Shown here one piece after another: positions 1 to 64,000 of a DNA stretch of 64,000 nucleotides; position 1 is the stretch's first letter, and each line of letters begins with the position of its first letter. The stretch is from assembly GCA_011605725.1 (NCBI GenBank), contig JAAOZP010000017.1, positions 320,001-384,000 on the forward strand. The letters run 5' to 3'. The notes under the pieces are model-generated. The model made no database searches. It was not told where the DNA came from and saw only the letters and a list, made by a program, of their open reading frames with translations. This DNA is from Nitrososphaerota archaeon (GTDB taxonomy: Archaea > Thermoproteota > EX4484-205 > JAAOZP01). Both the position numbers and the translations under genes were made by a program.

Positions 1-754
1 CGCAGGCAAGTCGATAACTCTTCACAAGCCTTTAAGAGTCAACAGGGTTTCAAGCAAGATTCATGGGGATAAGTATGGTTATGTTCACCTTGTCTCTGGA
101 ACGCCTGCCGACGCTGTTGTAATCGCTTTCAACCTGATTCTCGCTGAGAAGCCGTGCATAACTGTGAGCGGGATAAACATGGGTGATAACATAACGCTTG
201 ACAATCTTTTCACCAGTGGGACGATAGCTGCAGCGATACAATCCTTGTTAAGCGGTGTTCCCGCGATAGCTTTCAGCGTTGAAATACCGCCTAGCGTTGA
301 ACGCAGAGAGCTTAAGGTGGGCAGCTTTCAGCATCACGGCGAGATTGCAGCCGAGATCACTAGGTTCATGGTTGAGAATCCTCTTTCAACCCCGCATGTT
401 TTAAACGTGAACTTTCCTTTCCACATGGGCAGGGACACCGGCGTGGAGCTGACTTCTCTCGCCAAGATCAAGTTTGAAAACTATATTCTTGAGAGGAAGG
501 ATCCGAGAGGCTTCCCATACTATTGGATAGGGAGCTCTGAGATAAACGTCGACAAGTCTCACGAGGGCACTGACCTCTACGCTTTGACTGTTCAGAAAGC
601 AGTTTCAATATCCCCAATAAGCCTGGAGGTTAACACTCCAATTCTAATGAATCCCGAATCATTCTACGAGAGTGAGCACCTTGAGAAAGACAGGAGAACA
701 CTTGAAAACTTGAGGAAAAAGGTTAGGGAAATACTGGTTTCGAAGACGCGTTAA
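1..754 (+). CDS. surE: 5'/3'-nucleotidase SurE (5'-truncated by window edge)
   Basis: Frame open from the window start: GKSITLHKPLR...GTPADAV...SGINMGDN...SGTIAAA...DPRGFPYYW, typical SurE motifs. Confidence 0.9.
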   Translation, partial: AGKSITLHKPLRVNRVSSKIHGDKYGYVHLVSGTPADAVVIAFNLILAEKPCITVSGINMGDNITLDNLFTSGTIAAAIQSLLSGVPAIAFSVEIPPSVERRELKVGSFQHHGEIAAEITRFMVENPLSTPHVLNVNFPFHMGRDTGVELTSLAKIKFENYILERKDPRGFPYYWIGSSEINVDKSHEGTDLYALTVQKAVSISPISLEVNTPILMNPESFYESEHLEKDRRTLENLRKKVREILVSKTR

Positions 755-812
755 GCATGCTGCTTAAAAGCAAGGCTTATATTAAGAATCAGCATTAGTA
801 GAAAGGGGAATA

Positions 813-1306
813 TTGATCGAGAGAGCAGTCTCTTCAGAGGTTCAGAAGACTTATGAGGAGTTAAGAAGCATTCTGCTTGAAAACAATTGCAGGATAATAG
901 TGGAGGAGCCTTTGAAAAGCATTATTGTTGAGCACGGTTCTCCTTCCGTCTGTCGCCACGAGACACGTGGAAAAGAGTAAGCTTCCACCTTTTTCCCGAC
1001 CCTTCGGGAACTAGGATCATCGGCTCCTCATCAATAATCTTTCCAATACCAGTCAGCATCATTACCCAGCTAATAATCATGCTCCTAGTCTTCTTCACAA
1101 TCAGCATCCTAACACAACCAATAATCGCTTTCCTAAACTTCTCCTCAATCTGGTTTCTCACAACTGGGATCGGAACCGCGTCCTTCGTCGGGCTTATCTC
1201 AACCCTAGTAGTCTATGAAAACTATTATCGTCTCCACCGTAGAAGAAACTTGTTTTTAGAAGAGGTTTTCAGGCTACTCATGCAAAAAGCTGGGAAACTC
1301 AGGTAG
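813..1306 (+). pseudogene. Frameshifted membrane protein
   Basis: TTG-start frame 813-980 (MIERAVSSEVQKTYEELRSILLENNCRIIVEEP...EHGS) overlaps a second frame open 932-1306 (LSPRDTWKRVSFHLFP...two TM helices). Confidence 0.5.
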
Positions 1307-2108
1307 GATCTTCAAGCAGGCTTACGACTTTACCGTAAGCCTCCTCAACGAGGTGGGCGAGCTTCTCAGCAGCCTCTTTAACAAGCCTATTGGCGGCGGC
1401 CTCATCTCTGTGGAAAGCATTAAAGTATATTTCTATTGAAGATTTCTCCTCCGAACCCTTAGGATGGGATTTTATATAAGTGTTAGGGTAAAGCTCCTTA
1501 ACCCTGCTGATGAGGGGCGCTAAAGCTGATTCCTTGACGCCGGTGACGCGGAGGGAGAGCTCGGCAATCCGGAACCCGGATTCCATTGAAACCTCTTTCG
1601 AGATCGACTCGTTGAATATTGCCTCCATCTCCCTCGGAACCCCGGGCAGCGCGTATATAACAGTGTTCCCGAAAAGAATCTTGGCGGCGGGAGCTGTTCC
1701 AACAGGGTTCGGCAGGGGCTCAGCCCCCTCAGGCATTTTAGCCATCTTTACCCTTGCTTCAGTCAGTTCTTCACCCATTTTCTCGTATTTTCCCCTAACC
1801 ATTTCAAGAGCCTCATGGTTCAGGATCAAGGGTTTTCCCAAGGCCTCCGCCAACCCTTCGAGAGTAATATCGTCGTAAGTAGGCCCTAGGCCGCCCGTCA
1901 TTAAGATGTACCTTGGTTTTCTCGAGAGGGCCTCGCCGACGCAGGAGGAGATTTCGCTCAAGTCGTCCCCCACAACCGTTATCCTCTTAACGGCGACCCC
2001 TAGCCTGGTTAGTCTTTCAGCAAGCCAAGAAGCATTGGTATTGACAACCTTGCCTATTAAAAGCTCGTTTCCAACGGATATTATTTCGCAAGTCAGCTGA
2101 GCCTCCAA
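1299..2108 (-). CDS. cinA: CinA-like molybdopterin-binding-domain protein
   Basis: VGNELLIG..VNTN, VGDD, TGGLGPTYDD, LPGVPREM motifs. Confidence 0.85.
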   Translation of the reverse strand: MEAQLTCEIISVGNELLIGKVVNTNASWLAERLTRLGVAVKRITVVGDDLSEISSCVGEALSRKPRYILMTGGLGPTYDDITLEGLAEALGKPLILNHEALEMVRGKYEKMGEELTEARVKMAKMPEGAEPLPNPVGTAPAAKILFGNTVIYALPGVPREMEAIFNESISKEVSMESGFRIAELSLRVTGVKESALAPLISRVKELYPNTYIKSHPKGSEEKSSIEIYFNAFHRDEAAANRLVKEAAEKLAHLVEEAYGKVVSLLEDPT

Positions 2109-2228
2109 ACTGGTTAACCGCTTAACGCTGAGAGACTTAAATTTTTACTAGTGTCCCCGGCGGGGACGCTGCCCTGTTTAACGCGTCTCGAAGAACACGT
2201 TGTCGCCTGCTACTGGTCCCTAAATGTT

Positions 2229-2357
2229 TCAGCGCGAGGTTTTCTGCCTGAAGGCGAGCGCAGCCTTTCTATACGGGCCCCTCCTCCGGAGCCTAGCCCT
2301 CCGCCTTGCCTCAACCCTCCTACGCAGCTTGTCTTCAAAACGCTCTTCCGAACTCAT
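2229..2357 (-). CDS. Small basic protein, 42 aa (not in ORF track)
   Basis: MSSEERFEDKLRRRVEARRRARLRRRGPYRKAALAFRQKTSR; ATG start, TATA-like CTTAAAC about 30 nt upstream. Confidence 0.6.
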   Translation of the reverse strand: MSSEERFEDKLRRRVEARRRARLRRRGPYRKAALAFRQKTSR

Positions 2358-2372
2358 TGAACCTAATAGCGC

Positions 2373-3125
2373 ATGCTAGGAATAAAAGGTTTAAGCAGGG
2401 GTTTTGAAACTTTAAAGCCCGGGGAGGTTGTTCTGAAAACGTTGAGGAAAATAGATGGGGAAACTATTCTGAGGAAGCTGGGCGAGGCTGTAAGGCTCGA
2501 CGAGGAGAGCTTCCCATCCTTGACTAGCAGGAGCGTCTTCGAAATGCTTGTCGCCACGGTTCTCTCCCAGAACACTAGTGATAGAAACACGGCGAGAACG
2601 GTCAGGAGGCTTAGGGAGAAAATTGGCATAACGCCTGAGAGCATTTCTAAAGCTGGTCTGCGCGAGTTGAAGACTGCAATAAGGTCGTCAGGCCTCTACA
2701 ATGTTAAGGCCAGAGTGTTGAAGAAGCTTGCCAGAATCGTGGTTGAGAATTACGGCGGTAATATTGAGAAGATTTTGGAGAAGCCTGTCGACGAGGCGAG
2801 GAGGGAGCTTATGAGCCTCCCCGGCGTCGGCCCTAAGACCGCTGACGTAATACTCCTCTTCGCAGGCGGTAAGCATGCTTTTCCCATAGATACTCACATC
2901 TTCCGTGTAGGGCGTAGGCTTGGGTTGATAGGGTTGAGAGACAGTTATGACGATGCCCGTAGAAAACTCATGAAAGCATTTCCGGCTGACTCCTACTTGA
3001 AGGCTCACCTTCTACTCATAGAGCATGGGAGGAGAGTCTGCAAAGCTAGGAGGCCCTTATGCAGTAACTGTGTTCTTCTGGAATACTGCTCCTTCGGACA
3101 GGATTTTTTGAAAAGAGAAGCATGA
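2373..3125 (+). CDS. nth: Endonuclease III (HhH-GPD, 4Fe-4S)
   Basis: LSQNT, LPGVGPKTA, PIDTHIFR, C-x6-C-x2-C-x5-C; true start may be downstream of 2373. Confidence 0.92.
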   Translation: MLGIKGLSRGFETLKPGEVVLKTLRKIDGETILRKLGEAVRLDEESFPSLTSRSVFEMLVATVLSQNTSDRNTARTVRRLREKIGITPESISKAGLRELKTAIRSSGLYNVKARVLKKLARIVVENYGGNIEKILEKPVDEARRELMSLPGVGPKTADVILLFAGGKHAFPIDTHIFRVGRRLGLIGLRDSYDDARRKLMKAFPADSYLKAHLLLIEHGRRVCKARRPLCSNCVLLEYCSFGQDFLKREA

Positions 3126-3145
3126 AAACAAGCTTAATTTATTTT

Positions 3146-3676
3146 TCACTTTCCTGAACGCATATTGCAATCCGGTATCACGTACAGGTATATCTTGTGC
3201 CAAGAGAGTTCAACAACTTTTTGAGGAACCCATCCTTTGAAGGTGAACTCGTGGCTGACAATCCTCGTCCCAGGCTTAAGCTCAGCCTCAAGCTTAGGCT
3301 TAATCTTCTCATTAGCAGTCGTTGTCAGGAAAAGAGTTAGCACAGTGGCTTCAGAAAGGTCGGCTTTCAACAGGTCCTCGTTGTACACTATTATCCTTTT
3401 AGACAACCCTTCTCTTTCGATCGTTTTTACAAGCTCCTCGTAGAGATCTTTCCTTATCTCGTATCCTACAGCCTTTCTCGCGCCGAACTTCTTAACAGCC
3501 GCAATAAGCATCCTGCCGTCTCCGCAGCCAAGGTCGTAAACAACGTCGCTGGGAGTTACACAGGCTAACTCAAGCATCTTTTCCACGACCTCGGGCGGTG
3601 AAGGCACGTATGGAACCGTTATCGCCATGTTTTCAAAAAGCTTCTCGGAGAAAGAGATAAACTTATCGCTCGGCAT
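3146..3676 (-). CDS. Class I SAM-dependent methyltransferase
   Basis: PYVPSP...DLGCGDGR...LKPGTRIVSH. Confidence 0.85.
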   Translation of the reverse strand: MPSDKFISFSEKLFENMAITVPYVPSPPEVVEKMLELACVTPSDVVYDLGCGDGRMLIAAVKKFGARKAVGYEIRKDLYEELVKTIEREGLSKRIIVYNEDLLKADLSEATVLTLFLTTTANEKIKPKLEAELKPGTRIVSHEFTFKGWVPQKVVELSWHKIYLYVIPDCNMRSGK

Positions 3677-3684
3677 TTAAAATC

Positions 3685-4404
3685 CTAATCTTTCACCAAC
3701 ATTTTCATGATCGCGCGAGCGTTGCTAAGCATGAAATGGTTATTATTCATGAAAACGAATACTCTCCTAGGCTTCGTGGCAAGCACGTTACGTACAACTT
3801 CCTTCAACTCTTCAACCGAGTAATCATGAGAATACCAGGATGAGCGGCCGTGCATCCTGAGATAGACGGTGCCGGTCGTGTTGAAAACATGCCTAGGAAG
3901 ATCAGGCGAGTCCACGGAGACTATTGTGAGACCCCTGCCGCTAGCCCATTCCTCCCATTCCCCGCTGAACCACTTGCTGTTCCTCCACTCTAAAGCCGCC
4001 TTCTCCGCGACCCCGGTCTTGGCGAAAAACCTTTCAATATTCCTGACAGTGTTCTGGCTTGGCTCTAGGAACGGGGGGAGTTGAAAAAGATAGTAGTCTA
4101 TGCTCTCCTCCAACGGTTTGAAAAGGCTGGCGAACCTGTTGAAAACGCTCACCGCCTTGAAACCCATGCGGTAGACGTGAGTAACCATCCGGTTAACCTT
4201 GACAGCCCACCTGAAGCCCCGGGGAGTCTTTCTAGACCAGGAGTAAACCTGGTTTCTGAAAGGGAACCTGTAGAAGCTAGCGTTAAGCTCAACACTGTTC
4301 AAACCACTGTTCTCAACATACCAGTCAAAACTGTTTCCCTGATTCCAATCGTAGCTCCAACCCGAGGTCCCTACGAAAACATGCGTGTTAAATCTTCCTC
4401 TCAT
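3685..4404 (-). CDS. DUF72 family protein
   Basis: VGTSGWSY, VELNASFY, LFQLPP, YLRMHG, FMNN. Confidence 0.9.
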   Translation of the reverse strand: MRGRFNTHVFVGTSGWSYDWNQGNSFDWYVENSGLNSVELNASFYRFPFRNQVYSWSRKTPRGFRWAVKVNRMVTHVYRMGFKAVSVFNRFASLFKPLEESIDYYLFQLPPFLEPSQNTVRNIERFFAKTGVAEKAALEWRNSKWFSGEWEEWASGRGLTIVSVDSPDLPRHVFNTTGTVYLRMHGRSSWYSHDYSVEELKEVVRNVLATKPRRVFVFMNNNHFMLSNARAIMKMLVKD

Positions 4405-4474
4405 ACTGCAATCCTTCGATGAGAAACCGCATCCTAACATTGCGTACGCTTCTCCCCCAACCTCTTCCAGCAGC

Positions 4475-6016
4475 CTACTCCTCCTTGTCGAATCTTTTCA
4501 ACACTCCGGGTATTTTCTCAACAAGGTCTGAAGCAGTAATGTGGAAGCCTTTCTCCTCAACAGCCTTCAAGCCAGCCTCCCCGTGAACATAGGCTGCTGC
4601 AGCAGCCGAGTTGAACCCGCTGTTCCCCCAGGCGAGGAAGGCTGCGATTATGCCTGAAAGAACGTCTCCGGTGCCGCCTACAGCCAAGCCTGGCGTGGCA
4701 TGCTTGTTAACCTTAAGGTTTAAGCCGTCGGTGATGACTGTTTCAAAGCCTTTAAGCAGAATCGTGAAGCCGTGTTTCCTAGACAGCTCTATGAGCATGC
4801 TCGCGTTCCTAAACCATCTGGCTTCAAGCTCAGCTTCGAAAACCTGTTTAAACTCTCCGCGGTGTGGGGTGGCTACAACACCCTTCAGCAGGCTGGGGAA
4901 GGCTTTGAAAGCTTTGAATCCGTCTGCGTCAACAACAATCGGCAGCAGCCTGCTTCTAGCCTCGTTAACAATCATCCTGACTGCTTCAACAGTCTCCTCA
5001 TGTAGCCCAAGGCCTGGGCCGAGCACTATCGAGTCAGCCTTATCCATAAGGTTGGAGACAATGGGTATTGCCTCCGCGTTAAGATGCTCCCCAGGCGTGG
5101 CGTAAACCACGAGGTCCGGGGACATTGCTCTAACCGAGGCTGCAACCGGCTTCGGCGCAGCCACTATAGCTAGGCCGGCCCCGACTCTTAGCGCCGACAA
5201 CGCTGCTAAAGCAGGTGCTCCAGAGAAGGTTTCACTCCCTCCCACTACTAAAACATATCCGTAGTCACCCTTATGCGAGTCTCTCCTCCTGGTTTTAACA
5301 ACCCTCCTAACATCCCCGGGTCCAGTGTAGAGCTCAGCCTCAAGAGGTATGCCTATGTCAGCCACCTCAACCTTCCCCGCGTAGGGAGAGTTCACCAGGA
5401 AGTCCTTAGGCTTGTGGAAAGTCAGAGTGTAGGATGCTTTTACAGCCAGACTCTTCCCGGTGCTCTCTGATCCGAGGCCTGTTGGAACATCGACTGCGAA
5501 AACCGTTTTACCCGAGGAGTTAACCTCGCTAACTATTGAGGTGAAAGGCTCCTTTAAAACTCCTTTAATCCCTGTGCCGAGCATAGCATCCACTACGAAG
5601 TCGCATTTATCCAAAAGCTCTTTAACAACCCGTGTCTCAGAGGAGTCGGTGACAAAGAACTTCTCAACATCATCCATGTGGAGCAGGAGAAGCCAGTTTA
5701 CCCTAGCCTCCTCACTCCTGATTTCATGAGGCCTACCTACGAGGACAACAACTACTTTAGCACCCGTGTTTCTAAGGTGCCTCGCCGCCACAAACCCGTC
5801 GCCACCGTTATTACCTGTTCCGCATAGGAATAGGAATGTTTTACCCTTTGCATCAGTCTTCGAAGATATGAAGCGTGCGGTAGCTGAGCCAGCGTTCTCC
5901 ATCATGCAAAGCCTGCTTAAACCCAGGGCCTCCGCATTCTCCTCTATAGCAGCCATTTCAACACTGGTCACAACCCTGGGGAGAAGCTGTTTCACCGCCT
6001 CAAGCCACTCATCCAT
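4475..6016 (-). CDS. nnr: Bifunctional NAD(P)H-hydrate epimerase/dehydratase (YjeF)
   Basis: MENAG, GNNGGDG, DAMLGTG, HKGDYG, DADG, TPHRGEF, GGTGDVLSG. Confidence 0.93.
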   Translation of the reverse strand: MDEWLEAVKQLLPRVVTSVEMAAIEENAEALGLSRLCMMENAGSATARFISSKTDAKGKTFLFLCGTGNNGGDGFVAARHLRNTGAKVVVVLVGRPHEIRSEEARVNWLLLLHMDDVEKFFVTDSSETRVVKELLDKCDFVVDAMLGTGIKGVLKEPFTSIVSEVNSSGKTVFAVDVPTGLGSESTGKSLAVKASYTLTFHKPKDFLVNSPYAGKVEVADIGIPLEAELYTGPGDVRRVVKTRRRDSHKGDYGYVLVVGGSETFSGAPALAALSALRVGAGLAIVAAPKPVAASVRAMSPDLVVYATPGEHLNAEAIPIVSNLMDKADSIVLGPGLGLHEETVEAVRMIVNEARSRLLPIVVDADGFKAFKAFPSLLKGVVATPHRGEFKQVFEAELEARWFRNASMLIELSRKHGFTILLKGFETVITDGLNLKVNKHATPGLAVGGTGDVLSGIIAAFLAWGNSGFNSAAAAAYVHGEAGLKAVEEKGFHITASDLVEKIPGVLKRFDKEE

Positions 6017-6080
6017 CTTGAAATACTGTTTAAAGAAGCCTTATAAGAATATATTCTCAAGCAGGCTTAAGCTGAGGAAA

Positions 6081-6716
6081 GTGAAGCGCACGAGGCTTCT
6101 GAGAGAACTTGAGAAGATCGTTTCAGACGGGAAGGTTAGGGAGACGGTTTTGAAAAGGCTTAGAGAGTTTGAAGAGGCAAGGGCTAGCAGGGACAGGGTT
6201 TTCAGCGAGCTCTGCTTCTGCATTCTCACAGCCAACTGCTCCGCGGAGGGGGGGCTTAGGGTTCAGGAGGAGATCGGGAAAGGGTTCTTAAAGCTGAGCA
6301 GGAGTGAGTTGAGCAGGAGGCTAAGGAGCCTTGGTTACAGGTATCCCAGGGTCAGGTCGAAATACATAGTTGAGGCAAGGAAACTCTGCGAAGACGTTTG
6401 GAGAATCGTTAACGAGGAGGATGACCCTGCTGAAGTCAGAAGATGGCTTGCAGACAATGTTCCCGGCATAGGCTTCAAGGAGGCGAGCCACTTCCTGAGA
6501 AACATAGGCTTTAAAGACCTCGCCATAATAGACAAGCATATCCTAAGGGTTTTACACAGGTATGGCTATATAGAGAGCATTCCTAAAAACCTTTCCAGAG
6601 CCAAGTATCTAGAAGTAGAGAAGACTCTTTTAAAAATAGCCGGAGAGCTGAACATGTCGTTAGCAGAGCTAGACCTCTACCTTTGGTATATAGATACGGG
6701 CAGAATCTTGAAGTAA
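6081..6716 (+). CDS. ogg: 8-oxoguanine N-glycosylase/DNA lyase
   Basis: ELCFCILTAN, GIGFKEASHFLRN, AIIDKHILR, LDLYLWY; GTG start after a TATA at about 6040. Confidence 0.9.
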   Translation: MKRTRLLRELEKIVSDGKVRETVLKRLREFEEARASRDRVFSELCFCILTANCSAEGGLRVQEEIGKGFLKLSRSELSRRLRSLGYRYPRVRSKYIVEARKLCEDVWRIVNEEDDPAEVRRWLADNVPGIGFKEASHFLRNIGFKDLAIIDKHILRVLHRYGYIESIPKNLSRAKYLEVEKTLLKIAGELNMSLAELDLYLWYIDTGRILK

Positions 6717-6787
6717 AGCAGAAGTTGCGACGCTTTGTTTCAGCCTGAAAACCAGATTAAAGGTTTTCATACAGGGTTTCGCGAGTA

Positions 6788-8020
6788 TTAGACAAGTTCA
6801 ACAATGTATTCCCTGCCGCGCTTAATTTTCCTGATCAAACCTTTCCTCTGAAGCTCGTTTAAAACTATGGATGTCTTAGACTTCGAAAACTTGGCTGCAT
6901 CCTTAATCTGGGACTGCGTCAGCCTCCCCCCAGCCTCCCTGAGAAGCTTTATCACGAGATCTTCGTCTGAAAGCATCTGCATGTCAGGGGGTTTCAGCCT
7001 TCTCCCGCGAGAATAGTGTAACAGTATTATTGCTAGAAGCACCACCGGCGGAGCCAGAAGAGCCAAGTACAGTGCTGAGGGAAGATTCGCACCCTGCGTC
7101 TCTCCCCCGCTCTCCTCGTAAACCGAGAGTTGAAGCAGCCGCGGGTCTTGGCTGAACCTGTAGGGTGAGTCGGAGGGCAGGCGTATAGAAACCCTCCAGT
7201 CTCCAGCAGTATTCGTGTTTAAAACATCCTTGAAAACCCCGTTTTCAGCAACATTAACCTCTCTAGTCGTTTCAGAGCCTTGAGAGTTCGAGTAGACAAT
7301 CACGAGTTTTAAGCCTGGGATGGGCGGGCTGATTTTCCCACTAATGCTTACTGGAGAACCTTTCTTAACCCTCGTGCTGTTCAGAGAGAATTCCTCAACC
7401 CTTATAATCCTGCTTTCGAAAACAAGCCTTGGCTCCCCGTCTGCGAAATCCATCCTGCCCAGCCAAGCTACTCTTAAAAAGTCTTCGCGCGACGCTCTTG
7501 GGCTCGTAAGCTTAAGAAAATAATCCTGATCCAGCTCGGAGTAGTCTATTTCAAGCGTCTCGCCAGTGAAAAGGTAGAATCCTCCTTCAAAAACGTCTCC
7601 AACCTCAATCCTGTCTGGAATCTTAAGGCTGAAATTAACCCATTTAAACCTGTATTGAATAACCCCCACCTGCTTCAATATTCCCGTCACATCGATCTTC
7701 AGGCTGAAGTTTTCAGCCGTCATAGGCCTCCCCGTTAAGGATGCCGCCTTGCTAACTATACTGCTTATGGTTGATTCGAAGCCCGAGATGAGAGCATTCT
7801 TGTCAGCACTATCCTTGAACAGCTTGAAACTATCCAGCTCCTCCTGCGTATTAAGCGTGGTGGAGAGCTCAACAACCCATGTTGCTGAAGAATCCTTGTG
7901 CAGAATTATCCTGTAGGTTGTTTGAAACTCGAACTCGCCCTCAGCCAGTGGAACCAGTCCACATACTGTAGCCAGGATGATTGCCAGTAGGGCTCCTGCG
8001 ACGGCTTTGCGAAGAGTCAT
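6788..8020 (-). CDS. Single-pass membrane protein with extracellular domains and C-terminal cytoplasmic winged HTH
   Basis: Signal peptide, TM helix near residue 320, C-terminal GGRLTQSQI...FSKSKTSIVLNELQRKGLIRKIKRGRE. Confidence 0.75.
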   Translation of the reverse strand: MTLRKAVAGALLAIILATVCGLVPLAEGEFEFQTTYRIILHKDSSATWVVELSTTLNTQEELDSFKLFKDSADKNALISGFESTISSIVSKAASLTGRPMTAENFSLKIDVTGILKQVGVIQYRFKWVNFSLKIPDRIEVGDVFEGGFYLFTGETLEIDYSELDQDYFLKLTSPRASREDFLRVAWLGRMDFADGEPRLVFESRIIRVEEFSLNSTRVKKGSPVSISGKISPPIPGLKLVIVYSNSQGSETTREVNVAENGVFKDVLNTNTAGDWRVSIRLPSDSPYRFSQDPRLLQLSVYEESGGETQGANLPSALYLALLAPPVVLLAIILLHYSRGRRLKPPDMQMLSDEDLVIKLLREAGGRLTQSQIKDAAKFSKSKTSIVLNELQRKGLIRKIKRGREYIVELV

Positions 8021-8099
8021 GCGTGGAAAAAATAAGAATCAGGGATATAAAAGTTTGCAGAAAGATTACTTTTTACAAACAGATTTAAAAGGCTGCTTT

Positions 8100-8771
8100 T
8101 CAACCCTTATTCTTGCCTTTACCCTTAGCCTGCTTCTGCTCCTCAACCCATGCCTTTATCTCAGCCTTCTTCTCCTCTTGCAGAGCCTTCATCGCATCCC
8201 TGAACGCGTGGTTAGCCTTCACGATACTTTTAGCAAGCTCCTTATTGCTCTCAGGAATATTTTCCTGCAACGCTTTCAGAGCCTCCTTCTCAACACCCTC
8301 CAGCTGTCTCAGCCTGGTTCTAATCTCAAGCCTCAGCCTATTCATCTCCATTACGTATTCTCCCTGAGTTATTTCACCTTTCCTCAGCCTCTCCTCCAGC
8401 GTAGTCATTTCCCGTTCCATCGTCTCTACGGTCTCCATTATGCGCGCCTGTTCATCGCTCAGACCGGAAAGCCGTTCCCCCCATGTTTGGAGCAACGCCA
8501 TTTTAATCCCAAGCCTGATCTCTAGAAGGTTCTCCCTATGCTGTTGAACGAGATCCTGTATTTGTACTGACAGGCTTTTACCCAGGTAGGGTGGGAGAGT
8601 TTCATCCCCACCCGTATCCTCATCGCCAGCAACTCTTGAGACGAGCAGTGTTGAAACCGCGAGTACAATGAGCATTACTAAGGCTGATGCAACCATTATT
8701 CTCCGGTTTTTCTCCCACGCGCCTCCTCTCATTTCTCCGGAATAAGCCATGAATAAGCCTCTATTAAGCAT
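8100..8771 (-). CDS. Secreted/membrane-anchored coiled-coil protein
   Basis: N-terminal hydrophobic helix followed by an E/K/R-rich helical region. Confidence 0.65.
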   Translation of the reverse strand: MLNRGLFMAYSGEMRGGAWEKNRRIMVASALVMLIVLAVSTLLVSRVAGDEDTGGDETLPPYLGKSLSVQIQDLVQQHRENLLEIRLGIKMALLQTWGERLSGLSDEQARIMETVETMEREMTTLEERLRKGEITQGEYVMEMNRLRLEIRTRLRQLEGVEKEALKALQENIPESNKELAKSIVKANHAFRDAMKALQEEKKAEIKAWVEEQKQAKGKGKNKG

Positions 8772-8949
8772 TTTTCAGTTTTTTCTCATGAAACAGTCTA
8801 GAAACAGTTTATTAAGGTTAAAAATGGTTCATAAAAGTTTTAAATCCTGTTAGAGCTTAGAAAAATGCGTTTTTTAAAAAAATTGCTTGATTATCGTTCC
8901 TATCGCAAAAATGTTAGGCTGGAAGAAATATCGGGAAAAAGCAATTTGC

Positions 8950-9933
8950 TCAAGCCGTTCCGGAAAGCTGTTTGTGGAGCTCCAGCAGCGACCTAACCCT
9001 CTTAACAACATTCGGATGAGTACTGAGGACTTCAACCAGGCTCTCAGCGGGCGAGACCTCTCTGGAGGCAAACTCCTCTAAAGCACGTACATCATATATT
9101 CCCCTGAAAGCCCTTGTCCCAACCGTTGACTCAGGGTCGGCTATGAGGAGGGCCCTGAAGGAGGAGTAGCTGGTCATCGAAGCCTTAACATTCCTAGGAG
9201 TTCTAGCGTTTATGTCAGATATTTTAACAAGCGCGCTTGCAAGGCTTAGAGGCCCGCCTGGTGAGACTGTGGAGCCATGGTAGTCCGCGTAGTACTCTCT
9301 GCTTCTGCTGAAGCCCAGTATGAGTAGAGTTAAAACATAGTACAGCAGCATGCCGAGCATTCCTATGAGTAGTAGAGCTCCACCATCACCCCTGTCCCTC
9401 CTTGAGCCGGAGGAATATATGCCTGAATAATAGAGTGACGACGCCACCCAGTAGACTAGTGCCGGGAGAACGGATAGAAACATCATTATCTGAACATCCC
9501 TGTGCTTAAGGTGTCCGAGCTCGTGTCCAATGACAGCCTCAACCTCTGAAACGCTCAGACTGTTAAGCAGCCCCCTGGTGACAGCCACCCTGGGGCCGGT
9601 TAACGGGCTGCCGTAGGCGAAAGCATTTGGCAACGGGATTTCCGAAACCATTATTCTCGGTGGAGTTTTAAGACCGCTTTTCTCAGCAAGCATTCTGACG
9701 CTTTCCTCAAGCCATGGGAGCTCACCCTGGTTTAACGGTCTAACCCTGTAAGCAGCGTCAATAATGTATGGGCCGATTAACCATTGAAACAGGTTTAGCC
9801 CGATTACGATCGGGAGAAGCATAAGCATATTCACCCCGATCATGAAGAGGATGAGGGCTACGAAGCCTGTGGTTACAGCAATAACTATCATCATCGTAGT
9901 AATCATGCTCAACCTGAGTTTCCAGAGTTGCAT
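8950..9933 (-). CDS. htpX: Zinc metalloprotease HtpX (M48)
   Basis: PNAFAYG, HELGH, SRSREYYAD, STHP. Confidence 0.92.
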   Translation of the reverse strand: MQLWKLRLSMITTMMIVIAVTTGFVALILFMIGVNMLMLLPIVIGLNLFQWLIGPYIIDAAYRVRPLNQGELPWLEESVRMLAEKSGLKTPPRIMVSEIPLPNAFAYGSPLTGPRVAVTRGLLNSLSVSEVEAVIGHELGHLKHRDVQIMMFLSVLPALVYWVASSLYYSGIYSSGSRRDRGDGGALLLIGMLGMLLYYVLTLLILGFSRSREYYADYHGSTVSPGGPLSLASALVKISDINARTPRNVKASMTSYSSFRALLIADPESTVGTRAFRGIYDVRALEEFASREVSPAESLVEVLSTHPNVVKRVRSLLELHKQLSGTA

Positions 9934-10047
9934 TGAACATCACCTCCTTTTTCAAACTTCTCCCATGGAAGGATATAAGTTTTACGCGAAAACCCTCCGA
10001 CTCTAAGCCTCCGGCAAGCTTATTAGACTTGCGTGCGTTGCTACCAT

Positions 10048-11397
10048 ATGCCTGTTTGCCCTATTGACACAGGTAGATACGGCTCCTTAGAGATGAGGAG
10101 GATCTTTGAAGAGGAGAACAGGTTGCAGACAATGCTAAACGTGGAAGCAGCATTAGCTGAAGCGCTGGCCGAGGTGGGTGACATACCGGTTGAAGCAGCT
10201 TTAACAATAAGGAGTAAGGCTTCTTCAAAAATCGTCACCGTGGAGAAGGTTAAGGAGAGGGAGAAGGTTACGAGGCACGACGTAGCAGCCATGGTTGAGG
10301 TTCTTTCAGAGGAGTGCGGGGAACACGGGGAGTATGTTCATTGGGGAGTTACGAGCAACGATATAACGGATACCGCTCTAGCTTTACAGCTTAAGGATGC
10401 TTTAAACATAATTAAGAAGAGGCTGGCGGCCATCATAGAAATCCTCTGTAAAAAATCTGTGGAGTATGCGGAGCTTGTTATGCCCGGTAGGACGCATGGT
10501 CAGCACGCTATCCCAATAACACTCGGGTTTAAGCTAGCCGTGTATGCTGCTGAACTGGCTAGGAGCTACGAGAGGATGCTTCAGCTTTCAAAGAGAATCC
10601 TGGTTGGGAAAATAGGTGGAGCAGTAGGCACCATGGCAGCTCTCGGACCAAAAGCACTCATCATAGAGGAGAAGACTATGAGTAAGCTGGGTCTAGAGCC
10701 TGTCGAAATAGCGACGCAGGTTGTTTGCAGAGACAGGCTGGCTGAGCTTGTCTGCTGGGCAGCTCTGCTAGGCTCAAGCCTAGACAGGCTTGCCGTCGAA
10801 ATAAGGAACCTGCAGAGGACTGAGATAATGGAGGTTGCAGAGGGTTTCGGCGAGGAGCAGCGTGGAAGCAGCACGATGCCTCAGAAGCAGAACCCTGTTG
10901 ACAGTGAGAAAGTATCCGGCTTAGCTAAGGTTCTCAGAGGGCTTGTGACACCTGCTTTAGAAAACGTTCCGCTCTGGCATGAGAGAGACCTTTCAAACTC
11001 CAGCAGCGAAAGATTCATCATTCCATTATCCATGATAATACTTGACGAAATGCTTATGACGATGCAGAGTGTTTTAACAAGCCTGAGAATCTATCCTGAG
11101 CACATGGCTAGAAACCTGGAGATAACTAGGGGCCGGATTATGAGCGAAGCCGTCATGATGAAGCTTGCCAGGAAAGGCATGGGTAGAAAGAGGGCTTACG
11201 AGCTTATGAGAAAACTATCTAGGAAGGCGCTTATAGAAAACAGGAGCTTGCTTGAAGTATTGGAGGAAAACCCCGAGGTTATGAAGTACGTTAGCTTCGA
11301 TGAGCTGAAGGAAACCATCGAGCCTAAGAATTATCTCGGTAAGAACAGTGAACTAATAGGCAGGGCGGTTTCTTACGCGAAGTCGAAGCTTGGTTAA
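10048..11397 (+). CDS. purB: Adenylosuccinate lyase
   Basis: TRHD, GRTHGQHA, GSSTMPQKQNP, HERDLSNS. Confidence 0.93.
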   Translation: MPVCPIDTGRYGSLEMRRIFEEENRLQTMLNVEAALAEALAEVGDIPVEAALTIRSKASSKIVTVEKVKEREKVTRHDVAAMVEVLSEECGEHGEYVHWGVTSNDITDTALALQLKDALNIIKKRLAAIIEILCKKSVEYAELVMPGRTHGQHAIPITLGFKLAVYAAELARSYERMLQLSKRILVGKIGGAVGTMAALGPKALIIEEKTMSKLGLEPVEIATQVVCRDRLAELVCWAALLGSSLDRLAVEIRNLQRTEIMEVAEGFGEEQRGSSTMPQKQNPVDSEKVSGLAKVLRGLVTPALENVPLWHERDLSNSSSERFIIPLSMIILDEMLMTMQSVLTSLRIYPEHMARNLEITRGRIMSEAVMMKLARKGMGRKRAYELMRKLSRKALIENRSLLEVLEENPEVMKYVSFDELKETIEPKNYLGKNSELIGRAVSYAKSKLG

Positions 11398-11405
11398 GAC
11401 ATTGT

Positions 11406-12044
11406 TTGGAAGGTGCTTATAGAGGGTTGAGCCTGAGTCAAGATACTCTTGCGGAATCCATAAGGAAGGAGGCTGAAAAACACTATTCCGACGACCCTTC
11501 CCACGATTGGCTTCATGCCGAAAGAGTCTGTAGAATGTGCATGAGGATCTGCGGGGAAGAAGGCGGGGATCCGAAGGTTCTTATAGCGGCGGCACTCCTC
11601 CATGATGTTGGGATGAAATACGAGTTGGAGCAGGGCGTTGACCATTCTGAGAAGAGTGTTGAAATCGCGAAGGAAATTCTTTCTCGAATAGGTTTTCCAA
11701 GCGAGAAGATAAGTATGGTTCTTGAAGCAATCAGGGAGCACAGGTTTAGAAAAGGCGTTAAAGCAGTCAGCATAGAATCCAGGATTCTTCAGGATGCTGA
11801 CCGTCTGGACGCGATGGGCGCTATAGGCGTGGCTAGGAGCTTCGCACACGGCGGCAGGAGAAGGATCCCGATGTATTCAAGTGGCAGAGGCACTGGCTCG
11901 ACAGTCGACCATTTCTACGAAAAGCTTCTTAAGCTGAAAAACAGTTTGAACACTGAAACAGCGAGAAGAATCGCGGAGGAAAGGCATGCGTTCATGGAGG
12001 AGTTTCTCTCAAGGTTCCTGAAGGAGATCGAAGGGGAAGCGTAG
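11406..12044 (+). CDS. HD-domain phosphohydrolase
   Basis: HDWLHAERV, ALLHDVG, QDADRLDAMGAIG, HFYEKLL. Confidence 0.88.
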   Translation: MEGAYRGLSLSQDTLAESIRKEAEKHYSDDPSHDWLHAERVCRMCMRICGEEGGDPKVLIAAALLHDVGMKYELEQGVDHSEKSVEIAKEILSRIGFPSEKISMVLEAIREHRFRKGVKAVSIESRILQDADRLDAMGAIGVARSFAHGGRRRIPMYSSGRGTGSTVDHFYEKLLKLKNSLNTETARRIAEERHAFMEEFLSRFLKEIEGEA

Positions 12045-12332
12045 ACGATTAGAGACTCTGCCCAGTTTAATGTCGCTCCACCTACTGTTGTAGACAGCAG
12101 CACCACTGGCGAAGGTGCGCGGGTAATTGAGAGTCTACCGTCAGTTATGGTTGGATAACTGTTCAAGTTGAGTCTTTTCCTTCCGTAAAAACATCAGGCA
12201 TCTCGTGTTAAGCAAACACGCTCTATGGTTTTAACGTAAACAGTCAGTGGAAAATCGTCCATTTCACTTCGCAAACCCCAGGTTCGCTCAACCTACGCTG
12301 CTTTTTAACAGGGTTACGCTCCCGGCAGAGGC

Positions 12333-13130
12333 ATGTTTAAAAACTTCTTCTCAAGGTTTTTTAACTCGACAGCATTGCCGATACAGGTGGTCTTCATAGG
12401 GCCGGCGGGATCGGGAAAGACAACGCTTGTCAAAGCCTATGGAGACTGGCTCTCTAAAAATGGCGGGAAGGTTTGTTTCATAAATCTTGATCCCGGTGTT
12501 GAGAAAACACCGTATTCTCCATCCTTCGACATACGAATCTTCTTCACGGTTGAGGAGATAATGAGGAGGGAATCTCTCGGCCCTAACGGGGCTATGATAA
12601 GAGCAATGGATATTCTGGCTGAGAGAAGCATGGAGTTCGCCTCCCTGATAAGCATGATGGAGGGAGACTACAGGCTTATAGACACGCCTGGTCAAAGCGA
12701 GCTTTTCGTCTTCAGAAGCGCTGGACCCGAGATAATGAGGGGACTCTCCACAATCAGCAGGACGATAGTGGTCTTCCTGATAGACGGTCAACTGGTTTAC
12801 TCGCCGAGTGACCTGATAGCAGTTTTTTCACTAGCGGCAGCTTGCAGGCTTAGGCTTAACGTACCATTCGTACACGTTGTAACTAAGGCTGACGTTTTAA
12901 AGAGGAGTGATATTGAAAGACTCATGCAGGAACCGGAGTATCTGGAGGAGAGGATTCTTGAAGAAGAGAAAGGGCTTCTCCAAGAATATGTTCTCGAGCA
13001 TTCTAAAACGGTTTACCCTTTCCTCAGAAGGCAGAGGACTGTTCTTGTCTCAGCCATATCCGGATCCGGGTTAGACCTGATGGATTCCCTTATTCATGAT
13101 GCTACGTGCGAGTGTGGAGATCTTCGCTAA
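12333..13130 (+). CDS. GPN-loop GTPase
   Basis: GPAGSGKTT, NLDPG, LGPNG, DTPGQ, TKAD. Confidence 0.9.
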   Translation: MFKNFFSRFFNSTALPIQVVFIGPAGSGKTTLVKAYGDWLSKNGGKVCFINLDPGVEKTPYSPSFDIRIFFTVEEIMRRESLGPNGAMIRAMDILAERSMEFASLISMMEGDYRLIDTPGQSELFVFRSAGPEIMRGLSTISRTIVVFLIDGQLVYSPSDLIAVFSLAAACRLRLNVPFVHVVTKADVLKRSDIERLMQEPEYLEERILEEEKGLLQEYVLEHSKTVYPFLRRQRTVLVSAISGSGLDLMDSLIHDATCECGDLR

Positions 13131-13506
13131 GCCTCTTCCGAGATATTTTAGCCAGCTCCTCAAAATATTCTCCGGAAGCAATCGTATCTTCAATAAGCTT
13201 CATCACTAAATATATCTCGGTGAAGAAGACGGTATCATCCTCCAGCAGTGCCCTAGACTTCAGTTGTTTCACTCTATGTCTCACGCTTAAACCAGCATCT
13301 ATAATCGTAGAAACCAGTACTGTATGCTTCAACTCCCTAAGCGGATCTATGAAGCACTCAGCCAAAAGGATAAGCCTGTCGCCTAGATTATCCATTTCAT
13401 CGAGATTCATGCTTAAACCATCGTCAATACATTTCTTCATTGAAACATTTATTGGGGATAGTGATACTTGAATCTCCGAAAGAATCTTCCTCAAGCTTTC
13501 CGTCAA
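13102..13506 (-). CDS. Hypothetical protein
   Basis: 134-aa ORF with natural composition filling the gap; divergent from tldD. Confidence 0.55.
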   Translation of the reverse strand: MTESLRKILSEIQVSLSPINVSMKKCIDDGLSMNLDEMDNLGDRLILLAECFIDPLRELKHTVLVSTIIDAGLSVRHRVKQLKSRALLEDDTVFFTEIYLVMKLIEDTIASGEYFEELAKISRKRLSEDLHTRT

Positions 13507-13604
13507 ACCTTGAGCTAATACTTGGCTTTAAGCCATAGATTAATTTTTCCCCTAAGGCTTAAGAGAGGTTTATAAGTCTCTCTAACAGGTTTAAGGATTA
13601 GAAA

Positions 13605-15038
13605 ATGGAGGATATTGTTGAACTCTCGAGAAAGATTCTTGACTACGCTGTTGCAGCAGGCGCCTCCTACGCTGAAGCCAGGTTCCATAGCGATTCCGAC
13701 AGCGGTGTAGCCCTGAAAAACGGCGAAGTCGAGGCTGTTGAGGCAAGCTATGAGGTGGGGATAGGAGTCAGGGTTCTGGTTAACGGTGGACTCGGCTTCG
13801 CTTCAACCAACATGCTTAAACCGGAAAACCTCACCAGGGTTGTGGATAAAGCGGTTAAAATGGCACGTGCATCCTCATACTTGAAGTCGAGCAGAATATG
13901 TTTCTCGAAAGATGAGGCTTACTCGGTTGACTGGAGGGTTTCCGAGAAGAAAAGGCTTGAAGACTGGTCTTTAAACGACAAGATCGACTTTCTGAAAAAC
14001 CTGGATAAGGCTGTGATAAGCCAGGGGGTTAATGTTTCATCCAGATACATGGGATACTCTGAAAGGAGGACCCGGAGAGTTTACGCGAACACGGAGGACG
14101 CACTGGTCTCCGCACTGGTTCCACGCCCATCGTTTTTCGCGCTGATAACCGTGGCAGACCCTTCTAAAGGAGTTATACAGAGGACTCTTCAATTCGGGGG
14201 ATCAGGCGGCATGGAGATCGTTGAGTCCTGGAGGCTTGAGGAGAAACTTGGTTCCGAGGTTAAGACCCTTCACAAGATGCTTACAGAATCCGTCAGAACC
14301 CCGGAGGGAGTTATGGATGTTGTAGTGGGCAGCGAGGTCGCGGGAATAATTTCTCACGAGGCTTCGGGACACCCTGGGGAAGCAGATAGGATATTTGGAA
14401 GAGAAGGAGCTCAGGCTGGCGAATCATACTTGAAAGCAGAAGACTTGGGCAGGAAAATAGGGAGCGAGGCTGTTAACGTGGTTGACGACCCAACTATACC
14501 AGGATCATACGGTTTCTATCTTTTCGACGATGAGGGTGTTAAAGCAAGGAGGAAATTCTTGATCAAGGAGGGGAGAATAAGCGAGTTTCTCATGAACAGG
14601 GAGACAGCTGCGAAGCTTGGCGTTAAGAGTAATGGTTCAGCCAGAGCCTCAAGATACAGCGTTGAGTCGATAGTTAGAATGTCTAACACGTTCATTCTTC
14701 CTGGCGACCATAGTCTTGAAGAGCTTTTAAGCGGCGTTGCTAAGGGTGTTTACGTGAAAAGCTTCATGGAGTGGAACATCGATGACAAAAGGTGGAACCA
14801 GCGGTACGTGGGTCTGGAAGCCTATATGATAGAGGACGGTAGGATAACTAGGCCCGTGAGAAACCCTGTGATAGAGATAACTACTGAGAAGCTTTTCTCA
14901 AGCGTGGACGCGGTTGGGAAGGATTTGGATTTCGTCGCAGCGACCTGCGGCAAGGGAGACCCGATGCAGGGCATGCCAGTATACATGGGTGGGCCGAGCT
15001 TCAGGATGCGGAACATCATGGTGAAGGGGGTTGGTTAA
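13605..15038 (+). CDS. tldD: TldD metalloprotease
   Basis: HEASGH..EAD, DDPT, FDDEG, RMSNT, CGKGDP. Confidence 0.92.
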   Translation: MEDIVELSRKILDYAVAAGASYAEARFHSDSDSGVALKNGEVEAVEASYEVGIGVRVLVNGGLGFASTNMLKPENLTRVVDKAVKMARASSYLKSSRICFSKDEAYSVDWRVSEKKRLEDWSLNDKIDFLKNLDKAVISQGVNVSSRYMGYSERRTRRVYANTEDALVSALVPRPSFFALITVADPSKGVIQRTLQFGGSGGMEIVESWRLEEKLGSEVKTLHKMLTESVRTPEGVMDVVVGSEVAGIISHEASGHPGEADRIFGREGAQAGESYLKAEDLGRKIGSEAVNVVDDPTIPGSYGFYLFDDEGVKARRKFLIKEGRISEFLMNRETAAKLGVKSNGSARASRYSVESIVRMSNTFILPGDHSLEELLSGVAKGVYVKSFMEWNIDDKRWNQRYVGLEAYMIEDGRITRPVRNPVIEITTEKLFSSVDAVGKDLDFVAATCGKGDPMQGMPVYMGGPSFRMRNIMVKGVG

Positions 15039-15040
15039 AA

Positions 15041-16369
15041 ATGGCTGAGCTGCATGAGAAGGCTTTGAAAATGCTTACCGACAGGGGTGTTGAAGAAGCC
15101 ATAGTGACTCTTTACGAGTCTGAAGAAAGCTCCGTGAGATATGCTAACAACGAGCCTACCATAGCTCTTTCAGAAGACATCAGTACCTTGAGGATATATA
15201 GCAGCATTAAGGAAAGGTGTTTCATAGGGAGCTTTGAAAACGTGTCTGAGGATTTTCTGGAGAAAATTGTCGACGACGTGGTTACACTTACTAAAAACAC
15301 TCCCCCAACGCCTTTCTACGCCCCTCTTCCAAGAGGAGTATTCAACTATAGGGTTGGAAAAAGGGTGGAAAGGCGGATTAGGCAGCTTGACGAGCAGCTG
15401 GTTTCACATGTTTCAGAAGCCATCAGGGCTAGCAGGGAGGCTGGTGCAGAAAGAAGCGCGGGAATCCTCTACTCAAGCCACATGGTTGAGAAACTCGCGT
15501 CTTCAACCGGCTTAAGCCTTCAAGAAGAGTTTGCATCCATCACGCTTAACCACCGTGCCTTCGCCAGCCCTGAGGCAACGGGACAATGGGTCTCATGCTC
15601 CACAAGCCTCGAAGGCTTCAACCCTTACGAAGCAGGTAGGAAGGCAGGGGAAATAGCTGTTGCAAGCCTTAACCCAGTTCTCATAGATGAGGGGACTTAC
15701 GACGTCTACATGGGGCCCTTAATATTCGCAAACATGATGAGCGAGGTTGCTGGCTTCGCCTCAGGCTTCCTCATTCAGATAGAAATGAGCTTCATGACGG
15801 GAAAGATCGGGCAGAGAATCGGCTCTGAGAAACTAACTATACGCGACGACCCCACGATGCCAGGCGGGCTCGGCGAAAAGATTTTCGACGACGAGGGCAT
15901 ACCGACTCAGAGAACAATCATAATTGAAAAAGGTGTTTTAAGAAACTACTTGCACAACAGCAGGACAGCTAGGCTTGCTGGAGCATCTTCAACAGGCAAC
16001 GCTGGAATAATAAGCCCCCACCCCTGGAACATCGTTGTCGAACCCGGAAACGTTAAGGAAGAAAACATGATGCAGAAGCTGGGAAAAGGGCTATACTTGA
16101 CGAACAGTTGGTACCAAAGGTATCAAAACTACAAGACTGGGGACTTTTCAACCATCGTGAGGGATGGAGCGTTCTACGTGGAGGATGGGGAGGTTAAGCA
16201 TTCGGTTAAGGGTATTCGGATAAGCGACAATCTTCAGAGAATCATCTCAAACATTGAGGAACTCTCCGACAGGCTTTATCCTATAAAATGGTGGGAGGTG
16301 ACTACTCCCACGTATGTTCCGACAGCAATCATCAGGAACGTTAGGATAACCAAGGCCTTCGGCTACTAG
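15041..16369 (+). CDS. pmbA: TldE/PmbA family protein
   Basis: DDP...FDDEG, STGNAG, TGDFS; lacks HExxH; coupled to tldD. Confidence 0.9.
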   Translation: MAELHEKALKMLTDRGVEEAIVTLYESEESSVRYANNEPTIALSEDISTLRIYSSIKERCFIGSFENVSEDFLEKIVDDVVTLTKNTPPTPFYAPLPRGVFNYRVGKRVERRIRQLDEQLVSHVSEAIRASREAGAERSAGILYSSHMVEKLASSTGLSLQEEFASITLNHRAFASPEATGQWVSCSTSLEGFNPYEAGRKAGEIAVASLNPVLIDEGTYDVYMGPLIFANMMSEVAGFASGFLIQIEMSFMTGKIGQRIGSEKLTIRDDPTMPGGLGEKIFDDEGIPTQRTIIIEKGVLRNYLHNSRTARLAGASSTGNAGIISPHPWNIVVEPGNVKEENMMQKLGKGLYLTNSWYQRYQNYKTGDFSTIVRDGAFYVEDGEVKHSVKGIRISDNLQRIISNIEELSDRLYPIKWWEVTTPTYVPTAIIRNVRITKAFGY

Positions 16370-16370
16370 T

Positions 16371-16984
16371 TCAGACTTCAACACCTTCAAGACCCATTTC
16401 CATTTTCTCGCGAATTTTTTCCTGCAAAGCCCATAAGCTCCATCTCCTCTCCTCCAGCTCCCGCTTCCTTTCTTCTGGTGGAACCAGTCGATATTCCCAG
16501 CATCCTCCTAACGCGGAGGATGTCACTACACAATCCCTCTCCGCCTCGTATAAGGCGCGTTTCACCTCTCTAGCAGATAGGCCAATGCTAATCAAATCTT
16601 TCCTCAGTTCATCCTCAAGAAGCCTATCGGTACACCTCTTCAGGAATATATCTTCAACAGCCTTCTCAAGTCGTTGAGTCTCCTGCTTCTCCTCCTTTCT
16701 TTTCTCCGGAGAAATCCAGTGATATGACGACCATGTTTCATAGTTGATAGTGATCAGTTTCCTCCTCTCTGCTTCATCGATTACATCGTCAACGTCATCA
16801 GCAGCTACACCCTTCTCTTCCAACTTTCTCTTCAGTTCACAATCCGTCATTACCTTTACCCTCCCGTCTTTGAAAATCGATCCGACTATCGAAGGAGCCG
16901 ACCGGATGCCGCACGCCATCTTTTAATGATCTCTTTCTCATTTAGCTCTTCCGTAGGCTTTGCCTTTTTACGTCTCTTAGTCAT
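16371..16984 (-). pseudogene. Frameshifted gene with two similar winged-helix-like repeats
   Basis: SD+ATG at 16984 (MTKRRKKAKP...GRLLR*) is out of frame with ORF 16371-16919; internal repeat ELKRKLEEKGV..EAER / ELRKDLISIGL..EAER. Confidence 0.5.
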
Positions 16985-17350
16985 GTCTCCTACCCTTGTC
17001 TAGACCGAACCTTCTTATAACTTTCTCGTAATCCTCTTTATGGGTGATTCTAGCGCCCGCTCCAAAAGAGAGTGAAGCTCGGAAGCTTGTCTGCCTTTGG
17101 TGGCGAGTAGTACTTGGATTTGGTACAGTCAGAAGTATAAACGCAGGTTTTGCAACTAACTGTTAGATCCTTTAACCTCGCCTTTAGAAATGCACAGGTT
17201 AACCAGACAGATATTGCTTCTTGAGGAAGTATAACCGCCGCATAGATGGTATAGTTCACAATCCCTACATAACTTTCCACATTGCTGAACCTCGCCCATT
17301 GGTTTGCAGTATAATGTGACAGCTATTTAACCGAAGCGCTCAGCCATTAG

Positions 17351-18469
17351 CTAGATCAACCCGGCTATTATCGCAACGCCTACTATTAAGAGCAGGACGC
17401 CTGCCAGAAGCCTCATGTATCTCCTCTTCTCAATCCTCCAAGCGTCAATCTCAATAACGCTTCTGCCAAAGTACACTATTAGGAGTATCGCTGCGAGCGG
17501 TAGGATGAATATCAGATTGTAAAGGAGGAGTAGGAGAAAGACTTCAAGCGTCAAGCCTATTTTAGAAAGCAGGTATAGTATTGTTATGTATATTCCACCC
17601 GTGCACGGGAGTTCAACCATCGAGACAGCCATGCCGACTAGGAATCCTCCGCCAATGCTCATCGTCTCCGAATACTTGCCTAGGATTCTGGTTAGGGCCC
17701 CGGGCTGCTCAAGGCTTAAGCCCCTTCCGTAGTAGAAGAACTCTTTAAACTCTAGAATGCTGAACAGGATGGCTGCTGAACCCACGATGTAGCGTAGCAG
17801 GCTTCTGAACGAGGCTGTGCTAATTACGTACAGCAAGCCTATTCCTGCAGCCAGGTAGGACGCCATAACGCCTATGATGAAGGCTCCGCAAGTAGTCAGC
17901 ATTCTCCTCGACGAGCCTGCTTGAAGAGAGTATGTGATGAGTAGAACAATCGTCGCGAATGCGCACGGGTTCAACGAGTCTATGAAGGCCGCGACGACCA
18001 CGCTGACCAGTGAAGGCAGAGTTACGGTAGGCTTATGCTGCTCAATAAAAGCCGTTATTATTTCCCCAGCCTTGTCGCGGTATTCACGGCCATGGCTATA
18101 CTCAAGAATTGCCTCCTCAAGATTTTGAACGATCTCCTTCTCTCCAACCAGACACGTGTCTCCTATGAAGACTGTCGGAACCTCGCGAAGCTCCTCCGTT
18201 ATGTTGAAGCCTTCGGCGAGAGCAATGAATAACTCTATACCCGTATCATTATTAGAGATGTCGAACCTTTTGAAAATCACTTCAGGATATCTCGTCTTAA
18301 TGCTGCTGATATAGTTTTCAACCCTAGCGCAATGCTCACACCCCTCAACGACAAAGAAGTAGACAGTTATGGTTTGAGGCGAAGCGAGGACTATTAGGCG
18401 AGCAGCCAATAGTAGAGTCATTAAAACAGTCAGAAGCACCGGAGGATTTAGAGAGGAGGAACGGGTCAA
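17351..18469 (-). CDS. Thioredoxin-fold (CxxC) + DsbD/CcdA-like membrane domain protein
   Basis: CEHC, VPTVFIGD, DSLNPCAF, ELPCTGGIY, multiple TM helices. Confidence 0.85.
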   Translation of the reverse strand: MTRSSSLNPPVLLTVLMTLLLAARLIVLASPQTITVYFFVVEGCEHCARVENYISSIKTRYPEVIFKRFDISNNDTGIELFIALAEGFNITEELREVPTVFIGDTCLVGEKEIVQNLEEAILEYSHGREYRDKAGEIITAFIEQHKPTVTLPSLVSVVVAAFIDSLNPCAFATIVLLITYSLQAGSSRRMLTTCGAFIIGVMASYLAAGIGLLYVISTASFRSLLRYIVGSAAILFSILEFKEFFYYGRGLSLEQPGALTRILGKYSETMSIGGGFLVGMAVSMVELPCTGGIYITILYLLSKIGLTLEVFLLLLLYNLIFILPLAAILLIVYFGRSVIEIDAWRIEKRRYMRLLAGVLLLIVGVAIIAGLI

Positions 18470-18480
18470 GATTAGGACCC

Positions 18481-19368
18481 TTATTTTAAAACGAATGTTC
18501 TAGTCACGTTTAGGCTAAACGTGTTGCATCGAATAACGCATGAAAGATTGTTCAGCCCGGTTGAAATCCCGTAGCAAGGCGAGCATGGAATATCAATAAT
18601 GAATGATTTAGAGTTAAAGCCTTTTTCAACATTAATCTGTAGAACTCCCGACGGGTTAATCCATTTGTTGTTCACAACATACCCTTTGTAACGACTCTTA
18701 AAGCCGAATATTTCAATATTGATGCTGCCGAGCTTCCGGCTGCTGAGCACAATTATCGTAAAGTTAACCTCGCCTTCAGACAACTGGTATTCTTCTCTAT
18801 CGGTTAGAGCAGAGAGAACAACCGTCAAGCCTTCTTGAGAATAGAGACTGGTGGCGTAGGAGTTAAGCCTTGAGAGATACTTATTAGCGCCTTCAACCGT
18901 TCCTATAATCTCTAAACATGTTTCAGCCAAGCTACGGTTTATAAGCCAGTAGGAGAAGAATTCTGAAACGCTTTGGTTATAACTGTTTCCATCAGCCATG
19001 TAGCTATACTTGCCGTCGAAGAGAAAAGCACTATCGAAGTCGGTCGTGTTAGCAAGCTTCATCAGTTTATGGATTCTTTCAAACCTCTGCTGCTCACGCA
19101 AATACTGAGTATAGTCTAGACTATTGTTTAGCAGCCAGTGTGAGAAGAAGTCTAGGACACTCTGGTTATATTTTCCATCAGAAGCAAGATAGCTATATTT
19201 CTCGTCGAACAGGGAAGCCTTAGCGTAATCAGTAGTGTTAGCGTACTTCATAAGAGAGGAAATCCTCTCGGAGCGTGAACGATACTCAGCATAGAACTGG
19301 TAGCCGAAATAACCGCCTATGATAAATACGATTAAAAATACCGACGCGATTCCAACTCCATGCCGCAT
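18481..19368 (-). CDS. Membrane-anchored surface protein with two 63-aa repeats
   Basis: N-terminal TM; repeat ERI..LMK.ANTTD...LFD.KYSY.A....YNQSV..FFS.WL.N; many NxS/T sequons. Confidence 0.7.
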   Translation of the reverse strand: MRHGVGIASVFLIVFIIGGYFGYQFYAEYRSRSERISSLMKYANTTDYAKASLFDEKYSYLASDGKYNQSVLDFFSHWLLNNSLDYTQYLREQQRFERIHKLMKLANTTDFDSAFLFDGKYSYMADGNSYNQSVSEFFSYWLINRSLAETCLEIIGTVEGANKYLSRLNSYATSLYSQEGLTVVLSALTDREEYQLSEGEVNFTIIVLSSRKLGSINIEIFGFKSRYKGYVVNNKWINPSGVLQINVEKGFNSKSFIIDIPCSPCYGISTGLNNLSCVIRCNTFSLNVTRTFVLK

Positions 19369-19518
19369 TCCTTTCCTAAACGTATTCTCCAGAATTATAA
19401 ACTTTTCAACATCTAGACGCTTGCGTCAAAACGAGTGATACGCCGTTAAGCCAAACGGAGCATGCTGGTTTAAAGCGAGAGCACATTAATGAGGCGCCGA
19501 GTCAAGCTTAAATAGCAG

Positions 19519-20097
19519 ATGGTTAAAATGTCCAAGTCTGGAATGTCATATGTTCAGCCAAGACTCCTAGCTAAGAGGGCCGCCTCGCTAGCCGTATTAG
19601 CGGCCCTAGCGATCTCCTCAAACTATGTCCTGATAAGCCTGCCGAATGTTAAGCTTATGGATGCAATAGTTTTCGCGTCAAGCATGGCTATGGGTTTAAG
19701 GTTTGGAGCAGCATTATCAATACTCATATGGATGGTCTACGGGACCTTGAACCCCTATGGGCTTAATCTGCCGACGCTAATAGTTGTTACTCTAAGCGAA
19801 ATGATATACGTATTATTCTCCAAAATACCACCAGCATTAGGATTCAAGACTGCTAAAGCAAACATTCACAATTCTTTAATACTTGCTTCAATAGGGCTTT
19901 TCTCAACCCTAATATACGATCTTTCCACAAACGCTTTCGTAGGGTACTTGTTCTACGGATCTGTTTTAATGGGGCTGGTTACGATGAACTTCCCCATCCC
20001 CATGGGTATTATCCATGAGTTCTCAAACGCATTATTCTTTCCGATTGCTGTGCCAGTCATATACAGGGTTTTGAAAAACAATAATACTGCTGCTTAA
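19519..20097 (+). CDS. ECF transporter S component (CbrT-like, putative cobalamin)
   Basis: LPNVKLMDAIVF, LNPYG, about 6 TM helices, HEFSN. Confidence 0.75.
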   Translation: MVKMSKSGMSYVQPRLLAKRAASLAVLAALAISSNYVLISLPNVKLMDAIVFASSMAMGLRFGAALSILIWMVYGTLNPYGLNLPTLIVVTLSEMIYVLFSKIPPALGFKTAKANIHNSLILASIGLFSTLIYDLSTNAFVGYLFYGSVLMGLVTMNFPIPMGIIHEFSNALFFPIAVPVIYRVLKNNNTAA

Positions 20098-20670
20098 GTC
20101 GGCTTATGCTGTGAAAAAACTTCACACGTACTCAGATAAGCAGGTTTGCCTTTGACCACCTTTTAATGCTTCACATAGTCCTCTCCGAAAAAGAACGACC
20201 TTCCAGTCCTAAGACAAGGGCATCAACTCCCAGGGAGAGTCGGAGGAGAAAGGGATGAAAGATGGCTTAACCGAGTTCTAGCTCTGCTAATACTCTTTCC
20301 TTGAACTTCTTATAATCCTCATTCTCATCGTACAATCTACATATCTTGTATGCGGCGCGAACCGCTCAATCCTCTTTACTATCTCTTCGAACTTCTGGTC
20401 CTCATTCATACCTTTAGAGTCGAATGCCAAGCAGAAATATGTAGCGCGCGTGCTGTTACTCTTGCAAACGAGACGAACAGTGTTCCAATCCTGTGCTCGC
20501 CGAACAGAACTTCAATATTAATCCAGCGTGCGATAGCTTGACTACTCGACGTGGTAGTGCACAATACCATGAATGATGAAAGCCGCTTAACGTGTTAATG
20601 GAAACGATGTTACAGTAAGGTTTAAATAAGGGTTGGATAAATTGACCAACAATATGGAGGGAACGGCAAT

Positions 20671-21165
20671 ATGTCTCAGGCTGCATACTCCAAAAGGTTT
20701 TTGATAATTGTAGTCATCGTCTTCGCATCATTACTCGTTGGAGAAACCTCTTACCTAGTTGGCCTTAGGAGACAGTTGGATATGCTTACGGAGGAGATGG
20801 AGACCCTAGCTAGGAACGTTGAAACAATTACTCTGAAAGTAAGCCTTCTCGTGAAGTATGACAATGGTACCAAGATTTGGTTTAACAATACTCTTGTTCC
20901 AGTCGGCTGGACCCTGTTAAATCTGACTATTTATGCTCTAGGGGGAAACGTGGATTATCAAGTGTATCCTTTCGGTGTTTTCGTCACGGGGATAAACGGT
21001 GTGAGCCAGCATGGGAATTACTACTGGTTCTGGTACAGGTGGGATCCGGAGACGCGGGACTGGGTTCTCGGAGAAACAGGTGCAGACGCGTATGTTCTTA
21101 AGCGTGGCGATGTATTAGCATGGTACTTGGCGGATACTAGCAGTTGGCCTCCTGGTAAGCCTTAA
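20671..21165 (+). CDS. DUF4430 (transcobalamin C-terminal-like) membrane-anchored protein
   Basis: GVFVTGINGV...YYWFWY...GADAYVLKRGDVLAW. Confidence 0.78.
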   Translation: MSQAAYSKRFLIIVVIVFASLLVGETSYLVGLRRQLDMLTEEMETLARNVETITLKVSLLVKYDNGTKIWFNNTLVPVGWTLLNLTIYALGGNVDYQVYPFGVFVTGINGVSQHGNYYWFWYRWDPETRDWVLGETGADAYVLKRGDVLAWYLADTSSWPPGKP

Positions 21166-21185
21166 CGTTTTTCTACAGGATCCGT

Positions 21186-21815
21186 ATGTCTATAACTGGT
21201 TTGACCGCGCTGGAGTCTTTGAAAAAGCTTGTTCAAGAGTGTATGGAACATCCTAAGGACTACACTCCTGGCCATGTTCTGCTGACCATTATCCAAACTG
21301 GAGAAGGCTCTGTTTCAAGGGCTAAGCTTCAAAAGCTGCTTGGCTTAGGCGATGGCTCTGTGAGAAGCATGGTTAAATGCATGAAGAAACATGGCTTAAT
21401 CCATACTTCGGCCAGCGGCAGCAGGCTAACCGGTAGGGGGATGAGGATTCTTAGACAAGTGAGGCTTCATGTTCCAGATTTGAGGAAAACCGGTTTAGAC
21501 TACCTATCTGTCGGAAGGGTCAACTATGCGGCTGTGTTGAGAGGCATTGAGCCTCCTGACGTTTTGAAGACTAGGGACATGGCTGTTAGGCTTGGGGGAA
21601 GCGGGGCAGTGCTTCTAACCGTTAGGGAGAAAAGTCTTGAAATACCATGTGTTGCAGAGGATCTTAGAAGCGTCTCGGTGAAAGACCATGAGGAACTTAG
21701 CAAAATGAGCCTTAAAGAAAAGGATTTCATACTTATTGTGGGCGGTGACGATGATTGTTCAGCCTTGAGAGCCTTAGGGTCAATACTTCTAGAGCTGCTC
21801 GTGCGTCAAGCTTAA
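21186..21815 (+). CDS. Winged-helix regulator (DUF4443-like)
   Basis: SRAKLQKLLGLGDGSVRSM...GSRLT.RG; RD.AVR.GG.GA. Confidence 0.7.
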   Translation: MSITGLTALESLKKLVQECMEHPKDYTPGHVLLTIIQTGEGSVSRAKLQKLLGLGDGSVRSMVKCMKKHGLIHTSASGSRLTGRGMRILRQVRLHVPDLRKTGLDYLSVGRVNYAAVLRGIEPPDVLKTRDMAVRLGGSGAVLLTVREKSLEIPCVAEDLRSVSVKDHEELSKMSLKEKDFILIVGGDDDCSALRALGSILLELLVRQA

Positions 21816-21842
21816 ATCCGAGTGTAGAACATTAGCATCAGG

Positions 21843-22685
21843 TTGACAATAGCCGTTTTAACGCATAAGCCATCTTCATACTCATCCATACGCCTTATGG
21901 AGGAAGCAAGCAGGCTGGGTGTCGGCTGCCACTTAGTCTCGTTCAGCGAAACTGCGCTTATTTTGAAGAAGGGTGTTGTCGAGCTGAGGATCCTCCAGGA
22001 TAAGGGTGTTAGAAGAGTGTTTTCAAGGCCAAAAACCCTGTTAAGCCCCGTCTTTCTGTACGCACTCTCCATAACCAGGATCCTGGAGGAAGAGGGTTTC
22101 TACGTGGTTAACCCGTTTAAAGGCTTCATGAATACTTTGGACAAGATGATCACCTACAGGAACCTATGTTTGAAGAGACTCCCGGTACCTGATTCTTTCT
22201 TCACGTCCTCGCAGGAAAGCGTTAGAGAAAAATCGCCACCCTTCTTCTTAAAGCCGATATACGGCTCAAGGGGTAGGGGAGTCAAGCTTGTTGAAAGCCT
22301 GAAAACTTTTCCCAGCCTTGAAGCTCATGGGGCCTGGGTGGTTCAAGCCCCAGCTAAAGACTCGAATTGGGACCTAAGGCTGCTCGTCTTAGAAAACCAT
22401 GTGCTAGCAGCGATTAAAAGGGTTTCAAACAAGCCTGTTACAAACATATCTCAAGGAGGCTTTGGAGAAGCTTTTGAAGGAGACGGGGAGCTTGCGGAGC
22501 TCGCAGTCAAGGCTTCCGAGGCTTTAAGCTGTGTTTTTGCGGGCATCGACATATCTTTCAAGAATGGTGAAGCTTTTATACTTGACGTTAACCCTCAACC
22601 AGATTTCATGGGCGTGGAGAAAGCTACTGGAGTGAACGTGGCTCGAGAGATAATCCGCCACATGCTTTCCAAGGCAGGAGAATAG
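21843..22685 (+). CDS. RimK/CofF-family ATP-grasp ligase
   Basis: DK, KPIYGSRGRGV, DLR, TNISQGG, GIDI, DVNPQP. Confidence 0.85.
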   Translation: MTIAVLTHKPSSYSSIRLMEEASRLGVGCHLVSFSETALILKKGVVELRILQDKGVRRVFSRPKTLLSPVFLYALSITRILEEEGFYVVNPFKGFMNTLDKMITYRNLCLKRLPVPDSFFTSSQESVREKSPPFFLKPIYGSRGRGVKLVESLKTFPSLEAHGAWVVQAPAKDSNWDLRLLVLENHVLAAIKRVSNKPVTNISQGGFGEAFEGDGELAELAVKASEALSCVFAGIDISFKNGEAFILDVNPQPDFMGVEKATGVNVAREIIRHMLSKAGE

Positions 22686-22687
22686 TC

Positions 22688-23308
22688 TTGAGAACCACTG
22701 GCCTGGTTATAGCGCTTGGACACGGAAGGGAGGGGTTCGTGGAGCTGAGCCAGCTTGAAGGATTCCCTGTTTTCCTCCATGTTGTCAGGAACATTGGAGA
22801 AGTGGTGGAGGAAGTAGCCCTGGCGGTGGCTAAGGATTTTCAAAACGTTTTTGCCCAGGCTGTTTCGGAATACGGCTTCGAAGAATGCAGCATCCTAGGC
22901 TTAAACAATACTGAAGACTTGTTCAGCACTTTTAAAGAATGCTTGCAGAAGGTTTCGGGAGAGGTTGTTGTCACAGCCCCGGCTAACGCTCCCCTCATAC
23001 CTGTCGACATACTTGCCCTTCTAGTGGAGCTCTGCGAGAAAAGAGATGCTGTGCTGGTTAGGGATGTGAAAGGAGGGGTTGACTGGCTCCTGTCAGCCTA
23101 TAACAGGCGTAGCTTTATGGATCTTGTTGAAGCAAGGAGACCAGCCGGCTTCGAAGAACTCGTAGACGGGTTGAGGAGAGTCATGTATATAGCTCACTCC
23201 GGTTTAAAGGATATTGACCCTCTGCTTCTCACGAATATTAGGGTTACTCGTGCTTCAGACATACCTTTCATAGAGAAGCTCCTTAAAGGGGTCAGAAGGG
23301 GGCGTTGA
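22688..23308 (+). CDS. MobA/CofC-like nucleotidyltransferase-fold protein (divergent)
   Basis: VVTAPANAPLI, LLSAY, DIDPLL.TNI pattern of MobA-like proteins. Confidence 0.6.
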   Translation: MRTTGLVIALGHGREGFVELSQLEGFPVFLHVVRNIGEVVEEVALAVAKDFQNVFAQAVSEYGFEECSILGLNNTEDLFSTFKECLQKVSGEVVVTAPANAPLIPVDILALLVELCEKRDAVLVRDVKGGVDWLLSAYNRRSFMDLVEARRPAGFEELVDGLRRVMYIAHSGLKDIDPLLLTNIRVTRASDIPFIEKLLKGVRRGR

Positions 23309-23309
23309 G

Positions 23310-24056
23310 ATGATCAGGATATTCGGGATAAAGTATGACGGCTTCATTAAGAAGGGTGATAACCTTGCTAAAATAACCATAGAGTCACTCCGGAAAGACG
23401 GTGTGCAGGTTGAGAATGGAGACGTGGTTACGCTCACGCATGTCGCGGTTTCAAAAGCAATGGGCTACACGGTTAGGATTAGCGAAGTCAAGCCCAGCCC
23501 CTTGGCGGTAGCGCTTGCAGACAGGCTTTGCAAGCCGCCGGAGGAGGTTGAAATAATACTTAGAGAGAGCAGGGAGATAGTTAGGCTTTCGGGAAGAAGA
23601 ATAATAACTAGAAACAGGGGTGGAATAGTTTGCGCCAATTCAGGCATAGACCTATCTAATGTTGACGGCGGCTTAAGCATGGCTTTTCAACCGAGAAACC
23701 CAGACAGGATCGCTAGGAGGATAAGGAGGCAGTTTCTCGATGAGAATATTGACGTCGGGGTAATAATAACCGACTCTTTTGAAAGACCATTCAGAATAGG
23801 GCAGGTCAACATGGCTATAGGATGCTCAGGAATAGCTCCTATTAAGGATCTTAGGGGTAAGACAGACCTCTTCGGGTATGTTTTAAGGTTTAAAAGAATG
23901 GCGATTGTTGATGAGCTTGCTGCTGCGAGCGAGCTTGTAACAGGCAGTTCTTCAGAAGGCTTCATAGGAGCGTTAATAAAAGGATACTGCTATGAACGCT
24001 CGGATGAGGGTATTAAAAGTATTCTGAGAAGTAGGAAAACAGACTTATTCCTTTAA
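23310..24056 (+). CDS. cofE: Coenzyme F420-0:L-glutamate ligase
   Basis: VSKA, ANSGIDLSN, ITDS..RPFR.GQ, DLRGKTDLFG, DELAAA. Confidence 0.9.
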   Translation: MIRIFGIKYDGFIKKGDNLAKITIESLRKDGVQVENGDVVTLTHVAVSKAMGYTVRISEVKPSPLAVALADRLCKPPEEVEIILRESREIVRLSGRRIITRNRGGIVCANSGIDLSNVDGGLSMAFQPRNPDRIARRIRRQFLDENIDVGVIITDSFERPFRIGQVNMAIGCSGIAPIKDLRGKTDLFGYVLRFKRMAIVDELAAASELVTGSSSEGFIGALIKGYCYERSDEGIKSILRSRKTDLFL

Positions 24057-24109
24057 TCTTTCAAGATCTTAAACCCCATGGGGAAACCGTTAATAATCCT
24101 TAGAACAAG

Positions 24110-24811
24110 TTGAGAAGCATGGTTGAAGGCGCTCCAGTTATGCATGAAGGAGAACTCATCGGGTTTGTTAAGAAGGAGTATGAGACAGCTAGGCTGATAG
24201 AGGTTATTTTAACCGGCGAGCCTGGGAAGCAGATAGACCTTAATGCTCTTAATGAGACGTTAAAAAGACTCCCTAAGCCTCATAAGACTCTTCCTCCAGA
24301 AGCCGTTGAACTACTGGATGAGGATTCAATAATGGTTAGTAGAGCCTTAGCCAACTCGGTAGCGCTGCCATTCGTCAAACCAGTTATGAAAACCTTGGTT
24401 CCATTAGAAATGTTCAAGCCAATATCTGGAACCAGCCATATTCTTCAGATAGAGGTTCCAAGTAGAGACCTAACTCCCTGGATTGAAGACAGACTTGCAG
24501 GCATACCTGGATTAGCTGGCGAATGGTTCGCGGGCAAGGTTGACGGAATGATAATCAGGAGGAGGCAGGCCTCCATAGAGTCTGTCAGAACAGGAGTGAT
24601 AACTCCGCGCGCCCAAGTATCAGGCGAGTGTTTAACCATATTTGACTTCAACAATGGTTTAAAAACGTTTAAAACGCTTGCCGACATGAATATTCCGATT
24701 ATGTATGGTGACGTAATGCTTGTAGACGGGGTTCTGGAGGAGAAGAAGCTGATTTTAAAGGCGAAGCTTATTTTCCTGATAAGGTCTAGAGAAATGTGGG
24801 TTTTCGACTAG
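24110..24811 (+). CDS. Hypothetical protein
   Basis: 233-aa ORF, no recognised motif. Confidence 0.6.
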   Translation: MRSMVEGAPVMHEGELIGFVKKEYETARLIEVILTGEPGKQIDLNALNETLKRLPKPHKTLPPEAVELLDEDSIMVSRALANSVALPFVKPVMKTLVPLEMFKPISGTSHILQIEVPSRDLTPWIEDRLAGIPGLAGEWFAGKVDGMIIRRRQASIESVRTGVITPRAQVSGECLTIFDFNNGLKTFKTLADMNIPIMYGDVMLVDGVLEEKKLILKAKLIFLIRSREMWVFD

Positions 24812-25449
24812 GAAACTGGTTTCACAATGCTTGCAACGGTTTCAGGGTTCTCTGATAAACTCCCTATCTTCCAAACAGGCAGGATTAAGCAGCCTTCCAA
24901 TACTCTCGCCTCAGAATCCAGGAAAGTAACAACCAGTGGGTAAACAGGCTTCCTAATATTTTCTTTTCCCGTCAAGTACTGGTATAGAAGCCTCGTCCTT
25001 TCGAACTGAAGCCTGGAGGCTGAATGAATGTTGTAGTTTCTCTTAACCCATTGCTTGCAATCTATTGAAATAAGCATGCTCGGGGTTTCAACCAGAACAT
25101 CTATCTCCCTAACAGTCTTTTTAATCCTGAACCTGAAATGCTCCAATACTCTGAATCCTTTCACTCTGAACACCTCTGCGATTACTCTTTCAAACCCCCT
25201 CCAGTTAACCGATTTAAGAACACTCTCAAGGCTGACTCCTGATTCAAGCACTTGTTTAAGAAGCATCAGGAAGCCTTCTGGAAGCACTTTAACCCCCCTG
25301 CTTACCTCCACAGCCCCGCCTTCCTCTGAAAGCAGCTTTAAACATTCAACGTACTCCGAAGCCTCTTTCCTGCATAGGAGCGGCCCCTTCTCCAGAAGCC
25401 TTTTTAAAAGTTTGAGACAGTTTTTCCCCCAACTTTCTTCCCGCGACAT
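24808..25449 (-). CDS. Mrr/NERD-like PD-(D/E)xK nuclease-domain protein
   Basis: WRGFE..IA..F...GF, EIDVL...IDCKQW. Confidence 0.75.
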   Translation of the reverse strand: MSREESWGKNCLKLLKRLLEKGPLLCRKEASEYVECLKLLSEEGGAVEVSRGVKVLPEGFLMLLKQVLESGVSLESVLKSVNWRGFERVIAEVFRVKGFRVLEHFRFRIKKTVREIDVLVETPSMLISIDCKQWVKRNYNIHSASRLQFERTRLLYQYLTGKENIRKPVYPLVVTFLDSEARVLEGCLILPVWKIGSLSENPETVASIVKPVS

Positions 25450-25461
25450 GCTGGAGGTAGG

Positions 25462-25980
25462 ATGAGGAAGAATTATATTTATGGTTTGAAGCGTAGAACC
25501 GTGTTGAACGCTGCCTGGATACTGATCCTTACAGCCTTGCTGACGCGTCTCGATACGACGGGAAGCAATGGTGAAGTCTACATTACCGTAGTGTTGAAAG
25601 TCACTCCTTTTGAGCCTCTTGGGAAAACCGATTTCAAAGTCTATGTAAACGGTTCTTCAAGCCTATTCGGGGTTGAGCTTAAAGTAAGCCCTTCAGAACC
25701 CCTGGTTTTTAAAGTCCCTAAGGGAAGCTATCTAAGGATAAGCGGGGAACTGGAGATCGCTGGCGACTATGGTTTCTGGTATCGGTTGGAAAGCGTTAAC
25801 GGTACTGGCCGATCAATAGAGTTTAAGGCTGATCGCGACTCCACCGTGTATTTAAATTATACTGTTAATCACCTTCTTACGTCACCATATTTTATAGCTG
25901 TCTACTTGCTGTTAGCACTGCTTTTCATGAGAAGGCTCATCATGTCTCCTAAGCAGATAAAAACATTTAAAAAGCAGTGA
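25462..25980 (+). CDS. Hypothetical membrane protein
   Basis: N- and C-terminal hydrophobic helices flanking a beta-rich domain. Confidence 0.6.
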   Translation: MRKNYIYGLKRRTVLNAAWILILTALLTRLDTTGSNGEVYITVVLKVTPFEPLGKTDFKVYVNGSSSLFGVELKVSPSEPLVFKVPKGSYLRISGELEIAGDYGFWYRLESVNGTGRSIEFKADRDSTVYLNYTVNHLLTSPYFIAVYLLLALLFMRRLIMSPKQIKTFKKQ

Positions 25981-25998
25981 AGGAAATAAAAATGGGAA

Positions 25999-26547
25999 AT
26001 GGCTAAGAGTAGACCCGTTATACTTATAGCTGGAGAGCTTGGAGCTGGTTGCACAGAGGTTGGGGAACTCGTTTCCAGAAAGCTCGGCGGCATAGAGGTT
26101 TACAATACTGAGAGATTTATAAGAAGCTTGGTTTCCTCACCCCACTTGAGTTTCCAGACTCTCGTAGCAAAATCTGTTTCTGGAGAGATAGAGATAGAGA
26201 AGGTGTTGCAGAGCATGGTTCTAGACGTGGTTAATAATGGGCCAGCAATAATAGAGGGGAGGAGCGCCCTGTTCGTATTGACGCATGAAGTTGATTTGAA
26301 AGTCTTCCTGTATAGCGATTTAGACGGGAGGTTGAAGCATATAGCTGAAAAAAGGAAGACTGAGGACTTGAAGCAGATAGAAGAGGATATTAGAGCCTCA
26401 GACATGGATAGAAGCAGCCTTGTTGAAAGGCTTTACCGCAGGAATTGGAGAGACCCCTTGTTTTACGACATTATGATAAACACTTCTAAGGTGCCTTATG
26501 AAGAAGTAGCTTCATTCATAGTCGAGGCTCTAAAGCTTAAGCGTTAA
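25999..26547 (+). CDS. Cytidylate kinase-like protein
   Basis: AGELGAGCT (variant P-loop), IIEGRSA, DLKVFL, YDIMINTS. Confidence 0.78.
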   Translation: MAKSRPVILIAGELGAGCTEVGELVSRKLGGIEVYNTERFIRSLVSSPHLSFQTLVAKSVSGEIEIEKVLQSMVLDVVNNGPAIIEGRSALFVLTHEVDLKVFLYSDLDGRLKHIAEKRKTEDLKQIEEDIRASDMDRSSLVERLYRRNWRDPLFYDIMINTSKVPYEEVASFIVEALKLKR

Positions 26548-26573
26548 TCATAATTGAACTCATGCTGAACATT

Positions 26574-26590
26574 AAAGATTTATATATAAC
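26574..26590 (+). promoter_or_regulatory. BRE/TATA promoter of the H1-like small gene
   Basis: AAAGATTTATATATAAC about 20-30 nt upstream of ATG 26610. Confidence 0.65.
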
Positions 26591-26609
26591 TTAGCGGAAA
26601 ACACTACTC

Positions 26610-26783
26610 ATGAGTGGAGCAGCTACTGGTGGAGAAGCTAAACCTGTGCAGCCAGCTCCAACGCCTGCGCCCGCACCGGCACCGGCACCTGCGCCTGCGC
26701 CTGCAAAGCCTCCGGCTAAGAAGGCTAAAAAGGCGGCTAAAAAGACTAAGAAGGCTAAAAAGGCCAAGAAAGCCAAGAAATAA
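26610..26783 (+). CDS. Histone H1-like Pro/Ala/Lys-rich basic protein, 57 aa (not in ORF track)
   Basis: MSGAATGGEAKPVQPAPTPAPAPAPAPAPAPAKPPAKKAKKAAKKTKKAKKAKKAKK; synonymous variation across repeats, TATA upstream, T-tract downstream. Confidence 0.8.
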   Translation: MSGAATGGEAKPVQPAPTPAPAPAPAPAPAPAKPPAKKAKKAAKKTKKAKKAKKAKK

Positions 26784-26807
26784 GGGTATAAACACGTTTT
26801 TTCTTTT

Positions 26808-27443
26808 TCAGCATAATAATCGGACAATGTCTTTAAGACTGTTAACGACAAACAAGGCTCCATGAGCATCCGGCACAGGAGCTCCTGGTTTAACGCATAA
26901 GATGGATATTCTAACAGCTTTAAACATGCTTTTATCGTGCATACTGTCCCCAACAGCAGCGGCCTCGCTCAACGGAATAGAGTGTTTTCCACAGACTCTT
27001 TTTAAAACATCCACCTTTCTCGAAGGATCCACGTTTATTTCTACTGCTCCTGTGAAACAACCCTTACTGTCGAAAACCATTCTATTAGAGATACATTCGT
27101 CGGCACCAAGGGCTTTACACACTTTTTCAGCAAGCACATCTAAGCCGCTTGAAACAATTACTCTTAAAACCCCTTTCTCTGCAAGCTGGTTGAAGACAAA
27201 ATATGCTTCAGGCTTTATTCGGACACTGGAGAACACCTGTTCGAAGAAAGACCTGTGTAGCCCCCTAGGCCATAGGCTGACATCGTGCTTAACGAATTCC
27301 TCATAGTTTATTTCCCCCCTTGAGAATTTTTCAAGCGCCCTTCTAGCAATATGGTCAGTCCCTAAGAACCTGTGGACGGTTCGCCAGCTGCTCTCCTCTT
27401 CAACGAGCGTACCATCCATGTCGAAGAAAACTATCCTAACCAT
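26808..27443 (-). CDS. HAD-superfamily hydrolase (phosphoserine phosphatase-like)
   Basis: FFDMDGTL, VSSG, K, VGDSMHD. Confidence 0.88.
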   Translation of the reverse strand: MVRIVFFDMDGTLVEEESSWRTVHRFLGTDHIARRALEKFSRGEINYEEFVKHDVSLWPRGLHRSFFEQVFSSVRIKPEAYFVFNQLAEKGVLRVIVSSGLDVLAEKVCKALGADECISNRMVFDSKGCFTGAVEINVDPSRKVDVLKRVCGKHSIPLSEAAAVGDSMHDKSMFKAVRISILCVKPGAPVPDAHGALFVVNSLKDIVRLLC

Positions 27444-28003
27444 TGCGTCAAGCTCATTGTTTCAATGAAGGCTGAAGTAAGCAGCAGGCTGCCGACTATT
27501 AGGAGAGTTGTCAAGTAACCCTTCAGCTCCCTGCTAACCCTTTTCTCAATTACGGCAAAGAGGCCGGATAACCCTTGGGCGGAAGCCAAGCCGTAAGCTA
27601 GGAACTCAAGTATGCCGGATGGTGTTGATAGGAGCCTGACGGCTAGCGAGAGCGAGTCAAGGTTTTTTAAAGTAGAGATTGCTGAAACCGCGACCCCAGT
27701 GGTTGACGACGAGACTATGCTGAAGCCGAACCCTATGATTGGAATCATCATAATGATGCTTATGCTAAGATTATGCGCGAAAATATCTATCGGCCCTGTA
27801 AAACCCATGCTTGTCGAAACCGAGGAGTATATTTCCTCGGCGAAAGACTTCTCAAGGGGAATTGTGGAGGAGATAAGGAAAACCGTTGAAAAAAGGAAAA
27901 CCGTTATGGGGAAAAGACCCCATTTCGTGTGGAGGAATGAGGGGAATACCCCGCTATCCTGACTGCCTTTATGGCTTAAGCATGGTTTTTCAACAGTCTG
28001 CAA
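27431..28003 (-). CDS. SpoIIM (DUF95) family membrane protein
   Basis: IFAHN, P.GILEFLAY, SAFIE. Confidence 0.75.
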   Translation of the reverse strand: MQTVEKPCLSHKGSQDSGVFPSFLHTKWGLFPITVFLFSTVFLISSTIPLEKSFAEEIYSSVSTSMGFTGPIDIFAHNLSISIIMMIPIIGFGFSIVSSSTTGVAVSAISTLKNLDSLSLAVRLLSTPSGILEFLAYGLASAQGLSGLFAVIEKRVSRELKGYLTTLLIVGSLLLTSAFIETMSLTQWLG

Positions 28004-28092
28004 ACTTGGAAGAACCCTGAGCCGTCTAAAATATAAGGTTTACTGAAAACTCCAGTCTTTTGCTTAAATATCTCGGCTTCATTCAACCAGGC

Positions 28093-28638
28093 ATGGGCAG
28101 TGAGAGCATTGTTAAAATCGAGACTCTCTACAGGGGTAGAATAATATCTCTCCACAAGTACCATGTTTCATTCAGGGGTTTAAGGTTTTTCAGGGAGATC
28201 GTTGAGCATCCTGGTGCTGTCGCAGTTATACCTGTTAAAGACGACGGTAGAATCGTCATGATTAGGCAGCATAGGCTTCCCGCCGGAAGAAGTCTCGTTG
28301 AAATACCTGCAGGAACAATGAGGACCGGCGAGAATGAGGAGGAGTGCGCCCGTAGAGAGCTTCTTGAAGAAACAGGATACAGGGCACGGGTTTTGAGAAA
28401 AATATTAAGCTTCTATCCGGCGCCAGGATACTCCACTGAGAAAATAACTTTGTTTCTCGCAAACAGTCTGGAAAAAGGAGAGCAGATGCTTGAAGAAGAC
28501 GAAGCCATAGAGGTGATGGAGATACCGGTGGAGGAGGCTGTTAAGCTGTTGGAGAACGGTTTGGTGGAGGATGCTAAGACGATCATCGGGTTATACTGGC
28601 TTGCTGAGCAGTTTAAAACAGTTAGACATGTTGGATAA
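28093..28638 (+). CDS. NUDIX hydrolase (ADP-ribose pyrophosphatase-like)
   Basis: HPGAV, EIPAG...ECARRELLEETG, DAKT. Confidence 0.9.
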   Translation: MGSESIVKIETLYRGRIISLHKYHVSFRGLRFFREIVEHPGAVAVIPVKDDGRIVMIRQHRLPAGRSLVEIPAGTMRTGENEEECARRELLEETGYRARVLRKILSFYPAPGYSTEKITLFLANSLEKGEQMLEEDEAIEVMEIPVEEAVKLLENGLVEDAKTIIGLYWLAEQFKTVRHVG

Positions 28639-28685
28639 GCTGGAGACCGATACCCATATATTCGAGATGATTTTAATTCCGTTTC

Positions 28686-29519
28686 ATGAGTAATGGGGAA
28701 ACGGCTCTGCCTAGGCTGGATTACGCGAGGGTTGCAAGCTACATAGCGGCCAGGCTTAAACAGTATTTTGAAGCCTCCGGAAGGAGGGTGGGTGTAGTGG
28801 GTCTATCGGGAGGAGTAGACAGTAGTGTAGTAGCATACTTAACCACAATGGCTCTGGGGAGAGACATGACGAGGCTTTACCTCATGCCTTCAAGCGTCAC
28901 GCCTAGGGAGGATATGGAGGATGCTATTAGCGTCGTCGAGAAGCTTGGAATACCGGATGGAAACTGGAGGATAATAAGTATTGATGAGATCGTTGAATCC
29001 TTTGAGAAGAAGCTTGGGCAAATGGGGAGGGTTGAAAGAGGAAACATAATGGCGAGAATAAGGATGACAATACTCTACCATGAGGCTGCTGTTAACAATG
29101 GACTGGTCGTAGGGTCAGGAGACAGAAGCGAATACCTCTCCGGGTATTTTACGAAGCATGGTGACGGTGGGGCTGATGTTCTTCCAATAGCAGGGCTGTA
29201 CAAGACTCATGTGCGGCAGCTTGCGGAGTATCTGAAAATCCCTGAGAGAATATGGGTTAAGCCGCCCTCTCCAGCCTTATGGCCAGGTCAAACAGCCGAG
29301 GAAGAGCTTGGAGTAGACTACACTACGCTGGACACGATACTCTACTTGAGGTTCGACAGGAAGCTTAGCGGGGAAAAGATACACAGGGTTTCCGGCATAC
29401 CCTTGGAAACCGTGGAGAGAGTTCTGGAAAGAGTTAGGCTTACAAGACATAAGAGGCAGTTGCCGAAAAGATTCTTGATAGACTATGAGGAAATGGGTGT
29501 TAAACGCTCCTCCGGCTAA
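28686..29519 (+). CDS. nadE: NH3-dependent NAD+ synthetase
   Basis: GLSGGVDSS, GNIMARIRM, GYFTKHGDG, KPPSPALW. Confidence 0.93.
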   Translation: MSNGETALPRLDYARVASYIAARLKQYFEASGRRVGVVGLSGGVDSSVVAYLTTMALGRDMTRLYLMPSSVTPREDMEDAISVVEKLGIPDGNWRIISIDEIVESFEKKLGQMGRVERGNIMARIRMTILYHEAAVNNGLVVGSGDRSEYLSGYFTKHGDGGADVLPIAGLYKTHVRQLAEYLKIPERIWVKPPSPALWPGQTAEEELGVDYTTLDTILYLRFDRKLSGEKIHRVSGIPLETVERVLERVRLTRHKRQLPKRFLIDYEEMGVKRSSG

Positions 29520-29650
29520 AGCCTGTGGATTCCCTGCTCCCCAAGGCTAAGTCTCTCAATGTACCGGTTAAGCCGCTAACAACAACTGCCGTAAGCGTGG
29601 AACAGATGACGCTTCATATTTTTAACCGTGCTATTGTAGTTAGCGCTGTA

Positions 29651-29668
29651 AAAATGTTTGAACATTTT
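29651..29668. promoter_or_regulatory. Inverted repeat (putative operator) upstream of the LysE gene
   Basis: AAAATGTT-TG-AACATTTT, perfect 8-bp arms. Confidence 0.4.
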
Positions 29669-29738
29669 AAACACGATTTCCTGTTGAGACGGTTAAACAT
29701 AAAGAATATTAATTAATCTAGAGCTTGAGAAACAGGGT

Positions 29739-30377
29739 TTGAGCAGTCTAGTGGAGATAGCCTTGACGTCATTCGTTGTTGCTCTTTCAGGAGCCTTAGC
29801 CCCCGGCCCTCTCATGGTGACGGCAGTCAGAGAGTCTTCAAGCAATAGGAGCAGTAAACCAGGGTTGCTCCTTTCCCTTGGACACGCCTTTGCTGAAGCG
29901 CCAGTGACCATAATCCTGGTATACGGGTTGCTCATCGTTGACAAGACGGTTCTCCCATACCTTAGCCTTATAGGCGGGGCTTTCCTTGTTGCAACAGGGC
30001 TCCTGGCAATCCTTAAGCCCAGCCGTAGGAACCTTGGTTATGAGGGAGAAACCGGGAGACGTGGAGTGTTAACGCTGATTATGCTCGGCGCCGCGGTTTC
30101 TTTTTCAAACCCCTACTGGACCACTTGGTGGGTTACGATAGGAGCTGCTTATGTTTCTAAAGCGCTTGCAATCGGAGGCCTCGGAGTCTTCTTTTTCTAT
30201 GTGAGCCATGAAATGGGAGACCTGTTGGTCCTGGGTTTAGTATCGAAAGCAGCAGCCAACGGGGCTGAAAGTATCGGTGAAAAAGGGTTTAAAATCCTAG
30301 TAGCAGTTTGCAACCTTGCGATCATGATGATAGGAGTATACTTCATGCTTGAGGGAGTAAGAGCCTTAACAGCATAG
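29739..30377 (+). CDS. LysE-family exporter
   Basis: SGALAPGPL, GHA..E, SNPYW..WW. Confidence 0.85.
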   Translation: MSSLVEIALTSFVVALSGALAPGPLMVTAVRESSSNRSSKPGLLLSLGHAFAEAPVTIILVYGLLIVDKTVLPYLSLIGGAFLVATGLLAILKPSRRNLGYEGETGRRGVLTLIMLGAAVSFSNPYWTTWWVTIGAAYVSKALAIGGLGVFFFYVSHEMGDLLVLGLVSKAAANGAESIGEKGFKILVAVCNLAIMMIGVYFMLEGVRALTA

Positions 30378-30518
30378 CGGATGCACCTCTGTTGAGACTG
30401 CTTATGTAAACAGGCCTTCTCTAAAGCTAAAAACTGGTTGAGAGAAACCTTATCCGTAGGGTTGACTGTTTTACGGCTGAAAGAGAATGTTTTTCAACCG
30501 TCATGAATCTAATGCATT

Positions 30519-33356
30519 GTGGAAAGCCCGTCCAGCGAAACGGTTGTTTCGATGCTTGCGGAACCAGTGGCGAGGCTGGTTGTTGAGAAAGGCCTTATCC
30601 CCCTTACTGAGCCACAGTTAATGGCAATACCTAAGATACTTAATGGGGAAAACGTTTTAATCGTGGCGCCAACCGGAATAGGCAAGACTGAGGCGGCAAT
30701 ACTCCCGATACTAAGCCTCATGCTTAAGGCTAGGGCTAATGTTGAGACGGGAATTTTCCTCATCTACATTACTCCATTAAGAGCTTTAAACAGGGATCTT
30801 GTAGACAGAATAAGCTGGTGGGCCAGTAGGCTCGACTTCAAGCTTTCAGTAAGGCATGGTGACACGTCGTCCTCTGAGAGGAGGACGCAGTCTTTAAGCC
30901 CTCCTCATATTCTTGTAACCACTCCTGAAACCTTCCAGATACTTCTAATAGGATCCAGATTGAGGAGTCATCTTAGAACCGTCAGGTGGATCGTGGTCGA
31001 CGAGCTTCACGAGATTGCCTCAGACAAGAGGGGAAGCCAGTTGTCACTCGCCATGGAGAGGCTTAAGAAAATCGTGGGTGAAAGAATACAGATCATAGGG
31101 CTCTCGGCAACAATAGGGGAGCCGGAACTCCTAGCCCGCTTCATGGTTGGTTCAGGCGGTGACTTCAGTGTTGTTTCAACACCTGTTCCTCGAGACATGG
31201 AGATAGGCATGGTTCTACCGGATGTTACTGATGAGGACTATGCTGTAGCCGAGAAGCTTTTGACAACACCGGAAGTGGCAGCAAGACTCCGCGTTATAAA
31301 GGAGGTTCTTAAAGACAGGCGGGCAGTACTTCTTTTCACGAACACTAGGGCTACTGCTGAAGCACTGTCCAACAAGCTGCTTGTGATGAACCTTCCGACA
31401 CCGATTTCAATCCACCATGGCTCACTTGGAGCTCAGGCACGGGTTAAAGCTGAAGAAGGCTTGAAGGAGGGGGAGTTGAGAGGCCTAGTGTGCACATCCA
31501 GTCTTGAGCTGGGGATAGACGTGGGGCTTGTAGACTTCGTTATCCAATACGGCTCGCCTAGGCAAGCCTCAAGGCTGGTTCAGAGAATTGGAAGAAGCGG
31601 GCATAGGATAGGTTTGACTCCGAAGGGGCTGATTATCTGCATGGATGAAGATGATGCTGTAGAGTCCATGGTTATAAGAAGGAGGGCTTTAAGCAATGTT
31701 TACGAACCTGTTTCACCTCCTGAAGAACCATTCGACATTTTGGCGCATCAAATCGTGGGAATGCTTCTGGAGAAACCGAGGTTAACCATGGAGGAGATCC
31801 TGAAACTGGTCAGGGGGAGCACGCCTTACACGAGGCTTTCAAGAGAATCGTTTAAACGAGTCTTAGAGTTTCTCTCATCACAGTATCCCAGGCTCTTGAC
31901 TTTCGACGAATACAGTGACACTGTGAGAGCAGGAAGGAAGAGCGGGTTGATAAAGTTCTTCTTCGAACATGTTTCAAGCATTCCTGAGGTCAAGCAGTAT
32001 CCTGTTGTAAACGAGGAGGACAATACGGTTATTGGAAACCTGGATGAGGAGTTTGTGGCGGAAAAAGGGCTTCCCGGCACTAAGTTCGTAATGGGAGGCC
32101 TAGTATGGTCAATAATCCAGGTTTACGAGGGGAAAGTTATTGTGAAAAAAGCTGAAGACCCTCTTGGAGCCGTGCCCTTCTGGACTGGCGAGGAGATACC
32201 TGTAGCATGTGAAGCAGCCATGGAGGTAGGTGCTTTAAGAAGAATGGTTGAGGAGAAGTATTTTAACGGGCTTGGGCTTAAGGAGATAGTTGAAGCAGTT
32301 TCGCAGAAATACGGGGTTAACGAGGATCTGGCTCTTAAAGCTGTTAAACCAGTCGTGGATTGTCTTAAAAGAAACATTCCTGTGGGAACGGATCGGAGGA
32401 TAGTTTTCGAGAAATGGGGAGACTACACTATTATACATGTCTGCCTCGGGGATCTTGGGAACAGGGCTCTGTCAAGGATTGTTGGAAACATAGTTCTCTC
32501 TGAAATAGGCTTAACAGTTCCGGTGAGCAGGGACCCATATAGGGTTATGGTTGAGCGATCAGTCTCACCGTCAGTCATTCTTGAAAAGATTAAGAGTCTT
32601 AGCGAGAAGGATGTTGAAAGAATGCTGCTTGAAAACGTTGAAACAGTGGGATTGTTTAAACGGAGGTTTCTTCACGTCGCTCGAAGAATGGGGATAATAG
32701 AGAAGAATGCTGACTTAACATCCATAAGGCTTGAAAACCTGATAAGGAGTAGCAGGGGTACTGTTGTCTACGATGAAGCTGTTAAAGAGCTTTTGTCTAA
32801 AGACTATGAAACAAGACCCCTCCTGCAGCTTTTAAGAGACCTTTCCTCTGGAAGAATAGAGGCTGTGATCTATGAGAACCCTGGTGATCCATCGCCCTTA
32901 GCTCAGCCGATTCTAAGACAGGCTGAGAGGCATCTCGACATCTACACGCCTGAGAACGTTGAGAAAATAGTTTTAATGTATGCTTCCGCAAGGCTGAGAA
33001 ACACTCCTTTAGAGCTTGCCTGCAGTGAATGCGGGCTCATACATGGCACGGTTAAACCCTTAGAATACACTTCAGGAGCAAAATGCAGCAGGTGCGGTGG
33101 AAGACTTGGAGTAAACCCTAGCCCGGGCTTAAGGATTAGACGCGGCAAATCCAGGAGGATGAGAACTGTTTTCAAGAAGATCGCTAAGACTGCGGAGCTG
33201 CTTGAGAAGTATGGTGGTGACGCTGCCTTAGCCTTAGCTGGAAGAGGGTTGAGCCTGAAGACTGTTGAAAAAATTCTTGTAAGGAGAAGCATAACCGGGG
33301 AGGATCTTGTGAAGTTGATTGTGGACGCTGAGAGAAGAAGGCTTCAAACCAGTTGA
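30519..33356 (+). CDS. lhr: Lhr-family SF2 helicase with C-terminal Zn finger
   Basis: APTGIGKT, PLRALNRD, DELH, GLSAT, TSSLELGID, QRIGRSGH, C-terminal CxxC/CxxC. Confidence 0.9.
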   Translation: MESPSSETVVSMLAEPVARLVVEKGLIPLTEPQLMAIPKILNGENVLIVAPTGIGKTEAAILPILSLMLKARANVETGIFLIYITPLRALNRDLVDRISWWASRLDFKLSVRHGDTSSSERRTQSLSPPHILVTTPETFQILLIGSRLRSHLRTVRWIVVDELHEIASDKRGSQLSLAMERLKKIVGERIQIIGLSATIGEPELLARFMVGSGGDFSVVSTPVPRDMEIGMVLPDVTDEDYAVAEKLLTTPEVAARLRVIKEVLKDRRAVLLFTNTRATAEALSNKLLVMNLPTPISIHHGSLGAQARVKAEEGLKEGELRGLVCTSSLELGIDVGLVDFVIQYGSPRQASRLVQRIGRSGHRIGLTPKGLIICMDEDDAVESMVIRRRALSNVYEPVSPPEEPFDILAHQIVGMLLEKPRLTMEEILKLVRGSTPYTRLSRESFKRVLEFLSSQYPRLLTFDEYSDTVRAGRKSGLIKFFFEHVSSIPEVKQYPVVNEEDNTVIGNLDEEFVAEKGLPGTKFVMGGLVWSIIQVYEGKVIVKKAEDPLGAVPFWTGEEIPVACEAAMEVGALRRMVEEKYFNGLGLKEIVEAVSQKYGVNEDLALKAVKPVVDCLKRNIPVGTDRRIVFEKWGDYTIIHVCLGDLGNRALSRIVGNIVLSEIGLTVPVSRDPYRVMVERSVSPSVILEKIKSLSEKDVERMLLENVETVGLFKRRFLHVARRMGIIEKNADLTSIRLENLIRSSRGTVVYDEAVKELLSKDYETRPLLQLLRDLSSGRIEAVIYENPGDPSPLAQPILRQAERHLDIYTPENVEKIVLMYASARLRNTPLELACSECGLIHGTVKPLEYTSGAKCSRCGGRLGVNPSPGLRIRRGKSRRMRTVFKKIAKTAELLEKYGGDAALALAGRGLSLKTVEKILVRRSITGEDLVKLIVDAERRRLQTS

Positions 33357-33361
33357 AAACC

Positions 33362-33913
33362 CTAGGCGCTTAAAACATAATGGATGAATTTTTCAACATC
33401 TAGCTCAGCGAAGGTTCTCCAGCCCAGCACAAGATTGTTCCCGTCCTCAGCAATATAGCCCCTTTTAATATATTTGGATAGGTTCAGCCTGACCCGCCAC
33501 TCTGGAAACTTCTTCCTAAGAATCTCCTCAACCTCTTTAACGGGGGCTGAACCCTTTCGAGAAATTATTGTGGATATTACTACAGCTAGGCCGGCTACCT
33601 CGTCTATCGACCAGCCCATGGTTTTAACCGCAGTCAGACTCAGCTCATCCTTAAGCGTAACGTAGAACCTTGCAGTTGAAAGCTTACTCTCGTCCTCGCT
33701 CACGCTAAGCTCCCTACCGTCGTCTGAAACAATCTTTATAGTTAGGCCCAGGTCTTGGAGACGCGTGTTTAGAAACTTTATTACAGAAAGATAGCCTGGC
33801 CCAAGGTTCTTCTTAAGCTCCCAACCCTTGACACCTGGAATCCTATGGCTTTTGAACAACAATAGTTGGACAGCCCGCGTAACCCTGTTCCTAATCTTTT
33901 CCTCTTGCTCCAA
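33362..33913 (-). CDS. KITE-like tandem winged-helix protein (ScpB/Nse1/Nse3-like)
   Basis: Two wHTH-sized halves; LNTRLQDLGLTI and C-terminal GYI...LGWRTFAEL resemble KITE patterns; operonic with a kleisin-like gene. Confidence 0.6.
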   Translation of the reverse strand: MEQEEKIRNRVTRAVQLLLFKSHRIPGVKGWELKKNLGPGYLSVIKFLNTRLQDLGLTIKIVSDDGRELSVSEDESKLSTARFYVTLKDELSLTAVKTMGWSIDEVAGLAVVISTIISRKGSAPVKEVEEILRKKFPEWRVRLNLSKYIKRGYIAEDGNNLVLGWRTFAELDVEKFIHYVLSA

Positions 33914-33926
33914 TCTTCAACGCCAC

Positions 33927-34640
33927 CTAGATTGGTAGGGCTACGGAATGTTTACCAACGTTCTTAGGGCTTGTTCTGAAAATCCAGACTCTGTTTCTCA
34001 AAGGATCCTGAACAACCCCTACTAGACCCCTCATCATGAGAAAGCTTAAAACAAGTGCTCTAAAAACCTTCCTGTCCTCACCCTCTCTTCCCACGAAATC
34101 ATAATAGTCAACCGTTTCACGGCCGATCTCGCCTAGAAGCCTTTCCATCTCCCTTTCCAAGTCAGCCTCCTCCATCGGAAGGATCTCTGCGAGCGCGCTG
34201 AGCCTACTGGTTTCGGGAGCTCCTCCGCCTCCAGGCAGACTGTATTCTCTAAGGTTAGCCCAGTAGCCGTAGGCTGAACGCATAAGCCCCAGGGTAGCCT
34301 GCTCGTTCTCAGCAATAGGCCGGAAAGCCTTTAGGAAAGCCTCTGCAAGCCTCTCCCTGTCTAGACTCATGAGTCTAACCTCCATTAGAAAAGGGTCTAA
34401 GTAAAGCCTGCTAGCCCTCTTCTTAACATCCTCCTGCTGGAGAGCAATAACATAGATTATTTTGAGCAGTGCAGCCATATTCATAACCAGGGTTTTCTCA
34501 TCCATCTCAGACAGGCCTTCCCTGAGCCTCTTAAGATTCTCCTTAACGTCGACAACGAAAGGATCAATATTCTTCTCAATAACCTCGTCGCATAGGCGGA
34601 TAATCCTCTCGATCAGCTCCGCATACTTACTGGATGACAT
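33927..34640 (-). CDS. Kleisin-like protein (ScpA/Nse4-like)
   Basis: N-terminal IDPFVVDV (cf. ScpA 'DPWDIDI'), C-terminal ALVLSFLMMRGLVGVVQDP (cf. kleisin C-terminal wHTH). Confidence 0.65.
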   Translation of the reverse strand: MSSSKYAELIERIIRLCDEVIEKNIDPFVVDVKENLKRLREGLSEMDEKTLVMNMAALLKIIYVIALQQEDVKKRASRLYLDPFLMEVRLMSLDRERLAEAFLKAFRPIAENEQATLGLMRSAYGYWANLREYSLPGGGGAPETSRLSALAEILPMEEADLEREMERLLGEIGRETVDYYDFVGREGEDRKVFRALVLSFLMMRGLVGVVQDPLRNRVWIFRTSPKNVGKHSVALPI

Positions 34641-35052
34641 TCATTTCAACCCGCTTTCCAGAGCATTCAGACGATGAAGAGAAGGAATATAAGCATTAAT
34701 TTCCGGTAAACCGGTATGCTTAAAACATGGTGTTGAAGCTCTTGCCGAGACCATTTAAAACTATTCTGAATTAGGAGGTAAGCTAACCCCATTTATATGC
34801 AAACCTTAAGCGATAGAAACACGGTTTCACGCAGAAGTACGTATGCAATTCTTTCATGGCAAATCAGCATCACAGCGGCTCCAGACTCAAAAAGGAGAAT
34901 GCTTCCTAATGCGGTGGAAAAATAGCATGCAGCATGTCGGCTTACACCCTGTCTTGAGGAGAGAAGCATCAGGGATGCTTCAGAGAAACACACATGGTAA
35001 CGCGGCCAAAGTATAAAAAGGGCGTGCACTATAAAGGGTTTTTGAGCCGGAG

Positions 35053-35832
35053 TTGAACGATGCTTTTAAAGAAGGCGGGGACGTTCTCCTAGTCTCAGCC
35101 AAAGGTAAGAAAAGAGTTGTTAAGATTCAGGGAGACCGAATTCATACTCATAGAGGATATATTCAGACCGGTAGCATTATCGGTAGCAAGCCTGGGATAA
35201 TGGTTAAAACCCACACTGGAGACGAGATGCTTGCCGTTAAGCCCCTTGTTGCCGACTATATTCCTAAACTCTCCAGGAGGACGCAGATAATGTATCCTAA
35301 GGATCTCGGATACATGGTTCTAAGCCTCGGAATATCACCCGGTTTCAAGGTTTTGGACGCTGGTACTGGCAGCGGGGCTGCCGCCATGGTTATGGCAAGC
35401 CTCGTAAGGCCGACTGGAAGAGTATTCTCATACGATGTTGATGAGGAATCACTGGCGATCGCCAGGAGGAACCTTGAAAGAGTAGGCCTCCTCGAATACG
35501 TTGAGCTTGTGCACGAGGATGTTAAAACAGCCGTTTTCAAAGAGCTCTTCGACGCTGCATTAATGGATCTTCCAGACCCTTGGGAAGCCTTGCTGAACGT
35601 TTCCAGGTTTCTTAAGCCGTCGGCCAGAATATGCCTTGTACTGCCTACTATGAACCAGCTGGAGAAGGCTTACTCCGCGCTGGTAGACTCTGGAATAGCG
35701 CATCTCGAAACCGTAGAAATACTTCTGAGAAGAATAAGGCCTTTCCAGGGAAAGGTTCGGCCCGAGTCTCTGATGACTGGGCACACTGCTTACCTTATGC
35801 TTGGCGTAAAAGTTTCCAGAGAAAACGTTTAA
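35053..35832 (+). CDS. trmI: tRNA (adenine-N1)-methyltransferase
   Basis: HTHRG, RRTQIMYPKD, DAGTGSG, DLPDPW, RP...MTGHTAYL. Confidence 0.92.
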   Translation: MNDAFKEGGDVLLVSAKGKKRVVKIQGDRIHTHRGYIQTGSIIGSKPGIMVKTHTGDEMLAVKPLVADYIPKLSRRTQIMYPKDLGYMVLSLGISPGFKVLDAGTGSGAAAMVMASLVRPTGRVFSYDVDEESLAIARRNLERVGLLEYVELVHEDVKTAVFKELFDAALMDLPDPWEALLNVSRFLKPSARICLVLPTMNQLEKAYSALVDSGIAHLETVEILLRRIRPFQGKVRPESLMTGHTAYLMLGVKVSRENV

Positions 35833-35859
35833 AAAGAGCGTGAAGAGGGAAGCGTCGGG

Positions 35860-36441
35860 TTGGAGAAGAAGGAAGCGGTTTACTCAGCTGGAAACCTGCT
35901 TGTGCTGATAGGTTTAACTGTTCTTTCAGCCTTCATGTTCGTCACAAGCCTTCAGGTCACCGGCTTTCTAAGAACCAGTGTCAATCTTTTCAGCTCCGCC
36001 CTCATATTCATAGGGTCAGTACTCCCATTCCTGCTTAAAGAGATGGAAGCTGAACAGAGAATGAGAAGCATTGGGCTAAGATGCTTTACATCAAGCTTCA
36101 TAATGTCAATACTGCTTCTGGCTCAAACAGTGTTTCGAGGATTCGCCTCAACAGTGCCGATTTTAACGTCGCTAGCATTAGGATTATCAGGCATATCGGC
36201 ATACCTTCTCTCTAGAACTGGAAGAGTCGCGATGCCGTCAATCATGGAGATACTATTGTTTGTCTCAGTAATAATGGTGTTTTCAGCGCCAATGATCCAG
36301 TTGTTTCTAATAGACCTTGGAATGAGCATTAATACTGCTAGACTAGTGTCAATCAGCATACTAATCGTGTTCACAGGAGTGCTCTATGTTTCACTCAAGA
36401 AGGCCAGTAAATCCTCTGAAACCGGTTCAAGAGAAAAATAG
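35860..36441 (+). CDS. Hypothetical multi-pass membrane protein
   Basis: About 6 hydrophobic helices. Confidence 0.65.
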   Translation: MEKKEAVYSAGNLLVLIGLTVLSAFMFVTSLQVTGFLRTSVNLFSSALIFIGSVLPFLLKEMEAEQRMRSIGLRCFTSSFIMSILLLAQTVFRGFASTVPILTSLALGLSGISAYLLSRTGRVAMPSIMEILLFVSVIMVFSAPMIQLFLIDLGMSINTARLVSISILIVFTGVLYVSLKKASKSSETGSREK

Positions 36442-36508
36442 AGCTGTTTAGCGAATGCTAGCCGTCGGACACGTAATGCTTAAAACTGTCTTGAAAAGTG
36501 TCTGAACA

Positions 36509-36712
36509 GGGTAGACCAGGCTCCTGCTCGGGGGAAACTCTGAAGCAGGCCTCAACCTCTTGAGGAGGGTACAAGCCGCCTTGACCATGGGGATTGGGCG
36601 TGAAACCCGTGGAGAGGTTGAAGCAGCCCTCCCAAGATGTTGCGGAGTAAAAGCATCCTCCTCAGGCTTGTTGAAAAGCGGATTGGGGAGGATGAGCCTA
36701 CTAGCCTGGGCC
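36509..36712 (+). ncRNA. Candidate structured non-coding RNA of unknown family
   Basis: GC-rich intergenic stretch with multiple helices containing G-U pairs on the + strand, a GAAA tetraloop, terminal pairing CCAGGCT/AGCCTGG, and TATA-like CTTAAAA at 36479. Confidence 0.5.
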
Positions 36713-37011
36713 CAAATGCTTCCCGAGACTCGCGTACATGGTTGAGACCTTGTTTAAACCATCTGACGGTTAATGCAGTAGGTGTTGTCCTCTACACCAT
36801 CTTAATGCATAACAGGTTTTCAGCTGAAGCACTTGTTGAAGCTGCGCTAATAGGCGGCTTCCTTATCGGTTACGCGGAAAACCCGCTTACCTTGAAAAAC
36901 ATCTGACTTGTGAAAAGCCTGAGACGTTTGCCATAGTAATGATAGGAGTCGTGCCTCATCCCACCCCAGCAATCCTTATTAAACCTGAGTTGTTATGCCC
37001 GCATTGTAGAA

Positions 37012-39402
37012 ATGAGTAGTCTCTTTAAATCTTCAGAGCTCCTTTTAACCTCAACAAGGATTGAACAGCTTTTCAAAAACATTAAGGATGAGCCTCATTA
37101 CTATGTGGATATGCATATCCACTCTAAGTATAGCAGGGCCACTAGTGCCAATATGACTCTCGAAAACATTGCTTTCTCCGCCAGGCTGAAAGGTCTGAAC
37201 ATCGTGGGAACCGGAGACTGTACGCATACCAAATGGTTAAAGGAGCTTAAGAAGAAGCTTGTCGAATCTTACCCTGGTCTCTACAGGTTGAGAAGCGAGA
37301 GGAATCCGGAGCAAACCACGCTCTTCCTGATTCAAGGAGAAGTTAACACCGTCTACCGTGATGAGAATGCTGTTAAAAGGATACACCACGTAATACTTTT
37401 CCCAGACTTCGACACTGTTGAACAGGCCTATGACGCTTTAAAGCATACTGGTGACCTTAATGCTGACGGGAGGCCGTTGCTCGAATGCTCTTCCCCAGAG
37501 CTTGTCGAAACCTTGAAAAGCATTTCGAAAGACATCGAGGTCTTCCCGGCGCATGTTTGGACCCCGCACTTCAGCATTTTCGGCATTCACGGCTACACTA
37601 GTGTTAAGGAATGCTATAAGGATAAGCATAGCGAGATACATGCTCTCGAAACGGGATTATCTTGTTACGATGAAAAGACAGAAGTTTTAACGGAAGAAGG
37701 TTGGAAAAAATTCTCCGAAGTAAAACCAAGCGATAAAATATATACTTTAAACCCAAAAACAGGAGAAATCGAGCTTCAACATCCCAGAGGAATCTTCTCC
37801 TACTGGTATAAAGGCAGAATGTACAGGTTGAAAACTCGAAGTGTTGATTTACTTGTCACGCCGAATCACAATCTCTTCATTACCACGTGCGACTTTAGGA
37901 ATCCAAAAACATCTTTCTTAAAGCAGGCGAGAGAAGTATTTGGGAAATCCAAAAGTTTTAAGAAGGATGGGAAATGGAACGGTAACAACGAAGAATATTT
38001 TACCCTCCCCTCCCTAGAAATTAGGCATGGAAACCGGTATTATTCTGGTCTAAGAAGAATACCTGAGAAGAAAATACCAATGAAAGACTGGTTAAAATTC
38101 TTTGGATTTTGGTTGGCTGAAGGTTGGACAACGAGGGAGAAAAACGGAGATTATAATGTTTGCGTTTCTTGCAAAGATGGGAAGTTAATTTCTGAAATGA
38201 AAAAGCTGCTTCAAAGTTTTGGATACAGGGTTTTCCAGAACAAGAAACACCATATACTTAGAGTGAGAAACTATCAGTTGTTCGCTTATCTTGAGCAATT
38301 CGGTAAACGTCATGAGAAATTTATTCCAAAAGATGTGAAAATGCTTTCGAAAGACCTTCTCAAGATATTGCTTGACTACTACATTAAAGGCTGTGGCCAC
38401 ATTCACGGAAGGACTAACAAGGGGCTATCTGCAACTACAACCTCCACAAGACTCAGAGATGACCTGCAGGAAATAGCTTTAAAGATTGGAATATCCGCCT
38501 ATTTTAAGCTCGATAAGAAAAAGGGGAATCCTTTGAAAAGTCTTTCCTCAGGAAAGAAGACTTACAGGCAGAGCAATGATTCTTGGACGGTTTATTTCAT
38601 CAGAAAAAACACACATACTGTTATTCCCTCGACCATAAGGAAAAATAAGTATATAGAAAGATGGGTAGATTTTAAGGGAAGAGTATACTGTGTATCAGTT
38701 CCTAATAAAGTAATTTATGTAAGAAGAAACGGGATTCCTGTATGGTGTGGCAATTCAGATCCTCCAATGAACTGGAGGGTTTCAAGCAATGATCGCTACG
38801 TGTTGGTTTCTAACAGCGATTCTCACTCTTACTATCCTTGGAGGCTCGGCAGAGAGGCTAACCTTATGCTCTTGGAGGATTTGAGCTATAGGAGCATACT
38901 GGATGCGATCCGTAAACAGGGCAGGTCTAGAATAATCCTCACTATCGAAACCTATCCTGAACATGGGAAATATTATCTTCCAGGTCATCGAAAATGCAAG
39001 GTTTCAGTTGACCCCGAGAAGTATTTTAAGCTTAAAGGAGTCTGCCCGGTGTGCGGCAAAAAGCTCACGCCTGGAGTAGAGACGCATATAGAAGAACTCG
39101 CTGACCGTCCTAGGGGCATAAAGCCGAGGGATGCTCCAGACTATATTCATCTCATACCGCTTTCAGAGATAATAAGCTATGTTTACTCCACAAGTTTAGA
39201 TTCCAAGAAGGCTTGGAGCATTTACTACAGTCTGGTAAAGAAGCTTGGAAGCGAATATCGTCTGCTGGTTGAAACCCCTGTGGAGAAGCTGGCAAAACAC
39301 GATAAGAAGCTGGCCTACGTGGTGGAAAAAATTAGAAATGACAGGGTTAAAATAAGGCCCGGATATGATGGAGTATATGGAAAGATTGAGGTAGTCGAAT
39401 AG
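37012..39402 (+). CDS. Endonuclease Q (PHP + Zn finger), intein-interrupted
   Basis: DMHIHSKYS, GTGD, PAHVWTP, ETGLS|SDPPM, SNSDSHS..P.RLGRE, GKY..C..CPVC, PGYDGVYG. Confidence 0.9.
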   Translation: MSSLFKSSELLLTSTRIEQLFKNIKDEPHYYVDMHIHSKYSRATSANMTLENIAFSARLKGLNIVGTGDCTHTKWLKELKKKLVESYPGLYRLRSERNPEQTTLFLIQGEVNTVYRDENAVKRIHHVILFPDFDTVEQAYDALKHTGDLNADGRPLLECSSPELVETLKSISKDIEVFPAHVWTPHFSIFGIHGYTSVKECYKDKHSEIHALETGLSCYDEKTEVLTEEGWKKFSEVKPSDKIYTLNPKTGEIELQHPRGIFSYWYKGRMYRLKTRSVDLLVTPNHNLFITTCDFRNPKTSFLKQAREVFGKSKSFKKDGKWNGNNEEYFTLPSLEIRHGNRYYSGLRRIPEKKIPMKDWLKFFGFWLAEGWTTREKNGDYNVCVSCKDGKLISEMKKLLQSFGYRVFQNKKHHILRVRNYQLFAYLEQFGKRHEKFIPKDVKMLSKDLLKILLDYYIKGCGHIHGRTNKGLSATTTSTRLRDDLQEIALKIGISAYFKLDKKKGNPLKSLSSGKKTYRQSNDSWTVYFIRKNTHTVIPSTIRKNKYIERWVDFKGRVYCVSVPNKVIYVRRNGIPVWCGNSDPPMNWRVSSNDRYVLVSNSDSHSYYPWRLGREANLMLLEDLSYRSILDAIRKQGRSRIILTIETYPEHGKYYLPGHRKCKVSVDPEKYFKLKGVCPVCGKKLTPGVETHIEELADRPRGIKPRDAPDYIHLIPLSEIISYVYSTSLDSKKAWSIYYSLVKKLGSEYRLLVETPVEKLAKHDKKLAYVVEKIRNDRVKIRPGYDGVYGKIEVVE
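37663..38754 (+). mobile_element. Intein (364 aa) with LAGLIDADG homing-endonuclease domain
   Basis: Starts CYDEKTEVLT, block B LLVTPNH, FFGFWLAEG / LLDYYIKGCG, ends VYCVSVPN...WCGN|S; removal restores ETGLS-SDPPM; AT-richer than flanks. Confidence 0.93.
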
Positions 39403-39511
39403 GCACGTGCGCTAAATTTTTATCGCACGCGCTTCAGCAATTACTCTGTGGATAAAGATTTGCCGAAGTATAAAAAGTTTAAGAAAGAGCCGCTTGTACT
39501 ACCTAGGTTTA

Positions 39512-42505
39512 ATGGCTCTTCAAAGTCAAGATGCGTTGAGTGTTAGCGAATCCTTAAACCGGACTCTGCCAAGCACGGAGGAAGTTCTAACCCTGCCTGC
39601 TGAAGCGCTTTTCCCACGCTTTAAAACTTCTCTGAATGGACTCTCCTCTGAAGAAGCAGAAAAACGTCTTGAGGTCTTTGGCTACAATGAGCTAGTCAGG
39701 AGAAAGAGGAGAACAGCAGTAGTCGATTTCCTCTCGCATTTTAAAAGCCCTTTAGTGATTATTCTCCTTTTCGCCGGAATAGCTTCAGGATTTTTTGGAG
39801 AAATTGTAAACGCTATGATCATATTTTCAATAGTGATTTTCAGCATTGTGTTAGACTTTTACCAAGAGAATAAGGCTGAAAGGGCTGCTGAGATGCTTAG
39901 GCAGAGAGTAGCAACCACAGCTACCGTGTTGAGGGATGGTGTTAAAAAGGAGGTGAGGCTTGCGGAAATCGTTCCCGGGGACATCATATATCTTTCTGCC
40001 GGCGATATTGTTCCTGCGGATGCTAGAGTATTAAGAGCCAAAGACTTGTTCGTAGACCAGTCTGCGTTGACTGGCGAATCCCTGCCGGTGGAGAAAGTCT
40101 CTGAGCCGCTTAAATCCTATGACCCAACTATAACTGAGTGGAATAACTATCTTTTCATGGGCACGTCGATTGTCGGCGGGTCTTCAACAGCACTCGTGGT
40201 CAAGACTGGAAGCTTAACTGAATACGGGAGAATTGCAAAGAGGCTTGTTGCGAGAGAGCCTGAAACAGAATTCCAGAGGAGTATCAGAAGCTTCAGCTAC
40301 ATGGTGATGCAGGTAACATTTCTTCTAGTTGTATTCGTATTCTTCATCAACGCCCTCTACATGCGTAGCATCTTGGATTCGCTTCTTTTCGCTGTAGCTC
40401 TAGCTGTCGGCTTAACGCCTGAGCTGCTGCCGATGATAATTTCGATAAACCTCTCTAAGGGAGCTGTCTCAATGGCTAGGAAGGAGGTGATAGTGAAGCG
40501 CCTAGCATCCATACAGAATTTCGGAAGCATGGATGTTCTATGCACGGATAAGACTGGAACATTGACGGAAAACCGGATAAGGCTCGTGCTTTACGTAGAC
40601 CTTAACGGCGACAAGAGTGAGAAGGTTCTACTATACTCCTATCTTAACAGTTATCATCAGACGGGGTTGAAAAACCCTCTTGACGAAGCCATACTGAGAT
40701 TTGGAGAAGTCGACGTTAGCGATTATAGGAAAATCGATGAAATACCGTTTGATTTCGTCCGTAAACGTCTCTCCGTAGTGGTTGAATATCAGAACCAGCG
40801 GTTTATGATTACTAAAGGTGCTCCCGAGGAAGTTTCAAAAATCTGCTCCTACTACGAGGTTGGAAACGTTATAGCAGACATAACGGATGAGGTGCATAGT
40901 AGGATTGAGCAGAAATATTTCGAGCTTAGCGCTGAGGGCTACAGGGTTTTAAGCGTGGCGTATAAACGCTTGAAGGCGGATAAACCAGTATACGATGTGA
41001 GCGATGAGAACGATATGGTTTTTCTAGGCTTCATAGCCTTCCTCGACCCTCCGAAGGAAACAGCCAGGGAAGCACTGCAGCTTTTGAAGAGCGCTTGCAT
41101 AGAGTTGAAAATACTGACTGGCGATAACGAGTTGGTGACTAGAAAAGTCTGCGAATACCTGGGGTTCGAGATTAAAGGGGTCGTCACGGGTGGGGAGATC
41201 GCTCAAATGCATGATGACGCTCTTGCAAGAGTTGTCGAAGAGGCTAATGTCTTCTGCAGGGTCACGCCAGCCCAGAAGGACAGGATAATAAACGCTCTGA
41301 GAAACAATGGGCACGTAGTCGGGTATCTGGGAGACGGTATAAACGACGCGCCTTCGCTGAGAACGGCAGATGTCGGCATATCTGTGGAAAACGCTGTCGA
41401 TATTGCGAAAGAGTCTGCAGACATAATTCTCCTACGGAACGATTTGAGAGTGCTCCACGACGGTGTGTTAGAAGGCAGGAAAACATTCGGCAACACTATG
41501 AAGTATATCATGATGGGCGTGAGCTCAAACTTTGGAAACATGTTTAGTGTCGCTGGAGCATCTTTATTCCTACCGTTTCTCCCTATGCTGCCCATACAAA
41601 TACTGCTCAACAACCTTCTCTACGATTTCTCGCAGTCAGCAATACCTATGGATGAAGTCGACGAAGAGTATGTTGAAAAACCCAAGAGGCTAGACGTAAG
41701 ATTCATCAGAAGGTTCATGGTTTTTCTTGGGCCAGTCAGCTCCCTATTCGATTTCCTAACGTTCTTCATAATGCTCTTCATATTCAACGCTTCCGAACCG
41801 CTTTTCCAAACAGCATGGTTCATCGAATCCCTGTCTTCACAGACCATTGTGATCTTCGCAATTAGAACGAAAAAGTCTCCTTTCTGGAGGAGCAGGCCGA
41901 GCAGAACCTTGCTTTCGAGCAGTATTGCAATAATCGCGCTCGCACTGATACTACCGTATACGCCATTAGGAGAGGTTTTCCGGTTTGCGAAGCTTCCTGC
42001 AACTTTCTTCATAGCCCTGCTTGCGATTCTCGCCGCCTACATGGCTCTAGCGGAAATCGTGAAAAACTGGTTTTACAAGAGGTACGGCTACCTTTTAGAG
42101 CAGACACTGATGCCGCCGAGAAGGATTGGAATCTACCTGAGTAAGACTGCGAGGCTCGTCCAGAACGTTGTAGCAACTATCTGCCTGCGTCCAGAAGATG
42201 AAATGACGGTTGACTCCCTGATAGAAGACTTGGAAAAAATCTTGCCGCCACCCATCAACTATGATCAAATCGGCCACGCTATCCAGTATTTGAGACGCGC
42301 AGGACTTATAAGCTTCAACTGGCGTCAGAGAACGATAAAACGTGAGAAACCGTTGAAAGAATACGTGACTAGACAGTTAATAGCCAGCGAGCTATGGCAG
42401 AAAATAGTTCAAGACTGGTATAGGATCAGTAAAATCGTCTACGAAAGATACCGGAGAATAAACCAGGAGTATCAGGAGCTTCTATCCGGCGAAAAACCAG
42501 AATAA
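39512..42505 (+). CDS. mgtA: Mg2+-transporting P-type ATPase with C-terminal extension
   Basis: TGES, VGLTPELLPMI, DKTGTLT, GDGINDAP, SSNFGNMFS, LLNNLLYD. Confidence 0.92.
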   Translation: MALQSQDALSVSESLNRTLPSTEEVLTLPAEALFPRFKTSLNGLSSEEAEKRLEVFGYNELVRRKRRTAVVDFLSHFKSPLVIILLFAGIASGFFGEIVNAMIIFSIVIFSIVLDFYQENKAERAAEMLRQRVATTATVLRDGVKKEVRLAEIVPGDIIYLSAGDIVPADARVLRAKDLFVDQSALTGESLPVEKVSEPLKSYDPTITEWNNYLFMGTSIVGGSSTALVVKTGSLTEYGRIAKRLVAREPETEFQRSIRSFSYMVMQVTFLLVVFVFFINALYMRSILDSLLFAVALAVGLTPELLPMIISINLSKGAVSMARKEVIVKRLASIQNFGSMDVLCTDKTGTLTENRIRLVLYVDLNGDKSEKVLLYSYLNSYHQTGLKNPLDEAILRFGEVDVSDYRKIDEIPFDFVRKRLSVVVEYQNQRFMITKGAPEEVSKICSYYEVGNVIADITDEVHSRIEQKYFELSAEGYRVLSVAYKRLKADKPVYDVSDENDMVFLGFIAFLDPPKETAREALQLLKSACIELKILTGDNELVTRKVCEYLGFEIKGVVTGGEIAQMHDDALARVVEEANVFCRVTPAQKDRIINALRNNGHVVGYLGDGINDAPSLRTADVGISVENAVDIAKESADIILLRNDLRVLHDGVLEGRKTFGNTMKYIMMGVSSNFGNMFSVAGASLFLPFLPMLPIQILLNNLLYDFSQSAIPMDEVDEEYVEKPKRLDVRFIRRFMVFLGPVSSLFDFLTFFIMLFIFNASEPLFQTAWFIESLSSQTIVIFAIRTKKSPFWRSRPSRTLLSSSIAIIALALILPYTPLGEVFRFAKLPATFFIALLAILAAYMALAEIVKNWFYKRYGYLLEQTLMPPRRIGIYLSKTARLVQNVVATICLRPEDEMTVDSLIEDLEKILPPPINYDQIGHAIQYLRRAGLISFNWRQRTIKREKPLKEYVTRQLIASELWQKIVQDWYRISKIVYERYRRINQEYQELLSGEKPE

Positions 42506-42704
42506 TTTCCTCCACACTCTAAAATCATGATGCGCTTAAGCTCCTTGCTCATGCGCCTGTTAAAAAATTAAAGCATTCATGAGGAATGGCGCCGCTACGA
42601 GCACTAGCTTTTAACCATGTTAGGTGGTAATCCAAGACACTCGCGGTCACGGGGCCGAGTAGATAAGCATCTTCTTCTCCGAAAACAACCGGCGCGCGTG
42701 ACTT

Positions 42705-42958
42705 TTGCTTGACTGCAGCTTTCCTGAGCTTGTCGAAATATTGAAAGAGCGTTGGGGAAACATCGGAGTCTCCCGGCGCATGTTTGAACCCCGCATTCCA
42801 GCATTTTCGGAGCCCACGGCTACACTAGCACGTGAGAACTGCTGACTATAAAGCACCAAGGCCATACTTAACCTTGGAGAGACTTTATTTCTAGCTATGA
42901 TGAATTCATGAAGCAACTAAAGTTCATTTTAGCACGCGCTTCCACCAAGATTCTGCGC
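42705..42958 (+). pseudogene. Decayed partial duplicate of the EndoQ gene and its 3' flank
   Basis: 42705-42904 aligns to 37477-37674 (e.g. GAGCTTGTCGAAA, CCCGGCGCATGTTTG, CACGGCTACACTAG) with indels; 42917-42958 resembles 39411-39450. Confidence 0.8.
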
Positions 42959-42987
42959 TTCGCAGCATAGGAAGCAACGTGGAGGTC

Positions 42988-44316
42988 CTAAAATCTTTCG
43001 AGCTTTAAGTAAGCCAGCTGCTTAGGCATGTAGTTGATCCTTCTGGGAGAAGGCCTCGTACCGTATTCAATGGTCCTACCTATCGTGTCGAGAAGAGTCT
43101 GCATTAGTTCGCAGCCCCTTATCCTACCGAGTCCGCCGCGCACAGCCTCCCTTTCCGAGAAGACTCTTGTATCGTCTCTCCTCAAGCCTCCTGAGGAGAC
43201 GAGTATTGGAACAGGCTCCCCAGAGTGCATCCCCCTGTCGCAAGGCGTAGTATGGTCGCCTGTCACAACTATCGTTGTGCTGGTCAAAACTGATTCATCT
43301 ATCATCTTTAGATTCTTCCCAAACCGTTGTATAAACTCGTATTTTGCAACAGGATTCTTACTGTGGCTTGCAACATCCGTTCCCTTCAAATGAAGGTATA
43401 CGAAGTCATACTTGTCCAGCAGTTCCAGGGCCTTGCTCAGCTTTCCAGTAATGTTAGTATTGAGAAGACCGTTAGCCCCCTCAACCCTGTAAATATCCAT
43501 GCCTGTGGCACGGCCTATCCCCTTGTATAGCAATCCTGCGGCTACACATGCGGCACTGAGATCCCATTTATCCCTGAAGCTGGTCATCCTTCTTTTAACT
43601 CCTGGGCTTCTCACCAGTATAGCGTTAGCCTCTTGAAGACCCTTCTCAGCCCTAATCCTGTTTAACTCGTGGCGGCTCAGCCTTTTAATCGCCTCCAAGG
43701 TTATGCTGTTAACAAGGTTGGCGAGCCTCTCAGCACCCTCTCTGTCCCTAGCCTCTTCAACAGGCTGACATAGTATAACAGGCTTGCCTTCAGCATGAGG
43801 ATCATTATCAGTAACCTCGTGCGACAATCCTTCGCCTGAAACAACCATGACGAACCTATGTTCAGAGAGAGGCTGAAACCTTACTCTAAACCCTTGGAAC
43901 TCGCCCAGCTCGTCGTTGAGAAAACCGGTTAGTTCCCTCGTCTGCTCGCTTCCTATTCTCCCAGCCCGCCTGTCTACAACCACAGGGTAACCGTTCTCAA
44001 TCCTGACGGTTGCAAGATTACCCCTGAAAGCTATCTCTCCCTCCTCCAGTTCAACACCCTCGCCTAGGGCTTCAATAGGGCCTCTTCCGAAATACTCCTT
44101 CTCAATATCATAGCCGAACATGACTAGGTGTGCAACATCACTGCTGGGTGGAACACCGGGAGCAATAATGTCCATCAGTCCTTGAGAACCGTTTTTCTTA
44201 AGCTTTTTGAAGCTCATTGAATTAGCCTTTTCAAGCGGTGTTAAGCCGTCCAGCTCCCTGTAAGCATGGTCGCCAAGCCCGTCGAGCACTATGAACAGTA
44301 TCCTCTCAGGTTTCAA
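42988..44316 (-). CDS. apgM: 2,3-BPG-independent phosphoglycerate mutase
   Basis: LDGLGD, TPLE.A, SDVAH, GRGPIEA, DRRAGR, HLKGTD..SH, TGDHTTP, HSGEPVP. Confidence 0.92.
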   Translation of the reverse strand: MKPERILFIVLDGLGDHAYRELDGLTPLEKANSMSFKKLKKNGSQGLMDIIAPGVPPSSDVAHLVMFGYDIEKEYFGRGPIEALGEGVELEEGEIAFRGNLATVRIENGYPVVVDRRAGRIGSEQTRELTGFLNDELGEFQGFRVRFQPLSEHRFVMVVSGEGLSHEVTDNDPHAEGKPVILCQPVEEARDREGAERLANLVNSITLEAIKRLSRHELNRIRAEKGLQEANAILVRSPGVKRRMTSFRDKWDLSAACVAAGLLYKGIGRATGMDIYRVEGANGLLNTNITGKLSKALELLDKYDFVYLHLKGTDVASHSKNPVAKYEFIQRFGKNLKMIDESVLTSTTIVVTGDHTTPCDRGMHSGEPVPILVSSGGLRRDDTRVFSEREAVRGGLGRIRGCELMQTLLDTIGRTIEYGTRPSPRRINYMPKQLAYLKLERF

Positions 44317-44341
44317 CCCTCACGATTCATAATGGCGCCGA

Positions 44342-44606
44342 TGTTTAAACTTTGCTTATGAAGCCGGGAGTCAGCTCCGGTGGTATAACAATGTTGGCAG
44401 AAACCATGTAAGCATGTTGTGGAAACCAGCATGACTAAGGATGAGAAAATCATGGGAATATTGCGGTAAGCATATGGGAAGAGCAGGATCAGTGTTGAGA
44501 CGCCCTTCGGCAGAAGTAGTATCGCTAAAAATCTCCTGCCGTGTGAGGCAACAATGCCGGTTTTAGAGAAAGCCTCAGTCAGCAGGAAAACTGGAAAACA
44601 TAGATT
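44342..44606 (-). pseudogene. Decayed copy of the 3' half of gene 47933-48565
   Basis: Aligns to about 47907-48170; peptide FPVFLLTEAFSKTG...PYAYRNIPMIFSSL vs FPAFLLLEAFSKTG...SYAYRSIPMVFYSF; frameshifted near the 3' end. Confidence 0.8.
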
Positions 44607-44672
44607 ATAGCGTGTGCTGTAGTTGAAAAAACTTTTAAGCCGAGAGAACACTGGGTTTCTAAGGCTTCAGCG

Positions 44673-45152
44673 ATGAAGAAAGCCTATTTTGCCGGAGGAT
44701 GCTTCTGGGGTGTCGAATATTTCTTCAAAAGGGCTAAGGGAGTAGTTTCCACGAGAGTCGGCTACATGGGTGGGAAAAAAGAGAACCCTACTTATGAAGA
44801 AGTCTGCAGTGGAACCACCGGGCACCTGGAGACAGTTGAAGTTGTTTACAGTCCTGAGGAAACAAGCTTCGAAGAGCTAGCAAAGCTGTTCTTTGAAATC
44901 CATGATCCTACTCAGGTTAATCGTCAAGGGCCGGATGTTGGAGAACAGTATCAGTCGGCAATTTTCTACCTGGATGAGGAACAGAAGAAGATTGCTCAAG
45001 ACCTTATTTCTAAACTTGAGAAGAAAGGGTATAGGGTTGCGACGCAGCTTAGAAAGGCTGATATTTTTTGGCCAGCGGAGGAACGCCACCAAGATTATTA
45101 TGGGAAGACAGGTGGAAAGCCCTACTGCCACTTCCACGTTAAGAGGTTTTAG
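44673..45152 (+). CDS. msrA: Peptide methionine sulfoxide reductase A
   Basis: AGGCFWG, GYMGG, TGHLE, HDPTQ.NRQG.DVG.QY, AEERHQDY. Confidence 0.95.
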   Translation: MKKAYFAGGCFWGVEYFFKRAKGVVSTRVGYMGGKKENPTYEEVCSGTTGHLETVEVVYSPEETSFEELAKLFFEIHDPTQVNRQGPDVGEQYQSAIFYLDEEQKKIAQDLISKLEKKGYRVATQLRKADIFWPAEERHQDYYGKTGGKPYCHFHVKRF

Positions 45153-45249
45153 CATAATGCTCTAACAGTCATGATGGTCACGCTTGGAAAAGTATTTAAA
45201 CAGTTGAACTCGCAACCCTAGCGGCAGGTGAGAGTACACGTGGACGAGC

Positions 45250-46557
45250 ATGGAGAAAAGGACGGTGCGACAGATGAGACTAACCAGCATTTCGCAAAGC
45301 ATCCGAGCCGGTTCATCAATATGCCTCTCCATGCTGAGTGGTTCAGCTAAAAAGACTATCGGTTCTAAGCATGAGTTTACGAGTACGGTAGGACAGTCTT
45401 TAATGACGTACGCGTTTAATGTCTTCGGGATTATTGCCGGTACAATTGTTGCCTATTTCCTAGGAGTTTTTCAAAGCTTCTCCTGGGCTTTTACCATATA
45501 TCCTCCAATTTTAAGTGCCAGAGGGGTCATAGGAGGAGTGTTCTGCAGCCGTCTAAGCACCGGACTACACTTGGGAACAGTGCAGCCAAGCTTCTCTAAG
45601 AATACTAGAGGCTTTTACTTACTACTCCAATCAACCATAGTCTTAACTCTTGAAGCCAGCGTCTTCATAGGGCTGATTGCCGCTGCTTTATTCACCTGGT
45701 TGAAAAACATGTCGACGCTGGAATTTTTCAGAATTTTAATCGTCGTGATGGCTACGATGGCTATAGCCTTGGTTGTTATTTCCCCGCTTGCAACAGCAGT
45801 CTCATTCCTCTCTTTCAAGCATGGTCTAAACCCGGATATCGTATTGTATTCCGTGGAATCCACAGTAGCTGATCTCTTGATCACTCTCATCTACGTTGAA
45901 GTGCTAAACATTTTCGCCTTTAACAATTCTGCTGGCCAATATTTGCTTCTCTTAATAAGCCTAACACTTGTGTCATGCACAATATACTCTATAATCAGAA
46001 ACTACTTTAGAGAGGCGGAGTTCGCAAAAACCATAAAAGAATCTCTTCTTACAATAATCCTAGTCTCCCTCATAATAAACGTAGCGGGGTTGGCCTTCGG
46101 AAGAATATCCGAAATCGTGGAGAAGAGAAGAGAGGTGTACACCGTTTACCCAGCACTAATCGATACGATTGGAGATGTAGGGTTGGTCGTTAGCTCTACA
46201 GCAACGACGAAACTTGCTCTAGGCGCCCTAAAACCCTCATTTTCCTCTATAAAGAATCATGGTTTAGAGGTTTCCAGCGCATGGGTGGCGTCGCTAATAA
46301 TGTATTGCATTTACAGCGTTCTTTCCCTAATGATTCAAGGGATCTTCACCCCCCAGAATTTTCTTTATTTCACTGCTTTACTACTCGTTGCCAACTTAAT
46401 AGCCGCCTCATGCATAATATTAATATCTTATGCGGTTGCAATCCTGACTTACCAAAGGGGGCTTGACCCTGACAATTTCGTGATACCGATTGAAAGCTCC
46501 TTGGCGGACAGCCTAACGTCCATAGCTCTACTTATTTCGCTCTTTATAGTGGGTTAA
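45250..46557 (+). CDS. MgtE/SLC41-type Mg2+ transporter (duplicated membrane domain)
   Basis: YPPILSARG..., GLNPD, YPALIDTIGD, GLDPDN..IPIESSLAD. Confidence 0.85.
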   Translation: MEKRTVRQMRLTSISQSIRAGSSICLSMLSGSAKKTIGSKHEFTSTVGQSLMTYAFNVFGIIAGTIVAYFLGVFQSFSWAFTIYPPILSARGVIGGVFCSRLSTGLHLGTVQPSFSKNTRGFYLLLQSTIVLTLEASVFIGLIAAALFTWLKNMSTLEFFRILIVVMATMAIALVVISPLATAVSFLSFKHGLNPDIVLYSVESTVADLLITLIYVEVLNIFAFNNSAGQYLLLLISLTLVSCTIYSIIRNYFREAEFAKTIKESLLTIILVSLIINVAGLAFGRISEIVEKRREVYTVYPALIDTIGDVGLVVSSTATTKLALGALKPSFSSIKNHGLEVSSAWVASLIMYCIYSVLSLMIQGIFTPQNFLYFTALLLVANLIAASCIILISYAVAILTYQRGLDPDNFVIPIESSLADSLTSIALLISLFIVG

Positions 46558-46616
46558 TTTTCCAAAAATAAGATTTAAAACGTTCCTGTCATATCTATAT
46601 TAGAGAAAAAACAAAG

Positions 46617-47240
46617 ATGAAATTCGAGAAGATAGAATATAAGCCTAAACCGGTTCGAGAACTACTCTTGGATATGAAAAACCTCTCAGAGCTAATGATA
46701 GATCTAGCATATTCCGCAGCCCTATTCAACGATAAGGAGCTTGCGGAAGAAGTTTTGGAACTCGAGAGAAGGATTGACACACTTGCCTATCAACTGGACA
46801 TGACGATTATGATAGCTGCAAGAGATGCTGAGGATGCTGAAGCTTTAGCAGGAGTTGCAAAAGTAGCGGGGGCGACGGATAAAATATCGGATGCTGTTGC
46901 AGACATCGCAGTGATAGTTAAGGAAGGTATAGGCGTGCATCCCATCGTGATGAAGATTTTTGAAAAAGCCGAGGAGCATATTGCAAGAGTCAAAGTTAAT
47001 GAGAAATCTATAATAGTTGATAAAAAGATCGGTAGACTCAACCTAGCGGCAAGAATGGGCATCAACATAATAGCTATCCGCCGAGGCAAAGATTGGATAG
47101 TGAAGCCGGAGGATGATGAGAAAATCCTGCATGGCGATATTCTTATTGCACGAGGAGCTGCGTCAGGGATTAAAAGGTTCAAGGAGCTTGCAGAAGGGAA
47201 AAATAGGGAGAATGGAGAGCTAGAAAATGCAGCAGGATAG
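46617..47240 (+). CDS. PhoU-like + TrkA-C (RCK-C) regulatory protein
   Basis: MKNLSELMIDLAYSA...; C-terminal IIAIRRG...GDILIARG. Confidence 0.85.
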   Translation: MKFEKIEYKPKPVRELLLDMKNLSELMIDLAYSAALFNDKELAEEVLELERRIDTLAYQLDMTIMIAARDAEDAEALAGVAKVAGATDKISDAVADIAVIVKEGIGVHPIVMKIFEKAEEHIARVKVNEKSIIVDKKIGRLNLAARMGINIIAIRRGKDWIVKPEDDEKILHGDILIARGAASGIKRFKELAEGKNRENGELENAAG

Positions 47241-47808
47241 CCATAGGAGCTTTGAAATCGTTGAAAAATTCGTAGAGCTTAAAAACACTTCAGAGCTGAT
47301 GATTGACCTAGCCTATTCTGCACTGCTGCTGAATAGTAAGGAGTTGGCTGAAGAAGTGCAAAGGCTCGAGGAGCATATGGATAAGCTGCACACCGAATAT
47401 GAGATTTCAGTCTTATTAAGCCAGTTTAAAGAGGAGGATGTAAAGGGTATTCTCGGACTCATACGGCTAGGCATTGTCACCGAGGAAATAGCTGATGCAG
47501 CCGCTGAAATAGCTGAAGTAGTCTTGAGGGAGATAGAGCCTCATCCAATTATGAAGCTCGTCATAGAAGAGGCGGATGAAACCGTGACATATACGCATGT
47601 TTCCGAGAACTCGCCACTAGTAGGCAAGACCCTTCGGGAGGCACACATTCCAGAGGAAACCGGGATGCGGGTTCTAGCGATAAAAAGAGGGGAGAAATAC
47701 ATAAGGCCTAAGCCAGACTTGAAGATCGATGCCGGCGACATCTTAATAGCCTCCGGTTATGCTGAGGGGGAGGAAGACCTTAGAAAATTAGCTTCTCCGA
47801 GTAGCTAG
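47227..47808 (+). CDS. PhoU-like + TrkA-C regulatory protein (paralog)
   Basis: LKNTSELMIDLAYSA...; VLAIKRG...GDILIASG. Confidence 0.85.
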   Translation: MQQDSHRSFEIVEKFVELKNTSELMIDLAYSALLLNSKELAEEVQRLEEHMDKLHTEYEISVLLSQFKEEDVKGILGLIRLGIVTEEIADAAAEIAEVVLREIEPHPIMKLVIEEADETVTYTHVSENSPLVGKTLREAHIPEETGMRVLAIKRGEKYIRPKPDLKIDAGDILIASGYAEGEEDLRKLASPSS

Positions 47809-47932
47809 AATTTAACTCCTTAGAAAAGGTTTGACTGATTGAGCGTCCCGCGAAACTTCGAGAAGTGTTAAAACCGTCTATCCAGCACGAATAGACATAG
47901 TACTAGTGTTTAAACTTTAAGAAAAACGTAAA

Positions 47933-48565
47933 TCAGCTCGAGTAGTAAAGCAGTATTGGCAGGAACCAGGCGAAACAGGCTGTGAAAAACAGTGTGATGA
48001 AAGAGTAGAAAACCATTGGAATACTGCGATATGCATATGAGAAGAGCAGCATCAGCATTGAAGCAATCACCAGTAGAATGAGAATAGTCAACATTGCCCT
48101 GTTGTGCACAGCCACTAAACCGGTTTTAGAGAAGGCTTCTAAAAGAAGGAAGGCTGGAAAAGCATATATCAACCCCACTAGGAAACCGCTTGTTAAAACT
48201 GCTCCTGCTAAGCCTGTTTGAAGATAGAGGGAGAAGCATGTTGAAACCACTATGGCTGCAGGCAGGAGGAGAAGCTTAAGGAAAAACCATCCAGGTAGGC
48301 TTCTCAGGCTTCTCGACAGCTCCTCGTACAACGGTATGAACCATTTGAGAAACTCTGAATCCAGCCCACCCCTGCTTACGGCAGTATCTCTGAAAAAGTA
48401 CAGTTTTTCAACAAGACTATGTAGACCCGCAGCGTCCAAAACATCGCCAAGCACTCCCCGGTCTGCAACATCCTGAACCTGTGCGCACACCCTGTTCAAA
48501 CTCTTAGGGTTAAGCAGGATCAATGCGAAAGCCGAGGCTAACAGTAGCTGTGCTAACCTATCCAT
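47933..48565 (-). CDS. Membrane protein (possible CFI-box-CTERM-like domain)
   Basis: Signal peptide, FFRD...F.KWF..LY..LS segment, several TM helices. Confidence 0.6.
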   Translation of the reverse strand: MDRLAQLLLASAFALILLNPKSLNRVCAQVQDVADRGVLGDVLDAAGLHSLVEKLYFFRDTAVSRGGLDSEFLKWFIPLYEELSRSLRSLPGWFFLKLLLLPAAIVVSTCFSLYLQTGLAGAVLTSGFLVGLIYAFPAFLLLEAFSKTGLVAVHNRAMLTILILLVIASMLMLLFSYAYRSIPMVFYSFITLFFTACFAWFLPILLYYSS

Positions 48566-49283
48566 TAGACAGTGATACTACGCATAGCTCTCTTTTTAGT
48601 TTTTCCTGAACGATGCTCAGAAGGCTTAAAAGTTTAAGCGCACAGGCTTATTGAAAGTTAAAACAGCCTTTCTAGACCATGTTGGAAAGCCTACAGAACG
48701 GTTTGTCGAAACACTTTTCAGATCATACTACTCCAGCCGCCTATGCGTAGTGAAAAATATCCTTTTCAACAAAGGTTTATACGTAGTAAAAACAAGAATA
48801 GACTGTAAGCAAGCATAACGGCAGATGGCTGTGCTAGAGAAACTGGCTTAACACCAACATAATCTCCGAGAACCGAGATGCGTGTGACAACCTTTTTTCC
48901 AAGCGTGGCTCGAACGATAGCTAAGTCTCACTGAACTTTTCAAACATACTCCTAGCATGCCTGAAATTATTTTAAAGAAAACTTTTCAATATTTTCTTGC
49001 CCTGACGACGTGCTACTACCATATAAGGCTGTAAAGTTTGCTCTGAAACAACAGTGTGCGCATCCAGAAGAGTTTCTTCAGATTGACGCGCACTGACAAT
49101 AATGAGACATACGGCTTTCTAGCATTAAAAACGCGGAAAACTTCAAGGTGATCTGAGCCCACGCTACATTGGTTTGCAGAATTCAGTAAGTAAACTATTG
49201 TACAGATTGGTCTTTAAATATGATTGTGTCGCCCGTTTACAAAAAAGACGTTATATACGTTTGGCGAAGTGCTAAATGTCGAG

Positions 49284-50159
49284 ATGAGGAAAAACACAGT
49301 CAGCATGTTGATGACGCTTATGCTTGCAACAGTATTAGCCACCAGCCCAGTTTACGCGTACATCTGGGTAGACACGCCGGAGCCTGTTGGAAACGAGCCT
49401 GTTAAACCAGGGATAACCGGATGCGTGTTCTACGATTCTAATGCAAACGGAGTGATGGATGCTGGAGAAACCGTGTTAAGCGGCATACAGGTGGAGCTCT
49501 GGATTGGGGAGGACAGGGTTACGTGGACGACAACCGGCTCTAGCTACTGCTTCTACAGTGTTTGCGGCGAGTATACCGTCAAAGTTGTTTTGCCGCAGAA
49601 CTGGGCCAGTACAACTCCCCCAACAATATCTGTAACAGTAGAATGGGGGGAGACTAGTGGGAACAATAATTTCGGAATCGTGCGCATAGGCTACTACGGC
49701 GGGGGCCATACTCCAGGGTTCTGGAGCAGCAAGAACGGTGAAGACAAGATAAAGGATGAACCTGGTGGAGAATACACGGAGCTTGAAATGTTAGCAGGCT
49801 ATAACTTGAGGACAAAGGACGGTAAACGGTTCGAGCCCAAATCATACTCTGAACTCAGAGCCTGGCTCCTGGACGCGGACTCGACGAACATGGCTTACAT
49901 GCTGTCCGTCAAGCTTGCAGCCATGGTTTTAAGCGTTGAAGCAGGCTTCGTCAAGGGAGACGCGCTGGTCTACGCGCCGGGCGTGAAAACAGGTACGGAT
50001 TTCCTGACAATCAACGAGCTAGTAAAAGATGCAGACTATCAGCTCGGGTTAGACGGGTACACGCCTCAAGGAGATTCTAACAGGGCCTATCAGGAAATTC
50101 TCATGAAGGCGCTGGACGCTGCGAACAATAATCTTAACTTCATCTATCCAGCACCCTAG
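49284..50159 (+). CDS. Secreted protein with SdrD/Cna B-type Ig-like domain
   Basis: Signal peptide; ITGCVFYDSNANGVMDAGE..LSGI.VEL, GEYTV; GGHTPGFW. Confidence 0.75.
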   Translation: MRKNTVSMLMTLMLATVLATSPVYAYIWVDTPEPVGNEPVKPGITGCVFYDSNANGVMDAGETVLSGIQVELWIGEDRVTWTTTGSSYCFYSVCGEYTVKVVLPQNWASTTPPTISVTVEWGETSGNNNFGIVRIGYYGGGHTPGFWSSKNGEDKIKDEPGGEYTELEMLAGYNLRTKDGKRFEPKSYSELRAWLLDADSTNMAYMLSVKLAAMVLSVEAGFVKGDALVYAPGVKTGTDFLTINELVKDADYQLGLDGYTPQGDSNRAYQEILMKALDAANNNLNFIYPAP

Positions 50160-50252
50160 TGGACAATCGTCTCAACCCTTTCTTTTTTAAATGTTTCGGC
50201 GAACCGTCTTGCTAGACAAAGGTTTAAACAGGGGGCAGCAATACGCCTGTTC

Positions 50253-51635
50253 ATGAGTGCTACCTCCAGGTCTTGTGGAGAAGGTGAAAACACGGTTCGG
50301 AGCATAGGATCCCGGCTTGAGCTTTTCATCGACAACTGGCTTATAGCGGAGTCGAGGAACGTGGAGCTGAGGCTGCATAATCCTGTTCCGCAAGAGGTCT
50401 CCATAGTCTTCAACCAGCCTTGGGAGGGAAACACCTCAGGCTACGTGACAGTTTTTAAAGACGAAGACTGCTTCAGAATGTACTATCGCGGTTCAAACCA
50501 TGACTTGACAACTGGAGAGGCGACTCACCCGGAGTTCACGTGTTATGCTGAAAGCGTCGACGGCGTTAACTGGGTTAAGCCCAAGCTTAAACTATTCGAG
50601 TTCAACGGTTCAAGGCAGAACAATATTGTTTGGAGCGGTGTTGGAACGCATAATTTTACACCTTTCAGAGACACTAATCCAAACTGTTCACGAGAGGAAG
50701 CATATAAGGCTCTAGGGGTTGGCGACGGTGGACTCTACGCTTTCAAGTCTCCAGACGGTGTTCACTGGCAGTTAATGTCCAGCCAGCCGGTCATAACTAA
50801 GGGTGCTTTCGACTCTCAGAACCTGGCTTTCTGGGATACTGTTAGAAAGCGTTACGCTGCTTTCTTCCGCGGCTGGCGCCAAGGGACACGTGACATCCTG
50901 ACCTGCTTCTCGAAGGATTTCGTAAGCTGGACTGAGCCTGAATGGCTTGACTACGGTGAATCCCCGCGCGAGCATCTCTACACGAATGCAGTATTGCCAT
51001 ACTTTCGGGCTCCGCATGTCTTCCTAGGGTTTCCGATGCGCTTCATCCCAGACAGGGAGAAGACACCCCATTTTTACAAGGGTGTTTCAGACACAGTATT
51101 CATGAGCAGCCACGACGGTCTGCATTGGCAGCGATGGGCAGAAGCCTTCATCCGGCCTGGACCAATGCCTGAACGGTGGATTAACCGTAACAATATGACG
51201 GCGTGGGGAATTCTGGTTACGAAATCCAGGCTTACGAATGCTCCTGACGAGCTTTCACTATACTCTAATGAGGGATACTATACTTCCGGTAACCGTTTAC
51301 GCCGCTTCACGCTGCGAACAGACGGCTTTGTCTCCGTGCACGCGTCATATTCTGGAGGCGAGCTCGTCACCCATCCTCTAATGTTCAAAGAGGGGAGACT
51401 GCTGCTTAACTATTCTACGTCAGCTGCAGGAGGAGTAATGGTGGAAATCCTGGATGAGGATAGTAAGCCTATTCCAGGCTTCACGATGGAGGAGGCTGTG
51501 GAGCTTTACGGCGACGAGGTTGAAGCAGAAGCCAGGTGGAGAAACGGCTCGGACATAAGCAGGCTGTCAGGCCGGGTTGTCCGCATACGCTTAAGAATGT
51601 GGGATGCTGATGTTTACGCTTTAAAAGCGTGTTGA
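50253..51635 (+). CDS. Putative glycoside hydrolase-like beta-propeller protein
   Basis: LFID, PWEG, repeated S.DG..W motifs (SVDGVNW, SPDGVHW, SKDFVSW, SHDGLHW), LR.DGFVS. Confidence 0.65.
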   Translation: MSATSRSCGEGENTVRSIGSRLELFIDNWLIAESRNVELRLHNPVPQEVSIVFNQPWEGNTSGYVTVFKDEDCFRMYYRGSNHDLTTGEATHPEFTCYAESVDGVNWVKPKLKLFEFNGSRQNNIVWSGVGTHNFTPFRDTNPNCSREEAYKALGVGDGGLYAFKSPDGVHWQLMSSQPVITKGAFDSQNLAFWDTVRKRYAAFFRGWRQGTRDILTCFSKDFVSWTEPEWLDYGESPREHLYTNAVLPYFRAPHVFLGFPMRFIPDREKTPHFYKGVSDTVFMSSHDGLHWQRWAEAFIRPGPMPERWINRNNMTAWGILVTKSRLTNAPDELSLYSNEGYYTSGNRLRRFTLRTDGFVSVHASYSGGELVTHPLMFKEGRLLLNYSTSAAGGVMVEILDEDSKPIPGFTMEEAVELYGDEVEAEARWRNGSDISRLSGRVVRIRLRMWDADVYALKAC

Positions 51636-51755
51636 AAAAAACACTGGGTAAACAAGCCACCGTTAAATTTTTAATCCCTATTTCCTCAACCCTTCTCATC
51701 TAGGGAAACATCATAAGGCTTTTATAGTTAACTCGCAATCGAGACGATAACTGCT

Positions 51756-53456
51756 TTGACCCAGCGGGTCGTGTTGGCAGACGAAGGTAAAAGCCCCTAC
51801 CGCATCATTATACCTGTTGACGCAATCCCTTCGGAGCGCTATGCTGCGGAAGAATTTCAGAAGTACTTTGAGCGAATCAGCAGCGTGAAGCTGCCCATTT
51901 CAACGGACGACCTGCCGATGACAAGCCATGAAATAATGCTCGGCGACAATAAGCATCTATACAGCCTAGGTTTGCGAGTAGATTTGAATAAACTTGGTCC
52001 AGAAGGCTTCCTGCTTAAAACATTAAACAATCATCTGGCAGTAGTGGGCGGCAGGCCTCGTGGAACTCTCTACGGCGTCTACACCCTGCTGGAAGAGAAG
52101 CTTGGCGTCCGGTGGTTCACTCCTGAAGTGGAGCATGTGCCTAACATGACGCGTGTCGAAATCCCTCCTCTAGACGAGATTCAGAAACCAGATTTAGAAT
52201 ACCGTGAAGTCTTCTGGACAGAAATGCTGAGGAATGCTGATTTCGCCGCCCGCCACAGGTTGAACGGTCATCATTACCGCTTGACTGAGAAGCACGGTGG
52301 ACGGGCAGCCGTATTCTATCCTTTTGTGCACAGTTTAAACGAGTTAATACCTTGTGAAATCTGTGAGCAGCACCCTGAGTTCTGGCCGATGGTGAACGGT
52401 AAACGTGTCAGCGGGTATGTTCAAAGATGCTTATCCAACCCTGAGCTTGTTAAAACAGCGGTTGAACGCGTGAAAAAATGGGTGGAGGAGCATCCTGACG
52501 CGACTATCATAGATGTTTCACAGAACGATACGGGCTACTGGTGTCAGTGTCCGGATTGCAAAGCATTCGACGAAGCCGAGGGAAGCCCAGCTGCGTCTCT
52601 CCTCAGGTTTGTAAACATTATTGCCGAATCTGTTGAAAAAGATTATCCGGGTATCCGTGTGGAGACACTAGCATACCAGTATAGCCGTAAGCCTCCGAAA
52701 AACCTGCGTCCGCGGAGAAACGTTATAATCAGGCTTTGCTCAATCGAATGCTGCTTCTCCCACCTGTTGGAAAACTGCCCGTCGGAGGAGAATAAGAGTT
52801 TCCGGAGAGATATTGAGGCCTGGCAGCCGGTTTCCCCCTTGCTTTATGTTTGGGATTACACTACTAACTTCGCCCATTATCTTCAGCCTTTTCCAAACCT
52901 TGAAGTGCTTCAGCAGAACGTAAAGTTCTTCGTTAAACACGGTGTCAAAGGCTTGTTTGAACAGGGTAACTATTCTCCAGGTGGAAACGGGGAGATGGCA
53001 CCGTTAAGAGCATACCTGTTGGCGAAGCTCCTATGGAATCCTGATACTGATCTAAAGAAGCATGTTGACGATTTTCTGAAAGGCTATTACGGTAGGGCGA
53101 TGAATGCTGTTCGAGCCTACATAGAGCTGCTACATAGGAAAGCGAGAGAGAAAGAAGTTCACGTACATATTTACGACCCACCGACCTCCGCGTTTTTAGA
53201 CGACGAGTTTCTAGAGGAGGCTGAAAAGCTTTTTGACGAGGCTGAACGACTTGCTGACGATGAGGAGATACGTTTTCGCGTGCAGGTGGCGCGCCTACCA
53301 GTCTGGTATGTTAAGCTGGCGACGAACCGGGTGAAGGGTGAAGAAAGGTTAGGGCTGCTCCGCAGGTTTCTAGAAGTAGCCCGCAGGGCTGGTGTCACGC
53401 ATATTAGTGAAGGCTTGAAACTGGATGACTGGGTGAAGCGAATGGTTGAAGAATAA
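51756..53456 (+). CDS. DUF4838 / GH67-N-like domain protein
   Basis: SERYAAEE, GGRPRGTLYGVY..LE..GVRW.TP, QRCLSNP, CQCPDC, TLAY, WDY. Confidence 0.78.
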   Translation: MTQRVVLADEGKSPYRIIIPVDAIPSERYAAEEFQKYFERISSVKLPISTDDLPMTSHEIMLGDNKHLYSLGLRVDLNKLGPEGFLLKTLNNHLAVVGGRPRGTLYGVYTLLEEKLGVRWFTPEVEHVPNMTRVEIPPLDEIQKPDLEYREVFWTEMLRNADFAARHRLNGHHYRLTEKHGGRAAVFYPFVHSLNELIPCEICEQHPEFWPMVNGKRVSGYVQRCLSNPELVKTAVERVKKWVEEHPDATIIDVSQNDTGYWCQCPDCKAFDEAEGSPAASLLRFVNIIAESVEKDYPGIRVETLAYQYSRKPPKNLRPRRNVIIRLCSIECCFSHLLENCPSEENKSFRRDIEAWQPVSPLLYVWDYTTNFAHYLQPFPNLEVLQQNVKFFVKHGVKGLFEQGNYSPGGNGEMAPLRAYLLAKLLWNPDTDLKKHVDDFLKGYYGRAMNAVRAYIELLHRKAREKEVHVHIYDPPTSAFLDDEFLEEAEKLFDEAERLADDEEIRFRVQVARLPVWYVKLATNRVKGEERLGLLRRFLEVARRAGVTHISEGLKLDDWVKRMVEE

Positions 53457-53787
53457 GCATGCTTAGAAGTTTTCAATACGCGCGCTGTATTCGCTGGGCA
53501 AAGTACCTCTAGCTCTGTTAACTTCATACCAATAGTGTAGCTTAGGCTACCACAGTATGCGATCAACCTTTCTATGTTCAAACACAGCGATTGTAAGCTG
53601 CCTATCATCCATATTTAACTAGCAATGCTATTAACACTCCTTTCTCTTTTAAGCCTTCCACCAGCACATTGAAAGATTGGGAAAACAAGCGTGGTGCGTG
53701 TTAATTTTCTAAGTCTTACAAAACGTGGCAAACAGCTGGCTCGTATTAAAGCTTAAATAATGGAATCGCCAATAAACGCGGTGAAAG

Positions 53788-54486
53788 TTGGAGATATTCG
53801 AGAGTTTCTCTAAGTCTGTCGACTACGTTTCGAAGCTGTTGTCAAGAGGAGTGGAGCTCATAGCAATGATAATAATCAGCATAATTCCCATAGTCAACTT
53901 CATCTTCCTGGGCTATTGCAGTAAGATTTTGAAAGAGGGGCCTGCCAAGGACGAGCCCCCGAAGTTCGAGAACTTCGGAGAACTCTTTTGGGACGGGTTA
54001 AAGATATTCGTCGTAGCACTGTTATGGGCATTGCTGGCTATAATAATACTGGTGGCTGTGCTCGTCTCAGTTGTGCCTTGGTACTGGATCGGCAGCAGGC
54101 TCGGCTTTGCTAGTCTCGGAGTCATGCCACTCATCGCCATATTCACAGCACTCCTAGTTGGCATATGCGTGGGAATATTTGGGGTAATAGGTGTCCTTCT
54201 CGCCGCTAAGACTGGGGAAATATCTAAAGGGTTTTCCCTTCAGCAGATAATGACAGTGATAAACAGCGTCGGCTTAGCCAACCATGTTATCTGGGTGGTT
54301 GTATCAGCCATCATAACACTCATAGTAGGCTTGTTAAGCACGGTGCCGCTGATCGGTTGGCTCATAATCCTGGTGATAACTCCTCTTCTTGCAACCTTTC
54401 TAGCCAGGGCTGCAACACTCTTCTATTCGGATGCTGTTGAAAAAACCCTACTTCCGCCACCCCCGCCTCCACCTATAACTGTTTAA
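53788..54486 (+). CDS. DUF4013 membrane protein
   Basis: IIPIVNFIFLGY...PKFENFGELFWDGLK; poly-Pro tail. Confidence 0.78.
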   Translation: MEIFESFSKSVDYVSKLLSRGVELIAMIIISIIPIVNFIFLGYCSKILKEGPAKDEPPKFENFGELFWDGLKIFVVALLWALLAIIILVAVLVSVVPWYWIGSRLGFASLGVMPLIAIFTALLVGICVGIFGVIGVLLAAKTGEISKGFSLQQIMTVINSVGLANHVIWVVVSAIITLIVGLLSTVPLIGWLIILVITPLLATFLARAATLFYSDAVEKTLLPPPPPPPITV

Positions 54487-54637
54487 CCATCACGCGAGTT
54501 TCCCCTGAAAACCTGATTGAAGTAGTTTTTCAGCTTATACCATATTGTTTCCCGTGGCATGTGAATCAGCCAGCGCATCTGCAAAAATGTCTCATTTCAG
54601 CGCTCTAAATCTTTTTTAAACCAGAAGACGTTTCCCA

Positions 54638-55498
54638 GTGATCATGGGAGACTGGACTAGGAGAATCTTCATAGAACGAGCTGATCTCTTTCTTAAAATC
54701 ATGAATGAGAAATGGATTAAAACAGAGGCTCTCGTCGACGGAATGATAAGGCTGCTTAAGGATTTCAACATTGAAAGCGGAAGGATACTGGATCTTTGCT
54801 GCGGAAACGGGAGGGTTGCAATAACCTTTGCTAAAAAGGGTTTCAGAGCCGTGGGCATCGATTTTTCCCCCATGTTTATCGAAGATGCTAAAGAAAAGGC
54901 AAGGGAGCTAGGCGTCTCTAAAAGGACCAGCTTCATATGTGGCGACGCTAGAAGACTCTTGAGCCTCGTGCCCAAGGATGCGTTTTTCGACGTAGTAACC
55001 AGTGTCTGGACATCAATAGGCTATTACAGTAAGGATGAAGACCTTTCAGTTTTCAAGCAGGCGAGAAAGCTAACAAGAGATGGAGGGATACTTTTCATAG
55101 CTGAGACAGTTCATAGAGATTCCCTAAACCTGAGTTTCTGCCCTTCATCGTTCACGCTCTACGAGAATATTGTTCTAGTTGAAGAAAGGAAGTGGGACGT
55201 GCTCACCTCTAAGCTTAGAACCACATGGTCTTTCTACGCGAAGAACGGTGATAACCTAAGGCTTATTGACAGAATCATGTTCGACATATACGTCTATAGC
55301 GTAAGCGAGCTTGCATCAATGTTGAGGGAAGCAGGTTGGGAAACCGTCGCAACATATGGGAACCTGGCTACTGGACAACTGTTCAGCCCCTGGACAGAGT
55401 TAAACCTGGTTGCGAAAACCACTAACATGCAGCATGATGAAAAAGGTAGTGGCACTACACAGTTTTTTAAAAAGACTGAAAGGAGTTTAAAGGATTAA
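54638..55498 (+). CDS. Class I SAM-dependent methyltransferase
   Basis: ILDLCCGNGR, GIDFS, GDAR, WTSIGY. Confidence 0.85.
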   Translation: MIMGDWTRRIFIERADLFLKIMNEKWIKTEALVDGMIRLLKDFNIESGRILDLCCGNGRVAITFAKKGFRAVGIDFSPMFIEDAKEKARELGVSKRTSFICGDARRLLSLVPKDAFFDVVTSVWTSIGYYSKDEDLSVFKQARKLTRDGGILFIAETVHRDSLNLSFCPSSFTLYENIVLVEERKWDVLTSKLRTTWSFYAKNGDNLRLIDRIMFDIYVYSVSELASMLREAGWETVATYGNLATGQLFSPWTELNLVAKTTNMQHDEKGSGTTQFFKKTERSLKD

Positions 55499-56427
55499 GC
55501 TTCCTTAACACCCTCTAAAGCCTCGCGCAAACCCTTGTAGCGGTTACGAACAGTAACCTCAGTAACATTACTTGCTTCAGCAATCTGTTTTTGAGTGAAC
55601 AATTGTAAACCAAGCCTCTGCGTAGCAAGATACATCGCGGCCGCAACCATTCCAAGCGGGTCTTTACCAGCCGTGATCTTTTTCTCCTTAGCCTCTTTTA
55701 AAATTTTCAATGTTTCTCTCTCCACCTCCGGTCCGACTTTAAGCTTGCTCGCGACTTTTTCAACATATATCGCCGGGTCGCTGAGAGGCATTTTGCTTTC
55801 AAGCGACCTGATCAACAGCCTGTAGCTTCTCGCCACCTCCTTCCTCTTAAGCCCTGAAGCATTCGCAACCTCTTTAAGCGTCCTCGGGATTCCACTGTCT
55901 CTGCATGCTGCGTACAATGCTGCCGCCGCGAGACTGTTTATCGGTCTCCCCCTCACCAGTCCTCTTTCAAGAGCGTCACGATAGATCTGCACTGCCCTCG
56001 TGTATGTTGCCTTCGGCGCTTTAAGCTGGTCTGCTATCTGCGATATTACTTTACTCGCAACCTGCAGGTTTCTCTCCGCCGAGTTGTACGCCCTGTTTCT
56101 CTGCTGCCATAGTCTTAGCTTCTGGGCTTCAGCCATTGCTTTCTCAGAAAGCACTTTGCCAGTTGCGTCTTTAATTCCTGTTTCAAGCGTGGTTGATAGT
56201 CCATAATCATATATTGCTGTTGATAGGGGACTTCCAACCCTATCTCTTTTCTCTGATTCCTCGTCTCCAAATTCCCTCCATTCTTTCGACTCGTCAAGCA
56301 TCTTCTGCACGAGTACGAAGCCGCATGCTGAGCAATAGATTTCCCCAGACCTTTTATCCTCCACTATCTTCTTCGAGCCGCACTGGGGACATGCCCACCT
56401 CTGCAGCTCGTCTGATGGGAGGCTCAT
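55495..56427 (-). CDS. tfb: Transcription initiation factor IIB (TFB)
   Basis: Zn ribbon CPQC..CSAC, EWREF, RVGSP, ERNL, GKDP, TQKQIAE..VTEVTVRNRYK. Confidence 0.95.
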   Translation of the reverse strand: MSLPSDELQRWACPQCGSKKIVEDKRSGEIYCSACGFVLVQKMLDESKEWREFGDEESEKRDRVGSPLSTAIYDYGLSTTLETGIKDATGKVLSEKAMAEAQKLRLWQQRNRAYNSAERNLQVASKVISQIADQLKAPKATYTRAVQIYRDALERGLVRGRPINSLAAAALYAACRDSGIPRTLKEVANASGLKRKEVARSYRLLIRSLESKMPLSDPAIYVEKVASKLKVGPEVERETLKILKEAKEKKITAGKDPLGMVAAAMYLATQRLGLQLFTQKQIAEASNVTEVTVRNRYKGLREALEGVKEA

Positions 56428-56468
56428 CTCTCAAACCTCCTGCGGAAAAGCTTAAAAGCAGGTGCCAT
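56424..56468 (-). CDS. Putative 14-aa upstream ORF coupled to tfb
   Basis: MAPAFKLFRRRFER; TGA overlaps the tfb ATG (ATGA); ATG about 25 nt below TATA TTTAAATA (56493-56500). Confidence 0.4.
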   Translation of the reverse strand: MAPAFKLFRRRFER

Positions 56469-56621
56469 TTTCACTCAACCCTCCCATACCATTATTTAAA
56501 CTTTTCGCTTTTCCGGCCGAGTAGTCAAAAACCCCCTTCTCACGGTTTCCCCAGCCGAATAAACCCTTATTTCCCAGTTTCTCCCGGATGATTAAAACCG
56601 TTTAAAAGGGTTTAGAGTATT

Positions 56622-56639
56622 ATTTAGCGCACGCTAAAT
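56622..56639. promoter_or_regulatory. Palindromic operator over the dinB start
   Basis: ATTTAGCG-CA-CGCTAAAT, 8-bp perfect arms between TATA (TTTAAAA 56601) and ATG 56638. Confidence 0.55.
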
Positions 56640-57780
56640 GAGCCTTTGGAAAAACCCTGTCGAAAAGCAGGCGTCGCAACCCAGAGTTATAATGCTCGTT
56701 GACCTAGACTATTTTTTCGCGCAGTGCGAGGAAGTAAGGAATCCTTCTTTAAGAAACAAGCCTGTGGTTGTATGTGTGTACTCTGGAAGAAGTGGGGAAA
56801 GCGGTGTTGTGAGCACTGCAAACTATGAGGCTAGGAAATACGGTGTTAAATCAGGCATCCCTATCACCGTGGCTAAAAAAAGGCTGGCGAATGTTGACGC
56901 AGTATTTCTCCCTGTTGACCATGATTATTACGACAGGGTTTCAGAAGAAGTGATGAATATCCTTAGGAATCATGCTGATGTCTTCGAGCAGGCGGGGGTT
57001 GACGAAGCCTACTTGGATGTGAGCGAGAGAGTTGGAAGAAGCTTTGATAAAGCCAGGGAATTAGCTGAGAAGATAAAGGAGGAGGTGAGGAGAAGCAAGG
57101 GGTTGACATGTTCAATAGGCATCGGTCCGAATAAGCTTGTCGCTAAGATTGCTGCCGACAGTCAAAAGCCGGATGGCCTAACGGTTGTTAAACCCGAAGA
57201 GGTTCAAGGCTTCCTTTCACCCCTGCCGGTCAACCGGTTAATCGGAGTCGGAGCCAAGACCCAGAGCCGGATGGAGAGCCTAGGCATTAAGACGATCGGC
57301 GACCTAGCTGGTTTTAGTGTTCAGAGGCTCGTTGAGCTTTTCGGGGAGAAGCTTGGCATTTACTTCTATAATGCTTCCCATGGGGTAGATAACAGGCCTG
57401 TTGAAGAAAAAGGTGAAACGGCATCCATAAGTAGAATATCGACTCTTAGGGAAGATACTCGCGACACAGAGGCTATTATGAGAAAGGCTGGTGAGCTTTG
57501 CGACGAGATTCAAGCTGAACTCGCCCGGCGTAGGCTAAAGGCTAAGCAGATTGGAATAATAGTTATTTCTAAAGATACTAGTGTTCACAGCAGGTCGAAA
57601 ACCCTGGCACAGCCCACGAGTAATCCGGAGGCGCTTAAAAAGGATGTGAGAGAACTGTTTGAAAGATTTCTGAGGGAATCCGGGCTTGAAGCGCGAAGAG
57701 TAGGTGTGAAGGTCTCAGGCTTCGTTAGAGGAGACAGTCAGAGAAGACTGGGAAGCTTTATTCAGGGCGAGGCAGAGTAA
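56638..57780 (+). CDS. dinB: Y-family DNA polymerase IV (DinB/Dpo4)
   Basis: VDLDYFFAQCE, STANYEARKYGV, GVDEAYLD, NKLVAKIA..KPDG; PIP-like QRRLGSF tail. Confidence 0.95.
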   Translation: MSLWKNPVEKQASQPRVIMLVDLDYFFAQCEEVRNPSLRNKPVVVCVYSGRSGESGVVSTANYEARKYGVKSGIPITVAKKRLANVDAVFLPVDHDYYDRVSEEVMNILRNHADVFEQAGVDEAYLDVSERVGRSFDKARELAEKIKEEVRRSKGLTCSIGIGPNKLVAKIAADSQKPDGLTVVKPEEVQGFLSPLPVNRLIGVGAKTQSRMESLGIKTIGDLAGFSVQRLVELFGEKLGIYFYNASHGVDNRPVEEKGETASISRISTLREDTRDTEAIMRKAGELCDEIQAELARRRLKAKQIGIIVISKDTSVHSRSKTLAQPTSNPEALKKDVRELFERFLRESGLEARRVGVKVSGFVRGDSQRRLGSFIQGEAE

Positions 57781-58058
57781 TACTTCCTCAAACATCCAGG
57801 CAATCCGTCACCACAGGCTTCCGTCAGTAGTGTGCACCGGATCTTCCGGAGACGAAGACAACGATACCAGCCATGGTTTGTCTTAGACACCGCATCCCGC
57901 CGGCTAATCCATATTCAAAAACCCTTAACCTCCCTGTTCCACCGGTTTTTATGCGCAGAACCATTGTCCTAATTGATGCTCATTTTCACACAACCCTCTC
58001 CCTCAAACGTTTACCTGCCTCCGTATTTTTAAAGACGGTTTCAAACGGCTTTTCAGCC

Positions 58059-59021
58059 ATGATGACGGAGTGCTCGCTTGAGGATATTGACGGCGTTGGG
58101 CCTGCGACGGCGAGGAAGCTCAGGGAAGCTGGCTTCGTAAGCATTGAGTCCCTAGCGGTTGCAACAGCATTCGAGATCTCCGAGGCTACTGGAATAGGCT
58201 ATGATACTGCTCTCAAGATCTCCCAGGCTGCCAGGGAGCTTGTCAAGATAGACCTGGTTACTGCAGACGAGGTTTTGAAGAGGAGGCAGCAGGCCCAGAA
58301 GATCACGACTGGAAGCAAAGCCTTAGACGCTCTTCTCGGGGGAGGAATCGAGACTCAAGCCATAACGGAGCTTGTTGGAGAATTCGGAACCGGGAAGACC
58401 CAGCTCTGCCACACTTTATGCGTGACAGTTCAGCTTCCCAAGGATAAGGGCGGGTTGGAGGCCGGCGCGTTATTCATAGATACTGAGGGGACGTTCAGGC
58501 CTGAGAGGATTGTTCAGATAGCTAGGAAACACAGGCTTGAAGCCGAGAAGGCTCTTAAGAACATTATCTACGCTAGAGTTTACAACTCTGATCATCAGGT
58601 TCTCTTGGTTGACAAGGCTTGGGAAATATGCAGTCAGCACCCAATAAGGCTGATTATCGTAGACTCTCTGACAAGCCAGTTCAGGGGAGAGTATCTTGGG
58701 AGGGAAGCGTTAGCCTTAAGGCAGCAGAGGCTTAACGGCCATGTTCACAAGCTGCTTAAGTTGGCTGAGGCTCTTAACCTTGCCGTTGTCGTTACTAACC
58801 AGGTTGTCGCTAACCCTGGCCAGTTCTTCGGAGACCCCAACAAGCCGGCAGGCGGGAACGTAGTTGCGCATGCAAGCACCTACAGGCTGTTTCTAAGGAA
58901 GGGTAAGGAGAATACCCGTGTTGCATGCCTCTTCGACGCTCCACACCTGCCTTATGGGGAGGCTTCTTTCCTCGTTGGTGAAGGCGGGGTTGTGGATTCG
59001 CCAGGATCCGAGTCTAGTTAA
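58059..59021 (+). CDS. radA: RadA recombinase
   Basis: HhH N-domain GVGPATA, LLGGGIE, GEFGTGKTQ, IDTEGTFRPER, IIVDS, RQQ, VTNQV. Confidence 0.93.
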   Translation: MMTECSLEDIDGVGPATARKLREAGFVSIESLAVATAFEISEATGIGYDTALKISQAARELVKIDLVTADEVLKRRQQAQKITTGSKALDALLGGGIETQAITELVGEFGTGKTQLCHTLCVTVQLPKDKGGLEAGALFIDTEGTFRPERIVQIARKHRLEAEKALKNIIYARVYNSDHQVLLVDKAWEICSQHPIRLIIVDSLTSQFRGEYLGREALALRQQRLNGHVHKLLKLAEALNLAVVVTNQVVANPGQFFGDPNKPAGGNVVAHASTYRLFLRKGKENTRVACLFDAPHLPYGEASFLVGEGGVVDSPGSESS

Positions 59022-59796
59022 ACGGTACTACGAGTCAGCAAGTATTCCGGTAAACCTGCCCTGGAAACTTAGCAGGAAGCATATCAGGATAGTTACTCGA
59101 GACGGGCGTTTCATAAAGCTTAACACGCTTAGAAACAGGATAAACTCTAAAGCATTATGGAGGCTCTGCGCCAAGTATGCTCCTACGCACGTCTGCATGA
59201 GCGTGCTCGACTACCTTTCCCCTGAGAAGGTTGGGCTGAGTAGCGAAGCAAGACATGCCTACCCTGTTGGCGGAGAGTATGTTGTCGACGTTGACAACTC
59301 CCTGTTTAGAGGGATAGATAGCCACGAGCATCCCAGGACACTGGTCTGCTACGAGTGTCTAGAGATTGTTAAGAAGTACACCATTAGAATCTGCGAACTC
59401 ATCGAGGAGAACTACAGCAACATAATTATAGTTTTCAGCGGCGTAAGGGGCTTCCACATTCATGTGCTCGACTTTCAGGCTGGAGACTGGGCTTCCTTCG
59501 ACGGGCACAACCTGTTTAAGAGTCACAAGGCCGCCAGGTTTCGCTACACCCTCCACCTCTCTAGGATGCTTGACACGCTTTTAGATAAGTCCCGTTTCAC
59601 GCTCTCAGTAGACCCGATGAAGGCTATAGCTGTTCCCTACTCTCTCAACGCCTCCACCATGCTGGTTTGCAGACCCGTAGGAAGCAGAATAGACCTTGAG
59701 AGGAAGAGCGTAACCAAGATACTCGACGAGGCAAACCCGGCTCTATTAATATGGCCGGTTAAAGCCATCTCTGAGCAACACGTCGAGTTTCAGTAA
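58990..59796 (+). CDS. Archaeo-eukaryotic primase (PriS-like) protein
   Basis: GEYVVDVD (motif I), HEH...CYEC Zn knuckle, FSGVRGFHIHV (motif II), D...VPYSLN; TTG start overlapping the radA 3' end. Confidence 0.8.
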   Translation: MWIRQDPSLVKRYYESASIPVNLPWKLSRKHIRIVTRDGRFIKLNTLRNRINSKALWRLCAKYAPTHVCMSVLDYLSPEKVGLSSEARHAYPVGGEYVVDVDNSLFRGIDSHEHPRTLVCYECLEIVKKYTIRICELIEENYSNIIIVFSGVRGFHIHVLDFQAGDWASFDGHNLFKSHKAARFRYTLHLSRMLDTLLDKSRFTLSVDPMKAIAVPYSLNASTMLVCRPVGSRIDLERKSVTKILDEANPALLIWPVKAISEQHVEFQ

Positions 59797-59940
59797 ACCA
59801 TTTACGCTAAAAACACCGTAGGCCGTATCCGCGAATGATTTTCCATGCTCCTCCTAAACGTGAAAATGCGATTTTCAGGGAAACTCATGTTCGAAGGGAT
59901 AAGGAAACAGATAAATCAAAGAGCAGGCTTATTCCTAATC

Positions 59941-60342
59941 GTGGTGACTAGGGCGAGAGATTTAATCGAGGATGCTGAGGACTTCCTAGGGTCTGCTTTA
60001 GACCTGTTTAAAACCGGAAGATGGTCAAAAGTATGCTTTAACGCGCAACAGGCAGCCGAGCTTTCCCTCAAGGCGGCTTTAAATCACTACGGTGTCGAAA
60101 AAAGGACGCACTCGCTTGTCGACCTAGTCGAAGAGCTGATTAAGATAGATGAACGGTTCAAAGCCTTTCAGGAAAACGCTAAGATACTGGACCAGTACTA
60201 TATTCCGACAAGGTATGCCAATGCTTTTGCAAGCGGGCCCGCTAAGAGATATTTCACAAGGCTACAGGCTGAGCAGGCAATAAGCCTAGCGAAATCCATT
60301 TTCGAGGAGGCGAAGAAGATTGTTACCGAAGGAGAAACTTAA
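59941..60342 (+). CDS. HEPN-domain protein
   Basis: CFNAQQAAELSLKA, THSL, YYIPTRYAN. Confidence 0.88.
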   Translation: MVTRARDLIEDAEDFLGSALDLFKTGRWSKVCFNAQQAAELSLKAALNHYGVEKRTHSLVDLVEELIKIDERFKAFQENAKILDQYYIPTRYANAFASGPAKRYFTRLQAEQAISLAKSIFEEAKKIVTEGET

Positions 60343-60751
60343 GAACATCGCCTACGAGAAGGTTATGGAGTTTCTACGTCAAGTCGAAAAGCTTAAGCCG
60401 ATGCTCATCGTGCTTTTCGGCTCCTACGCTAGGGGGGACTTCACTGAGAAGAGCGACATAGATGTGTGCATAGTGGCTGAGAATCTTCCCGAGAACATTT
60501 TCGAGAGGAGGAGCCTATCCGGGCTTTACAGGGTAGACAATCTGAGGGCCGTCGGATATTTCCCGCAAGAGTTTCTAGAGGAATTAGAGAAGCCTAACTT
60601 CTTCCTGTACGATGTGCTTGAGGACGGCATAATTATTCACTACGACAAGTCTTTTCTGGAAAACGTAATGGAGAAAAGAAACACGGTTAAAAAGAAAATG
60701 GGTTTAGTAAGGGAAAGCGACGGCTGGAGGATAATGAGAAAAGAGAAATAA
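60320..60751 (+). CDS. Minimal nucleotidyltransferase (MNT)
   Basis: LFGSYARGDF...SDIDV; overlaps the HEPN gene. Confidence 0.88.
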   Translation: MLPKEKLKNIAYEKVMEFLRQVEKLKPMLIVLFGSYARGDFTEKSDIDVCIVAENLPENIFERRSLSGLYRVDNLRAVGYFPQEFLEELEKPNFFLYDVLEDGIIIHYDKSFLENVMEKRNTVKKKMGLVRESDGWRIMRKEK

Positions 60752-61018
60752 AGCAGACGCGTCTTTAAACCGTGAGAGAATGAGGAAACTATAATAGCGC
60801 GTGCTGAATTTTAGCCCATCCCGACTTGGGCACGGGATGCTGATCTAATGTTTAGCAGTATATTCTCTTAAGGCTTAGCGCAACCCTACTCCTTTTTAAG
60901 TATTATACAGCGCATATTAGAGTTTCGAGGCCAGAATACTTACGATGGCGCATGCTCACAGATACGGGAGCCCCCAGCGCGCTAGCCTAGCTTTCAATAC
61001 TGGTTTCTAAAAACATTC

Positions 61019-61431
61019 TTATTTTTCAGCACTGGAGGTAATCCAGATTCTTTTAATCCCTCTAACCTTGTCGAACTCCCTGTCTTCGAAAACTATATTA
61101 CTTATCCCGGCTTTCTCCATCGTTGCCAAGTGTATAGCGTCAGAGGTTTCAAACCGTATTTCAACAAGTATTTTTCAGCGGGCTTTGAATCCTTCTCTTC
61201 AACAGGCAAGACTTCAGCGTAGGGCAGCACTATGTTTTTCAAGAAATCTAGAGTTGTTTCATACGACACTCCATACTTTCTCGATATGTAAAGCACCTTA
61301 TCTATCACAAGCATGCCCGTAAACAGCTGTTCTTCAAGAAGTCTTTTAAACAGCCCTTCTACCAGCCTTCTTTCATCATCCACCATAGCGTTCAAGTATA
61401 TGAAGAGGCAAGCATCTAGAAAGGCTTTCAA
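61019..61431 (-). pseudogene. vapC: VapC/PIN toxin, frameshifted
   Basis: FLDAC.FIY...KYGLKP then a frameshift near 61143; the other frame continues DAIHLATMEKAG...EDREFDKVRGIKRIW to a stop at 61019. Confidence 0.8.
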
Positions 61432-61709
61432 CCAGCGTTCTCCTCAAACTCCATTTCTAAATAGGCCTTACTCAGGCCCCCCAGTTTCAGACCAGAAACC
61501 CCTATCCTTCTAATCTTTTCAACATGCTCCTTAAGCCTTTTCATTATTTCCTCCTGAGAGGGTTTTCCCCTTATCAGGATTCCTTCAGAAGTGAGTTCGA
61601 TCGAAACCTTCTCTCCCTCCACTATTCCATACCTGTCTCTAAACACTTTAGGGATGAGTATTTGACCCTTTTCTCCAACTTTTACCTTGAGTTCAACCAT
61701 GGTTTCCAA
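61428..61709 (-). CDS. AbrB/MazE-fold antitoxin
   Basis: KVGEKGQILIPK..RD.YGI.EG. Confidence 0.88.
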   Translation of the reverse strand: METMVELKVKVGEKGQILIPKVFRDRYGIVEGEKVSIELTSEGILIRGKPSQEEIMKRLKEHVEKIRRIGVSGLKLGGLSKAYLEMEFEENAG

Positions 61710-61892
61710 AAGTTATACCTTAGTTGAAATCTTAAGCCTTTCCAACTTGAGTAGCAGCCAATGGGCACCTCCTCCTTCCCAAAGAAAGAGGCGAAAACCC
61801 TTGCTTCATCTAACAGCTTTCTCCTCAGCCCCCGCTACCTAAACCGACTCGAGAAGTATACTCTTAGTCTGAAGTTGTTTGTTTAACTCTAA

Positions 61893-62126
61893 TTTTTCAA
61901 GCACCATACGATACAGGGCGGAGTCTACTCTGAGCGCGCGCGGAAAAGCTTTGAGGAGTTGCTTGATGATGCAGTCGATGACCTTAGGAACCACCTTCAG
62001 TTCGATAAGTATAAGAACGTTAAATACGGTATAGCTATAGGATTCTCATATGATCCAGAGCAGGTGCTTGCGGAGGAGCCTGGCGTGCCCCCGCTCATAA
62101 GAGTGTATGGTAGGGGGGAGCCATAG
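61893..62126 (+). pseudogene. Start-less C-terminal gene fragment
   Basis: 78 open codons ...FEELLDDAVDDLRNHL...KYGIAIGFSYDP...*, ending 4 nt before the next ATG. Confidence 0.45.
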
Positions 62127-62130
62127 GGAA

Positions 62131-62796
62131 ATGAGCGTGGTTGAGAAGTTAAGGGTTCTGCTGGCTGAGAAGTTTGAGCGCAGGCCGTGGGAGAAGGTTG
62201 AGCTACTGCCTCCTCTCCCTCCTGAGAAGTGGGTGATAGCCGTTAGGATATCCTTCGACATCTTCATCAAGGCATACGAGAGTGGAAAGATACAGGTCGA
62301 TGCCGGCCCAAAGCCAACCAGGAGCGAAATACGGGAGTACTTGAGTAGAAAGAAGTATGGCCGCATGTATGAAAAGGCTAAGACTGAGGAGGAGAAGGAG
62401 AGGATTTTACGAAAGGAGCATGAAGAAATAGGGAGGATCCTCGAGGACTTCAAGCAGAGGAGGTTCGAGAAATATTTGAAGATGACTAGCGCATTCAGGT
62501 TTCCTGGCCTGAGGGTCGGATGGAGCCTTGCAGACTGCGCCAAGAGCCACATGTGGGGAATCGAGGTGGCTAAAAGGGTTAGCGAAAAACATGGCATTGA
62601 AGTCAGGTTCGAAATAGACTATGAATCGGGCTTCTTCACAACATTCGACTCAACAGGCATGGACGATGAACAATTAATCAACGAGACCATGAAAAGGGTA
62701 AATGCAATCGCCGAAGCTAGAGAGGTGTTCCTAAGCGAGAAGATGATGAACGAATTCTTGAAAAGTAAAGGAATAGAAGTAAGCGGCGCTAATTAG
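62131..62796 (+). CDS. Hypothetical protein
   Basis: Charged 221-aa ORF, ATG at 62131. Confidence 0.65.
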   Translation: MSVVEKLRVLLAEKFERRPWEKVELLPPLPPEKWVIAVRISFDIFIKAYESGKIQVDAGPKPTRSEIREYLSRKKYGRMYEKAKTEEEKERILRKEHEEIGRILEDFKQRRFEKYLKMTSAFRFPGLRVGWSLADCAKSHMWGIEVAKRVSEKHGIEVRFEIDYESGFFTTFDSTGMDDEQLINETMKRVNAIAEAREVFLSEKMMNEFLKSKGIEVSGAN

Positions 62797-62887
62797 GATG
62801 AATTCTTGACCTACACATGTTTGAATATTGAAATAAGTACAGCCGAATAGAACAAAGAAATTATTTATTTAATAAAAAAGAAAAAAA

Positions 62888-63015
62888 TGGTAGCCCGGAG
62901 GAGGTTCGAACTCCTGTCAAGGGGTTACTTTTCCGCTTTTTCGAGCGGATCCAGAGCCCCTCATCCCTAGTCGGGATCTAAGCCTTTTCCCCGTTGACCG
63001 CTAGACGACCGGGCT
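62888..63015 (-). tRNA. trnQ: tRNA-Gln(CUG) with two introns (21/22: 62967-62993; 37/38: 62926-62950), CCA encoded
   Basis: Acceptor AGCCCGG/CCGGGCU-ACCA, T-loop UUCGAAC, anticodon CUG; removing the 27- and 25-nt BHB-flanked inserts gives a 76-nt cloverleaf; TATA at about 63041-63048. Confidence 0.92.
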
Positions 63016-63087
63016 GCCTGTTTCGATGTTTCTTTGACGATATTTAAGTTTTTTTCGGCTGTTTTCCTCGCTTCTTCAACAGCTTTC

Positions 63088-63312
63088 TCACCTCATCTTG
63101 CTTATTTTCATCGAAGCAACCTTCCTCCGGGATGAGGCGGCGAGGATGGTGAGGAGGTTCTCTTCTTCCCTAACCCTCCTGATGAGTAGTAAATCGCCTT
63201 TCAAGTAGGCCAGCAACCTGTCTCCCTTCCTTAATCCTAACCGGCTTCCAACCCCTTTAGAGATGACGACCTGACCCTTAGAGCTGACTCGAGCATCCCC
63301 GACTTCCGCCAT
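63088..63312 (-). CDS. Orphan AbrB/MazE-fold protein (3' end possibly frameshifted)
   Basis: RVSSKGQVVI...LGLRKGD; out-of-frame EKAVEEARK follows the stop. Confidence 0.7.
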   Translation of the reverse strand: MAEVGDARVSSKGQVVISKGVGSRLGLRKGDRLLAYLKGDLLLIRRVREEENLLTILAASSRRKVASMKISKMR

Positions 63313-63554
63313 AGTAATCCTATTTATAAAGTAAGATTGGTCTTACTCATAAGCCTAGTGCAGGTAGCCTCAGCTTTATTTCCGCGCTACATGGCTTCTC
63401 TTTGAAACACCGTTACAACCTAAACCGTGAGATTATTTTTAACCGTGTGGCTTAGACCTGAGTTTCCCTTTCTTAACAAGCTTTGGCTAGTGCTTTGAAG
63501 CCGGGTTTCTTCAGACAAGCCCCTTTAGAATTCGTTTCGCGTGCATTGCTTTGG

Positions 63555-64000
63555 CTACGTTACCAAGCCTGCCCTCCTCAGCTTAGCCTCCACATCTGTG
63601 AGCCCGAGTCTTCTCAGTGTTCTCGGCTTCGGAACCCCTTTCTCATCCCAGCCTACAGCCTTGAAGTATTCAAGCCTCTCTTTTTCAAACCTTCTCCTGC
63701 TGAGCCTCCTGCCTTTGAACGGCCCTGAGGGCAGTGGCTCCCAGAACCTCGGCGGGTTGTCGTCGTCAACCCCGGGCCTCCACTTGAAGTCGGGGCCGCC
63801 TAGGAGCAGCATTGCTCTTTGAAGCTGAAGTATCCGTAGCGCCTTCTCCCCGTACCATTCCCTAAGCGTCATCCTCCAGCCTGTCACAGCCTCGTAGAAC
63901 TCTAAGATCTCACTGTCCGTTGGGCCGAAGGCTGCGAACATGCAGTAGACTCCGCTGTCAGGCAGTATGGAGGAGAGCTCACCCCTGTCTCCCTTGCGCA
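63555..64000 (-). CDS. Aldehyde:ferredoxin oxidoreductase family, C-terminal part (truncated by window edge)
   Basis: DDDNPPRFWEPLPSGP...YFKAVGWDEKGVPK..TL..LGL. Confidence 0.85.
   Translation of the reverse strand, partial: RKGDRGELSSILPDSGVYCMFAAFGPTDSEILEFYEAVTGWRMTLREWYGEKALRILQLQRAMLLLGGPDFKWRPGVDDDNPPRFWEPLPSGPFKGRRLSRRRFEKERLEYFKAVGWDEKGVPKPRTLRRLGLTDVEAKLRRAGLVT

Follow-up and report, generated by a model that had tools for sequence, protein, structure and literature searches.

A compactly folded archaeal non-coding RNA, absent from Rfam 15, with a base resembling the bulge-helix-bulge motif

What kind of gene is carried by a stretch of about 200 nt that an earlier note, made from its letters alone, interpreted as an undescribed RNA or an RNA switch? 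The window (the whole 64-kb stretch of DNA analysed, G000:C7:320001-384000; positions below refer to it and to its + strand unless stated otherwise) belongs to a MAG of 2.23 Mb that is 93% complete. In this window, 36509-36716 encodes a compactly folded non-coding RNA as a gene of its own, and the family of this RNA is absent from Rfam 15. The conserved block of ~208 nt begins at GGG, closes with GCCCAAA and has sharp edges: in the genus alignment, the flanks diverge and are unalignable across the genus. The sequence is single-copy in its own genome; by BLAST, all 16 other species of the genus have one copy each (16/16, 85-95% identity), and no match is found outside the genus. A covariance model built from the genus (R1) scores 246 bits at the window RNA and 220-249 bits across the genus. 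For 36505-36715, the minimum free energy is -107.5 kcal/mol (z -6.22), a value reached by 0/200 dinucleotide shuffles, and the - strand of the same stretch folds with a z of -2.54. No credible protein had been seen across the stretch; this holds, as none of the overlapping ORFs belongs to a Pfam family and conservation does not extend into the flanks. Among these ORFs is one of 89 aa (36637-36906) that overlaps the 3′ half of the RNA, has no family and is most likely spurious, because the sequence beyond the RNA is not conserved. An ARAGORN scan detected no tRNA in the window.

Known RNA families were searched at two levels of stringency. At the gathering score, Rfam 15 has no match anywhere in the 64-kb window, and at E<=10 nothing relevant is present within 36300-37050. 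The diverged homologues at the G017 and G018 loci are likewise without an Rfam match, and no description of such an RNA was found in the literature. Two known structured RNAs are found elsewhere in the same genome: RNase P RNA on contig C18 (RF00373, 195.6 bits) and SRP RNA on contig C20 (RF01857, 141.9 bits). The SRP RNA family model does not match the RNA site.

To follow the family beyond the genus, R1 was used together with R2, a 48-position model of the upper part of hairpin B. The RNA is kept by hot-spring Brockarchaeota, including three Brockarchaeia families beyond the genus, and by a few Bathyarchaeia. Outside the genus, full-length homologues score 25-72 bits under R1: 52 and 41 bits in two other families of the order (G017 and G018, respectively), 44-72 bits in four Hecatellales MAGs located after a pattern scan of named genomes, and 25-41 bits in three further Bathyarchaeia (G191, G173 and G167). 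A few metagenome contigs match R1 as well. In a fourth family of the order, f4, copies were located by synteny upstream of endonuclease-Q-like genes with the search filters off; one scores 16 bits (G023), two others occupy the same place (G019 and G025), and all lie below the reach of a default search. In total, 22 of the 26 genomes of the class and order carry the RNA (19 by R1 and 3 by synteny). Among the 151 Bathyarchaeia sampled, R1 and R2 select the same seven carriers, and none was detected in ~130 sampled genomes from other families of the phylum; diverged members could escape both counts. Weaker R2 hits in Bathyarchaeia (<=25 bits) were rejected, as they are not full-length under R1 with the filters off, and a single 25.7-bit R2 hit in another Thermoproteota family looks like chance. 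One Hecatellales genome with a full copy on C4 has a second, weaker R2 match (G159:C92:4348-4395, 26.5 bits), which may represent either a further, diverged copy or a duplicated contig.

The members of this family share a common plan: a basal helix P1, a 3-nt bulge on the 5′ strand, a second helix P2 that closes a perfect four-way junction, and three hairpins, A, B and C. In the window, the strands of P1 are GGGT (36509-36512) and GCCC (36710-36713), which pair to form the central 4-bp helix H. No homologue departs from GGG/CCC, and the fourth pair is U-A, U-G, A-U or C-G. P1 itself (covariation helix 1) is therefore nearly without covariation. The 5′ bulge AGA (36513-36515) is AAG, AGG or GAU in relatives; it is 3 nt long in every homologue and purine-rich (the sole case with a pyrimidine is GAU in G023; A second otherwise). 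The triplet AAA (36714-36716), which is AGA or AGU in relatives, is the counterpart of a 3-nt bulge on the 3′ strand. P2, the inner helix h′ and covariation helix 2, is formed by CCAGGCT (36516-36522) and AGCCTGG (36703-36709). Hairpin A (36523-36549; helix 3) is variable, measuring 21-50 nt in relatives, and is usually capped by GAAA. Hairpin B (36550-36645) has a long lower stem, a large internal loop and two upper stems, and measures 89-102 nt in the lineages outside f4 and 86-87 nt in the hand-delimited f4 copies. The 14-nt apical loop of hairpin B (GATTGGGCGTGAAA, 36592-36605; consensus GAYUGGGCNNGAAA) is nearly invariant and better conserved than any other part of the family: UGGGC and GAAA are invariant in the A10 lineages, and the f4 copies have an NNN spacer, with GGAA in G025. 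Finally, hairpin C (36646-36702; helices 10-12) contains an A-rich internal loop and a large apical loop, and measures 54-61 nt in the lineages folded, f4 excluded.

This architecture is obtained by two routes. Unconstrained minimum free energy folding was applied to 17 sequences, 16 of them distinct, from all lineages except f4; 16 of the 17 adopt the same four-way junction, and in G173 the closing helix came out shifted. Of three f4 copies folded, only that of G025 yields the junction. Covariation was measured in a model-fitted alignment of 16 diverse sequences, the fit of which leans towards the structure; the single-sequence folds, which do not rely on this alignment, agree with it independently. 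RNAalifold assigns 67 pairs to the genus alignment, of which 11 already show compensatory changes inside the genus. In the 16-sequence alignment, standard pairs fill 92.4% of cells compared with 65.2% after shuffling, and changes on both sides are found in 59 of the 67 pairs. The covariation score is 0.757 versus 0.254 for shuffled alignments, none of which scored as high (0/500), and it falls to 0.09-0.15 when partners are slid by 1-3 columns. Five of the seven P2 pairs have compensatory changes (99% of cells paired), as does nearly every pair of helices 4-9 in hairpin B. A MAFFT alignment of the whole of hairpin B registered too poorly for model building.

These data also bear on whether the structure belongs to DNA instead of RNA, as in a MITE, an integration site, a set of inverted repeats or a chance GC-rich palindrome. 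The relatives do have flanking inverted repeats that are readable as terminal inverted repeats. These repeats differ in every lineage around a conserved interior, the reverse of what is seen in a mobile element, and the element is present once per genome, in the window's own genome and in each relative. Along with the G-U pairs, the strand asymmetry of fold and model scores and the compensatory changes throughout the nested helices, this makes a DNA-level element scarcely credible. The earlier note had named a match to a known RNA, a lack of covariation and many genomic copies as grounds for abandoning its proposal; the RNA is unmatched in Rfam, covaries and is single-copy, and none of the three overturns it.

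The individual helices proposed in the note fared unequally. Its landmarks are correctly placed (CTTAAAA at 36479-36485 and GGG at 36509-36511), and four of its local pairings recur as conserved and covarying elements: CCAGGCT/AGCCTGG (36516-36522 with 36703-36709), the hairpin at 36523-36549, CCATGGG/CCCGTGG (36585-36591 with 36606-36612) and CATCCTCCTCA/TGGGGAGGATG (36654-36664 with 36684-36694). A TCAACCTCT/AGAGGTTGA helix, on the other hand, is not confirmed, as its middle pair exists in only 1 of 16 species of the genus. The bases assigned to it belong instead to the lower stem of hairpin B, which is formed with 36623-36645 and covaries. The note had overlooked this lower stem, as well as the four-way junction and the likeness of the base to a bulge-helix-bulge.

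A long-range pairing between ACAAGCC (36571-36577), on the 5′ side of the internal loop of hairpin B, and GGCTTGT (36665-36671), in the apical loop of hairpin C, had also been suggested, and it corresponds to a pseudoknot whose pairing is kept in other lineages. The second strand is 100% paired in the genus. In each lineage, the 6-7 nt that immediately precede the upper stem of hairpin B pair with the apical loop of hairpin C. Pairing is kept with changed sequence in G017 (CUGCCGG/CCGGCAG), G018 (CCGUCGA/UCGGCGG), L071 (CCGCCCU/AGGGCGG) and G173 (CUGCCUG/CAGGUAG). A position-restricted test against shuffles gives a combined p of ~2e-5 over 8 lineages, for segments picked by eye; a broad duplex-energy test against shuffles is not significant (mean z -0.6). 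Such a pseudoknot would keep hairpins B and C side by side. A candidate second pseudoknot was noticed by eye between the 3′ side of the hairpin B internal loop and the 3′ part of the hairpin C loop, for example UCUACCCG/CGGGUAGA in G191 and GCUUAC/GUAAGC in L071. The TGAGGAGGGT/ATCCTCCTCA pairing, which the note described as competing, is strong only in its own genome (-20 kcal/mol), weaker in the genus and absent elsewhere.

Another set of contacts may involve the base of the molecule. CCCA could pair with the invariant UGGG of the hairpin B loop instead of with the GGG of P1. GGG, CCCA and the UGGG of the loop are invariant while every other helix covaries, which suggests a sequence-specific role for CCCAR. 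One possibility for this role is pairing with YUGGG once the 5′ GGG has been removed. The variable position fits such pairing only partly: ten lineages have C-G there and most of the genus has U-A, with C.A mismatches in five species and an A.A mismatch in G167.

The arrangement of junction and pseudoknot raises the question of whether the RNA is catalytic, or a paralogue resembling RNase P or MRP RNA. The catalytic domain of RNase P RNA has a P5/P15-P17/P6 layout, which the junction and the pseudoknot between the B and C arms resemble, and the 5′ GGG followed by an A-rich bulge before P2 recalls its GGAAAG-P4 region. In several species, the hairpin B loop also holds GGGCUUGAAAC, an 11-mer that is present in the genome's own RNase P RNA. 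These resemblances are short and count as leads, not as tests. Against them, models of RNase P, type T and MRP RNAs give no match at E<=10 to the RNA site or to its diverged homologues, the RNA has no long-range helix of P4 type, and a complete canonical RNase P RNA is already encoded in the genome. The type T model (RF02357) has 0 matches in the genome; as the control also matched nowhere, this search is uninformative alone. Overall, a catalytic RNA or RNase P/MRP-like paralogue is considered very unlikely. As for the 11-mer itself, the copy in the RNase P RNA (L002:1149-1441 on G000:C18) is the same as that in the consensus apical loop of hairpin B, and the two may represent a shared T-loop-like module or a chance identity.

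How would the ends of the RNA be generated? The base of the molecule points to an archaeal bulge-helix-bulge signal. The hBHBh′ form of this motif is defined by a 4-bp central helix and two 3-nt bulges on opposite strands (PMC7714728). In 11 of 11 lineages outside the genus, an outer helix of 7-12 contiguous bp abuts P1; it is made from the 5′ leader and the 3′ trailer, its sequence differs in each lineage, and each has a p of 0.0005-0.026 against shuffles. The order in these relatives is the outer helix, a 3′ bulge (AGA/AGU), GGGN/NCCC, a 5′ bulge (AAG/AGG/AGA) and P2, and the exact hBHBh′ geometry with a 0-nt linker is found in G019, L058, L086, G191 and G173. The window copy has the 4-bp helix and bulges (GGGT/GCCC, 5′ AGA and 3′ AAA), as well as an inner helix h′ in P2 beside the 5′ bulge. 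In contrast to the relatives, the window and 7 sampled species of the genus have an outer helix of <=3 contiguous bp (p>0.1). Since the outer helix h is missing, the window copy can be no more than a relaxed HBh′ form, yet across the genus neither P1 nor either of the A-rich triplets varies. The two-subunit EndA of TACK type has a wider substrate range and accepts relaxed motifs (PMC7714728). The window's genome encodes two EndA paralogues (PF01974; open frames of 188 and 200 aa), the number of which fits a putative two-subunit enzyme, together with the ligase RtcB. The RtcB gene lies in an open frame of 985 aa (G000:C9:4894-7695; L145, L146), and its Pfam match is split into two parts (3-50 and 46-426) that are ~1.5 kb apart, so that it looks like another intein bearer.

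The promoters differ between the genus and its relatives in parallel with the outer helix. In the window, a TATA-like box (CTTAAAAC, 36479-36486) precedes the first G of the RNA by 23-30 nt. A corresponding box (CTTAATAC, TTAATTAC or TTATTTAC, with CTTAATAC in most species) is present at approximately -31 to -23 from GGG in 16 of 16 species of the genus, with a spacer that varies. In the lineages with an outer helix, TATA lies at -45 to -33 from GGG, which leaves just enough room for the leader strand; the box in the genus is thus ~10-15 nt closer to the RNA. An oligo-T run follows the trailer strand in most lineages. With the outer helix gone and the TATA-like box at about -31 to -23, the predicted start of transcription in the genus is the first G of P1 or a base beside it. 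Further upstream of the box (36455-36478), a block, TAAGCCGYCGGAYACGTAAYGC, that contains the small palindrome CCGNCGG is retained in one subclade of the genus, and only CGCAAYCC in the other; the block is possibly a BRE plus a regulator site.

Based on these features, a maturation pathway can be proposed in which the bulge-helix-bulge motif would serve to release and circularise the RNA. In the relatives, the "exons" would be no more than the leader and the trailer, the strands that make up the processing helix. EndA would cut both bulges and RtcB would join the ends of the released RNA, which would produce a circle of ~200 nt. In the window's genus, the outer helix would have been lost and the promoter moved, so that the 5′ end would be set by transcription start at GGG. 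The resulting RNA could either be trimmed and circularised by a broad-specificity two-subunit EndA or remain linear with P1 closed. The canonical cut of the splicing endonuclease, as known from tRNA introns, falls after the second bulge base, and the circle predicted in the window extends over 36515-36715 (201 nt). Judged from these motifs, circularisation is rather likely in the relatives. It is less certain in the window's genus, since the full motif is absent there, and for these species we put its prospects slightly short of even.

A second question is whether the RNA acts on, or together with, a neighbouring gene. Downstream of it lies an endonuclease-Q-family gene (TIGR00375, 37012-39402), a recurrent neighbour that forms a separate transcription unit. 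This gene is interrupted by an intein with a LAGLIDADG domain, and the N- and C-terminal parts of TIGR00375 are matched separately; similarly split matches in frames of ~800-870 aa are found in G006 and G010 of the genus and in G168, G191 and G212 of the Bathyarchaeia. It has its own TATA box (CCTTATTAAAC, 36974-36984) ~28-30 nt before the ATG, a spacing that implies a nearly leaderless mRNA. On the other side of the RNA lie a gene for a TrmI/GCD14-type tRNA m1A methyltransferase (35053-35832, +) and, between it and the RNA, a gene for a 193-aa protein with no family and a hydrophobic C-terminus (35860-36441, +), found in the genus only. In G017, the order is trmI, RNA and endoQ, without the gene for the 193-aa protein. 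In Hecatellales, the RNA is followed after 64 nt on the same strand by a gene of metallo-beta-lactamase fold (NCBIfam PRK04286, hypothetical; L058:5305-6228, - strand, and the same place in L059 and L124) and then by the gene for ribosomal protein L22.

The association with the nuclease gene would be explained if the RNA worked with or regulated this PHP-type enzyme as a cofactor, guide, decoy or inhibitor. In the Brockarchaeia, genus g1 and families f2 and f4 have the TIGR00375 gene directly downstream of the RNA, with both on one strand. Within the order, the same 22 of 26 genomes have both the RNA and the gene, and the same 4, from two lineages, lack both. All seven RNA-bearing Bathyarchaeia have the gene (7/7), and in one clade it is placed tail-to-tail with the RNA at 24-30 nt (G173 and G167) or lies 2.5 kb off (L106). 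The gene is present, however, in 97 of the 151 Bathyarchaeia sampled while the RNA is present in only 7, which argues that the enzyme works without the RNA, and a pattern search of 30 Bathyarchaeia endonuclease-Q loci recovered the RNA within 1.5 kb at a single locus, which was already known. RNA and gene are non-adjacent in Hecatellales, G018 and G191, and they have separate promoters. Furthermore, the nuclease tree agrees with the species tree, and the three Bathyarchaeia with the adjacent arrangement fall into one clade, which leaves just two independent lineages for adjacency; it may have been kept from an ancestor. A functional partnership with the nuclease is therefore viewed as rather unlikely.

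The same neighbourhood bears on the remaining part of the earlier interpretation, that of an RNA switch. As a riboswitch-like cis leader, the RNA would control the endonuclease-Q gene through alternative pairings; it is indeed upstream of that gene on the same strand in Brockarchaeia, and alternative pairings are present in its own genome. These pairings are not conserved, however, and a fixed place in a 5′ leader, co-transcription and an expression platform were not found for the RNA. In Bathyarchaeia the two genes converge, Hecatellales, G018, L086 and G191 have unrelated genes beside the RNA, and within the order the distance from RNA to gene ranges from ~90 nt to 8 kb. Both units also carry their own signals, TATA and oligo-T for the RNA and TATA for the gene. 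Because neighbours are not conserved across the family, the RNA is not the leader of a particular gene. A cis-acting switch is thus highly improbable: "undescribed RNA" stands, in agreement with the lack of an Rfam 15 match, and "RNA switch" does not.

With these alternatives weighed, that the locus specifies a separately transcribed, tightly folded RNA of a new family, which would undergo a known kind of maturation, appears well supported by the comparative analysis. The explanation that best covers the whole, a non-coding RNA gene with a base of bulge-helix-bulge type whose product would be a stable trans-acting RNA, its expression being predicted, is held to be moderately probable. The product is probably a stable, trans-acting structural RNA in circular form and would likely be the core of a ribonucleoprotein, with scaffolding as its most plausible function. 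Its working surfaces would be the invariant hairpin B loop (UGGGC..GAAA) and the invariant CCCAR beside the junction. A bolder proposal is that the RNA is a subunit, guide or regulator of an as yet unrecognised ribonucleoprotein built around the endonuclease-Q PHP nuclease, or a new circular ribozyme. Although quite improbable, it would have distinct consequences: the ribonucleoprotein version would be a second machine in archaea that combines an RNase P-like RNA with a PHP-fold protein, and the ribozyme version would draw its active site from the UGGGC..GAAA loop and the CCCAR junction loop. To our knowledge, large and intricate RNAs without a family are rare in archaea, and past examples have often been ribozymes or cores of ribonucleoproteins. 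The repeated adjacency to a DNA-repair nuclease gene offers a concrete first hypothesis. As the organisms are uncultured, the family is reachable only through sequence or reconstitution.

Three known systems provide points of comparison. The RNA resembles the catalytic domain of RNase P RNA (RF00373, RF02357) in belonging to the size class of the minimal type T, in its A-rich strand before a conserved helix, and in a multi-helix junction with a pseudoknot that joins an internal loop in one arm with the apical loop of its neighbour. Unlike RNase P RNA, it matches no model of that family and lacks a P4 helix as well as the CR-I and CR-V consensus. The SRP RNA of Thermoproteus is reportedly circular and processed through a bulge-helix-bulge by the tRNA-splicing machinery, and it is likewise a structured, housekeeping-type non-coding RNA of Thermoproteota with such a motif in its transcript. 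That RNA, however, is a permuted version of a known universal RNA whose order is restored in the circle, whereas the RNA described here is unpermuted and belongs to no known family. The circular intermediates of pre-16S and pre-23S rRNA and the tRNA introns processed by EndA and RtcB share the hBHBh′ geometry (PMC7714728). Unlike in these substrates, no host RNA is present, and the "exons" here amount to just a leader and a trailer of ~10-25 nt. The central helix and bulges hardly vary in sequence, a constancy that recognition by EndA would not by itself require, and the window's genus is without the outer helix. The family would join the few RNAs that EndA and RtcB process, as a "host-less" substrate. 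Moreover, the contrast between one lineage that would set the end of the RNA by transcription start and relatives that would set it by the tRNA-splicing machinery amounts to a natural experiment on why archaea circularise stable RNAs.
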